From: Paramoeba atlantica
Lineage: Eukaryota > Protista > Discosea
NCBI GenBank assembly: GCA_977017575.1
Contig: CDRNVI010000200.1
Location: 1-64,000 of the forward strand
Reading direction: 5' to 3'
DNA: 64,000 nt
The position numbers and the translations under genes are program-made. Shown here piece after piece: positions 1 through 64,000 of this stretch (the stretch's first letter is position 1; every line of letters begins with the position of its first letter). The notes beneath the pieces were generated by a model. The model had not been told where the DNA came from and searched no databases. It was given only the letters and a program-made list of their open reading frames with translations.

Positions 1-635
1 CCTAAACCCTAAACCCTAAACCCTAAACCCTAAACCCTAAACCCTAAACCCTAAACCCTAAACCCTAAACCCTAAACCCTAAACCCTAAACCCTAAACCC
101 TAAACCCTAAACCCTAAACCCTAAACCCTAAACCCTAAACCCTAAACCCTAAACCCTAAACCCTAAACCCTAAACCCTAAACCCTAAACCCTAAACCCTA
201 AACCCTAAACCCTAAACCCTAAACCCTAAACCCTAAACCCTAAACCCTAAACCCTAAACCCTAAACCCTAAACCCTAAACCCTAAACCCTAAACCCTAAA
301 CCCTAAACCCTAAACCCTAAACCCTAAACCCTAAACCCTAAACCCTAAACCCTAAACCCTAAACCCTAAACCCTAAACCCTAAACCCTAAACCCTAAACC
401 CTAAACCCTAAACCCTAAACCCTAAACCCTAAACCCTAAACCCTAAACCCTAAACCCTAAACCCTAAACCCTAAACCCTAAACCCTAAACCCTAAACCCT
501 AAACCCTAAACCCTAAACCCTAAACCCTAAACCCTAAACCCTAAACCCTAAACCCTAAACCCTAAACCCTAAACCCTAAACCCTAAACCCTAAACCCTAA
601 ACCCTAAACCCTAAACCCTAAACCCTAAACCCTAA
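1..635. repeat. Telomere, (CCCTAAA)n / TTTAGGG-type array
   Basis: Uninterrupted perfect 7-mer CCCTAAA from base 1 to CCCTAA at 635, C-rich strand on +, as expected for a left chromosome end. Confidence 0.99.
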
Positions 636-2900
636 TAGAGTTACCTTGTTCGACTGGATCAACCTTGAATTATACACTGTATTTGTAACCTTTTGGACAC
701 CTTGTTTTTCATCTTGTCTGAATTGGATCAATGACTTCTGTGACAACAACACAACGATTTTAATTGTTTGGATTTGGCGATCTCTAAGGTGTGTACAATC
801 TTTTGGTGATCTTTGGAAAAATCAATTTCTATTCTCGGCCTTGTTTCGTGAAACTCTGAGAAAACCCCTTGTTTGAGGCTTGATTGTGAAGAATTTCGAT
901 ATTTCTGCACTACCAATGACTTCAAATATGCATTTCTCTTCCACCAATCGACTCTGGGCACATTTCCACTTCACTCCTGAACCGAAATTGTGGACAATCC
1001 CTTTCTGGAATTTCATTTTGTGGTGAAAGACTCCCTGAGACTAAATTTCCCCGGAAACAACCACCTTTTTGGCCATTTCTCGGATTCTCAAACATTATAC
1101 ATGATTTCTCGGGTATGCGGGCGGACTATACCTTGTTTCAAACCAGTAGAAGTGTAAAATCGCCTGTACATTTGTTGAAGTTCTTTTCTGGGACCGAATC
1201 TCTGAAAATTACCCTAATATTGGCAATTTTGGAATTTCTCACTCTTTTTTATTTGGTTTCAATTCCCAAAGACTCTTTATATTTTTGTTTGAGGTTACGG
1301 AAATAATTGAAGTTCCTCTTTGGAAGTCTTACTTTTCGAAAAATCTCTCAATGACAGAAATTTGGATCTTATTCTCCCAATTCCTGAGTTTGTGAATCAG
1401 TTGTCAGTAACACCTTGTGGAATCACTCCTGTTTTGTTGATTTTCTAGAACCCCCTTTTTGCTCTCTCTCTGCCGATTATTGAGCTCTTTTGTGGTTTCA
1501 TCACCCTCCCATCCAAGTGAAGTAACAGCATCTCTCTCTTAACTTTCCAGTGAAAGAATCGTTCAGTGATGTTAAACTTTTCGAAATTTCCTTTGCTTCT
1601 TGACTTTGAGATTTCTCAGCTTCATTTCCTTGATGATATTCAAGTTCTCAACAACTGATTGCTTTTCTCTTTGAATCAAGCGGAAAATTGGAACATTTTG
1701 GAACATTTTGGGAACATTTTGGGAACTCTTATTCTCGGATATCCATCTTGTTGGCAAAGCTCCTTTTTGGATTACTCCTGACTGATTTCTTGAACTTCTT
1801 TTGGTTTCACTTTTTGATTATCGAGCTCTCTTGTGGTGGTCTTACCATTCCCCACATTATGTAAGTGGAGCGACGGAACCTTTCTCATGATTTCCCTTCT
1901 GGAAGAATTGTTTTTGTAACAGAATTTTCGACAATTTCCCTTTGCTTCTTGACTTTATGGATCCTCAGTTCATTTTTGAGTTCTCAGTGATTCTTTCTCC
2001 TTCTACTTGAATTAAGTGAGATATCGGAACATTTTGGAATTTCCTTTTCTCCAAAGAGTCATATTTTAATGGCGAAACTCCCCCAAGAGATTGCTTTAAT
2101 CTGTTGACTTTTGGGATTCCTCTCTTGTTGTTGGATTATTGAGTTGTTCTTGTGACTTTATATTCCCCCTTTCAAACCAGTGAAGCGAATTCTTGGATCT
2201 TCTCTTTGAAACTATTGCCTTGTTTATGGAATTTTTGGAACAACTCTCCATATTGTTTGATTTTGGGATTTCCTTTGCCTTGATTCTCGAATTTTGAGTT
2301 TTTTTATTCTGGTTTCTTATTTCCTCAAGTCTTTGGAACACACACTGGTATTGTATTCTTTGAATCTAAGTTGGGGGCACAAATCTTTTGGAATTATATT
2401 CTTTGGAAAATCATCTCATGAACAGAGCAATCCGAATGCAGAACCAATCTTGTTTTGTTGATTTTAGATTTCTCATTCCTATTCTTTTGATTTTCAAGCC
2501 CCTCTAACTTTTGTAACTTCTTTGGGATCAATTGGAACAATGTGATATTTTCGAATTTTATTCTTTGAAAGGACTGCCTTATTGCCAAAATTTTTGGATT
2601 GTTGAGTCATTATTCTGTGCTGAGCCAATTTTGGGGTACTCCTTGCTCTGATTTTGATTCAAATCTTCTGGTGGTCCCTTTTCCTCCCTGGCTTGCTGAA
2701 ATGTTGCCTCATTGGAAGAATTGTTATTCTCTATTATTGGATTTGTGACTCCAATAAAATTGGAGATTCTGCTCCCCTCCTCACAATTCTATTGCTGATG
2801 CTTCCTTCTCTCTCATCCTCGATTCTCTCTGTTCTAAGTTTCTTTTCTTTTCAAGAAACCTTGATTCAAAATTTTCCTCTGTCATTGAGTCTCATGTTTC
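636..2900 (+). pseudogene. Decayed coding-like sequence with three degenerate ~320-340-bp internal repeats; product unknown
   Basis: Homologous blocks near 1440-1720, 1790-2040 and 2100-2340 (gattatYgag...; tttccYtttgcYt.; ggaacattttgg). Protein-like stretches (e.g. DY*/RALLW) are broken by stops, many of them TGA. Confidence 0.45.
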
Positions 2901-2939
2901 AGCAAGTCCCACCCATTGAGCATATCTACTTTCTCCCCA

Positions 2940-3532
2940 ATAAAGAATGGATTGATGATTTGTGGAAAATTTACTCTCAAGAGAAATACCAGAAGTTTTG
3001 GAACACCCAGTGTTTTATTTTGTGGATGGAACGGTTGTTGAAGTGAACTGGATACACAGTGCTCTAATCACATCACGGACTTTTTGGAATGGAAAAGCCA
3101 ATGTTTTTTGTTGTTGTTGTCTCGCCTTGCCTTGTGGGCAGATTGTATTTAATTTTTCCAAAAAATTAGTGAAGGAGGATCGATCCACTGGGAAAAACCC
3201 ACACTGGGAAAATAAGAAGGTGGGTGGCAGAAAAACTTCTTGCACAAAAGTATTTGAACTGCCGAGACAGAAGTCGATGGGAAGAATTACAAGAAAGAAA
3301 TTGGAGGAGACAAAGCATATCCTTATGGTTTTTCAAAACCTGATGGATGGGTTGTGCGAGTGACAAAGACAGTAGAAGAAACAAAGGAAGTGAATGAGAA
3401 AGGTGAGGAAGTTGGAGAGAAAGCCAAAGATTTTCCAAACTGCAAGATGTTGAATTTGACCCCCCCCCCCCCTTTGCGATTGCTCATTTGCGAGGTGTTG
3501 TTGAGAGGACGATCCAGCGAATTAAAAGTTAG
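2940..3532 (+). mobile_element. Frameshifted DDE transposase pseudogene (DDE_Tnp_4; PIF/Harbinger or ISL2EU-like)
   Basis: Triad-like motifs in order across three frames: FYFVDGTVVEV (D at 3025), IGGDKAYPY (D at 3309), AIAHLRGVVERTIQRIK (E at 3503). LPCGQIVF and GGSIH lie between them. One frameshift coincides with the poly-C run at about 3460-3472. Confidence 0.7.
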
Positions 3533-4109
3533 CCTTTTTTTTTCATAACCTCAAACCCCTGTTGCTCTAATGAAATGAGAACTTACAAAATGATTCTATT
3601 CTCTGTCTTGTGCTCTTGTGAGTTGGTTTCTTTTGAATAACAACAACAATCAACAAATTTAAAAAGTAAATGTTTATTTTTCTTTTCAATTGAATTTGTG
3701 AAACTCTTCACTTTTCTTTTTTGCTGATTGACTTGCACCGCACCTTCTAAGTGTTCTGGGTAACCAATTGGAGATGATCTTTTTTTTTTTAGTGGGCCGA
3801 AGGAAGTTTCCAAACTTTGTTCTTTGTCATTTTCTTTTTCTCTTCTCTTTGTGTCTTCTTTTCCTTCCTCATCCTTTTTTTCTTTTTCTTTTTTCTTTCC
3901 TTTTCCTTCTGCTTTCTGCTTTTCCCTCTCTCTTTCTGCTTTCTTTTCCCTAACCCACCTGTTCCTGGTTCCTCTTTCTCATCTTTCTCATTTTCATCTT
4001 TCTCTTTCTCTTTCTCATCTTTCTTTTTCTCTTTTTCTTTCTCATCTTTCTTTTCATCTTTCTTTCCTTTTACTTACTGTTTTCTTTTCTCCATTTTCTT
4101 CCTGTTTTA

Positions 4110-4566
4110 TGGGGACAGGGATGTGATTTTAGGATTGTGGTCTCACGCTTGTTGTTCTGCCTTGGGACTTCTTCAAAGAATTCTTTCTTGATCACATCCC
4201 AATCAAAATCAAATCTGATTTTGTGGTAAAGTGGCCAATCAGGAGGACAAGAAAAGCAAGCAAGCAAGTTTCTTCTTTCGATTTGTAATCCACTTTTCGG
4301 TGGAGAATCCAGACGATTTTTTGTGAGAAGAAAGAGACTCAACAATAATGCAGCAACACCTGCTTACATTTTCTTGTGAGTGTTTCTCCCACCCCTTGGC
4401 AAGGACAAGATGATGAAAGTATTCCGGAAGGAGTGAGCGAAGTTCGAACCAGATAGTTCTTATTCGCGATTTTCTCAACATTGAACAAACCCCTCCTCAT
4501 AAATCCCACTTATTGTTTGGAGTTTCTTGGAAGAACTGAAGTTTCCTCACATCCCCACAAGCTTAT
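4110..4566 (+). pseudogene. Decayed exon-like block with multiple in-frame TGA stops
   Basis: Follows a long pyrimidine tract. One frame reads as protein (DVILGLWSHACC...KYSGRSERSSNQIVLIRDFLNIEQ) but is interrupted by repeated TGA. No family recognised. Confidence 0.3.
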
Positions 4567-5159
4567 TAAATCTTTTCCTTTTCGAAAATTTTGAGAACCA
4601 CTCACAAAAAGAGAAAACAACAGAATTCTCAGAAAAGTTGGAAGGCAAACGAGGTATCATTCACACAAAACGAAAGCAAAAAAAAAAAAAAACACAATGT
4701 CATTTTTAGAGTGTTAAATCGCGTCGCAAGTTGGCCAATTTTTTTTTTGTTTTTTTTTTTTTTCGAAAAAAGAAAAAAGAAAATTTGGCTTACACACACT
4801 CACACTGAAGAATCTTTCCCCACACACACACAATTCATCGATTCCTGTCGTGATTTGCCGATTGATTTATTTTCTCTCTCTCTCTGATATTTACGAAAAT
4901 TAGGTTCTTTTATTTTTTTATTTTCTCTCGAAAACTTTTGTTTCGAAACTTTTGTAATTTTTCTCCATGATAGAAGGGAAATTTCCATTTTTTCGAACGA
5001 ATCAATTCAAACCCCATCAAGATGGTGGATTAATCCAACCCCCCCTCCTAACCTCTGACTCACTTAACCTCTGACACTACACAAGATTGTTCTTTTTTTC
5101 GGATCAAGTTGGTTTTTATTTTACTCTCAAAAAAAGTATTTGACTGAGAATATCATCCT

Positions 5160-7343
5160 CTCTTTTGAGAACAGACTCTTGTCTTGCTTGGTGATGTAAC
5201 ACAAGCAACTTGGGGGTTTCTAATTCTCTCGAAGAGATTTGGGACCTTTTATTTTTTTTTCTGTCTGGGCGGACAGAAACCAAGATCAAAATCGCTCTTG
5301 AAAGGAATTTGTCCAACGTTTTTTGGGTTTGAAAAATTTAAACTCGAGAATATTCAATCACTCTTCTTAAGGTGCTATTTTTATAACTTTTATCTTTTCG
5401 CTTCTTTTTGCTTTTTTTTTTCTTTTCATTTTTCCCCTCTCTTTTTCTTCTTTCCCTCCTCCTCCCCCTCCCCACCTTCTTTTTTCCCTCCTCATTTTCT
5501 TCCTTTTTCTCAATTTTTTTTTTATTTTCCAAAAGAGAGATTTTGATCAAATTCTTTGTGTGTTTGCGTGCGATTTCGATAATCTCAGAAAAATATGAAA
5601 AAGAAAAACACCACCTCTGCCACCACCACATTTCCTTCTTTCCAGAAAACATGGAACGTATTGAAAAAGACTTTTCATTCTTCCCCTTCATTCTTCCTCT
5701 TTTAATAAAGCTTCGCTTTTTCAAATATCTTTGCAGAGTATTTTTTTTTTGTTTTGTTTTTCTTCCTTCTTCTTCCTGTCTTTGTGCTTCTCATCTCCTT
5801 TGAAAAGATGTTTTCTCTCTCTTCTTTCTCTTTTCTTTCTCTCTTCTTTCTCTCTTCTTTCTCTCTCCTTTCTCTCTTTCTCTCTTTCCTCTCTCTCCCC
5901 TCTCTTTCTCTTTCTCATTTCCTCATTCTCTATTTCCCATTCTCTTTCTCTTTCACTTCACTCTCTCTCCCCTCTCTTTCTCTTTTTGATATTTACTTTC
6001 TTTTCCTTTAAAAAAAGGCTCAGACAATTCAAAAACCATCTGCTGAAGTTCCTTCGATTGGTGAGGGTGTTTTGGCTTTGGCTTGGGTTTTTTTTTTGTT
6101 TTCTTTTTTTTTTGTTATTTTGTTTTTATTTTGTTTTTGTTTTTGTTTTTGTTTTCTTTTTTTTTTATTTCATTTCATTTCTTTTTCTTTTTCTTTTTCT
6201 TTTTCTTTTTCTTTTTCTTTTCTTATTTTTTTTCTTATTTCTTTTCTTGTTTCTTTATTTATTGATAAAAAAACAAAAATTTGTTTTGTTTTGTGTTGTA
6301 TTGTCTTATATTTATTATTATGAATTATTATGAATTACTCTGAATTATTAATTCTTTCTTTCTTTCTTTTATTTTTTTAATTAAATGAATAATTATTTTT
6401 TAAAAAAACAATGTACCAGAACACCCGTCATGTTTAATGGTTGGGACAACTGCAAATCAAAAATTCAATTGATTTTCGTGACTCTCCTTCTACTCTTCCT
6501 TCTTTTGTGGTTCTTTTTTTTTTCTTTTTTTTCTTTCTTTTCATTCTTTTGTGGTTGTTCTCTTCTTCTTCTTCTCTCTCCACAGCCCTTTTCCCCTTTA
6601 TTCTTCTCTTTCTCTCTCTTTCTCTCTTTCTCTCTTTCTCTCTTCTCTCTCTTCTCTCTCCTCTCTCCTCTCTCCTCTCTCCTCCTCTCTCCTCTCTCCT
6701 CCTCTCTCCTCTCCTCTCCTCTCTCCTCTTTTTCTTCTCTTTTTCTTTTCTTTTTCTTCTCCCCTTCTCTCTCCCTCTCTTTCTTTCTTTCTTTTTTTTT
6801 TCAGCATTCCACTCTTTGCTCTTCCACTTGCAAGTCCGAACTTCAATCTTGGAATGACTCTTTTATTGGTTTCTTTTTGACTGCTAATGGTTATCAACTT
6901 AGTGATTGGTCCTTTTATAACAATCTCCACATCGCAAGTCAAAAATTTGGGAAATCAATTCTAGGTGAAAATGGGCCATTGTCTCTTTATTTGACATCAA
7001 CATTGATTCAGCATATGAAGACAACTCATCAGTTTTGCTGATTGATGTTTGTGTGTGTTCAACTCTCCTATTCATTTTTTCATGTGTATTTGAACATTTT
7101 TTGGTTTTTTTTTTATTTTCATTTTTTAATTTTTTTTCAAAAATAAATTTCTTTTTCTTTATTTTTCTTTCTTTTCTTTCTTTTTCTTTCTTTTTCTTTC
7201 TTTTTCTTTCTTTTTCTTTCTTTTCTCTCTTTTTTCAAAAATTATTACCACACCACACCAACAAACCAATACTACAACAACAACAACTCCTGTACCACAT
7301 CACCACAACATGCAAGAAGAGGGAGATGAAGAAGAAAAATGAA
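5160..7343 (+). pseudogene. Probable intron-containing gene or pseudogene, product unknown
   Basis: Complex-sequence islands (about 5260-5370, 5535-5738, 6018-6061, 6410-6510, 6805-7045, 7240-7343) separated by GT..pyrimidine-rich intron-like tracts. Some islands have a stop or apparent frameshift. The last reads ...HHHNMQEEGDEEEK*. Confidence 0.3.
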
Positions 7344-7429
7344 TTCAATATTTTTCCTCTGCTTTTTTCTTCAGGTTTTTTCTTCTCATATTTATTTGTC
7401 CTCCAATTTTTAATCCAAGTTTTCTCTTT

Positions 7430-8353
7430 TGGTTTCTCCACACTGATTTTTTTTCCCAATTTCTCAACTGGTTTCTCAACTGATTTCCCTACCGGATTTC
7501 CCCACTGATTTCTCCCTAACCCCTTTGGTCTCTCTTTCTCTCTCTTTCTCTCTCTCCTCTCTCTCTCTCTTTTTCCTTTCTTCTTTTTTTTTTCTATTTT
7601 CTCCTTTTCTTTTTTCTCAAAATTTACAGAACAAAGATCAACTTCAACATGTGCCCACCTCAAATGTACTTCCTTTTTCTGGGGTTTCCTTTCTTTTCTC
7701 TTCTGATATTTCTTTTTCATTTTTCTCTTCTGTTTTTTCCTTGGTTTTTCCTCCATTTCCCCCCCCCACCCCACTGATTTCTTCTCTTATATTTCTACTG
7801 TAATTCTCCACCAATTTCTCCATCATTTTCTCTGCTGATGTTTCCACTGATTTGTTCACCAATTTCTCTACAATATTTCTCCACCAATTCTTCTATCTTC
7901 AGATCTGATTTTCTTTCTCTGCTGATACCTGCCAATTCCTCCGCCAGTTCCTCTGCAATATCTCTCTGCTTCCTCTCTGGTTTCTTTCTCTCTTTCTCTC
8001 TCTTTATTTTTTCCTTTTCTTTTCTTTTCACACACCACATTTTTTTTTAGCCACCAAAACAACAAAACACGATTTTTTTTAGTTCTTTTTTATTTAGTTC
8101 TTTTTTTTTCACTGCCGCTCCAACAGTGTGTGTTACTCATTTTTTATTTTTTTCTTCCTTTTTTCAGGTTCCCTTTCTTTCTTTTCTTCTTTATTAAAGA
8201 GGTTGTCTTTTTTCCTTTCTTTCTCTTATTAATTTCTCTGCAATATTTCTCCATCAATTCCCTTGCCAATTTGTTCACTAAAATCTTGACCGATTGTTCT
8301 TTAATATTTCTCTGCTTGCTCCCTCTCTCTGGTTTCTTTCTCTCTCTCTTTCT

Positions 8354-8394
<41 letters not shown>

Positions 8395-11300
8395 GATATT
8401 TTGTTCCACTGAACAGAAATAAAAAGATTTTCTGATTCCTTCACCAATCCCTCTGCCAATTATTTCTCTGCTGGTTCCTCTGCCAATTTGTTCACCAATT
8501 TCTCTGCAATATTTTTCTGCCAATTTCTCTGCTGATTTGTTTACCTTTTTTCTCTGCTCCAGATCGAGTTTCTTTCTCTGCTGGTTCCTCCGTCGATTCC
8601 TCTGCCAATTCTTCTGCAATCTTTCTTTGCTTCCTCTCTAGTTTTCTTTCTTTCCTCTTTTTCTTTATTTTTTCCTTTTTTTTTTTCTTTTCACACACCA
8701 CATTTTTTTTAGCCACCAAAACAAAACATGATTTTTTTTAGTTCTTTTTTATTTATTCCTTTTTTTTTCACTGCCACTCCAACAGTGAGTGTTGCTCATT
8801 TCTTTCTTTTTTCTCTCCCTCCCCCCCCATCCATCCTTGATCTTTCTCTCACTTTCATTTTTTCATTAATTTTTCATTCCTTCCTTTCCCTTTCTTTTTT
8901 TTTTTCTTCTTTTCTCTCTTTCCATTCTCTTTTTCTTTTCTCTCTTTTCTCCTTTCCCCTTTCTCTTCTCTCTCTTTTTTAGAACATAAAGCAAAGAACA
9001 AAGATTCAATATTTTGCACATACACATAACACTGCTGGATCTATGAATCGCTTTTTTTTGGGCTCACTATTTCTTCTATTGATCTGTCACCTCAAATTCT
9101 TTTATTCTTTCAAAAAAGGTTTTCTCTTTCTTTCTTTTTATTTTTTTTTGTTACAAATATTTCCTCACTTCTCTCTCTTTTCTTCTCTCTCTTCTGATTT
9201 ATTTCCAATTTCCTTTGTTAATTTCTCCACAATATTTCCCTGTTGATTTCTTTTGGAATTCCTCTTCAATATTTCTTTGCTTGCTCCCTCTCTCTGGTTT
9301 CTTTCTTTCTCTCTTTCTTTTCTCTTTCTCTTTCTCTTTCTCTTTTTCTTTCTCTTTTTTTGATATTTTGTTCCACTGAACAGAAATAAAAAGATTTTCT
9401 GATTTCTTCACCAATCCCAATCTCTCTGCCAATTATTTCTCTGCTGGTTCCTCTGTCAATTTGTTTACCAGTTTCTCTGCAATATTTCTCCACCAATTCC
9501 CCTGCCAAGTTGTTCATCTTTTTTCTCTGTCAATTCCTCTGCAATGTTTCTCTGCCAATTCTTCTATTGATTCTTCTCTCTTTGGTGTGTGTGTTTATCT
9601 TTCTTTCTTTCCTTTCTTTTTTTTTTCTCTTTTTTTTTTATTATTTTATTCTCATTTTCTTTTTTTTTCTCAAAACAAAGAACAAGTTCAAAGTTGCATG
9701 CACACAACACCATGTGTGGGGGGGTGTGTTCTTTTTTTCACCAGTCAAAACACCACAATGTGATTTTTTTTCATGTCCTCTTTTTCACCACTTTGCAACC
9801 TTCTTCCTTTTTTCAGGTTTCTTTTTTTTTGATTTCTTTCTTTGGTTTCTCCCTCAATTTTTTAGTTTTCTTTCTCTCTCTCTCTCTCTCTTTTTTTTTT
9901 TTTTTTTTTTTATTTTTCTCAAAATACAAAACACAGAACAACAATTGTATTCCACCAATTTTTCTTGTGTTGATTTCTCTTGGAATTTCTCCTTTAATTT
10001 TTGTTTACCTTGGTTTTTTTTTTTCTTTCTTTCTCTTTTTCTTTATTTTTCCTTTCTTTTTTCTCAAAAAAAAACACAATTCACAAAGAACAAACCCAAA
10101 ACTCCATTTTTTGTATTTTTCTCTTTCCTCTCCCTCACTGAGTTCTCATTTTTCTTTTAATATTTTCAGATGAATTTTACATAATAGAGAAAATTATCTT
10201 CAGAACACTTTTTTTGTTTTAAAACTTCTCTCACCAAATTCTAAAATGAATTGATTCACAGAAAAGGGTTTCATTTTATTTCTTTCTTTCTCTTTCTCTT
10301 TTCTCTCTTTCAAGTTTTCAAGTTTTTCAATTTGGTTGTTTGTTTGTTGGTTTAGTTAAAAGAAAAATGAATTTTACAGTTTTGGTTTTTCTTTTCTAAC
10401 CACACTTCTTTTTCCTTCCTTTTCTTTTAATTTTTATTATTTTAGTTTCATTCTCTGCTGCTGTTGATTTAGTTTTTGATTTCCTCACTGAGTTTTCTTT
10501 GCTGTTGATTTCTCCACTGATTTTTGTTTTTTGTTGTTTGTTCTCCTCTTCTCCCCTTGAAACCCTCTCTTCTGGTTTTTCTCTCTTTCTTTTCCCTTTC
10601 TTTTTTTTCTTGTCTCATCCTCTCTCTCTTATTAAATTATATTCTTTGTTTCAGTAAAGTGGAAAGAAAAATACAATGATGTTTAATGACTCTTTTCTAG
10701 GTTCAATTTTTTGAATTACTTTTTTCTTTTTTCCTCTCTCTCTCTCTTTTTTCTCTTTTCTTTTTCTTATTTTTTCTTTCAAAATACAGAACAAATAACA
10801 TCATTGAATGAGCTCTCTTCTTGTTGATTTCTCCTCCAATTTCTTTTTTGCTTTCTCTGCTCCCTCTCTCTCTGGTTTCTCTCTCTCTCTCTCTCTATTT
10901 TCTCCCCTGTTTTCTCTCCCTCAAATTTCTCTCCTCTTTTCTTTTTTCTTTGTTCTTTCTCATTTTCTTTCTTTTCAAAATACAGAACAAACAAAAATTA
11001 AAAGTTTTTTTTGTACTGATTGATGTGTATTTATTATTAGATGTTGTGAGATGTTGTGAGATGCTTCTCCAATTTTTCTCACCTGCTTTCTTTTTGATTT
11101 TCTCTGAGCTTTCTCTGCTTTCTGTTCTTGTTTCTGGTTTCTCTTTCTTCCTCTTTCTTTTCTTTTTCTTTTCTTTTCTCTGCTTTCTCCTCTCATTTTC
11201 TTTCTTTTCAATACACAGAAAAACACAAAAAAAAGAAATTTCCTCTCTAATTGAACATTCAAGAGTGTTCACCTCCTTTTTTTCATCACCCCTCCTCTCC
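7430..11300. repeat. 12-bp-period minisatellite within degenerate higher-order repeats
   Basis: Recurrent ttctctgcYaat / ttctccaccaat 12-mers. Shared blocks cacacaccacatttttttagccaccaaaac (about 8030, 8693) and gatattttgttccactgaacagaaataaaaagattttctgatt (about 8395, 9362). Confidence 0.75.
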
Positions 11301-11399
11301 TTTAAGGTTTTTCTCAATTTTTTTTCTTTCTTCTCTCTCTCTTTCTCTCTAAAATACATGTATTTCCTAAAGTGTAGTATGTTTAAATGAATAAGTTTT

Positions 11400-14300
11400 C
11401 TCTTCTCTTTCTTTTTCTTCTCTTTTCTCTTTTCTCTTTTCTCTCTCTTCTCTTTCATTCTTATTAACCTTCTTTGGTACAGAGGAATATTTTTGGGTGG
11501 TTCAAATCTCAAATGAATTAAAATTAATTGTTTCCAAAGTTTCTCCTCTTTTTCTTTTTCTTTTTCTTTTTTTTTCTCTGTTTTTCTTCCCTTTTGATTG
11601 ACTAAAATATCCTTTTTCTTCTTCTCTTTTCTTCTTTTCTCTTTTTCTTCTTCTTTCTTTCTCAGAAAGCATGTATGCACACATGAGAGAAGTTCTTATT
11701 TGTAAATAAATGTTACTGATAATATCAAAAGGGTTATGTTTCTAAGATTTCTCTTCTCTTCTCTTCCCTTCTCTTCTCCTCTCCTCTCCTCTCTCCCTCT
11801 CTCCTCTCTTTTTCTTCTCTTCTCTTCTCTTCTCTTCTCTCTCTTTTTTCTCTTTTTTCTCTTCAAGGAATTATTTTTCTCATCCTTTTTTCTCTTTTCT
11901 TTTTCTCTTTTTTTTTCTTTTCATTTTCTTTCTTTATTCTTTGTTCTTTTCTCTTTTTTCATTCTCTCTTCTCTCTCTCTCTCTCTTTCTTTTCTCTTCT
12001 CTTCTCTTCTCTTTCCACTCTTCATTCTTTAAAATATTTTATTTGATAAAATAGAAAATGAAACTGATGAAATGATTTAATAATTTAATTTCCTTCTCTC
12101 CATAGAGAAAAGGTTTTTTTCTTTTCTTTTTTTTCTTTTTCTATTCTTATTTTTCTTTTTCTCTCTCTCTTTCTTTCTTTCATGCACATAAAACTGAGAA
12201 AAATATATTTCTGAAAAATTAAAAGGTTTTTTTTCTCTCTCTTCTTTCTCTGTTTTTTTTTTTCTTCTCTTCTCTCCTCTCTTCTCCTCTCCTCTCCTCT
12301 CCTCTCCTCTCCTTTTTTCTTATTTTTATTTTTATTTTTATTTTTGTTTTTTAATATTTTTTGTCCTACTGAACAAAAAGAAAAATGTTTTCTTTGGTTT
12401 TTTCTCATTTTTTTATTTTTATTTTCTCTTCTTTCAATTTCTTTTCTTTTAAATCTTTGTTTGATTCATTACTCCTTACTTTTAAATTGGACTCTATTCT
12501 TGTTCTCTTTTTTTCTGGTTTTTTCTTTTTTCTCTCTCTCTTCTCTTTCTCTTTCTTTTTCTTTCTCTCCACCAAAAATAATCTTAGTTCTTTTCCTTCT
12601 TCTCTCTTCTCTCTCTTTTCTCTCTTTTCTCTTTTCTTCTTTCTCTTCTCTCTCTTCTCTCTCTTCTTCCCTCTTCTCTCTCTCTTCTCTCTCTTTCCTC
12701 TTCCCCTCTTCCTCCTTCTCTCTTTTTTCTTCCTTTTCTTTCTTTCTTTTTCTTTCTTTTTCTTTTCCCCTTTTTTTCTTTCTCTCTCTTTCTCTCTTTC
12801 TTCTCTTTTTCTTTCATTCTTCTTTCTCTCTCTCTCTCTCTCTCTCTCTCAGATTTGAATTTGGAGATCAATCTTTTTTGGTGCCTCTTGCAAAAAGTAT
12901 GAATGTGTTTATGATTCTGAAATGCAATATTTATGAAGGTCTTTTCTCTTTCTCTCTCTCTTTCTCTTTTTTCTTTTTTCTTTCTCTTTTTTCTTTCTCT
13001 TTCTTCTTTCTTCTTTTTTCTTTCTTCTTTTTTCTTTCTTCTTCTCTTTTCTCTCCCTCTCCCTCTCTTGATTTTTTATTTTCTTGAGTGTGTATGTTTA
13101 AATTAACAAATTTTCTCTTTTCTTTCTTTTTCTTCTTTTTTCTCTCTTCTCTTTTTTCTCTTCTCTTCTCTTCTCTTCTCTTCTTTGTTCTCTCTATTTC
13201 TCTTCTCTTTTTCTTCTTATCTCTTTCTTCTCTTCTCTTCTCTTCTCTTCTCTTCTCTTCTCTTCTCTTCTCTTCTCTTCTCTTCTCTTTTCTCCTCTTC
13301 TCAAGGGATTATTTTTCTAATCCTCTTTTCTCTTTTTTTCCCTTCCTCTCCTCTCCCCCTAATCTCTTCTCTCTTTTCTTTTTCTCCAGATGTGTATGCA
13401 ACAAAGAGAATATTAACTGAGGTGGGGATTGTTTTTAGTGGAGAAGTGACTCTCCTGGTTCTTTTTTTCTCTCTTTCTTTCTCCTCTTCCTCTCCTCTTC
13501 CTCTCCTCTTCCTCCTCTTTCTCCTCTCTCTCCCTCTCTCCCTCTCCCCTCTCCCCTCTCCCCTCTCTCCTCTCTTTCCTCTCTTTCTTTTCTCTTTAAA
13601 ATAATAAATAATAATAATAATTTTCTTATAGAATGTGTGTGAACCACCCTAAACCCTTATCTTCTGTTTTGAAGCATAAGGATTGGTCTTTTCAAGTTAA
13701 AAAAGCAATAGTTCTTTTCTCTCTTCTCTCTTTCTGTTCTCTTTTTGTTCTCTTCTCTCTTTCTTTCTCTTTTTTTTCTCTCTCTCTTCTCTTTTCTTTT
13801 CTTTTCTTCTCTCTTTTCTCTTTTCTTCTTTTTTCTTTTCTTTTTCTCTTTTTCTTTCAGTCAATAACAAAAAAATAAAATAGATTCTGATTAATAAAAT
13901 CAGAGGAGAAAGATATCATCATAGTATTACAACAAGGTTTTTTTTAATTTTCTCTTTCTTTCTCTCTTTTTCTTTCTTTTTTCTCTTTTTTTTTTCTTTC
14001 TTTTTCTTTCTTTTTCTTTCTTTTTCTTTTTCTTTCTCTTTTTCTTTCTCTCTTTCCTCTTCCCCTCTCTTTCTTTCTCTCTTCTCTTTTCCTCCTTCTC
14101 TCTTTTTTTTTTTCATAATGGTTCTCACTTTTCTTTCTTTTTTCTTTTTCTTTTCTCTTTTTTCTTTCTCTCTCTTTCCCTCTTTCTCTCTCTCTTCTCT
14201 TTTTCTTTCTTTCTTTTTTCTCTCTCTCTCTCTTTCTTAGATTTGAATTTGGAAATCAATTTTTTTTTAGTGCAAAAAGTATGAATGTGCTTATGATTCT

Positions 14301-15110
14301 GAAATGCAATATTTATAAAGGTCTTTTCTCTCTCTCATCTTTCTCTTTCTCTCTTTCTCTTTCTTCTTTCTCTTTTTCTCTTTCTTCTTTCTTCTTTTTT
14401 CTTCTTTTTTCTTTTCTTTTTCTTTTCTTCTTTTCTTTTTTTTTTTTTTTTTCCTTTTTAATTCACTTTCATTGAATATGATAATATGGTATTTTTGTGA
14501 GTTTTTTCTTTTTCAACTTTCTTAAACACAAAAAAGACAATAATACAGAAAGGTTTTTTTTTTCTTTCTCTTCTTTTTTTTCTTTTTTCTTTTTTCTTTT
14601 TTTTTTGAGATACTTTTTATTTAAGTGAATCATTAATCCTTCCCTACCCACCTTGAATTTGATGCTCTTTTTCTCTCTCTCTCTCTGTGTGTGTATGTGT
14701 GTTCTCTTCACATTGATTGATTATTGGTTTTTCTTTCTTTCTTTTTCTTTCTTTTTTTTTCTCTCTTCTTTTCTTTTCTTCTCCTTTTTCTCTCCAATGC
14801 TCTCTCTTTCTCCCTTTCTTTTCTTTCTTTCTTTTTCTTTTTTTCTCACTTAAATTCTCTTTTTCATTTTATTCCAGGATTTGTGAAATATCTTTTTAAT
14901 CTTCAAAAAGATTCAGTTTTCATTTCAATAATTCTGTGCACAATACACAACACTCCTCTTCATTTCAAAGGAGGTAACAATTTAATTCTTTTTCTTTTTT
15001 TTTCTTTTTCTTTCTCTCTTCTATCTTCTCTTTCTTTTTCTCTTCTCTCTTCTCTTCTCTTTTTCTCTTTTTCTCTTTCTCTTTTTTTTTCTTTTTTTCT
15101 TTCTATTCCT
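11400..15110 (+). repeat. CT-microsatellite-rich region with duplicated AG..GT-bounded pseudo-exons
   Basis: Near-identical ~90-bp blocks ag|atttgaatttgga...tatttatRaag|gt at about 12852-12940 and 14241-14320. Other exon-like islands at about 13390-13457 and 13632-13710. Confidence 0.55.
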
Positions 15111-15189
15111 TTCTCTTACAACCATCTATTTTAAATAAAAATCTCTTTCATTAAAAAAAAAAAAAAAATGATTTCCTTAAAAAATAAGC

Positions 15190-16464
15190 AATCTCCAATG
15201 TTTTTGTTAAGTTTAAAGCCAAACTTAACACTGAGTGGAAGATTGCAGAAACAAAAAACCTATCCTTTCACCAACTCCTCACTAGGCTCACCAATCTACT
15301 CCTAGAATCCAACGACTCAACAGCTCTCAAGTATCAAAAGAAGCTCACCAGCTATCAGTTTCAAGAAAACAAAAAAAAGATAATTCAAAATGATAACTTT
15401 ATTCTACTGTAAGCTATGCTTTGAGAGAATGAAGCTGACCCAATTTCTCATGTGTGGATGATAGCTTACCCAAATTCTAAAGGAGAAGATACTCACTACA
15501 ATAAACCAGATTTTTTGAGTGCTGAGGAGTATTGCTTTGCTTATTGGTGCTGCTTTAACATCACAGATCCCACCCTTTTGTCTCTCTCAAGTCAAAGCAC
15601 TGTTACTTGCAAGGCCTGCTCCAAACTTGTATCAAGTTCCCTTCACCTCTTTGACTGTGTGAAATATAACCAAAGTATGAATGATAAGCATCATTATTTT
15701 GTGAAACAACTTCTCCAAATCTCCAAACTTGTACAATTTGATGTGGTTCCAGATGACCATTTCTCTTCTATTGGTCATTGCAACAAGAAACCAGACTTAA
15801 CTTTCAAACATTGGCAAGGTGGGAAACACTTATGTCTGGATACTATAGTCATTTCAACCCAAGGCAGGAATGCAATATTTAGGTTTCAAGGTATGACAAC
15901 AGGCACATCAAATATGTGCAACCTCAGGAATCCACTTGCAATTCCACACATGGTGAGAATCTGAAAGCTGAATGAATATCTATTAGAACACTTACACATC
16001 AAAATGTTGAATGCAGGAAGAGATAACAATACCTCTGAAGAAGTAAGGACCTTTAAAGAAATTAAATTGTTCAACTCTTCAAGTGTGGAAGTTCTCTTTC
16101 TTTTTATTTTAACTTCATCAAGCAATGCAGTTTCACCAAATGTAACAAACTTCTTGAAGTGTATTACCTCTGAGGTTTTGCAAAAAGGTATGATATTAAA
16201 TCAAGATCTCTATTGAACCTTCTTGCAATATACACAGCAATGACTCTCTATTGCACTCATTGGCAGTATGGTGAGAAACATGAAATCTATTTAGTAAGGT
16301 CTTTACATTTCTTCTTTTTCTCCTTCTCTTAACAATCTACCATAACAAACTCTGTACTTTAAGGAGCAAAGTTTTTAAGTGCTTCTCTTTAAAGATATTC
16401 AAAATGTTTTATCTTTCTTTTTTTTCTTTGTTTACAATTAAAATAAATTAGAAAATTAAAAAAA

Positions 16465-16508
<44 letters not shown>
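15190..16508 (+). mobile_element. 5'-truncated, degenerate non-LTR retrotransposon of CRE-like (restriction-like endonuclease) type with poly(A) tail
   Basis: Translation gives SHVWMIAYP..LSAEEYCFAY, a CCHC-like knuckle CKAC..(10)..HLFDC, KPDL...LDTIV (PD-(D/E)xK RLE), then FILTSSSNAVSPNVTNFLKCI and QQ*LSIAL. Ends in a long A run at about 16470-16508. No RT domain remains. Confidence 0.82.
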
Positions 16509-16510
<2 letters not shown>

Positions 16511-16614
16511 AAATTTTTTTTTTTTATTTGCTTCAAAAAACAAGTTTAAACAAATAAACAAAAAAAACTACAGCCTAAACCCTAATTATTTAAAAAAATA
16601 TCAAAAAAAAGAAA

Positions 16615-16935
16615 CTGAACCCCTAACCCATCACATCACATTGTGCTTTATTTGAGAGAAAAATAGGCTTCTTTGGATACAGTAAATCACAAGAGAATAA
16701 GATGATATCATTTTCAATAAATAAAGAACAGTTTCTGAAGGAAAAAACAATAAACCCAAAATTATTTAAATATTATTTAAAAAAATACTAGAAAAAAGAA
16801 ACAAAACCCCTCACATCACATCACATTGTGCTTTATCTGAGAGAAAAATAGGATTCTTTGAATAGAGTAAATCACAAGGGAATAAGACGATGTAATTTTC
16901 AATGATAAAGAACAGTTTCTAAAGAAAAAAACAAT
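16615..16935. repeat. Tandem duplication of a ~190-bp unit
   Basis: tcacatcacattgtgctttat.tgagagaaaaatagg...taaagaacagtttct occurs at about 16630 and 16815. Confidence 0.85.
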
Positions 16936-16959
16936 TAAAATAACAACGATAATTGGTAA

Positions 16960-19900
16960 AGGTGAAAAAATTATCGCTTCAAACCTTATCAATTAAAACC
17001 CCAACAAACACACACACACAGGTGAGAGAGAGAGAACTCTGAAGAAAGAGAAAAGAAAAAAGATTAGTGTTAAAAAAGGAAGGAAGGGGAGGAGGGAAAG
17101 GGGAGGGATAAAATGAATGTGGTAATCTTTATAATACATGCACACATCATTGATATTTGACAAACAACCTCTCAATAATCGATAAGGGTTTAGGGTGTCC
17201 ATTCACCTTGCAATCCAACACACACAAACACTTTCGTGCACAACACTCTCAACACTCTCCAAGAGTGTGCTTTGGGAGAGCAAAACATAGCCAGGACCAA
17301 AAAATGGAGCCCACACCAGCAAGTTAGAGAAAGGCACTGGTTTGTCAAAGTAAAATCATGCACAGTTAATCCCAACTACTTCCAAGGAGGAAACTCACAG
17401 GGGTTCCAGAGTTCCATCGAAAAATCCCAACTTCAAACCCAAAAAGAGACAACCAAAAAAAAAAAACAGCAAAAAGGGTGTCCCTCCCTTGGTGTGTCCC
17501 TTCTGAGAAAAACAGAAACTGACTGGAGAAAGAAAGGGGTTTCATTGAATGGAGGGGGAAATATGAGGGGAAAAACACAAAGAAAAAGAATCAAAGAAAA
17601 CATATATGACCAAAAACAAACACTAAAACCTCTGATGAAATTCACAACAACAACAACATGATGGTGGAAGTGAGGTGATAGAGCACAGAGCAGGGGGGGC
17701 ATCCTCCGACAAACTCAACAATCAGACATTAACAAAAACAAACTCTCGGTTTAAGTTCTCCTTTTATATTAAGAATTCTATGAATTTCCAACAAACATCT
17801 TAACAACAAAGGAACAATACAACAGCAATTTGTGATGAAACACAAATAAAGACCATCCAAAACGCTCCCTAAACCCTTTTGGGAAAACCCGAAGGAAACA
17901 CACAAAACAACACATCAAATCAGGAAGCATCTTTGTGAGTCGCAACACACACACACACTTTGATATTTTTAACAAACAATCTCTCGATATATTGATAAAG
18001 GGTTTTAGGCTGTCCATTCACCTTACGATTGGTGGGGGGAGGGGATATGGCAGGAAGGAACTAAAAGGGAAAGAGAAAAGGAAAAGATTAGTGTTCAAAG
18101 GAATGAAGGAGGGATAGAAGAAAAAAAAGAGGAAGAGAATAAAAGAAAACAAACATAACAGTTATGCAATGATGGTGGTGGAGATCAATGGCAATCTTTG
18201 TGACATATTTGATAAACAATCTCTCGATATATTGATAATATTGGTGTCCATTCACTTTGCAATCCAACACACAAACTCTTACCTCAATTAAAACACCTCA
18301 CAAACCTGATGAGAACTGAAAGAGAAAAGAGAAAAGAGAAAAAAGAAAAGAGAAAGGATTTCGTTCAGTTCAATGTAAGGGGGAAAAGGGAAGAAATACA
18401 AAGCAAAACAAAAACAAAACAAAAACAAAAATAAAACCAATGAATTTTACAACAATATATTATTATAGAAGTTGGTGTGGATCAATTAAAACAAAAAAAA
18501 AACAGAGAACTGCCAGTTCAAAAAACAAAAAAAGAGAGAGAGAGAAAACCAGATGATTGTTTGGGGCTTTTGAAAAATTATTGTCGAATATTTTAGGAAC
18601 AACACGTCATGAAACAGCAGCACACTTCCAGAACACAAAAAGTCAAGAAATTATCCAACAATAACAATGACATCTCTCTTTTTTAAAAAAAAAAAACATA
18701 ATCAAGAAAAAAGAGAGAAAAGAGAGGGAAAAGAGAGGGAAAAGAGAGGAAAAAGAGAAAAGAAAAAGAAAACCAGAAAAGGAGAGTGAACATACAACAA
18801 AGCCTTTGAAGAAGAGAAACATGATTCTTTTTTTTAACAAATATATTTACTTGCTGATTACAAAACTCATCTCCCTTCAAAAAAAAAAATCAGTTTGGAA
18901 CAACAATTAAAAGAAAAGAAAAAGAAAGAGAAAGAGAAAAAAGAAGAAAAGAAAGAAAAGAAAAGAAAACCAAAAAAAACATTGTAAAAACTGTTCAAAC
19001 TAAGGAAACAAAATTTTAGAATCTTATTTGGTGAGAAGAAAGAGAACAAAAAGGACACATCAAGAGGAGGGGGTAAGAGAAAACAAAAAGAAAACAGAAA
19101 CAAAAAAGAAATGATCTATCAATCGTCAAACGAATGGAGAGAAAAGACAGTCAAACCAAAAAAAAATCAAAACAACCACCTTTTATCATGAAAAGGAGGG
19201 GGGAAACACAAAGAAGGAGGAGAATAAAAGAAAACAAAAAAAAAAGAAAACAAACACTAAACACCATGATTCGCAATAATAATAATTGATAATGGCGAGA
19301 TATTATCGCTTCAAACCTTATCAATTAAAACCCCAACAAACACCCACAAGCAAGAGAGAGAGAGAACTCTGGAGAAAGAGAAAAGAGAAAAGATTAGTGT
19401 TAAAAGGAATGAGGGGGAGAGAGGGAGGAAAAAGAGGAAGAGAATAAAAGAAAACAAACCCTTCATATAACAATGCAACAATGATGATGGAAATCAATGG
19501 TTTCTTTGTGACACACACTACTGATATATTGACAAACAATCTCTCTTAATATTGAGGCAATTCAACACACAAACACTTTTGCATGCAACAACAACACTCC
19601 CCAAGAGCTCTTTGCAACGCAACAGCAAAGTGTATTGCTTGATTATCACCCAAAACCCTTTCAATTAAGACCCACATCTTGAATGTGGGAATAGCAGCAG
19701 CAGGAATAAGTGGTTTTAAAATCCTTATCAATTAAAACACCTCACAAACCCTGATGAGAACTGAAAGAGAAAAGAGAAAAGAGAAAAGAGAAAAGAGAAA
19801 AGAGAAAGGATTTTGTTCAGTTTGACAGAAAGAAATACAAAACAAAACAAAAACAAAACAAAAACAAAAATAAAACCAATGAATTTTATAATAATATATT

Positions 19901-20640
19901 ATTGAGGTGGTGGATCAATCAAAACAAAAAAAAAAAACAGAGAACTGCTAGTTCAAAAAACAGAAAAAGAGAGAAGAAAGAGAAAGAAAACCAGATGATT
20001 GTTTGGGGTTTTTGAAAAATTATTGTTGAATATTCGGAACAACACATGTTGTGAAACAGCAGCACACTTGCATAATACAAGAAGTCAAAAAATCATCCAT
20101 CAACAATGATGACATTCTCTCTCTTTTAAAAAAAACATAATTAGAAAAAAAGAGATAAAAGAGAGAAGGAGAGAGGAAAGATAAAAGAAAACCAGAAAAG
20201 GAGAGTGAACACACACAACAAAGCCATTGAAGAAAAGAAATATGATTCTTTTTTTTTTAACAAATATATTTATTTCCTGATTACAAAACTCATTCTCCCT
20301 TTGAAAAAAAATCAGTTTGGAATGACCAATTAAAAGAAAAGAAAAAAAAAAAAAAAAAAAAAAGAAATGAAAGAAAAGAAAAGAACGGAAAAAAACTTGG
20401 TAAAAACTGTTTGAACCAAAGAAACAAAATTTCAGAATCTTATTTGGTGAGGAAAAAGAGAACAAAAAGTGCACCAAGAGGAGGGGGGCAGGAGGAAACA
20501 AAAAGAAAACAGAAACAAAAAAGAAATGATCTATTGTTGATCAAACGAACAGAGAGAAAAGAGAGAGAAAAGACGGTCAAACCAAAAAAAACAAAACAAC
20601 CACCTTTTCATGCAAAAAAGCAATTCATCATTTATTTTTA
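16960..20640. repeat. Subtelomeric segmental repeats, including a ~1.44-kb duplication
   Basis: caattaaaacacctcacaaac..tgatgagaactgaaagag at 18285 and 19729 with colinear downstream sequence. ttatcgcttcaaaccttatcaattaaaaccccaac at about 16972 and 19303. acaaacaaYctctc motif four times. Confidence 0.8.
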
Positions 20641-20840
20641 GCACTCTAAAATATATGTCAGCCTTTTTACTACCTTTCGGCTTTGGAGTAGATGAATTTT
20701 TATATTTTATTTTTTATGTTTTTTTCAATAAAACGAAAATAACAAAAATACTCACAAGAAAATCTGATTCGATATTTTGCCGCCTAAAAATCTTTTATTT
20801 TTTATATTTTTTTGTTTTTCGCCTTGAAAAACATGCTGTT

Positions 20841-23670
20841 GCTTGTTCGGGGGAGGGGAATGGAGGGAGTCACGGTCAGGGGGGCAAAGGGAAAAGACTT
20901 TTTTTTGCTTCTTTCAAACAACTCTTTTTTTGTTTTCTTTGTGTGTGTAAAAAAAAGAGAAAAAGAGTTGATCTTGATGAGGTGAGAGATCGCTTCAAAG
21001 ACTACACGCGGAGAGAGAGGAAGGAAGAATTGTGGTGTGGATTGCTCAGAACATTATCCCTCCCCTATGTGATCAGGTTTTTCTTTGTTTCCTCTCAGTG
21101 TTTTTTTTTTTTTTTTGGTCCTTTCTCTCCTCTTTTCCCCCCCTTTTTTTTTGGTTTTTGATCTCTTTTCCTTTTGTTTGTGTGTCTTTTGTTTGTGTGT
21201 CTTTTGTTTGTGTGTCTTTTGTTTGTGTGTCTTTTGTTCGCCACCCTAAACCCTTGTTTGTCACACTTGTTTTTGTCATATTTATTTTTCCTTTCTTGGG
21301 TATCATGATGGATGAGGCTTGAGATGTGGTTCTCTTCATCCTTTTGTTTGTTTTGTTTTTTTTATTTGTTCTTCTTTCTTTGTTCTTTTGTTCGTTCTTT
21401 TCTTTGTCTTTTTGTGTCCTCTTTGCTCTTCCTTTCCCCCCTTTTCCCCCTTCCCTTTCACTCTCCCTTCCCTAAACCCTTTTCTGTTGCGAACCCCTAC
21501 CTTGTTTTGTTGTCTTCTATTCATTTTGAAGTCTTTCTCACTGCTCTTTCCTGTCGAATCTCCCCCGTCAATTTTCCCCTCTTCTGTTTTTCTTCTGTCT
21601 CCTTTCTTACCTTTTCCTCAAAAATTTGTTTTCTCACTTTGATTGTTCTTTTTTATTTGGAGTGTTTTCCTCTTTTGTGTTTTTCCCTCTCTTTTGTCTT
21701 TCGTTGGTGCTCTCTGTACTCCTTCAACAACAACAACCCTGCCTGCTGTGTTTTGATTCATTTTTGTTTTTTGCCACATTTGATTTTTTTCTGTTTTCTC
21801 TCTTTGAATATTTCAAAACCCTATTCTTTCTTTCTTTTGTTGTTGTTGTTCCTTTTATTTGATATAAACCACACCTTCTGCTTTTTTGATTTGATCTTTG
21901 GATTGACTTTCATTTATTGTTTTGTTGTTTTTCTGTAGAGATTTCATCAATCCTCTGACATTTTCCCTTTCCCCTCCCCCCCAAATCTTCGCTTCCCCCT
22001 CTTTTCCTTTTCTCTTTTGTTGATATCTCCATCTTTACTCTAATAACCTTATTCTCTTTCTTCTCTCTTTCTAAACCTTTTTTTCTTTCAATAGAGTGTA
22101 GTTGTAGGGCAGAGGAAGTTTTTCTCCTAATTTGTCGTCATTGCAATCTTTTTCTCTTTCTTTTTTTTCAATCTCTTTTTTGCAAGTACTTTTTTCTTTT
22201 TTTTTTTCATTTTCTTTTCTCTTTCTCTCTTTTAAAGAAATAAAATAGAATGATCAATTATTGCTTGTTCAGGGGAAGGTGATGGAGGGAGTCAAAGTTA
22301 GGGGGGCAGCAAGGGGAAGAGACTTTTTTTTGCTTCTTTCATCAAACAACTCTTTTTTTGTTTTCTTTGTGTGTGTAAAAAAAAGAGAAAAAGAGTTGAT
22401 CTTGATGAGGTGAGAGATTGCTTCAAAAACCACATGCAGAGAGAGAGGAAGGAAGAATTGTGGTGTGGATTGCTCAGAACATTATCCCTCCCCTATGTGA
22501 TCAGGTTTTTCTTCTTTGTTTCCTCTCAGTGTTTTTTTTTTTTGTTTTGGTCCTTTCTCTCCTCTTCTCCTCCCTTTCCTTTTTTTTTTTGGTTTTTGAT
22601 TTCTTTTCCTTTTGTTTGTGTGTCTTTTGTTCGCTACCCTAAACCCTTGTTCATCACACTTGTTTTTGTCATGTTTATTTTTCCTTTCTTGGGTATCATG
22701 ATGGATGAGGCTTGAGATGCGGTTCTCTTCATCCTTTTGTTTGTCTTGTCTTTTTTATTTGTTCTTCTTTCTTTGTTCTTTTGTTCGTTCTTTTCTTTAT
22801 CTTTTTGTGTCCTCTTTGCTCTTCCTTTTTCCCCTTTTTCCCCTTTCCCTTTCCACCTTATTCTGTATTTCAAACCTCTACCTTGTTCTGTTGTTTTCTA
22901 TTCATTTTGAAGTCTTTCTCACTGCTCTTTCCTGTCGAATCTCCCCCTGGTTGATTCTCCCCTCTTTTGTTTTTCTCCTGTCTCCTTTCTTACCTTTTCC
23001 TCAAAAATTTGTGTTTTCTTCTCACTTTGATTGTTCTTTCTTATTTGAAGTGTTTTCCTCTTTTGTGTTTTTCCCTCTCTTTTGTCTTTCGTTGGTGCTT
23101 TGTGCTCCTTCAACCCTGCCTGCTGTGTTTTGATTCATCCTTTTGTTTTGTGCCACATTTGATTTTTTTCTGTGTTTTCTCTCTTTGAATATTTTCTCTT
23201 TTGTTCAAAACCCTATTCTTTCTTTCTTTCTTTTGTTGTTCCTTTTATTTAATATAAACCACACCTTCTGCTTTTTTTCAATTTGATCTTTGGATTGACT
23301 TTCATTTATTGTTTTGTTGTTTATTTTCTGTGGGGATCTCATCAATCCTCTAACATTTTCCCTTTCCCCCCCTCCCCTCCCCCCCCCCCCAAATCTTCAC
23401 TTCTCCCCTCTTTTCCTTTTCTCTTTCGTTGATATCTCCCCATCTTTACTCTAATAACCTTATTCTCTCTCTTCTCTCTTTTTAAATCTTTTTTTCTTTC
23501 AATAGAGTGTAGTTGTGGGGCAGAGGAAGTTTTTCTCCCCAAATTTGTCATCGTTGCAATCTTTTTCTCTCTCTTTTTTTTCAATCTCTTTTGCAAGTAC
23601 TTTTTTCTTTTTTTTTCATTTTCTTTTCTCTTTCTCTCTTTTAAAGAAATAAAATAGAATGACCAATTGC
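20841..23670. repeat. Direct tandem duplication of a ~1.42-kb unit
   Basis: 20841-22262 and 22263-23670 are colinear from gcttgttc..ggagggagtca to aaataaaatagaatga.caatt. Confidence 0.92.
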
Positions 23671-24057
23671 TGCTGCTGCTGTGTTGTTGTTGTGGTCAGA
23701 TGTCAACTATCACCCCATTTGCCTCTCCCTGAACAAAAATATCATTGCTTTTTGGAGTCATTTTTGAGTGCTGCTAAATTAGGTTTACTTCTTTTATGGT
23801 AATTAGTTGTTGTTGATTAATTATTTATTGTTCTTTGTTTATTCTTTGTGTGAAATTCTTATATATGAAAATTCTTAATATTTTGGGGATGATTATTTAT
23901 TGTTAATATTTAATATGTTATTTTTCTGTTGTATTATCAATCCATTTTTATTAAGGTTTTGCTTTCATATATTTGTTGCTCTTGAATAATATAACACCTC
24001 TCTTTGTTTTGGTTTGATTTCTGGTTGGTTCTTATTTTTTAATTTTTTATTTTTTTT

Positions 24058-25205
24058 TTGAGAGTCAAAATCCAGACTTTTGATCGATTTATTTTTGGGT
24101 TCAATTCTTCATTGGTTCATATTTTTTTTTTAATTTTTTTTGGGGAGTCAAAATCCTTCTGTGACGAGAATTTTGATCGATTTATTTTTGGGTTCAATTT
24201 TTCATTGGTTCATATTTTTTTTTTTAATTTTTTTGGGGAGTCAAAATCCTTCTGTGACGAGAATTTTGATCAATTTATTTTTGGGTTCAATTTTTCATTG
24301 GTTCATATTTTTTTTTAATTTTTTTTTGGGGAGTCAAAATCCTTCTGTGACGAGAATTTTGATCGATTTATTTTTGGGTTCAATTCTTCATTGGTTCATA
24401 TTTTTTTTTTTTAATTTTTTTGGGGAGTCAAAATCCTTCTGTGACAAGAATTTTGATCAATTTATTTTTCGTTCAATTCTTAATTGGTTCATATTTTTTT
24501 TAATTTTTTTTTGGTGAGTCAAAATCCTTCTGTGACGAGACTTTTGATCGATTTATTTTCACACCAGGCTGGCTAAATCCTATGCACTTTGAGTCATGAA
24601 TTTATCAATCATCCAAATCAACTCTGTTTATTCCTTTCAAACCTGCAAAAAAAATCATGTCTATATCAGTTTTTTTGGTTTTTTTTTTTGATTCACCACT
24701 CTTTTTTGTTTTTTTCTTGTGTTTTGAGTTTCAGAAAAGTTGAAAAATGAGAGAGAAACAAGATTTGTTCTTCTTTTTTTCAAGTTTTTTTTGTAAGCTT
24801 TGTTGTTTTTTTGGTTTGGGAGTCTTCTTGTATCTTCTTGTGTTTTTTTCTTTCATTTTTTTATCTTTTCAAGAGAAAACAAGGTTTTTGTGTTTTTTGA
24901 AATTCTAAAAATGAATTTTTTTTTGTGTTTGGCTGGATTCTGAGTATTTTGTTTTTTGGAATTCCGAAAAAGAAAGATTGTTTTTCAGAATTCTAATTTT
25001 CAAAGGTTTGTTCAAAATTGAGTTGGAACTGTTTATTTGCTAAGGTGGAACTTTTTTTTTGAGGCCTTGAATGGAAGTGACAGGGTTAGTTTGGATGATT
25101 GATAAATTCACGACTCGAGGTGTATAGTTTAGCCAGCCTGGAGTGATGGGTTCAATTCTTGATTGGTTCATATTTTTTTTTTTTTTTGGAGAGATCAAAA
25201 ATCCT
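24058..25205. repeat. ~90-bp tandem satellite (about 6 copies) interrupted by an insertion
   Basis: Unit ggagtcaaaatccttctgtgacRagaattttgatcRatttatttttgggttcaattYttcattggttcatattttt repeats from 24058 to 24559. The last unit resumes at 25147 (atgggttcaattcttgattggttcat). Confidence 0.92.
24560..25146. mobile_element. MITE / non-autonomous DNA transposon, ~587 bp, ~65-bp imperfect TIRs with CAC...GTG termini
   Basis: Left end cacaccaggctggctaaatcctatgcactttgagtcatgaatttatcaatcatccaaa matches the reverse complement of the right end, cactccaggctggctaaaactatacacctcgagtcgtgaatttatcaatcatccaaa. The interior is AT-rich and non-coding, and it splits one satellite unit. Confidence 0.85.
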
Positions 25206-25813
25206 TCATTTTTTTTCTTTTTTTTTTCTCATATTATTTTTTTTTTATTTAAAGGTGAATTATTGAGTGAACTTTATGGATTTCATTTTTCTTCTTGTTA
25301 TGTTAAGCTGTTTTGCTTTTTCTTCTATTGTATTAATTGAACCTTGTGTTGGTTACTATTATCAAAAGAAAGAGAAGAATAGATTAAAATCTTTTCTATT
25401 GTATTATTTCCTTTTTTTTTATGTTTTTTGTTGACCTTTTTTTTGTTTGAATTTTTTTCTTCTTTCTTTTTTTTTTCTTTAAATCCTTCTTATTTCTCTT
25501 TCAACTTGTTTTCTATTTTTTTTTTTTCTTTTTAATTTTTTTCAATTGTTTTTTTTAAAAAAATAATAAATAATTTTTCAAAATAAATTGAATAAATTTA
25601 TTTTTTCAATTTTTTTAAGAAACCATTTTCTTTCTCTTACAACCATTTATTTTAAATAAAAATCTTTTCTTTAAAGAAAAATAAAAAAAAAGAAGAAATT
25701 TTAAGTTGCAGGAAAACCTAATGTTGCAAAAAGACTTTTTAAAAAAAATATTGATTTAAAGGGAGTAAAGAGCCTAAACCTATAAAATAATAGATTGAAC
25801 TGGGCAAGAGCTA

Positions 25814-25858
25814 TAAACCCTAAACCCTAAACCCTAAACCCTAAACCCTAAACCCTAA
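25814..25858. repeat. Interstitial telomeric tract (~6 x CCCTAAA), same orientation as the terminal array
   Basis: taaaccctaaaccctaaaccctaaaccctaaaccctaaaccctaa. Confidence 0.95.
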
Positions 25859-26240
25859 TTCAATTCTTTTTCTTTTTTTCTTCTTTAATCTTATTTTTGG
25901 TTTGCATTTGGATTTTTTCAATCAATTTTGGTCATACAATCCTTTTTCTTTGTTTTTTTTTGTTTTTTTCTCTTTTTTGTTGAATCTTTCTCTTTCTCTT
26001 TCTTTTTCTTTTTTTCTTTCTTTCTCACAAACAAAAAAAAAAAAAAAAAAACTGTTCGAAACAAAAAACCAAAAAAAACCAAAAAAAAACCAAAAAAAGA
26101 AAAAGAAAATGGATGATGTGGCAACATTTGATTGGGAATTGGATTTTTTTTTTCTTTTTCGAAAAAGAAAGCAGTGGGTGAGAAAAAAACAGAAAAACAG
26201 AAAGAAAAAAGAAAGAAATTGAAAGAAAAGAAGAATTGAA

Positions 26241-26886
26241 AGGTTTGGAAAGATATATGATAGATTGTTTGATTTACCAATGAACTTTTTTATTCCATAT
26301 TTCAAGTGAATGTTTTAGTTTGTTATTCTTTTTTTTTTTCTTTATTTACAAACTATTAAAAACAACACCACTGGATCAATCATTTCACTTTTCCACACAC
26401 AATCAAAAGAAAGAATTGAGAAAATCAAAGAAAAACGAAAGGTTTCTTTTTTAGCACACCTTATGCTTTGACGTTTTTCGTCTCTTTTGGATAGAATCGT
26501 CACTTTAATCGATTCGATTCGTAAATCTTTCAAAAAAATTCGTTAGTTTTTTGCAATGTATAGGGTTTGGAAAGATACATGATAGATTGTTTGATTTACC
26601 AATGAACTTTTTTATTCTATATTTCAAGTGAATGTTTTAGTTTATTATTCTTTTTTTTTTTCTTTATTCACAAACTATTAAAAACAACACCACCAGATCA
26701 ATCATTTCACTTTTCCATACACAATCAAAAGAAAGAATTGAGAAAATCAAAGAAAAACAAAAGGTTTCTTTTTTAGCACACCTTATGCTTCAATGTTTTT
26801 CGTTTCTTTCGGATAGAATCATCACCTTAATCGATTTGATTCGTAAATCTTTCGAAAAAATTTGTTAGTTTTTTGCAATGTATAGG
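26241..26886. repeat. Tandem duplication of a ~322-bp unit abutting the broken retroelement
   Basis: ggtttggaaagata.atgatagattg...gttagttttttgcaatgtataggg occurs twice (26241-26564 and 26563-26886). Confidence 0.92.
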
Positions 26887-29643
26887 GACCCTCAACCTCT
26901 ATTGTATGAGAGGTAGAAGTTGTTCTTTTGAGAGGTTCTTCTCTTTTTTCTTTACTCCAAAGATCTTTGAAAGAGTGGAGTAGAGTTGCTAATTTTTCTT
27001 TTTGAATAGCTGTCAAATTTGTTAAGTTAATTTTGAACTCATTATAAACTTGTTGAAGTTCTGGATTCCAAGTTTGCAGGGAATCAGATTCATCAGTGGG
27101 CTTTTGGGAATCTGCCAATTTTGCTGCAAGCATTTGAATAACTGGTTCTTTGCCAATACCATTGAATTGTTTGTTTTTAATAAAGGGTTTGTTGTCTTTT
27201 TGGAGTTGTTTTGGATAGATTGGTTCTGTTTTCTGCCAATTGCAATTGGGTGTTTTGTGTTTTTGTTCCGGTTTTTTCAGTGAAGAAGGGTTTCCTTCTT
27301 GAAATTAAATTTTGTTTCCATAATAGGATTTTTTGTGAGCTCAATGAGCTCTGTATCAGCCACATCTTGTTCGTTGACCATGTAGACTTTTCCAAGCACA
27401 GCTTTGTCTGGTATGGTAATGGTTTGTGCTGTTGGATTTGCTACCAACAGTGTGATTTCTCCATCACTGTGGATGTCCACAAGTCCAGGAAAAGCCAGCA
27501 GCTTTCCACCTCCAGTGACTATCGGTATAAAGAATCTTTGTGGCGATGTGATAGGTCCAACTAATTTGAGTGTTATTATTTTTAAAGCTCTTGGCAGACA
27601 CTTTGCCCTCACAGCTTAGGCATGAAGTAATCCTGCATGACCAAAGATCTTTAAATGCTCAAGTACAAGTGGATCCATCTGATTAGAGAGATCTGAGGGG
27701 GGGTTTGCTTGTGTTTGGAATTTACCCCTGTAAGTTATGGTGTTGTCACTTGGATTATATGCAATTCGCATGTGATGCAAGGTTGGTCAACCGATTAAGC
27801 ATTGAACTGGCAAGTAATCAACAATGAGAAACCATAACTTAACAGTGCATTTCCCAAATTGAAATGTGGTTGCAATTGCCTGCTTAGTGAGAGTTTGGGT
27901 TGAATTTCCCATTGCAATGCAGAATGGAGTTTCAAGTTCTCTGATTTCCTCAGTTTTGAATCCATGTTTTTGCATTAATTCTCAGCTAATAGCATTGAGT
28001 CCTGCCCCAGTATCAAGGCAGGTGACCATTTGGAGGCCTCCCACAGTTGCTTGAAATTCCAGTGGTGATCCAATTATTGTTGTGACCTCATCAGCTTTTT
28101 GTGGATGGGCGTTTTGGGTTGGAAGATGCTGCAACAGTTGGAATTCTGCTTCGCAGGGAGCAGATGCAGGTGCCTGATGGGCTGTTCTCTCAATCATTCC
28201 ACAGTGTGTTTTGTGTTCTTTGCAAAAAGACAATTTGAGAGATGTTTGAGCATGAGGGATTTCCTTTTCTGATTCACAACCGTCAAGTTTGTATGACATG
28301 GTCTGACATTGTTTATCAAAAGGAGAAATTCTCTCATCAGTCTCAATATTAATAAAAGCAGCAGGGTAATTTTGGAAAGGTTTATTAGCATTACCTTGTT
28401 GAATAGCAGGTTGTGCTTGAGCAACAGTTTGTTGTTGTTGTGGAGGCGAAGCAGCAGGTTGTGTGGCTGCTTTTTGGAGGTGTGGGGTCAAAGCAGCCAG
28501 TAACTTTGGAACAAATGAGTCAATCATTTGCTCTTCAGTTCATGGTTTCTTTGTGGGGGGTTCCCCAGTGTTGCGAGGAGGTTTGTGAGGATTGTTCCTG
28601 CGAGCATTTGGGTTTCCACATGGATTGTGTGGTGGTTGTTTGTACCTTCTCTTTGATGGAGGTGGTTCATTACCAGCTCACAGAGCCACAATCACTCGAC
28701 AATCTTTGTCAGCATGGGTGATATTGAATCCATGAATGGAGCAGCAATAGACAAAAGAAGCATTTGTCAAGTTTGGAGTTTTGTTAAAACAGGTAAATTG
28801 TTCACAGTATCCGAGAACTTGAGGGCAGTTCAGGGAGGAGTGATCAGTACTGGCGCAAGCCAAACACATTGTCTGCTGCTGCAGATCTTGTGCCGCATCT
28901 CTGAATTCCTGACCGTGAGGGTCCAGGTGGAGTATAGGTGTGGGTGAAGGAGTGGTATTGGAGCGGATGAAAGGATATTTTGGTTGGCTCTTGCATGAGA
29001 TAGCTGTTTCTTCAGAGGGTTGATCAGGTGATAACCTCTTGACCGCTTGCCAGGCTTCTGAGAAAGGTGAGGAGAGGATTTTGTCTTGTAGAGTTTGGAA
29101 GATTCGGGGGTCAGTCAACCGTATGCCTCTCTCATACTCTCTCTCTGCTGCTTGGCGGAAGATTTGAAGGTGTTGGGAGAGTTTGATTGAATTGTCAAAC
29201 ACTAACTGCGCGATCCACCTCGTCGAGACCAGTGAGCTGTTGGATCCCAGTTCCATGTTAATGGCTGTCAAGAAATCTTGAAAAGGTTGGAAGGAGGTGG
29301 CAACCACGGTGTAGCCCTTCGACTTCAAGTGTTTAGACAACACTTGAGAGAGAAATTTGTGGTTCGGCCAGAAGTCGCAAGTCCATGTATAGTAGATGTT
29401 GGAGAGAAAATGGGTAAAGCGTGTCTGACTGTTTTCACCTGTCGCAGGGGGTGTGAGGCTTGAGTCCAAGAATGATTCAAAAGATTTTTGAATTGTCTTG
29501 TGGGTTTTTGCTTCATACGGGGTAAGGTTCTTTGGGAGAGGAACCTTCTCGTTCGGTTCAGGCTCGCTGATGATAGTCGAGAGGTCGAGGTTGCCAAAGT
29601 TCAAGTTTGGTTGAGGTCGTTGCTGAGTTGCATTCTCATTCAC
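26887..29643 (-). pseudogene. gag-pol remnant, single frame from 29643 to 27277 with nonsense codons, then frameshifted
   Basis: ORF-track pieces ending at 29643, 28527, 27975 and 27612 share one frame and are separated only by stop codons (TGA x4, TAA x1), with a further TGA at 27277. Confidence 0.85.
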
Positions 29644-29716
29644 AGCTGTTTAACCAAGGGTGGTTCGACCCAAGACAGTTTCATCAGTGTTTGTGTTACG
29701 GTCCATAAGTTCGAAA

Positions 29717-29727
29717 CGGCGTCGCCA
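29717..29727 (-). promoter_or_regulatory. Primer-binding site TGGCGACGCCG
   Basis: TGG-initiated motif right after the CA LTR end and upstream of the gag ATG. Complementary to a tRNA 3' end ...CGUCGCCA (Ser/Arg-type ends). Confidence 0.65.
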
Positions 29728-29729
29728 AG

Positions 29730-29910
29730 TGTGCAGATTAAGTTCTACAGGGGTTGCAAGAGAAAAGGGAAAGCACAAGTTTTTGTCAGGAAAGTTAAAA
29801 GTGGTTTACTAAGGAGGTTAAAGGTCAGGTGTGACGAAAGGAAAGGTCCGTGGAGAATTCTTGTTTGTTGTTGTTTGTTGTGGAGAGAGAAAAGAAGGGA
29901 GAAGTTCACA
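29730..29910 (-). repeat. Putative 5' LTR (TGTG...CACA)
   Basis: On the minus strand ...AATCTGCACA ends 2 nt before the PBS, and a TGTGAAC start lies about 180 nt upstream. The outer boundary is uncertain because there is no partner LTR. Confidence 0.5.
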
Positions 29911-30053
29911 AACATCATTCAATAATTTCATAAAATAAATTTTAGAAATGTGTTTTGAAATAAGAAACTCATTTGATTATCAACTTCATTCAAAAAGAAA
30001 TCAATTTTTTTCATACCCTTCACTCAAAATAAAAAGAAAAAGAAAATGAAAAC

Positions 30054-30687
30054 TGTGGTTTGAATATTAATGTCGGATCCATGTTCAACAAGAATTTTCA
30101 CAATTTTTTCTAAACTGCTGGAAGCAGCATAGTGAAGAGCAGTCCATCCACCCTTTAACAAAAAGAAAGTTGTTACCAAAAGAATAAAAAGAAAAGAAAT
30201 ATCACACAACACAACATGAAAAACAAAGAATGAACCCACAACAACAAATAAAGAAATGAGAAAAAACAAAGAAATAAAAATCAAAATCAAAAAAGAAAAT
30301 CAAAACTTCATCTTGAAGATCAACATTGGATCCATGTTCAACAAGAAATTTCACAATTTGTTCAAAACCTTTGGAAGCAGCATAGTGAAGAGTGGTCCAT
30401 CCACCCTTTAACAAAAAGAAGTTATTAAAAAAAAAAGATCAAAATCAAAATCAAATATCACACAACTATTCATACTCCATCACATCAGAATAACAAATGA
30501 GAGAGAGAGAGGAGAGAGATAGATTGAGTTTGAAAAAAAAAACCTTGTCTTTGAAGTTGAGATCAAGTTCGAATTGTTTGTTTTTGTTTCCAAGAAGAAG
30601 AACTTTGACAACTTCTTCATCCCCTTTCTCAACACCTTCAAAAAGTTCCTTTGTTTCTTTGTTTGGATATTCTTCTGCAACATCCAT
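30054..30687 (-). CDS. Ankyrin-repeat protein, probably 3'-truncated
   Basis: Exons 30687-30544 (MDVAEEYP...), 30405-30307 (GGWTTLHYAASKGFEQIVKFLVEHGSNVDLQDE) and 30152-30054 (GGWTALHYAASSSLEKIVKILVEHGSDINIQTT), all phase 0 with GT-AG introns. Confidence 0.88.
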
Positions 30688-31251
30688 CTTCTTTTTTTGT
30701 GACACAGAGAGAGAGAGAAGAGAGAGAAAAAAGAGAGAAAGAAGAAAGGGAAAAGGAAGAAAGAGAGAAGGAGGAGAAAGAGAAGGGAGGAGAAAGAGGA
30801 GAGGGGGAAGAGGAGAAGAAAGAGACGGAAGAAGAGGGAGAAGAGAAAGTGTGTCAGAGAAGAGAGAAAAAAAGGAGAGAGAAGAGAGCATTCCCGAAAA
30901 GAATGGGTCGGGACTTTTTCTCTTTTTTTTGAGTGAAGGGCATGAAAAAAATATGAGAGCTTTTTTTTCCCAATTTTTTAATCTTGACTTTCAAAAACTA
31001 TTTGATTCCACAAAAAGAGGAAAGATTTGATCATCTCTTTAATTTCATGTTAAATTATTCTTCACAGACACCTTATGAACTCCAAGAGGAATAAGAGTTT
31101 CTCCTCTTTGAGAATCTCAAAGAGAGGAAAATTAAACTTGAAGAGAATTGTGGAATGAAATACTCAAACAAAAGATGTCTTGGCTTCATTATTTTTTTGT
31201 GTGAGTTGAAAAAGGAAATGTTGGTTGAAAAAGAAAAAAGGTTTAAATAGT

Positions 31252-32560
31252 TCAAAAGGTGAAGTACTTTGTCTTTCTGTTTGATTCTAATGTTTTTCCA
31301 ATCTCTTTTCCTCTCTCTCTGAAATCTTGTTCACATTTTTTTTTCTGGTCTAATAAACCTCTCAAAATCAATGACTGTCCATCTCCAGGATCATAACTTA
31401 AACTTGTTTGAAACCTTTTTCCAGCTCTCGCAATCGAATGTTGAAGAGTTTTTAGAAGAGAGACTGGAATACTTTGCAAAAGTTGCTATTTTACAAAGAA
31501 AAGTTAAAAAATAAATTTAAAAAAGTATGATCAGACTTTTGGAAAGGAAAAACCTTCAAGTCAATCTTCCCTTTCAAAAAATCTTTCCTTGATACCAGAA
31601 CACGAGTTCTATTTCTCCAGCCATGCCAATGATATGGTGACATTGCATCTGTCATTTTCGAAAATAAAACAGGAATACATCCATAGGTTATTGAATCTAA
31701 AAAGAAAAAAATTAAGAATTCAAGAAAGATAGATCTAAAGAAGAGAGAAGAAAAACAAAATACCAATAATAGATTTTCGATAGGGATTATCACCCATCGG
31801 TTCAAGACAAAAAACTGCCTCTTTTTTTAAAAGAATTCTTTTTTCTTGGTCCAATGTACAAACACGCTGAAATTATTTTTAAAATTTAAGATAAATTAAT
31901 CAAGAGAATTAAAAAGAAAAAAGAAAGAAGAATAATTGAGAGACCTCATTATGATAACTCTGGCAATCTTCCATAATTTTTTTTCGAAGTGGAATATCTC
32001 CATGTAGTTTTGTTGCTGTTGTATACAACATCAAAATTGGTCGAGTCTTTTTCAAAATGTTAGTGAGAACCAAAAAAAAAACAGAAACAAATTTGAAAAT
32101 ATTTAAAATAAAAAGGAAAGAGAAAAAGAAAAAATCATTAACAGAGAAAAAGATACTCGATTTGAAAGACCCCAAGGGGGTGGATCCGTAAATTTATTGG
32201 ACCAATGAACACTCGAAGGATGAAAAGCTGGAACAAGGTAGGGAAACTCATCTTTGCTTTTCTATTTTTTTCATCCAAAAAAAGGTAAGATTGGAAGAAC
32301 AAAATATCCAGAAATATTCATTTCTCACACCCCCCCAAAAAAAACACAATCCAAAAAAATACAAAGAAGAGGGAAAAAAGGAGAAAAAAACCGCAATAAA
32401 AGCCATTTCAACTTGAGTAAGAGGATCAGCATGTCGAAATTCCTCATATTGATGAATTGGACTTCCAGCGACTCGCAACATCCGAGAAAATTGGCCTTTT
32501 GGGCTTGCAAACCATGATCTACAACTCCTCGCATTGTTAATTGCTGTGTGTTTTGTTTTG

Positions 32561-32591
<31 letters not shown>

Positions 32592-33480
32592 TGAAAGAAA
32601 GGTTAATCAACTTTCCAAAAAAAAAAAGTGATTCTGCTGGTTTGTTACTCTAGAAAAATTACTATAGAAAAAACCTTGGGGATGAAACATAAAGTGACTA
32701 CAAGAATTAATGCCTCTGAGATGTATCAACAATTTTAAAAGCTCAAGGTGCATTTCCTAAAAAAAAAAACTCTTATCAGCAAAGGGAAATAAATAAAAAA
32801 AAATATCAATCCTAGAGAAAAAAAGGAAGAAAGAGAAAGGGGGAAGGAGGGGAGAAACCAACCTTGTTAAGGTGAGCATGACCTCGTCTTTCATTTTTAC
32901 AAAATTCACCTCCCCATTTTCCATCATTTAAAAACAAAGGAATAAAGAAAAGATCTGCTTTTTGTGGATCTGTTGTTAAATAACAACCTTTTCTCAATTG
33001 ATTGTCAACAACAAGACGATGAAGAAACACAATCCCTTCTGCCCATTGTGGTGTGTAAAAGTCATATTGTTTTGCTTGTTTTCCCGCTGAGATGTTTTTG
33101 ATTATATTTTCTTCTATGTACTTTTCTGCTGTAACATCGGCAAATGAGAGAGGTCCTTGGATATTCTCTGGCATATCATACACAAACACCTTTTTTTTTG
33201 AAAAAAAGAGAGAAAGAAGAAAGAGAGAAAAGAAAAATCAAAAAAAGGAAAAAGAAAGAAAAAAAAAAAAGAAACAAACCTTCACACAACTGGTAGCAGG
33301 TTTATAATCAGTAAGTTGGGATGGCTCAAGCCTTGCCAATTCCTTCGCATTCTCCCAATACTGATGATAGTCAAACTCTTCCTCTTTGCTCACTTTGTTT
33401 TTGTTTGTCCCTGAAACCAAGAGAGTTTTCTGCATAAAACTGACAATGGCGATAATGGTGATGATTCTCCCCCACCCCAT
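31252..33480 (-). CDS. Exostosin-family (GT47) glycosyltransferase, multi-exon
   Basis: N-terminal hydrophobic anchor MGWGRIITIIAIVSF; VFVYDMP; TTDPQKADLFFIP; FCLEPMGDNP; DSITYGCIPVLF. Confidence 0.85.
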
Positions 33481-33855
33481 TCTTATTCTTTCTCTCTCTC
33501 TCTCCAAACCAAACAACTCACACCCAAAAACTGACAACACAACACGAATGCCTTCCCAAACCCAAAAAAAAAAAACAAAAAAAAATTGTTGCCAAAAAAG
33601 CTGTTTCTGTTTTCTGTTTGTTGGATGGAATATTCTTGTCGATTCTTGAATTTCTTTTTTGTGAAATAAATAGTACACTTTCCCAGAGGATTTTGATTCA
33701 TTTTTTTCTTAATTTTATGACAGAACAATTCAATCGCCTGACAATCGAGTTTCAAATGGGTCTCTGACCCGATCGATCAAAAAAGATTCCTTTAACTCTT
33801 CAAACCACAAGAAATAAATCGTTAACAAGAGGAGAAGAACAAGGAGAAGAAACAG

Positions 33856-34773
33856 TCAGCCTTTTTTTGGGATCAGACTTTTGTGGATATGAGGGATGAT
33901 ACCACCTGGAAGGAAGGAAAGAAAATCAATTACAATAAAAAAGGTGGGGAGGCGAAACTTTTTCAAATTCCAAACCATTTGAGATGTAACCCTGACATAA
34001 AGTATCAAGTTCTTCATCTCCACGAATAGCCAAAAGGATATGGCGTGGAGTAATTCTCTTTACTTTCAAGTCTTTTGCTGCATTTCCAGCAAGTTCCAAT
34101 ATTTCTGCCGACTACCCAAAAAACAAAACAAAAAAAAATAATTAGAAAAAGAAAAGAAAAAAAAAAAAAAAGGAAAAAATCACAAACGAGATACTCCAGG
34201 ACAGCAGAAACATAAACAGGAGCACTACCACCAACACGAGAATTGGTCACTTTCTTCATCAAAGTATGAAATCTTCCAACAGGAAATTGAAGACCAGCCC
34301 TTTTTGATCGACTTCCCCCATCAGTTACCTTGATACAAATCAAAATTTAAATGAGAAGAAGGAGGAGAATAAGAAGAATATAGGATCTCGATGTGATTAT
34401 CCAAAGAGAGAGAAGAGATTTTTCAAACCCAACATCAACCCACCACGACAAAAAAAAGAAAGAGAAAAATGAATAGAACCCTTGACTCGAATCTACGGAC
34501 AGCTTTTGTCCCTTCAGAAACGGCATGTTTCGCTAATTCACCAGGCATGATTAGTCTGACAGCAGTCTGAATTTCCCTTGATGTGATGGTTGTCTTCAGA
34601 TGCAAATCTTTCAACTGGACAGCGTCCAGTAAGAGCTTGTTAAAGATCTCATTAACAATATCGTTTACCACTTCCATTCCTTTTGAACTTATCCCAGTGT
34701 GTGGGTGCACTTGTTTCAGAACAAGGTAGATATAAGTGTGGAATCTTCTTTGTTTCCGAAGCCTTTGAGCCAT
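33856..34773 (-). CDS. Single-chain histone H2B-H2A.Z doublet (predicted 206 aa, 4 exons)
   Basis: Exons 34773-34480 (98 aa H2B fold: [47 protein letters not shown]), 34328-34188 ([25 protein letters not shown]), 34111-33976 ([33 protein letters not shown]) and 33905-33856 ([16 protein letters not shown]). All introns are GT-AG and frame-preserving. Confidence 0.85.
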
Positions 34774-34843
34774 TTTTCTTCTTTTCTGTTTGGCAGATTC
34801 GGCTGAAGAGTTTGGCAAACCAACCAACAAAATCAGCAAATGA

Positions 34844-34877
34844 AAGGGGACACCTTCCTTTTTAAGGGGACACCTTC
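34844..34877. promoter_or_regulatory. Duplicated 14-bp motif in the ~190-bp divergent intergenic gap
   Basis: AAGGGGACACCTTC at 34844-34857 and 34864-34877 (20-bp period), between the histone ATG (34773, -) and the cyclase ATG (34966, +). Confidence 0.35.
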
Positions 34878-34965
34878 TTTTTTCTTGGTTTCTTTTCTTT
34901 CCTTCTTCTCTTTCCTTCTTCTCTCTCCTTCTTCTCTTTCTTTCTTCTCTTTTTTGAAGGAGAAA

Positions 34966-36157
34966 ATGATGTGGAAGAGAAAATCTTTCTTTTTTCTCTT
35001 TCTTTTCATCCTATTTGAAAAACAAATTTTGGCAAAATCAGAAGATAGAAAAGAAAAAGAAAGAGAAGATGGTTTGATTGTGTCTTATGTAGTAGACAAA
35101 ACTTTTCCTCATGATTCTTCTGCTTTTACACAAGGCATTTTTCTTGATCCTTTTGATCCTTCTTATTTTTATGAAGGTTTTTTTCTTTTTCTTTTTTCTA
35201 TTTTATTTTTTTTGATTTTTTTGATTTTGCTTTAAACATAATAATCCCCTTTCTCTTTCTCATTTCTCTTTTCTCTTTTTCTCTTTTCAGGAACTGGAAT
35301 GTATGGAGAGAGTGCTTTAAGAAAAGTGAATGTTGGGACAGGAAAAGTATGGAAACAACGAAAGATTGATCAACGCCACTTTGGAGAAGGAATTGCCTTT
35401 CATAAAGGGAATATTTATCAACTTACTTGGAGAGAGAAATTCATTTATCGATATTCAATGAAGGAAAGCAACGAGTTTTGACTCTTTTTTTTTTCTCTTT
35501 TGGATATTTTTTCTTTTATTTTTTCTTTTATTTTTTCTTTTATTTTTTCTTTTATTTTTTCTTTTATTTTTCTTTTCTTTTTTTCTTTTTATTTTTTTCT
35601 TTTATTTTTCCTCCTTCTTCTCGTAACAAGAGTCTCTCTTTTAAAAAAGGTGGGTCAAGAAAAAACGAGAAATATTTAAAGGCCCTGGCTTCCTAAAAGA
35701 AGGATGGGGTTTAACATCAGATGGAAATTACCTCATTGCCTCAGAAGGAACCTCAAAATTATATTTTTTCACAATCGAAGAAGGAGAAAGAGATTCTGTC
35801 TTGGCCAAAACTTTAACTGTGAAACTGAACGAGAAACCCATCTCTCTCTTGAATGAGTTGGAGTATATTGGAGGGTATATTTGGGCAAACGTCTGGTATT
35901 CCACTCGAATCTACATCATTGATCCCCAAACTGGAAAAGTTGTTCTTTTCATTGAAGCTGAAAATCTTAAAACTACTGGCGATGTGCTCAATGGGATTGC
36001 GTATGATCCTTCGAATGATCTTTTGTATTTGACTGGTAAATATTGGCCAAATGTTTATTCTGTCCGCTTGATTTGTTCAAATGGTAAAATTCCAAAACCT
36101 ATTTCAGACATTGTTTCGATTTGTACTGCACATTCTTGGAAGGAGGATGAGCTTTAA
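34966..36157 (+). CDS. Glutaminyl-peptide cyclotransferase, plant/bacterial type (Glu_cyclase_2)
   Basis: [69 protein letters not shown]; N-terminal signal-like segment; C-terminal KEDEL. Confidence 0.92.
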
Positions 36158-36479
36158 AATAAAAAAGAGAAAAAAGACCCACCAAAAATTGAGATATTTT
36201 ATTTCTGGAGATTTCCCACATTAAACTTGCAAAGAGCAAATAGAGAATAAAAAGAAAACCTTTGAGAGAAAGTTTTATTTTGATTTTATTGGTAAATGAA
36301 TTATTTAAAATTCATATTCTTCAAAATAAGAGAGTAAGAGAGAGGAGTAGATCGAAGAGAGAAGAGAGAAGAGAGAAGAGAGAAGAGAGAGAGAGGGAAT
36401 TTCACCCCCCACAAAAAAGAGAGATCTCTTGAAACAAACAGCAAAGTACAAAAACAAGTCGAATCAAAAAAAAAAACAA

Positions 36480-39400
36480 CTAATCCTCAATTTCTTCAAG
36501 ATAAACTTTTCGAATCTGTTCTTGCCAAACTTGCCCAAAACCAGCAGAATTCAAATACTGAGAAACAGAGCCATATCTTGATCGAATAAATTCAAGTGTT
36601 CGTCGCATCACGTCGGGTGGTGTTCCTTCAAATTCTTCATTTAACCCAACTCCAACCATATCTCTGTTGATTTTCATCAATTTAGAAAAACTTTTTCTCA
36701 AATATTTTCTCAAAAAAATGATAATAATAATAAGAAAAAATGAATGGATGAGAAAGAAAAGAAAATTCATACGAATGAACAAGATCAGAAATTGGAAAAA
36801 GCCTCCATTCACTCAACCGATATTCATAAATCAAAGCCTCTTCTTCAACTCCCAAACAAGACAAAACACTCATTGCAATCAACCCAGTCCGATCTTTTCC
36901 ATGTTGACAAAAGAAAAGAACTGGTTGAATATTTGGCGAAGCTAGGATCTTTAATATGGAACAGATTTCTTCTTTGCAGGATTCGATCATCATTTCGTAC
37001 ATTTGGGGCATTCCCACTCTATGTGAGAGAATGGAAAAAGAAAAAACATTGAGGAGAAAAAAGAGAGAAATAAGAAAGAGACAAAGACATGGAAAAAAAA
37101 AAGAGAATAGAAAATAGAAAAGGAAGAAAAAAATTTTCAAGAAAACGATGAAAAGAAAAAAAAAGAAAAAACCGATTCAAAACATGACCAGAAACTGCTT
37201 GCTTCGCTTCAACTCGATTTCCTATTTGAAAAAAAGGGGTCATCAAAAGGAAAACAAACAAAATATTCAATCAAATAACAAAAAAATTGAATGAATTGAA
37301 CAAAAATAAGAATAAAAAATAATAAAAGACCTCTCACAAATTTCTTTCCAGCTTTTGCATAATTCGAAAGAGGAGTAATTCGAACCATCTCACGCACAAA
37401 ACCACTGCCAACAACAGAACACAAAAAACATCTTTTTTCAGTTTGATCGATTTTTGGCTTTGGTGTTGGAGTCCTGAGAGTTGATGTTTTTTAGAGTTTA
37501 AATATTTTTTGATTAAAAAAGCGAAATTAAAGAAAACAAAAAATGATCATCACAAGCTTATTATTAAGCAGATGAATAATTGACAACGAAAAAACGAACA
37601 AAAGGGGTAATCGCAAAAACAAAAGAAATAAAGAGAATAATGAAAGAAAGAAAAGAAAAGAAAGAAAGAAAAATAAAGAACAAAATACCTTCGAGTGACC
37701 CTGGGAGAAGTGGAGCGAGTAAAAGCCTTCTTTGCAGATAAAGACCTCTCCTTCTTCTTCAAAACCAAACCAGACCCAGACACAGGAGAAGGAGTCGGAG
37801 AAGTAGAAGACGGAGAAGAAGAAAGAGGAGAAGGAGAGAGAGAACTTGAAGAAGGAGTTCGTATACCTTTAGGAGGAGAAGAAGAAGGTTCTGATCCATT
37901 CGAATTTGATTTCTCATCAGAAGATAATGTTAATTTTGTTTCCTCGGGTGTATTTATGTGTGGAACAAAATTTGGAGAAGAAGAGGTACAAATTGAAGAA
38001 GTAGAAGACCAATCAACTGAACTTTGTTTCTCAGGGGCTTGTGGCATTGAGGGAGAAGAAAATGAAAGCTCAGGACAACCATTTGGAGAGGGGAGATTTG
38101 TGTGGATTGTTGAGGATAAATCTTTCGTGAAATGTGATTTTTGTTTGTCAGTTTGGATGTTGAAGTATTTTCGGAATGCTCCAATTCGCCCGAGTTGTTC
38201 TCCATATCTTAAATCTAAACAAAAAAAAATTTGCAAATATTTCAACATATGTTTCTTTTTTTGTTTCACATTTGGATCTCAAAAGATCTTAAATTAAAAA
38301 AAAAAAAAGAGAGAATCAAAAACAAACCAACAAGAGTTTTAACTTTCAGAGTTTCAACAACATATTTAATATCATCTTCATTTAACATTCGATCAACAGC
38401 CGAGGATCGAAACAAAGTCAACTCTTTAAAACGATATCTGTGTTTCATAAAAATGAGAGAAAAATAAGTCGAACAAACAATTTTTGAAAAAACCAATCCC
38501 AAAAAAAAAAGAAATAAATGATGAAATTAACTCTTTCAAAAAAAAAAAGAAAAAAAAAAAAAGAAAAATCAAAACCTTTTCCCATCAATAACAATGGGAC
38601 TATAAGTAGAATAACAACCAGACCCCCCTCCCCCAAAAACAGAACGAAAATTGGGATGAGTAATAAAAGGTTCAAAATCATCATCCTCCCTCTCTTCTGG
38701 CAAACCAAAATACCTCTTCTCTTTCCTCTCTTTCTTTACAGAATTCGAGCGAGTAAAAAGAAGATCTCCATCATATGATTTGGAAATTCGTCGATCTGGG
38801 AGTTGTCGATTTGGAGGAACTCCGTTTCCTTTTGGAGAAAGGTTTGCTGCTCTCCATTCTCCGCTGTCAAATAGATCGTGGTGTGGAGTTGAAATTGTTC
38901 TTAACGTTCCCAAGATTAATTGTCTTTTTTCTTCACCTTTCTCAACGGGTGTGCCAAAGAGGACCTTTTTTTTGTCTTCTTTTCTTTCTTGTTCTTGTTC
39001 TTCTTCTTCTTCCTTTGATTTCGCCACTCTTCCTCCTCCTTTCCCTTCTCCTTCGTCTCCCACTTCCAAAAAATCCTCCTCAGAACCCCCCTCACCACTG
39101 ACTTCCTCCCCCTCAAAACTAACAGAACAATAACACTCATTATTACAAGGCGAACCAGGACAATGAAAATGATGATGATGCAATTCCAGAGCACCAAACG
39201 CTTTAGCTCTTTCGTTCATATAAAAATGATGATGATGTCCTGCGTTAATGTATGATGTGTAACATGGTTCCATTAGTTCATGGAATGGTGTTCTTGATTT
39301 GGTTGGTAGTTGCTTTTGTCTTGGTGATTGTTTGAGTTGCTTGGATGATTGATTGGGTAATTGTTGGGGTGATTGTTTGGGGGATTGGTCGGGTAATTCA

Positions 39401-40290
39401 ATTTTTTGTCCAGAGGATTCATTTGGTGATTGTAAGGTATCTGAGTATTGATAGTTTTTTGAGGGTTCTCCTGTGGAGAGATTTTGTTCTGAGGATTCAT
39501 TTGGTGATTGTAAGGCATCTGAGTATCGGTATTGTTTTGTAGTTGTTGTTCTTTCTGGTGTTAAATTTCGTTTTGGTGAGTGTGATTTTTGTTGTTTTGG
39601 TGAGTGTGAGTGTTGATGTTTTGGTGAATGTTGTTGTTGTTTTGATGATTGTGCTTTTTGTTCTGGTAATTGTAATTGTATTGGGGGGTGTTGTTTAGAT
39701 TTCTCTTCTTTCTTCTCATCGCTCTTTTCTCGTTCTCCTTTTTTTACTTTCTTTTTCTTTTCTCTTTTCTCCTTCTCAGTTTCTTGCTCTTTCTCATTTC
39801 CTTTCTCATTTTCTTTCTCTTTCTCTTGCTCTTGCTCTTGCTCTTGCTCTTTCTCGTTTTCTTTCTCATTTTCTTTCTCTTTCTCTTTCTCAGTTTCTTT
39901 CTCTTTCTCTTGCTCTTGCTCTTGCTCTTTCTCGTTTTCTTTCTCATTTTCTTTCTCATTTTCTTTCTCTTTCTCTTTCTCTTTCTCATTCTCTTTCTCA
40001 TTCTTTTTCTCTTTCTCATTTTCTTTCTCTTTCTCTTCCTCTTTCTCTTTCTCAGTTTCTTTCTCCTTCTCTTTCTCTTTCTCAGTTTCTTTCTCCTCTT
40101 TCTCAGTCTCTTTCTCTTTTTCTTCTCCATTTTTTTTCTCATCAACATCATCACCATCATCATCAAAATAAAGATCAGAATCATCAGAATCATCACTTTC
40201 ATCATACACATCACACGTTCCTTCATCGAAAGTTTGCCGACTGAGACTGCGAAGTAAAGCTCGACCATCTTCACAGCTCTTAAGTAAATC
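36480..40290 (-). CDS. Tyrosine/dual-specificity phosphatase (Y_phosphatase3-like) with a long low-complexity N-terminus; start codon not located
   Basis: PNFRSV...LFRSS...DLR; P-loop PVLFFCQHGKDRTGL (intact CX5R); EYRLSE; C-terminal LEFIRSRYGSVSQYLNSAGF. The large exon starting at 40290 is D/E/K-rich. Confidence 0.82.
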
Positions 40291-41084
40291 CTGGGAAAAG
40301 GAGATAAGAAAGAGAAAGAGGAGGAGAGGAGGAGAGGAGAGAGAGAGAGAAAGAAGAGGAGAAAAAGAAGTGGATCATCCAAAATATCTCTACTTATCTT
40401 TTATCAGAATCAAAGGTGCGAAAGAAGAGAAGAGACTTTTGCAAGTTTTGCTTCAAATGAGAAAAAGAAAGACCATCTCTTCCAAAGGAAAGTTTCTTTC
40501 TCAAACTCCTTTTTCATCCTTTTTTCTTTTTCTAATCTTAGCACCCCCTTTTCTTGATGAAAAATTTCTTACCTCCATCTTTAAGTCCGACATTTTCACA
40601 CAACCTCCCGATTTTAACTCCAAACACAAAAGGAAGAAAGAGAAGCAAAAAAGAAGATAAAAGGAGTTGTTCTTTCAAAATCAAAGCGCAAAAAAGCGAT
40701 CCCCTCCCCACAAAAAAAGGAACTCGATGAAAAAGACAATTGCCCTCAAAAAAAGAGAAAAATAAAGTTTTGTTGGTGTGACCAACTTTTTTTGCTGCTC
40801 AAAGTCTCCATCACTATCTTCTCGGATTCTCACAATCACTCCAAAATTTTTTCGCGTTTTTTTTTTGAAAAAACTCTGTCGTTTCGTTTGGGCAAAAAGA
40901 AACAATCTTTCCAGGAAAAGGTTGAAAAGAAAAAGGTTGAAAAGGAAAAGGTTGAAAAGGAAAAGGTTGAAAAGGGAATCAAAAAAAAGGTTGAAAAGGA
41001 AAAGAGGTCAAGGGGAAAAAGCTCAATCAAAGGAAGTTCAAAGAACAAAGAAGAGAGAAAACAAAAGATTTCCTTAAGGAAAAG

Positions 41085-42438
41085 ATGGGAAACAAAACTC
41101 GAGCGAATCAAATCGGAAATGAGGTTCGAAAACAAGTAAAACAAGACCAAAATGATTTATACAATCGTTGGTTTTGGTACATTGTCCTTCCTTTTCTCTT
41201 AATTTATCTCTCTTTTGCTCTCTTTAATTCTCATCAAGCTTTTCCTCTTGAGGATGAGGGAGAGAAAAGAGAGGGAGAGGGAGAGAATGGAGTTTTGATG
41301 ACTATTGCGAGAGACAGTCTTTTAAAAATGAAGTTTGTTTTTCTTTTTCTTTTTCTTTTCTCTTTTTTATTTTTCTTTTTGAATAACTCAAAAACTCTTT
41401 CTTTTTTTGAGTCTGTTGAGCACCTTTCAAAAGGATTTTTTAAAACAAAAAAGAAAATTAAAGAAACGAAAAACAGAGTAACAGGAGAATTTCCTGATTG
41501 GGCTCGAAACCTCCATGCTTATGCTGGAATGTTATTGGTCTTAGGATGTCTCATTCAGAAACAGACAATTTTTCATTTCAATAATGCAGGTTTAAATTAT
41601 TTCTGAATGGATTTTCAGTCAATTTTCTCTTTCCCAAAACCTTACCACTAAGAAGAAAAGAAAGCCTCTTTCAAAGAAATTTCTCCTTTTTTGTGGGGTT
41701 TTGGTCTTCTTAGACACAGAAAAGTTGGGAAAGTTTTTAATTTTGTATTACTTTCTTCATTTCTTTCTTTCCATTTGTTGAATTTTTTTATGGTTAAAAG
41801 ACTGGAGAATGGCACATAGAGTCGGTGGATATGGTCTCATTCTTTTAATTGGATTGATGGCTCTTGGAGGATATCGAATGGGATCTTTTTCAACTCTTGA
41901 AAATTTTGAGTTTTGATATTTTTTTTTGTCTTTTCTTTTTTTCCATTTTACCAAAATCTTTTTGAAGAGCTGAAAAATTCTCCTCTCTCTAACATCTTCT
42001 TTAGTTTTTTTATTGTCTTATTTGCTGCCCCATGGGCAACTTGGTTTGTTTTACTTCTTTGGAGTGTTGGAAAAAAAGAATATGTTGCAACTCACAGGTC
42101 AAGTCTTTTTGTGATAAAAACAAAAAATATTGTTGATCTAATGGGGAATCTTTAGAATGTTGGGTAATATGGTTCTTAAAGGTTGTGTTGCCGTTCCCAT
42201 TTCTCGATTAGCTGGTGCTTATTTACAGGTTTGAAACCATTTCTTTATTAAAGAAGAGAATGAAAATTTTCTTCTTAAAACATCAAAAATCTTCTGTCTT
42301 TGTTTGGAGTAACTTTTATCATAGAGAGCTGGGTTTGATGAAGCAAATGGTTACTACACTGGAATTGCGGGTACTACCGTTCTCATTGGAGTTTGGGAAA
42401 TATATGAAATGTATCTCTGGTGGACAGGAAAGGGTTAA
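41085..42438 (+). CDS. Multi-pass membrane protein, DUF2306-like
   Basis: Spliced hydrophobic segments with NLHAYAGMLLVLG, AHRVGGYGLILL, THRMLGNMVLKG..PISRL; stop TAA at 42436-42438. Family assignment is by motif resemblance only. Confidence 0.5.
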
Positions 42439-42927
42439 AGAATAAAAAAGGAAAAGGCAACATCCCAAAAAAAAATGTTTGGTGGAAAACTCAAAACGAA
42501 TTTGTCAAAACAATAATCAATCCCATTTACCCACCGATGGCATTTCTTTTTCGCAGTTCCAACATACACAAAAATAAGGGAAAAATCATACCAGCAATGA
42601 AGGAGAGAATTAAGATGGAGCCGGAGATAATGAGAGTGATGAAAATGAAAATGAGAAGGAAAAGAAAAAGAATTGTTTATTCTCACTTTGTTCCTCTTCC
42701 TTCTCCACACTACGGACAAAAGTCCAATCTTGGATTTCAACAGCCTAATTATTGCGTGCGAAATATTCATGGACATATCAACGCCAAAAAACATGGAGGT
42801 ATATTAGAACAACCTCCATATCTGTGATTCAGAATTGCCCTCTTTTGTCAAATGGTTATTTTCGTGTGTGTCGGAACTGAAAAAAGGGCTCACCTGAGGG
42901 GGAGCATCTTGGCTGACTGAGTCTTTT

Positions 42928-44652
42928 TTAGTCACCCTCACCATCACCATTCAAAAAAGATCTCAAATTCTCCTTTGTGATAAGTTCCCACATCACAGTT
43001 GAGGAGCCCTAAATTGAAAAAATGAGCTTGACAAATTCAAAGAGACACGATTAAAAAAAAACCTGAGAGATCTCGTGAATGCATTGTGGGTTAATATTTG
43101 CCAGAGAATCACAAGATTGATGATAACAAGGATCCGCATTGACTGTTTCAATGGTAATCAGAACAATAATTTTGGAAAATCAAAAAAAAAACAAGTTCAT
43201 TTCAATCCCCCTCCAAAAAAAAAAAAAAAAACTATTTGCTATTCCTCCATAAATATCACGAAATTCGCTCGTCATCATCTTTGCCGCACCCGATCCTAAA
43301 CCAGATGAAGAGATATTGTTCTCGACAAAGGGGGCAAAATCGGACCCGGTTTGAAACCGGCCCGCTCCAATGGGAATATTTCTCTCTCCAAAATAATTCC
43401 GGAGCATCTCCGTCACAATAACACCCCCTTCCAAGACATTCACCGCGTTTGAGGCATTTCCGACTGCAATTATATAATTTGGAGAACCCACCATATCGTG
43501 GTTGAGATAAATACCAATTCGATCCCGCTCTTCTTGTGGAAGATGTCGCACATAATAATATGATCCCAATTTACCTTCTTCCTCAGCACCCCACCACGCA
43601 AATCGAGCCTTATTGACAATTTTATGTCGAATTTTGTCAAGTTGAAGGGCTAATTCTAACACCGTAGCACTCCCACTCCCGTTATCATTGATTCCAGGAC
43701 CTGCTGGAACAGAATCGAGATGAGCCCCCCCAAAGACAATGAGTCCATCTTCTTTTCCTTCCTTTGTCTCTGCAAAGACATTGAAAGTGGCAGGAATTTG
43801 GACTGAGGAATTTGTAAATATATCAACAAAGGCTTCGGTGTCAAAAAATATATTACGGAGTGTTGTGGTAATTGACAGGACCGGAATTTGGATTATACGA
43901 TCGCCTGGTTCGTTCCAATCTCGGATTCTTGAATCTGATAAAGTATCTGCCCAATGAAACATTGCTACGGCTTTCGCATTTTCGCTCAATGCTGCCTGTT
44001 CAAACAAACTACAGTTAAGAGTTTGAGGAACTAATGCCACTGCCCCCTCAACACCAATGTAGTCAGAAGCTTTACAACCTTCATTTTCAACACCCACAAC
44101 TTGGATATTATTGAGTGTTTTCTCCCCATTCCCTCCATAACGCGGTTGACGAAAATCAGTGTCAAGAAGAAAAGGAATTGGGTCTCTCGAGGGATCTGAG
44201 CCTGGGAATACCTAAAGCATCAAATTATTATTTTACTCTTTTCTTAAGTGAATTTGAAAAAAATCTTTCTTTCTCAAACTAACTTCAACATGAAAGAAAC
44301 TTTTCAGACAGACCTGCGAAAGGAGAGGGCGGCTCAACTCTTTGTAAGTAATCGCAAAAAAATTCTGTGTGGTAACGGTGAAAGAAGTCTTCTTTGTTAG
44401 CTGTTCAATCACATAAGCAGCGCTATCATTATACCCATATTCGACTGCACGAGAATTTGAATTTGCAATGGCAATCTCATCAAACTTTTGCAGATGCGCC
44501 ATGATATTTGGCGCTGTGACAAGGGTTGCAAGGTCTTGGTTTGGAGCCAACTGAAAATAGGCAACAAGAACCAAACCGGCCCAAAAGATTGCCAAGAGAG
44601 CAACAAAACTCCCAATGACAAAGCGGGCTTTTGGATCTTCAAAAGAGCCCAT
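42928..44652 (-). CDS. M28 family aminopeptidase with PA domain and N-terminal membrane anchor
   Basis: GAHLDSVPAGPGINDNGSGS, RFAWWGAEEEG..GSYYYV, LNHDMVGSPN, GSDFAPF, DPCYHQSCD; final exon GSSTVMWE...GEGD*. Confidence 0.93.
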
Positions 44653-45458
44653 TGTATTCTGCGTTCTATAATGAACACACCCAACCACAACCCGGTAAAA
44701 ATTCGGGGTTTGTCCTCGTAAACAAAAACTCCCCTTTTTTAGGGAAACTACAGCCAAATGATGTCTCGAATTTTTCTGAGTTCAATGGCAATGGTTGGGC
44801 AAGCAAAAACAGAAATAAAATTTCGTTTACAAAACAAAAAGTGCGTTTTTTGTGGGTGTCCTTCAGGAAGAGACACCATAACTTTTGAGTGCAAATTGTT
44901 TGAAAATCAAATCATTCCAAAATGAGAATTTAGCTGTTTAACAAGAAAAGATGTCAGGGTTAAATTCAAATCATGTTTCTGATGTCAAAGAGTTCTTCAT
45001 CGACGAATAATTCGTAGCAAAATATTCCCGGACGACTTTGGCCCGAGTCAGAAAGGTGAAGAAAAAATGAATTTTCTCAAGATGAATTTTTCGAATGTGA
45101 TGGAAAACTCAAAACGAATTTGTCAGAAACAATTTTCGAAAAGCAGAAAGAATAAAGGAATGAATCTCGCAATGTGTCACAATCACTCCGTTTTTGCGGA
45201 TTTGGAATTCGGAAGCTTGTTTTCCTTTTTCCTTTTTTTGGGAATTTGATTGGCTTTCCTTTTTTTTTTTTTCTTTTTCTTCTTTGACCTTTCTCCTTTT
45301 TCCTCTTTTCGGTTTCCTTCCCCTTTCTCTTTCTCTTCCCCCCCTTTTCTCTCTCTCTCTCCCTCTCCTTCCCCCCTCTTCCTCTTTCTAAAAAAACAAA
45401 AAAAGTTTGTTTTGTTCTTTTCCTCTCCTTTTCCTCGCTTGCGAGAAAGGAATCAAAG

Positions 45459-48400
45459 ATGGAGAAGGTTGAACAACTAAAATCTGAAATCGAGCAAATT
45501 AAGCTCGATATTCACAATCTAAAACAAAAGCTTCAGGTGAAAAAAGATGAATTGAAGGTTGCCAAAAAGAAGATGAGCGCAGGAAGTACAAAACATCCTC
45601 CAGCGGTTGAGAAGACAGAAGAAATTCTTCAGCATTCATTTGATATTCGAAAGTATGAGATGGAAAGACTTCTTCTTTTTGACCAACTCAGAGCCTCAGT
45701 ATCAAGCCAAACCGCTGAACAAGACGAAGACACCTCGCTCCTTCACGATTGTAATTGTTGCCAAGCCACAAAAATCGAGGAGGTTTTCACCTGTAAATCC
45801 TGCCAGCAACCTATCTGTGGGCCATGTATGAATCGTCGACAATGTCACTTGTGTAATGGAAGAGAGAGTTGTCCTCGAAGAAAAATAACACCAGAGGAAA
45901 CTCCCAAACAAGCAGCCGTCCCTCCCCTGAAGCCAGTCAGGAGAAGATCTATGGCTGAAACTCCAGAACCCCCTTCTCCAAGTTGGGTGAAAGGGCCTCA
46001 CAAGACTCCTCGAAAACGAAAAACAACAAATTCTGTCGTTCTTGGAGATCAAAAGTTGTCTTCGCCACAAGCTCTTACTTCTTCTCCAACAACTACAATC
46101 TCTTCTGTAAGCACTTCTGAAGAAGCCTCACCGAGCCTCCCTCCCCAACAAGAAGAGGAACCAGATCTATTCTATGGAACAGACTCAGATAGAGAAGACA
46201 AGGACCTCTTTACCCCTTCTTCTTCACCACCTGCTTCACCACTTTCTCCAAAAAAATCATTTGGATTCGCTTATGCAATGCCAGATCTTGGGTACAGTGA
46301 GGTCCCCCCATCAAGGAAAACCTCGTTCAGTTTTAACTTTACAGGGACGGATGATGAGGAGGATGAAGATGATTTGATCTTACCTGGTGATGATGAGACT
46401 GGTGATGAGACTGGTGATTTGGTTTCTTATCCTCCTAAATCTTCAAAGAAAGAGAAGGTCTTTTTTTTCTCGCTTTTTTCTTTTTTTTATCACTTTTTTT
46501 CTTTTCAAAATTGATTGTGTCAAAAAAAAAAAAAAATCATTCAAAGAATTTAATCACAGTCAAGTTTTGGAGATTTTCAATTGAGTGGATCAGCTGACCA
46601 ACAATGGTCAAATCGATTTCAACAATGCCTCCAGGTCTGTTGCTCTCTTTTCTGCTGTTTTTTGTTGAATCCAAAAATTCATCAGAGAAAAGAATGTTTC
46701 AGAACAAAAAAATATCTCCCAGTTTGAAACAATTTTGTAACATTTTTTTATCAACAGAGACTCCAAGAGTTAAAAGATGAAACAGAACAAGAAAAAAGAG
46801 TACAAGCAAATACAGAATTAATGCATTTAAGTGAAGATTTTGTTGCTGCTTCTCGTGCAATTGGAAAAATGATTATTTCTGAAGTTTATCTTCCTCTTGA
46901 GGACAAGGTTTTTAGAATTTTCCCCAAAAAAATTGATGAAAAATTTCTGTTGCTCTTTCTATTTCCTCTTTTCTCTTTGTTTCCTTTTCCATTATTCTCT
47001 CTTCTCTCTTCCTTTTCTCTCCTTTTTCTTTCTTTCCAATTTTGAGGAAATACCTTTTCAGGTCATCAAACCAATCACAGGAGGGATTGGTGGTTGTGCA
47101 GGTGGTGAAAAATATATTGTTCATAATATTCTCTTTAAATTTGCTTTGGATGTATTTGGTTTGTTTGGAGGCTCTGATCTTTCTGCTTCAAAAGGTGAAA
47201 AAAAAGATTTTCATTTTACTATTTTTAGTTTTGAAGAGAGAAAATGAAGAACAAAAGAGAAAAAGAAATCAAAAAAAACAGAGTCAGAGGAACCAAATCA
47301 AAGAGAAAAAAATTAAATTTGGTTACTCACAGTCGCGGGTCACGAATTAAAAGGTCTAATGACCTATTTTAGTGCTTTACGTGGTGTACATTTTCCTTTG
47401 ATGACTCTTGTTGATTATCGTGGGTTTCGTCTTGTGGCAATGAGTGTTCTTCCTGTTGGGAAAGGTTTTTTGTCTTTTTGAAAAAAGAAAAGGAATTGAA
47501 GGGGATGAGATGGAATGATATTTGAAAAGAGGTAAAAAAATGATTAGAAAAGGGGGAAAGGGGACAACGAGGGGATAAATAAGAAACGAAAAAAAAAATT
47601 AAAAGAATTTAAAAGAATAAGGATCCCCAAAATAAATGGAACAAAACAGATACATTAATCTACGGAACAAGCGACGCAGGAGCATCATATCATTATGATG
47701 AAGAATTTGGGAAAAAAATGTCAGAGGCTGCTACTGCTCTCAATCTTCAAACTCATCTTTGTGGTTCTTCTTCTTCTCTTCTTTACAGGCTTTCTTCTGC
47801 TGCTGATATTGAGGGGCATTGGTATCCTTTTTTTTTTTTCCTTTTGGTGGTTTTTTTTATGGTGTTTTTGTGTTCTTTTCTGATGGTGTTTTTTAGTGAG
47901 TTTTTTTGATGGTGTTTTTTTTTAATTTTTTTGTTTCGTTTCATTCTTTTTTACTTTCTCATTTCTTCTCCTCTCACTCATATTTCTTTACAACCAGTGG
48001 TCGTGACGGAAATTTTTATTTGCTTGATTTTTCAAGAACAATGCCCCCTGTGACACCCCAAGCAGAATTATACTTCGCAGGACATTTATATAATTTGTTT
48101 CGACCTGAATTTGTTCGAAAAAGTCCTACCCCGCTTTGTCCTGATGCTTTTTCAGTAATTTTCTTTTTCTTTTTTATTTATTTTTTTCTGTTTAATTGAA
48201 CTCATTTTTTCTCTCAAAAAAAAGGGATTTGTCATTCATGATCCTGAAGCCAAATCTTATAACAAAGATATTGAAGTTGCAACAATAAGACTTAAACAGA
48301 GAGTTATCCCACAGTATTGTCGAGCTCTTATGAATCGACAAGTATGTTTTTTCTTTTTTGTTTTTTGTTTTTATTTTGTTCTCGATCTCGATCTGGGGAA

Positions 48401-51400
48401 TAACTGTTTATAAACAGCTTGAATTAAAAGATCTAAAACTTTTCATGATGAATCTCACTGCTCACATGCATAAAGCGGGAATCAATATCCGGTATATTGG
48501 ATTAGTTGTCTCTTTCTATTGGCAATTGGGAGAATCAAAATTGGACAAGGTTTTTTTTCTTGCCTGAAGGCAAGAAAGAAAAGAAAAGAAAAGAAAGAAA
48601 AAGAAAGAAAAAGAAAAGAAAGAAAAAAAAAGAAAGAAAAGAAAAGAAAGAAAGAAAAGAAAAGAAAAGAAAGAAAAGAAAAGAAAAGAAAGAAAAGAAA
48701 AAGAAAGAAAGAAAAGAAAAAGAAAAAGAAAATGAAGCAAAATGGTGAAAAACAAAAAACAGAAATACTTAAAAATTTATTTATTTTGAAAATAGGTCTT
48801 GGGAAAAAGTGAGTTGTTGCCTTATTTTGTAAGAATTTATCTGATTGAAGCAATTGCGAGAGTTATTAAAAATGAGTTGAGCCTTTTGATGAGGCAAAAA
48901 ACAAAAGATTTGAAATTGATACTTGAGGTTTTGATTTTATTGTTGTTTTATTTTATTGTTGTTGTTTTTATGTTATCTTCCTCTTTTCTGATCTTTGTTT
49001 CTTTTTATTCTCTTTTTTCTTTTTTTTTTGTTTTGAAAGGTCCCATATCGTAAACTGGCTGTGGATTTTATGAACAAAATTTTTGGTCGTGGAGATACTC
49101 CAGATCACTGGTTTTGTTTTCTTCTTTTTTTCTTTTCCCTTGCGAAATTCTTACAAACTCCCCTTTTCTATCTCTTCCTCTCTCTCTCTCTTACCAGGTG
49201 GTCAACAATTCTCCCTCCTCTCCTGAAATTGCATTTCTCATTAGATGATCAAAAGATCCCTCCAGACTTTCGACTCCATATTTTAACTCAGATGCCACAA
49301 TTTGACCCTCGATTGGCCTTGTTCCAGCGAATTGTGAGTTTGACTGGTTTGGTTTTTAGTGAAAATATTATTCAGAAATTTGAAGGTTTCTTTTTTCTTT
49401 TCTTTTTCTTTTTTGTTCTCTTTACCTTTGAGCTTACCATTCGACAGATCGAACATTTTTCACATCAGAACCATTCGATTCTTTGGATTTAGTGGAAATT
49501 GGAGACCGAGTGAAATGCATGGACATTGTCTCATTTTCACAAGGAAATTTCTTTTTGTATAAGGCTCTGTCCCAGACTGATTCGAGGCTTAAAGAATCAC
49601 TCCTTTTACAAGTTTTTTTCTTCATTAATTTGTTGTGTTTTGATGATTTTGTGCTTTCCAGAAGAGTGATTTTAAAACTGAAGAGAAGCATCTTTTCTTT
49701 TCTCTGTTGTTTTTTTTTTGTTTTCTTCTTTTCATTTCCTTCCGTAAATAGGCAATCAGAAAATACGAAGAAGCTCTTAAATCAAACTCGAACACTGAAA
49801 CTCTCATGAATTGTTCCATCGCTCATTACAACATCCTCATCCTCCGTTTTAATCCTCTTACTTCTTTCGCTTCTCTGCCCAACACTTCTTCATCTGTAAC
49901 AATCACAAAACAAAAAAAAGAAGAAATTGGAGAACAAACCGTGTTTATATCATTTGATCCAACTGACCCATCTGTTCAAAAGGCTCGAGATTGTTTGCGT
50001 CATTTAATAAGTACAGACCCAACAAATAGTAAAAGCCTTTGTCTTTACGCGATGTTTTTGAATCGTTGTGATGAGTTTGCTGATGCGGAGGAATTTTTTT
50101 TGAAATCGATTCAAATTGAGCCAAGTAACTCGTTTGCGATTGTGGAATATATGCATTTTTTGGACCGTTGCGGTCAACATCAGACCGCTGATTACGCATT
50201 GGAAGTGATTACAAGTAAGACAAAACACAAACTTATTTCTCCTTATACTGGGAAAGAACTTGGAGGGATTGTTCGAGTATTTTTACAAAATGGGTCTTTT
50301 AAATCGCTTTCGATTCGTGCTACAATGACCACAAAAGATGTTTTGGTTTTGATTTGCCATTCTCTGAAAATTCCATTTAATTCAATGGATATGCAGCTTA
50401 TTGCTGTTGATCTTGGAGAGAAAGTTTCAAAGGAAGCTTTGAAGAGTGGGCCAATTTGGTCTAAAGTTGTTGCTGGGGTAATTTTTTATTATTTCTTTTC
50501 TCTTTTTTTTTCATCTCTTCTCTGCTCCTTTTTCCTCCTTCTCACGCTCTTTTCATAAAGGCAAAAAGACAAGATCTCCTCTCAGAAACAGCCCTTCCCT
50601 GGTTTTACCCCCAAAGACATAACTGTCACTTCTTCTTATATTTTCGCCCATGCCCAAGCCCTGTTTCATGTGAAAAGATCTTCACTTTTCTGTCTTCAAC
50701 ATGGAGAGGACCAGTGGACGAATCGATCAATTCTTTAGAAGAATTGGTGGGGCATTTATTGAGGGCTAATCATGGGTTTGTTCATTGTCTTCTCTTTATT
50801 TCTCCTTTGTTGGTTTTGAAAGAGGAATTGAAGCAAATATTAATGAAGGTTTCTTTTCCTTTTTTTTATTTTTTTTTGTTTGGTCAGTCAAGAAACTCAC
50901 TTCATTATTTTTAATATCTTAGGGAGAGCCCTTTGGAGAAAACCACGTTCGTGTTCTTGAAACTTGGACAACTTGTTTTGATGATTTAGAAGTTGACGAG
51001 ATCGCCCCTCTTGCGAAAAAATTTCCAAAAGATTTCTCTTTCTGCTTCGGTTTGATTTTGATTATTAAAAAAAAACTTTTCTCTTATTTCCCCCTTACTT
51101 TCTCTTCCCCTTCTCTGATAAAATTTCATCAAAAAGATATCATGACAAGAAGAAAAGCCCTCGTTAATGAAGAAAAATCTGCCCAATCCAATTTGACAGC
51201 TCGTTTCAAACAACTTTCCCAAAAAATGAGCGGAGCACCAACTCGATCAGTAACACCATTATCGTCATCAGGTCCATCAATACCATCAACAACACCACTA
51301 ACTTCCTCAAATTCATCACCATTGGTACCTTCTTCAAATGCGCCACAACTTTCCTCACAAAGACAAAACAGAAATGCAAGTCCGCCCCCTCAAACCAAAC

Positions 51401-52773
51401 CATCATCTCCACGCTCAACAAGCCCAAACCAACGAAACAAAACTCGCCATCCCTCTCCCCCACCAACAAACGTTCGACAATTCCAAATGAAACACCGAAA
51501 AACAAGTCCCCCTCCAAATCGACATACTTCCACTCCCTGTGTCGGGCACCCTGCAGATTTTCGCAGAACAGGAAGCTTTGGTCGAGACCCAGTTCCATCT
51601 TCTTCTACCCCTACTACTTTGGGTAAATCAGCAAGTCCAAAAAAAAGTAGACCCAAAAGTATTGTTCCCCCAAATTTCAAAGCCACTATGACTATGACAG
51701 GGAGTGGAGGGTTTGTCGTTCGAAATGCCTTCTCAAAACCCTTCTCCTTTATACTCCGAGATGAAAAACCAGAAGATTTGACAAAAGTTGCGGAACAACT
51801 GAGATTGTGGGTGATGACAATTCAATCCAACATTCAACCACAAGATTTTTTGTCTTTTTCTCGTCAGTGTCGCGATAGAGATCTCCCTGAATCAATCTCT
51901 TTGGGCCTTCTTTATGAACAATGTATCTCTGAATGGGTCATGAATGAAGTTGCAGATGAGGATGCAACATCTCCAACCATTTCTAAATTTGAACCGAGTC
52001 TCCGTTCCTTTGAAGCATTTGTTGATCTTGCTGCTCGTTCTTACCAAATTGGTGATCTTTCAACAGCTATTGCCATTGTTGATGCGCTCAATTCTGATCC
52101 AGTCACACAACTCCATCCAAATTGGACACAATCATGCCTCCATCGAACCATTCGCTGCAAGTTCTTCTCTTCAAGCCCCTTTCTCCACTTTGCTCTCTCT
52201 TCTTCAATGACAACAGAAGAATATTTTCAAAATTATCTCGAAGCAATCACACTTTTTGACAAATCGAAAATGGTTTGCTTGCCGAATATCACTCGAGTGA
52301 TGCTTTTTGTTCGTTCGATTGGCCCAATTGTAATGGAACACCTTTCTGGTCCAAAACTCCCTCTTTCAACTGCAAATATCTTTTATTCTGTGGTTTCAAA
52401 GTTTGCCATTCCAAGCCTTGGTCGATCTTTTAATTTTCTCACTTTTGTCACGTTGCGGAAACTGGAAATTTTGAGACAACATTTTGACGAAGAAATTTTT
52501 TCGAAACTTTCGCAAGATATTATGAAACCTTTAATCTCCTCTTGGAATCTTGACAAAGAGAACCCCAAAGTAGAAACTTCCTCACAATTGTTGATGAAGT
52601 CACATCACCAAACAAAAGAGCGTCTTACTTCTTGTTCTGTTTCTGATGTTCAAAGAAAGAAGAAAGCAAAACCTTTGGAGGGGTATCATAAATCACAAAA
52701 TATTTCGAAGGGAAAATTTCGAGCAACAAAGACGACCCAACTGGCATCAACCTTAAATATTGAAGACTTGTGA
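45459..52773 (+). CDS. Large multidomain protein: coiled coil + Cys finger, Clu domain, TPR, Ras-association, REM and RasGEF (CDC25) domains
   Basis: Clu motifs AGGEKYIVHNILFKFA, AGHELKG, PLMTLVDYRGFRLVAMS.LP, DIEGH.GRDGNFYLLDFSRTMPP, FRPEFV, HKAGINIRYIG; RA-like VRVFLQNGSFKSL; REM-like LEELVGHL..FVHCLL / RVLETW; GEF-like KVAEQLRL, SEWVMNEV, AIAIVDALNS. The in-frame GT-AG joins I checked link these parts. Confidence 0.82.
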
Positions 52774-53022
52774 CATTCAATAATCATTCCCAATTGGTTG
52801 ATTTTAAAATAAATATATAAAAATTGAAATAATATTTTTATTATTATTATTTTCTTTTTTGATTTTGATCTTTTTGGACACCTTTTTTTCTTAAAAAAAA
52901 AAAAATGGAAAAGGAAAACGTCGAAAATCCGCTATCAGATTTTTTTTTCTCGTTTTTCCTCTTTTTGTCCCTTTCTTCTCTTCTCTTTCTCTCTTTATCT
53001 CTTTCTCGTTCCTTTCTCTTTT

Positions 53023-53771
53023 TTAAAGGCTTGTATTAAAATCGACATGACTCCCAATTCTAAGAAACAATTTTCTCACTTCTGCACGGATTTCAGGCGA
53101 ATTTGTCATCAAAAGATCACAGAAAAATGGATATAAAATTCTCATGTGTGTTGTGAACTATCAAAAAAAGTTAAAAGAGAAAGACAAAGAGAAAGGAGAA
53201 AGAGAGAAAGAAAGAGAAAGAGAGAAAAAGAAAAAGAACCTGAGGATCTCTCAAAGAAAAGAGAGAAGAAAGAATCAAAATTGTCGTTTTTGTCTTAGAA
53301 AGTTGACATTCAGCTCGATGTGCTTGATCAAATTCAATTTCTTTATCTTCTTCAAGTGGAAAATTGTCCACAAATTCTGACATCTCTCGCATGCATACCC
53401 TTTTAAAATAAATAAATAAATAATCAAAAATCAAAAAAAAAATTAATCTTTTTTTGTAATCAGAAAAAAAGAAACTCACGAATAAAATAGAAAGAAAAAA
53501 AAAAGAAATAAAAAAAAAGAATAAAAGGAAACAAAAGAAAAAAAAACATACTCAAACAATCTCTTTTCAACCAATTTGGGATAATTTGAATTCGGAGAAT
53601 CAGAGGATTCTCCATACATCCGAAACATCAAATTACAGAGAATAGTCATTCCCTCCATCTCCTCTTGAATTAACCCCCTCCACACACCTAAAAATTTTTG
53701 ATTTGGAAGAGAGAGAAAAGAGAGAGAGAGAGAGGAAAAAAAGAAAAAGTAAATAAAAATAAAAAAAAAAT

Positions 53772-53803
<32 letters not shown>

Positions 53804-56800
53804 CCAGAAAAAGATCCCAAATCCTTCCACAAAGAAGAATCAAAATTCAAATTATGAACAATCAAAATCATCTGTTCCAAAGAATCCAAAATACGGACCA
53901 TTTGTTGCGGAGACAAAGAAGAATATGTTGTCTCTACTAGTTCGGCGATTGATTTTATTATTCCTAGTTGTACTCTTGTTCGTCCTGAAAGGGAAGGAGA
54001 GAGAGAGAGAGAGAGAGAGAGGAGAGGGAGTGAAAATGAATAAAGAGAGAGAGAGAGACAAAAAAAAAAAGAAAGAGAAAAGAGAAAAGAGAAAAGAGAG
54101 AAAAGAGAGAAAGAAAAGAGAGAAAGAAAAGAGAGAAAGAAAAGAGAGAAAAGAGAGAAAAGAGAGAGAGAAAAAAAGAGAAAAAAGAGAAAAAAGAAAG
54201 AGAAACCTTGAATCAGAGCCATAGAATTTTTCAAACTTTCATTGGAGCTGAGTCTCTTTCGTTTAATTGATTGAAAAGAATATATTGTTTTTCCTCCGAG
54301 CTATTATTAAAATAGAAAGAGGAAGGAGAAAAGAATCAGAAAAAGAGGGGAAACAGGAACAAAAAAAAAAAGAGGCACAAAGAAAAAACAAAATATAAAA
54401 ATTAAAAAAAGAAAAAAGAAAAAATAATAATAAAATTAAAAAGAAAAAAAGAAAAAAAGAAAAAAAAAAGAAAAAAAGAAAAAGAAAAAAGAAATAAAAA
54501 AGAAAAAAAGAAAAAAAAAAAATAAAAAAGAAATAAAAAAAAAAAAAGAAAAAAAAATAAAATAAAATAAAAATAAAATAAAATAAAATAAAAAAATAAA
54601 AAATAAAAAAAACCTCAATAGAACGAGTCAAATGAATAGAATCAACCTCCAACTTCAAAGGAGCATTAGAACAAAAAACATCAGAAGAAAGAGAACGATG
54701 TCTCTTCCCCGTCTTTCGAGTTGGTGTTGGTGGTGTTAGTGGTGGTCTTGGTTCTAGTATCCCTTTTGTGTCGATGTCCTGTTTTTTTGTTTTTTTGTTT
54801 TTTTGTTTTTTTTGTTTTTTGTTTTTTGTTTTTTTGTTTTTTTTGTTTTTTGTTTTTTTGTTTTTTGTTTTTTTGTTTTTTGTTTTTTGTTTTTTGTTTT
54901 TTGTTGTTGTTTTTTTTTTGTGTTTGTTGTGTTTGTTGTGTTTGTTGTTTTAGTTATTTTTGATAGGTCGTTAGTTTGTCGCTAGAATGAGTTTGTTTTT
55001 TTTGCGATGTATTATTTACTATTTATTATTTATTAATTCTTAATTGTTATTATTCAATTTTATGAATAATTACTGAAAAACTTCTTTATTCTTAATTATT
55101 ATCATTTCTTTATTTCATTAAGATTATTAGTTATGCGTTTGGGAAAAAGTAGAGAAAGAAAAAAGAAAAAGAGAACCTTTGATCTTACTGTAAGTTGCTG
55201 ATCTTTTGACAATAAAAGAGCATCCTCTGAAGCAGTTTCAATTAAAATATATCCCAACGCAGTCACCACCTTTAAAAGAAATTGAGAACGAGAGAACGAT
55301 AGAGAAAGAAAGAAAGAAAGAAAAAGAAAAAGAGAGAAAAAGAGAAACCTGATCCCACATCGATTGTGACCATTTCGCTTTATTCTCAATAACCAAAGAA
55401 AAAAGGCAATTTACTCCGATGCTCGCCAAATCCTGTCAAGGAAAGATGAAAAAAGTAAAAGAAAGGGAAAAAAGAGGAAAAAAGAAAAGAAAAGAAAAAA
55501 AGAAAAGGAAATAAATAAATAAATAAATAAGTAAAAAAACCTCATTATCATGAACAACACAGGCAATCAACAAATTCAAATAATCACCCAAAAGAGGGCT
55601 CATTTTCTGAAAATAGGTCCCAAATAAATTCACAGTGCTCGCCAAAACAAATTGACACGTGGTGGAAACCCATTGGTTGTCTTCTTCAGAGAGTTTGGAT
55701 TGGTCTGTGAAGTGGCAAATGGAATCAAAGATTGGTCGGATTACCCCTGTTGATTGAAAGAGAAAGAGAGGAAAGAAAGAGAGGGAAGTGGTTCAGAGAA
55801 AGATAAAGAAAAAAGAAAAAGAAAAGAGAAGAAAAGAAAAATAAAAAGAAAAGAAAAAAAAGACAAAAAAAGACAAAAAAAAACCTCGAAAAATCATATC
55901 CCACATGGCATCAGTATACAAATTACCATAATTCTTCAAAATAACAAACAACTGTTTCGCAGCAGCATTCCGAATTGTCAAAAGAGGATGAGAAATAGAC
56001 TGTGACAACCCAATAAAAATTGCAAACCACAATTTTATATGAGTCTCATTTTGTGTTGCAAATAAAACATCGTCACCCCCATTCCCTAAAGAAGAAGAAG
56101 GAGAAGAAGAAGAAGAAGAAGAAGGGGAAGTAGTCGAAGTTGGAGGAGGATAAGAGGAAGTCAAAGAAATATTTGAAGGCAAAGAAGTCGTCACGCCCCT
56201 CGGACTCCCAACAACACCATTCTCCACCCCTTGAGAAGGAGAAGAAGAAGAAGAAGAAGAGGACTGATTCGTCGCCCCACTCCCCGTGACACCACCAGAC
56301 CCGCAACGAACAACATCGCCCTTCCCAAGATGATCAGCACAAACAAGAACCAATTTAATCGCCTTAATCGAAATTTCCTTAACAGGAGAACCCCGAGCAT
56401 GAGCAGAAAGACAATGTACAACATCAATAAAAAACATCTCTCCTACTAGGTTGAACCATTTTGTGACGACCATTTCGACTGTTTCGAATGCGAGGCTCCC
56501 TATTGTCGGTGATTCGTCACGGCCTGCGATTGAGAAGGCGTACAGGATTGATTTCCATCCTGGGTGGGTGGGGGGAAAGAATGAGAAAAGAAAGAGAGAA
56601 GAAAAAAAAGAAAAGAAAAAAAGAAAAAGAAAAGAAAAAAAAAAGAAAAAGGAATAAAAAGAAAAAAAGAAAAAAAGAAAAAGGAAAAAAAGGAAAAGGA
56701 AAAGGAAAAGAAAAAAGAAAAACCAGATTGAATATTAGAAGCTCTAGAACGAATCATTTGAGAAAGACAATGCACAACAAGTTCCCGAATTTGAACAGAT

Positions 56801-58456
56801 CTAATTAAAAGAAAGAGAAAAAATTAAGAAGAGAAGAGAGGAAAAGGGAAAGAAAGAAAGAAAGAAAGAAGAAGAAAAAAAGAAAAGAAGAAAAAGGAAA
56901 AAGAAAAGAAAAAGAAAAAAAAAAAAGAAAGAAAAGAAAAAAAAAAAAAAAGAAAAGAAAAAAAAACTTGTGAATCTCAAGAATATGCCCAAAAGGTTTC
57001 AAAAAAGATTTTTGAAAATTGTAATTTGAAAGTTCATCTTTTTCCAAAAATTTCATTGCAAGTTGTCGAAGCGAGTCAACAGCATACATTGCCAACTAAA
57101 AAGAGGAATTAAAAGAAGAAAAAGAAAGGGAAAAGAGAAGGAATAATAAATGACATTAGAGAAAAGAAGAGAAAAGAGAGAAAAGAATAAAAGAAAAAGA
57201 ATAAAAGAAAAAGAAACAAAGAAAGAAAAAAAAAATAACACAAAAAAAAACACACAAAAAAAAAAAAAAGATAAAAAAATAAAAAAATAAAAATAAAAAA
57301 AAAAAAAAAAATAAAAATAAAAAAAAAAAAAAAAATAAAAAAAAATTAAAAAAAAAAAACCTTACGATTAGAAGAACAACCAACTCTCGTAAAATGATCA
57401 CCAATATGAGTCCAAATCCGGGTCCAAACAAGTCGAATTCGGCTCATATTTTCATATGCAACTTCCACCAATTTTTGGAGTGAATATGTTCTTGGTGATG
57501 ATCCTTGTATTTCGTTTTCGTAGGAGACCTTTGAGAGAGAGAGAGATTTTGAGAAAGATAAAGAGACAGAAAAGATTGAAAGAAAGAAGAGAAGAAAGAA
57601 AAGAAAAAGAAAAAGAAAGAAAGAAAAAAGAAAGAAAGAAAAGAAAAAGAAAAAGAAAAAGAAAGAAAAAAAAAAAAAGAAAAAAAAGAAAAAGAAAAAA
57701 GAAAGGAAAAAAAAAAAAAGAAAAAAGAAAAGAAAAAAGAAAAGAAAAAAGAAAAGAAATTCAAAAAAAAAAAAAAAGAAATTAAAAAAAAAAAAAAAAA
57801 AAGAACCTTACACAAACACTTAACAAAATCAACAATAGCATTCCCATTCAATTGAGCAGTATGAGAAAAAATCTTTTCAATTGAAAGAGGATCAATCTTA
57901 CTCACTATCATTTGTGCGTTTTGTTCTTCATAATTTTTGTTTCCTCCTTCTCCTTTTCCTGTTGTATTTTTTTTTTTGAAAGAGAGGGGTGGAAAGAGAG
58001 AGGGAGATTGAAAAAGAAAATGAATCAAAAGAAAAAGAAAATGAAAAGAAAAAATTAAAACAAAAAGACAAATAATAAAAAATAGAATAATAAAAAAAGA
58101 TAAAAGAAAATAATAAAAAAGAAATAATAAAATAAAATAATAAAATAAAATAATAAAATAAAATAATAAAATAATAAAATAATAAAATAATAAAATAAAA
58201 TAAAATAAAAAACCAGAAAGTCGCTCAGCTTCATGCCGCTCTTCTTCACTCACAGTCCTCTTCGTCGCAACCTTTTCCATTTTTTTAACATTAGCTTTTT
58301 TTTTGTTTTATTTATTATTAATTTGTTATGATTATTCTGATTATGATTATGATTATTAATTCTTATTACTCTCATTCTTATTATCATGTCTTAAAAAAAA
58401 AAACCCAAAAAAAACCCAAAAAAAAACAAAGAAAAAAACAAAGAAAAAACAAGAAA

Positions 58457-58503
<47 letters not shown>

Positions 58504-59744
58504 AATAAACCTTTTTCGGAGGAGCAACATGGGCCAAAGGTTGTGGTATCCCCGTCCCCACCAAAAATAATCTCTCCAAATTCGAGACACACAACAAAAC
58601 CTTATTTTTTTATTATTTATTATTTATTATTTATTATTTATTATTTCTTCTTTATTATTTATTATTTATTATTCTTCTGATATTTGGTTTGAATAAAAAG
58701 AGAGGAATGTGATCCACCCTTTTTTTTGTTAATATTGTTGTTTTTGTAATTTTTGTTCTTTTTGTTGTTGTTGTTGTCACATTAGAAATTGTGACAAATT
58801 TCAAAAAAAAAAACCTGCATCCAAGAATCTTGTAAATAATTACCATCAGTATGAGCCAAACTTAAAAGAGCTTTAATCGCATCAATATTTTTCTATTAAA
58901 AGAAATGAATAAATCTCTTCCTGAGAAAAGAAAAAGAAAGAAAGAAAAAGAGAAAGACAAAAAGAGAGAAAAAGAAAGAAAGAGAGAAAAAAGAGAGAAG
59001 AGAGAAAAAAAAAACAATTTTGCAAACCTGCTTTGTTTCTTTAACGTGACTATCAAGAAGAGTAAAATTCGCAAGAGATTTTGCAAACGCTTTTTGTTCC
59101 GTTTCCATATAAAAAATACTGCTGACTCTGATCGCCCATTTAAATCCTTCCAAACATAATGCCACAGCCTGGTACACAAATTAGTAAAAGAGAAAGAAAG
59201 AAGAGAAGAAGAATCTTCCCACTAATTCACAAAAAAAAAGAAAAGAAAAGAAAAAAAAAAGAAAAAAGAAAAAAGAAAAAAGAAAAAAGAAAAAAGAAAA
59301 AAAAAAAAAAAAAGAAAAAAAAGAAAAAAAAGAAAAAAAAAGAAAAAAAAAGAAAAAAAAAAAAAAAAAGAAGAGAAACCTTTTCATCATCCGTAGACTC
59401 CAACATATAAGAAAAAGCAGCCAACATAGGACACCAACTGACAGAAAACATGGGACGAACGTGACGAATATTTGTTGACTTAAAAAATGTGTTTTTTCTT
59501 CGAAGATGTTCTCGTAAACTTTCTCGGCTCTTTTTGACAATAAATGTTGTTTCCTGTTTTTTGTTTTTGGGAAAATGGGATTAAAATTGATGGTCTGGTG
59601 ATGGGATGGGTCTTCTTGACTTTTTTCCTCTCTTTTTCTTTTTTCTCTTTTTCTTCTTTTATCATCCTTTCTTGCCTCTCCAAAAAAAAACAAAAAAAAA
59701 AAAAACAAAAAAAACAAAACAAAAAAAACAAAAACCAAAAAAAC

Positions 59745-59775
<31 letters not shown>

Positions 59776-62700
59776 GAAACAAAGACTGCCTTTGTTTAGG
59801 AGTCAACATCTCGCTCTGGGGTCGAGAAGAAGGACCAGAAATATCCAAACCCAATTTTAAAGGAGCTGCTCCAATTCGATCATATATTTTTTGTAAATAT
59901 TCGAATGGAAAATCTCCATCGTCATTTAGCCCTTTTAGGTTTTTCGCCCACTGGAAAAATTGGTGGAGAAGGGGGGGGAGGGAAATGTGAGTGGGTTTTT
60001 ATTTTTGTTGTTTTGTTTTTTTTTGTTTTTTTTTTTTTTTTATTTTTTTGTTTTTTTTTTTGTTTTTTTATTATTTTATTCTATTTTTATTATTTGTTTG
60101 TTTTTGCTTTGCTTTTTTTTTAAGGAAGAAATTTGTTTGGTTTGTTTTGTTTTGTTTTGTGGAGATTTGGTGTTGATTAGTTGTTTTGTGGATTTTAATA
60201 ATTACATTTTGTATTAAAAATATTTTATAAATACAAAATAAACCTGCTCGATTGTGATTTTTTTGACAATACTTTTGTTGTGTAAATCGGTAGCAAGCAT
60301 AATTGTTGCATATGCAAAGATATATGCAGCATCCGCATTTCCTGAGATAATAAGGGAAAAATAAGAATTGAAGAAAAGAGAAAAAAGGAAAAAGAAAAGA
60401 AAAGGAAAAAAACAAAAACAAAAATGAAAAAAAGAAACAAAGAAAAAAGAAGAAAGAAAAAAAGAAAAGGAAAAAAACAAAAACAAAAATGAAAAAAAGA
60501 AGCAAAGAAGAAAGAAGAAAAACCAAAAATTGAATCAGGATTATCATTAAAATATCTCTCTGCAAACTTTTCCATAATACGATCAATTGGATGAGCCTCT
60601 TTTGGTAACAAAAAAGTTGTAAGAAATCTCCTCACTGCAACATCAAATTCCAATCCCTGAAAAGAAAGAAAAGAAAGAAAAGAAAAAAAATAAATAAAAT
60701 GAATAGGATAAAGATAATAAAGATAATAAATAAATATTATTTAATATCAAATAATTTTTCTTTTCTTTTCTTGGATTGTCCCTACATTCCATTCTCTTTT
60801 TCTCCCTCCTTTTTCTTCAAAAATAAAAATTATATCTTATTTTCTGATTCATTTCCCATTCTCACCACATCAATTCAAAAAAAAAAAAAAAGAAAAGAAA
60901 AAGAAAAAGAAAAAAAAGAAATAATTACAGCAAAACGAAAATTATTATCAACATATTCATTCCGAACATGGCGATGCAATTCAGTATGGCCACCAAGATA
61001 TTCTCCAATTTGACCTTTATCAAGACCATCAGCAGTATATAAAAAGTTGGCAATGTCTTTTGGTGTATCTTGGAAGTGCCCAATTCCAATCAGATATTTG
61101 ATTCCGTCTTTGGGTTTCATGTTGAATCTCTGCTTTCCTTTTTTGACCTTTTTTTTGGAAAAAGGAAGAAAGAGAGAAGAGAAAGAGAATAGTTGGGTTT
61201 AATGAAATAAAAAGAAATTTTAAAAGCTAAGAAAAAGCTAAGAAAAAGATAAGAAGAAAAAAAACCTGTTGATTGTACATCATTTGTCGTTCAAAGCGAG
61301 CCAAATCACCACTCTCTTTTTGATAATGTTTCAAATCAAGAGACATTGAAGGAGGTCTATTTGAACTTTCACTTTCTTCATGATTGGAATTTTCCCAGAA
61401 TTCTTCTTCATTTTCATACAATTCTTTACTCCAATCAACTAATGATCTCATAATTGTAACAAGACACTAAAAAAATAAGTAAATTAAAAAATTAGATTAA
61501 CAAAATTAGATTTTTTTTGTGTCACTCATTTTTTTCGAGTTGTTTTTGGTTTGTTTTGTTGTGAAAGATCTTTTGTCTCTATTTTCAAAAGAAAAAGAAA
61601 AGAAGACCTCTAAGGCAAGACGACGAATCGCAATTTCTTCTTCTTCTGTTGTGTGCCAATCGGAAACGCTAAATCCTCTTCCCTTTTATTTTTCCAATCA
61701 ATCTTTTGTTCTCAACTACCTCTTCTCTTCTCTTCTCTTCCCTCCTAGAATCTCTCCAAATACTTTCCTTTTCATTCATTCTCTTTTTAAATCTCTTTCA
61801 TTATCTAAATTAAAAAAAAAACCTTTGCAATCCCAGATAAGACATTCACCATTCGCTCAAAAACATCACGTGGGTTCGTCCGATCACAATCATAATTCAA
61901 AAAAATATCCACCAGAGTTTGAGGATTTTTACACACTAAAAGAAGCGACTCGAGGACCATCCACTTTTGAGGGGTCGTACTATTTTCACTTTCCAAAATT
62001 CGAAGAAAAATTTTCTCAAAAAAAACACCAATTTCGTGTTTTAAGTGATTCTATTTTTAAAGAAAGAAAATGAATATTACTAAAAAAAAAATTTTTCCAA
62101 AAAAAAATCAATTTACCTTAAAGAGAGCAAGCAATGCAGTAAAGATAGCAAGAGAAAGACGAAATACATGAGGTACAGATGAGACACCATTGATTGACAA
62201 AACTCCCACACACAAATATTTCTTAATGGCACTAGTTTTGTATTGAAAATAAAAAAAATCGTAAAGTGAGAAAAAAATCAAGAAAAAAATCAAGAAAAAA
62301 AGAAGAGGAAAGAAAAGCCACCAAAAAAAAAAAGACAAAAAAAAAAAGAAAGATTAAAAAAGAAAGATCAAAAAAGAAAGATTAAAAAAGAAAGATTAAA
62401 AAAGAAAGATTAAAAAAGAAAGATTAAAAAAGAAAGATTAAAAACCCATGAATAAATTTCTCATGGTTCCGCATAACAGGACCAGCAGATTCAAGAATAT
62501 CCAACAAAAGTTGAAGAGCTAAAATCTTCGATCGCATGTCTAAAGAATCAGGAGCTTGAATTGGATTTGGTCTCGCCATTTGATCAGCATTGAAGAAACT
62601 TCTCCTTTTATCAGAAGCCTTGTTTGGAAATTTTGAAAGTCAATATAAAATAGAATCTTAATAATTGAAGATGAAAATTGGTACAAAATCAAAAAAAAAA

Positions 62701-64000
62701 AAAAAAAGAAAAGAAAAAGAAAAAACTAAAGAAACTAAAGAAAAAAAAAAGAACTGAGATAATGTCTAAACATTCAAAAAAAATTCAAAAATTCAAAAAG
62801 AAGAACCTCTTTTGTAGATAGTTTACAAAGAGCACGAAAGATGAGAAAACAATCATGAAAAATAACATCTGAGTCATCATTTTGCAATAAATCAGGCATT
62901 GGAGTAACAGTCAATTCTGGAGATATCTCAGGTATTTTTTTTTGGTTCAATTTTAATGGAGATAATGATCGAGATCCGGATCTTGGAGAAGAGAGAGGTG
63001 AAGAGATTGGCGAAGAGACAGGAGAAGAGATTGGAGACAAGGGAGGAGACATCGCGAGAGAAGAGAGTTCATCTTCCCCGTTTTCTTCTTCACCATCCTC
63101 ATCTCCAGGTACTTTGGGTTCTTTAGGCTTTTTCTTTTCTGCTGCTTCCTTATTTTCATCCTTTTCTTCTTTGTTTTCTCCCTCTTTGTCTTCACTTTTG
63201 GTTTCTTCTTCTTCTTTTTCTTCTTTTGTTTTGAAGAGCCCCAAAGACTGAAACACACTATCAACAACAGACTTTGCCAAAGCAGCTGCTTGCTTTCCCT
63301 CTTCACTTTCTTCTTCTGATTCATCCTCCATGTTAACCTTCAGTTCACCTGTACAAACAGTTTCCATCCGAGCAAAAATAATATTGAGAATCTGTGTAAG
63401 TGTGGCTTTGGATGTTGTTTGATTCACTGGGTTTCGAGACATCAAATAAATGTTGTAGCATGTCCTAACTGCAATCATGAGAGTTTCTGAGTGAACCCCA
63501 CAAGATGGTGTTGTGACTGATGTTAAGAGTGCTGTTGATAAAATTCAGTGATGATGAGTTTTTTGTTTTGAAGAATTTCATTTTCCTCCTTAAAAAAAAG
63601 GGAAGAAAAGAAAAGGAAAAAAAAAAACCTTTGATAATTTGGAGTTGGACAGCGTCATCAGGAAAATCAAAACATGAACTCACGGTTTCAACAACTGTTT
63701 CAATCAATTTTTTCCCTCTTTTCTCACCAGACATATCAGGTAATTCTCCTCTGATAAATCCATAGGCCATCAATTTCTGGAAAAGTATTTTTGAATTTGG
63801 GATTAATTCAAAAGAATTAATTGATTCGAAAAAAAAAATAACAAGAAGAAAAATCAAATGAGAAAGTGATTGAAAAAACCTGTAAAGAATCTAAAGAAGC
63901 ACACATAATATCAGGGACAGAAGATTGGCAACCGAGACGAAGAGCAGAAACAGAAACATTCGCAAGTGTGATCAGTTCGGTTTGGCTTAATGGTGCTTTT
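53023..64000 (-). CDS. BIG/Sec7-family large ARF guanine-nucleotide exchange factor (5' end outside the window)
   Basis: DCB ([37 protein letters not shown]), HUS (LNYDCD...VFERMVN.LS), Sec7 ([41 protein letters not shown]), HDS ([32 protein letters not shown]); stop TAA at 53023-53025. Confidence 0.95.

Follow-up and report, generated by a model that had tools for sequence, protein, structure and literature searches.

A spliced mRNA of Paramoeba atlantica carries H2B-variant and H2A.Z histone folds in one open reading frame

Can a cellular eukaryote make an H2B and an H2A.Z as a single polypeptide, and what would such a chain do in chromatin? The question is raised by a locus on the minus strand of a 64-kb stretch of Paramoeba atlantica DNA (the window, by which we mean the whole of the stretch analysed), where an H2B reading frame without a stop is followed by an H2A.Z reading frame without a start. 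In the literature on how nucleosomes originated, histone fusion counts as a feature of viruses and archaea, and papers from 2022–2024 regard it as unconfirmed in eukaryotes: no fused doublets were confirmed by Talbert et al. 2022 (PMC9145170), whose inspected candidates keep their own starts and stops, and PMC11222145 and PMC10919886 take the same position. The first-pass annotation of this DNA, made from its letters alone, had singled out the fusion, and these papers bear out that it is unusual for eukaryotes; here a cellular eukaryote expresses one. We put the probability at roughly 0.8 that the locus is a real, expressed nuclear gene for a natural single-chain H2B variant–H2A.Z doublet, the chain of which folds as a handshake pair and is placed in nucleosomes.

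The gene is distributed over four exons. Exon 1 (34480–34773) comprises the ATG and 98 codons of a tail-less H2B variant without a stop, as identified by its translation, by Pfam family PF00125 and by matches to H2B chains in the PDB; its last codon is AGG (...FESR), and the GT of the donor follows directly at 34479. Intron 1 (34329–34479; 151 nt, GT..AG, phase 0) lies between the H2B and H2A.Z parts, and exon 2 (34188–34328) opens in phase 0 after the AG at 34330–34329 with the connector VTDGG, which leads into the H2A αN and α1 helices, a shortened L1 loop and the start of α2 (PDB H2A matches at E ~2e-12). The T-rich intron 2 (34112–34187; 76 nt, GT..AG) is followed by exon 3 (33976–34111), the translation of which covers α2, L2, α3 and the start of the docking domain of H2A.Z, and then by intron 3 (33906–33975; 70 nt, GT..AG, phase 1), for which the donor supported by RNA is the GT at 33975. 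The coding part of exon 4 ends with a TGA stop (33856–33905, with the TGA at 33858–33856). The spliced coding sequence of 621 nt specifies 206 amino acids and the stop, and the product has a computed mass of 22.9 kDa and a pI of 10.15. No second copy of either the H2B or the H2A half is present within the 64-kb window.

If the H2B frame is continued into intron 1, it adds 14 hydrophobic residues and then meets a TGA, and a TAA in frame with the H2A part stands inside the same intron at 34349–34347. Within the H2A part, the frame contains a single ATG, at 34259, which lies inside helix α1 of the H2A fold (the Met of ...TLMKK...), and the ATGs at 34435 and 34321 are not in the H2A frame. The 5′ UTR extends at least over 34774–34816, as judged from the RNA contigs that start at 34816 (X1) and 34776 (X4), and it contains no upstream ATG, the H2B start being the first AUG of the assembled mRNA. 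The 3′ UTR covers 33750–33855 and reaches at least 66 nt below 33750, where the 836-nt X1 contig is placed up to record position 770. The anatomy is thus the one that the first-pass annotation had drawn: a 98-codon H2B that reaches the donor as ...FESR with no stop and with almost no N-terminal tail (M1 corresponds to about residue 28 of human H2B), a 151-nt phase-0 intron that the RNA contigs skip, an H2A half that lacks a start ATG of its own and has a TAA just upstream, and two further introns (34187–34112 and 33975–33906) that complete a product of 206 residues.

The locus was found in four runs of one organism, which were aligned over 33750–34880. Two are RNA from independent studies, namely X1 (2015, study P1) and X4 (2023, study P2), while X2 is long-read DNA with contigs of up to 228 kb and X3 is Hi-C. 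Each RNA run holds a single contig (836 nt in X1, 745 nt in X4) that spans the message from 5′ UTR to 3′ UTR, lacks all three introns and shows 0 mismatches and 0 gaps; as assembled contigs, these represent the main transcript forms, rare isoforms dropping out, so that a minor transcript of H2A.Z or H2B alone could escape detection. The aligned pieces, which are contiguous in the records, run from 34816 (X1) or 34776 (X4) to 34478, from 34326 to 34188, from 34111 to 33974 and from 33903 to 33750. The joints listed for them skip 151 nt (34478/34326, cut +2) and 70 nt (33903/33974, cut +2), with CT..AC on the plus strand corresponding to GT..AG on the strand of the gene. Intron 2 falls in a stretch masked as repetitive, and its junction is read from the adjacent record positions 478/479 (X1) and 438/439 (X4), at which the pieces 34188–34326 and 33974–34111 adjoin. 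Conversely, the DNA contigs of X2 and X3 retain intron 3, and part of intron 1 (34395–34479) is covered by an X3 contig. Because X2 and X3 carry intron sequence and the joined form occurs only in the RNA-type runs, the introns are features of the genome; and because the RNA contigs confirm all three junctions, the arrangement is not a chance one. The 34480/34328 junction, for which the first-pass annotation had proposed an RNA check, is present in both contigs at 100% identity together with the two downstream junctions, and the single spliced mRNA for a tail-reduced H2B–H2A.Z chain that it had foreseen is what these contigs represent. One mRNA carries one open reading frame across the H2B and H2A.Z folds.

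The same contigs bear on whether the two halves might instead be expressed separately, with H2A.Z obtaining its start through a trans-spliced leader or an upstream exon that escaped notice, joined at the acceptor at 34329 and the cis-spliced form arising as a by-product. Such a leader, if it ended in ATG, would be in frame, exon 2 being in phase 0. However, neither RNA contig shows a leader sequence or any other loose end joined at 34328, the window has many introns and carries genes on either strand, and its histones do not resemble those of kinetoplastids. Moreover, H2B would still be without a stop and would end in the 14-residue hydrophobic read-through. We therefore regard separate expression as extremely improbable.

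Loose ends are present in the Hi-C run, at 33871, 34311, 34395 and 34648, and could be taken for different 5′ exons or a different C-terminus. Each of the four coincides with a fill-in ligation motif (GATC or GANTC), so that they are Hi-C junctions and not splice variants, and these readings were rejected. The X3 piece that starts at 34395 differs by one letter from the window, and the ligation motif at 34395 requires that letter. Given the GATC or GANTC at each of the other three loose ends, we read the difference, which falls in intron 1, as creating a GATC within 34395–34398, presumably through a heterozygous or strain SNP. This letter is the only polymorphism seen at the histone locus.

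An annotation artefact can be rejected here. The mis-annotated fusions discussed in PMC9145170 place H2B before H2A in the database entry, as does the Paramoeba gene; in these, however, both histones have a start and a stop of their own and the fusion is an error of prediction, whereas in Paramoeba there is no stop after H2B, no N-terminal ATG for H2A.Z, and a junction in the RNA contigs of two studies. An example of such an entry is P0251 (164 aa), the sole match with both H2B-like and H2A-like parts in an exhaustive HMMER search of 1.84 billion representatives: it consists of a complete canonical H2B and the last ~40 residues of a canonical H2A, and it was set aside as an artefact. Neither this search nor a word-indexed protein search (query, a 134-aa stop-free frame; admitted lengths, 74–234 aa) returned an orthologue of the fusion, nor did they return the fusion protein itself or a relative of its H2B part above 67% identity. 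A metagenome scan with the H2B part yielded only ordinary H2B genes (56–66% identity), and wherever H2B and H2A occurred together at a metagenomic eukaryotic locus they formed the usual divergent H2A/H2B pair (47 of 47 loci). Such a fusion is likewise not mentioned in a 2026 survey of histone gene organisation, by Grau-Bove et al., or by Marinov and Lynch, in whose work histones of P. atlantica served as outgroups.

The exon 1 product is recognized by PF00125 at 38.2 bits (cutoff 26.4) and matches PDB H2B chains at E ~4e-32, with residues 4–97 corresponding to residues 31–123 of human H2B. As the alignment starts at human residue 31, the N-terminal tail of ~30 residues is absent; the basic stretch before α1 is kept, and the H2B part ends one residue before the normal H2B C-terminus. 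In an alignment with 90 canonical H2Bs the H2B motifs are intact, KQVHP.TGISSK among them, and identity to the consensus is 57%, with 17 differences at positions that are at least 85% conserved. Most of the changes are located in α2 and L2 (I61V, M62V, S64D, F65I, D68E, E71N, A74L, E76D, Y83L, N84H and K85L, human numbering), and others are found at the end of αC (T119R, K120R and T122E). The absence of the long basic N-tail, together with the replacement of K120 by Arg and the changes at T119 and T122, identifies the H2B part as a variant rather than a canonical H2B. The residue K120 is the site of mono-ubiquitylation, and in established nucleosome structures the C-terminal part of α2, together with α3, makes up the four-helix bundle with H4.

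The H2A part clearly belongs to H2A.Z in its C-terminal half, as judged by similarity to solved structures. H2A.Z and H2A.V account for all of the best 20 structure matches of exon 3 (61–64 bits), the best other H2A reaching 47.6 bits, and exon 3 is ~79% identical to human H2A.Z; α2, L2, α3 and the docking domain are accordingly of H2A.Z type in these matches, and the H2A.Z signatures pointed out at first reading hold in the comparison. Exon 2 is less diagnostic and scores slightly better with canonical H2A than with H2A.Z. The L1 loop of H2A.Z is one residue longer than that of H2A. In the fusion, this loop falls one residue short of that of H2A and two short of that of H2A.Z. The fusion has neither an H2A.Z-type L1 nor an acetylatable N-tail, the tail being replaced by the H2B part and VTDGG. 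By contrast, the acidic-patch residues, the DNA-contact arginines and the H2A.Z docking region are kept.

A close likeness to this architecture is found in laboratory constructs. Engineered H2B–H2A.Z chimeras in the PDB (2jss, 4m6b, 5chl, 4nft and 6k0c; 192–209 aa) have the same order of halves, have both N-tails removed and are similar in size to the 206-residue natural chain, and in both cases the H2B αC helix is joined almost directly to the residues that precede H2A.Z αN. The human chain of Mao et al. 2014 (PMC3975505), in which H2B residues 33–125 are joined to H2A.Z residues 16–114, superimposes on the nucleosomal dimer with an RMSD of 0.83. Measured from the H2B "AV" to the H2A "RAGLQ", the connector is 15 residues long in the natural chain and ~13 in the engineered human construct, and the resemblance to engineered single chains that the first-pass annotation had pointed to is borne out by the PDB chimeras and by PMC3975505. 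The engineered proteins are constructs for structural work, whereas the natural fusion is genomic, joined across an intron and transcribed in vivo; it also differs from them in its divergent H2B and its shortened L1 loop. Structural biology thereby gains a naturally evolved single-chain H2A.Z–H2B.

Further single-chain histones of comparable design are those of giant viruses, comprising the Marseilleviridae H-beta/H-alpha doublets, two further doublets (L084 and L086) and a triplet (L088). As in the fusion, two histone folds, H2B and H2A, share one polypeptide with H2B first, and N-tails and connectors are short; the distance from "AV" to "RAGLQ" is 17–18 residues in L084, L086 and L088. The 15-residue join of the fusion lies between these and the ~13 of the engineered form, and the architecture is therefore convergent with both. 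In contrast to the fusion, which has three introns and stands among cellular genes, the viral doublets are viral and intron-less, and their H2A part is not H2A.Z. Each a true H2B–H2A doublet, L084 and L086 come from short GVMAG contigs of 5.8 and 6.4 kb that were binned as viral. The triplet (L088:2001-2606, on an IMG/VR contig of 44.7 kb) encodes H2B–H2A–H3, and its H2A part ends ...GGGVLPYIHKSLRPKKG; this C-terminus is H2A.Z-like and close to the C-terminal end of the Paramoeba fusion.

The first-pass annotation had further suggested that the gene might be relevant to the origin or exchange of the viral doublets, which the comparisons do not support, since the halves are nearer to eukaryotic H2B and H2A (56–67% identity) than to giant-virus doublets (44–54%). 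In the H2B tree, the fusion falls within the starred set of 24 rows, the other 23 of which are eukaryotic, on a very long branch. By the AU test on this tree, grouping the fusion with the viral doublets is not rejected (p = 0.48), an outcome that reflects the long branches and the mere 123 columns kept. On these alignments, a viral relationship of the fusion is unsupported, although not refuted. It probably originated, independently of the viral doublets, from a copy of H2B that settled upstream of an H2A.Z gene and took the place of its first exon, and how easily doublets arise by such exon joining becomes a testable question.

If the 22.9-kDa chain behaves like the engineered single-chain constructs, it would fold as an intramolecular H2B/H2A.Z histone-fold pair and would enter nucleosomes as an obligate 1:1 H2A.Z–H2B variant dimer, with both stoichiometry and choice of partner fixed covalently. 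A nucleosomal role is suggested by the acidic patch, the DNA-binding arginines, the basic stretch and the docking region, all of which are retained. As both N-tails and the H2B K120 site are gone, the dimer would escape tail acetylation and H2B ubiquitylation, and the effect on chromatin of an H2A.Z without tail acetylation coupled to an H2B without ubiquitylation can now be asked experimentally. In addition, the changes on the α2/L2 surface of H2B (Y83L, N84H, K85L, E76D and A74L) suggest an altered contact with H4, and this surface may demand, or tolerate, an altered H4.

The shortened L1 loop and the loss of Y83 and K120 of H2B could also be explained by a non-nucleosomal role or by decay. 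In the former case, the fusion would be made but would act as a soluble decoy or store that occupies H2A.Z chaperones and remodelers (SWR1/YL1/Chz1-type), or would have another role away from chromatin. Tail-less single-chain H2B–H2A.Z indeed binds such chaperones in vitro (the PDB chimeras; PMC3975505), and both L1 and the H4-facing surface of H2B are altered in the fusion. Against a decoy stands the retention of what a nucleosomal protein requires, namely the acidic patch, the arginines that contact DNA and the docking domain; moreover, nucleosome-like particles have been obtained with fused Xenopus histones (PMC11222145) and with viral doublets, those of Marseillevirus among them (PMC8357426). 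We consider a decoy or storage function unlikely, and how SWR1-type exchange and histone chaperones would handle a covalent dimer is a question open to direct test.

In the latter case, the gene would be a young chimera without function, in which a duplicated H2B came to precede a copy of H2A.Z and the conjoined transcript is tolerated while the sequence decays. The many changes at otherwise invariant H2B positions and the very long branch would fit such decay, as would the lack of any orthologue or closer relative in the searched databases. Against decay, the frame is intact across four exons and three introns, the most conserved motifs are unchanged, both tails are cut back exactly to the structured core, and the fusion is the dominant assembled form in both RNA data sets, which are separated by eight years. 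A functionless chimera is accordingly rather less probable still than a decoy, and the expressed, nucleosomal doublet remains our preferred reading.

A natural parallel for an obligate pair of this kind is provided by the double-variant nucleosomes of other protists, in which H2A.Z is combined with H2B.Z in Apicomplexa and with H2B.V in trypanosomes. These have a dedicated, divergent H2B for H2A.Z and represent the nearest natural functional analogue; they are, however, encoded by separate genes as separate proteins with long, modifiable tails, whereas in Paramoeba the tails are gone and a similar pairing would be enforced by a peptide bond. More tentatively, and with a good deal less confidence than we place in the doublet itself, the fusion may be a functional nucleosome component and the first confirmed doublet of a cellular eukaryote, possibly the main or only H2A.Z of the cell, which may pair with a variant H4 in a dedicated nucleosome devoid of tail and K120 modification; it would then represent an independent re-invention of the viral design and a counter-example to the ratchet proposed in PMC11222145, by which, for example, dependence on N-tails or on histone variants makes fusion incompatible with eukaryotic chromatin. 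The Paramoeba fusion bears on that proposal in that it involves a histone variant and its tails have been trimmed away.

The genes that surround the fusion encode RasGEF, TPR/RA, M28 peptidase, tyrosine phosphatase and BIG2-type ArfGEF proteins; they are found on either strand and are divided into exons, and since these neighbours carry ordinary cellular domains and introns, the context of the fusion is cellular. A protein 98% identical to the M28 peptidase is encoded on a further contig, L089 (ENA ERZ24900291 ctg3121l, 30.9 kb), the best named relatives of the peptidase being from Paramoeba aestuarina (44%) and Arcella (41%). L089, on which a RasGEF gene and another with faint TPR/RA matches are also found, probably represents the other haplotype or a closely related strain, and it stops ~3.5 kb before the expected position of the histone gene.

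No Rfam family scores above threshold in the 64-kb window, so that no histone 3′ stem-loop was detected. Directly upstream of the histone gene, a divergent ORF on the plus strand (34840–35235) has a weak match to the glutaminyl-cyclase family PF05096 (E 0.002, which falls short of the curated cutoff); only ~25 nt separate its start from the 5′ end mapped for the histone mRNA, an arrangement that suggests a shared bidirectional promoter. Elsewhere in the window, ~9 kb of the plus strand (5800–14500) is almost pure polypyrimidine, TC-rich with many degenerate TC/TTCTC arrays and with GC skew and AT skew both at about −0.5.
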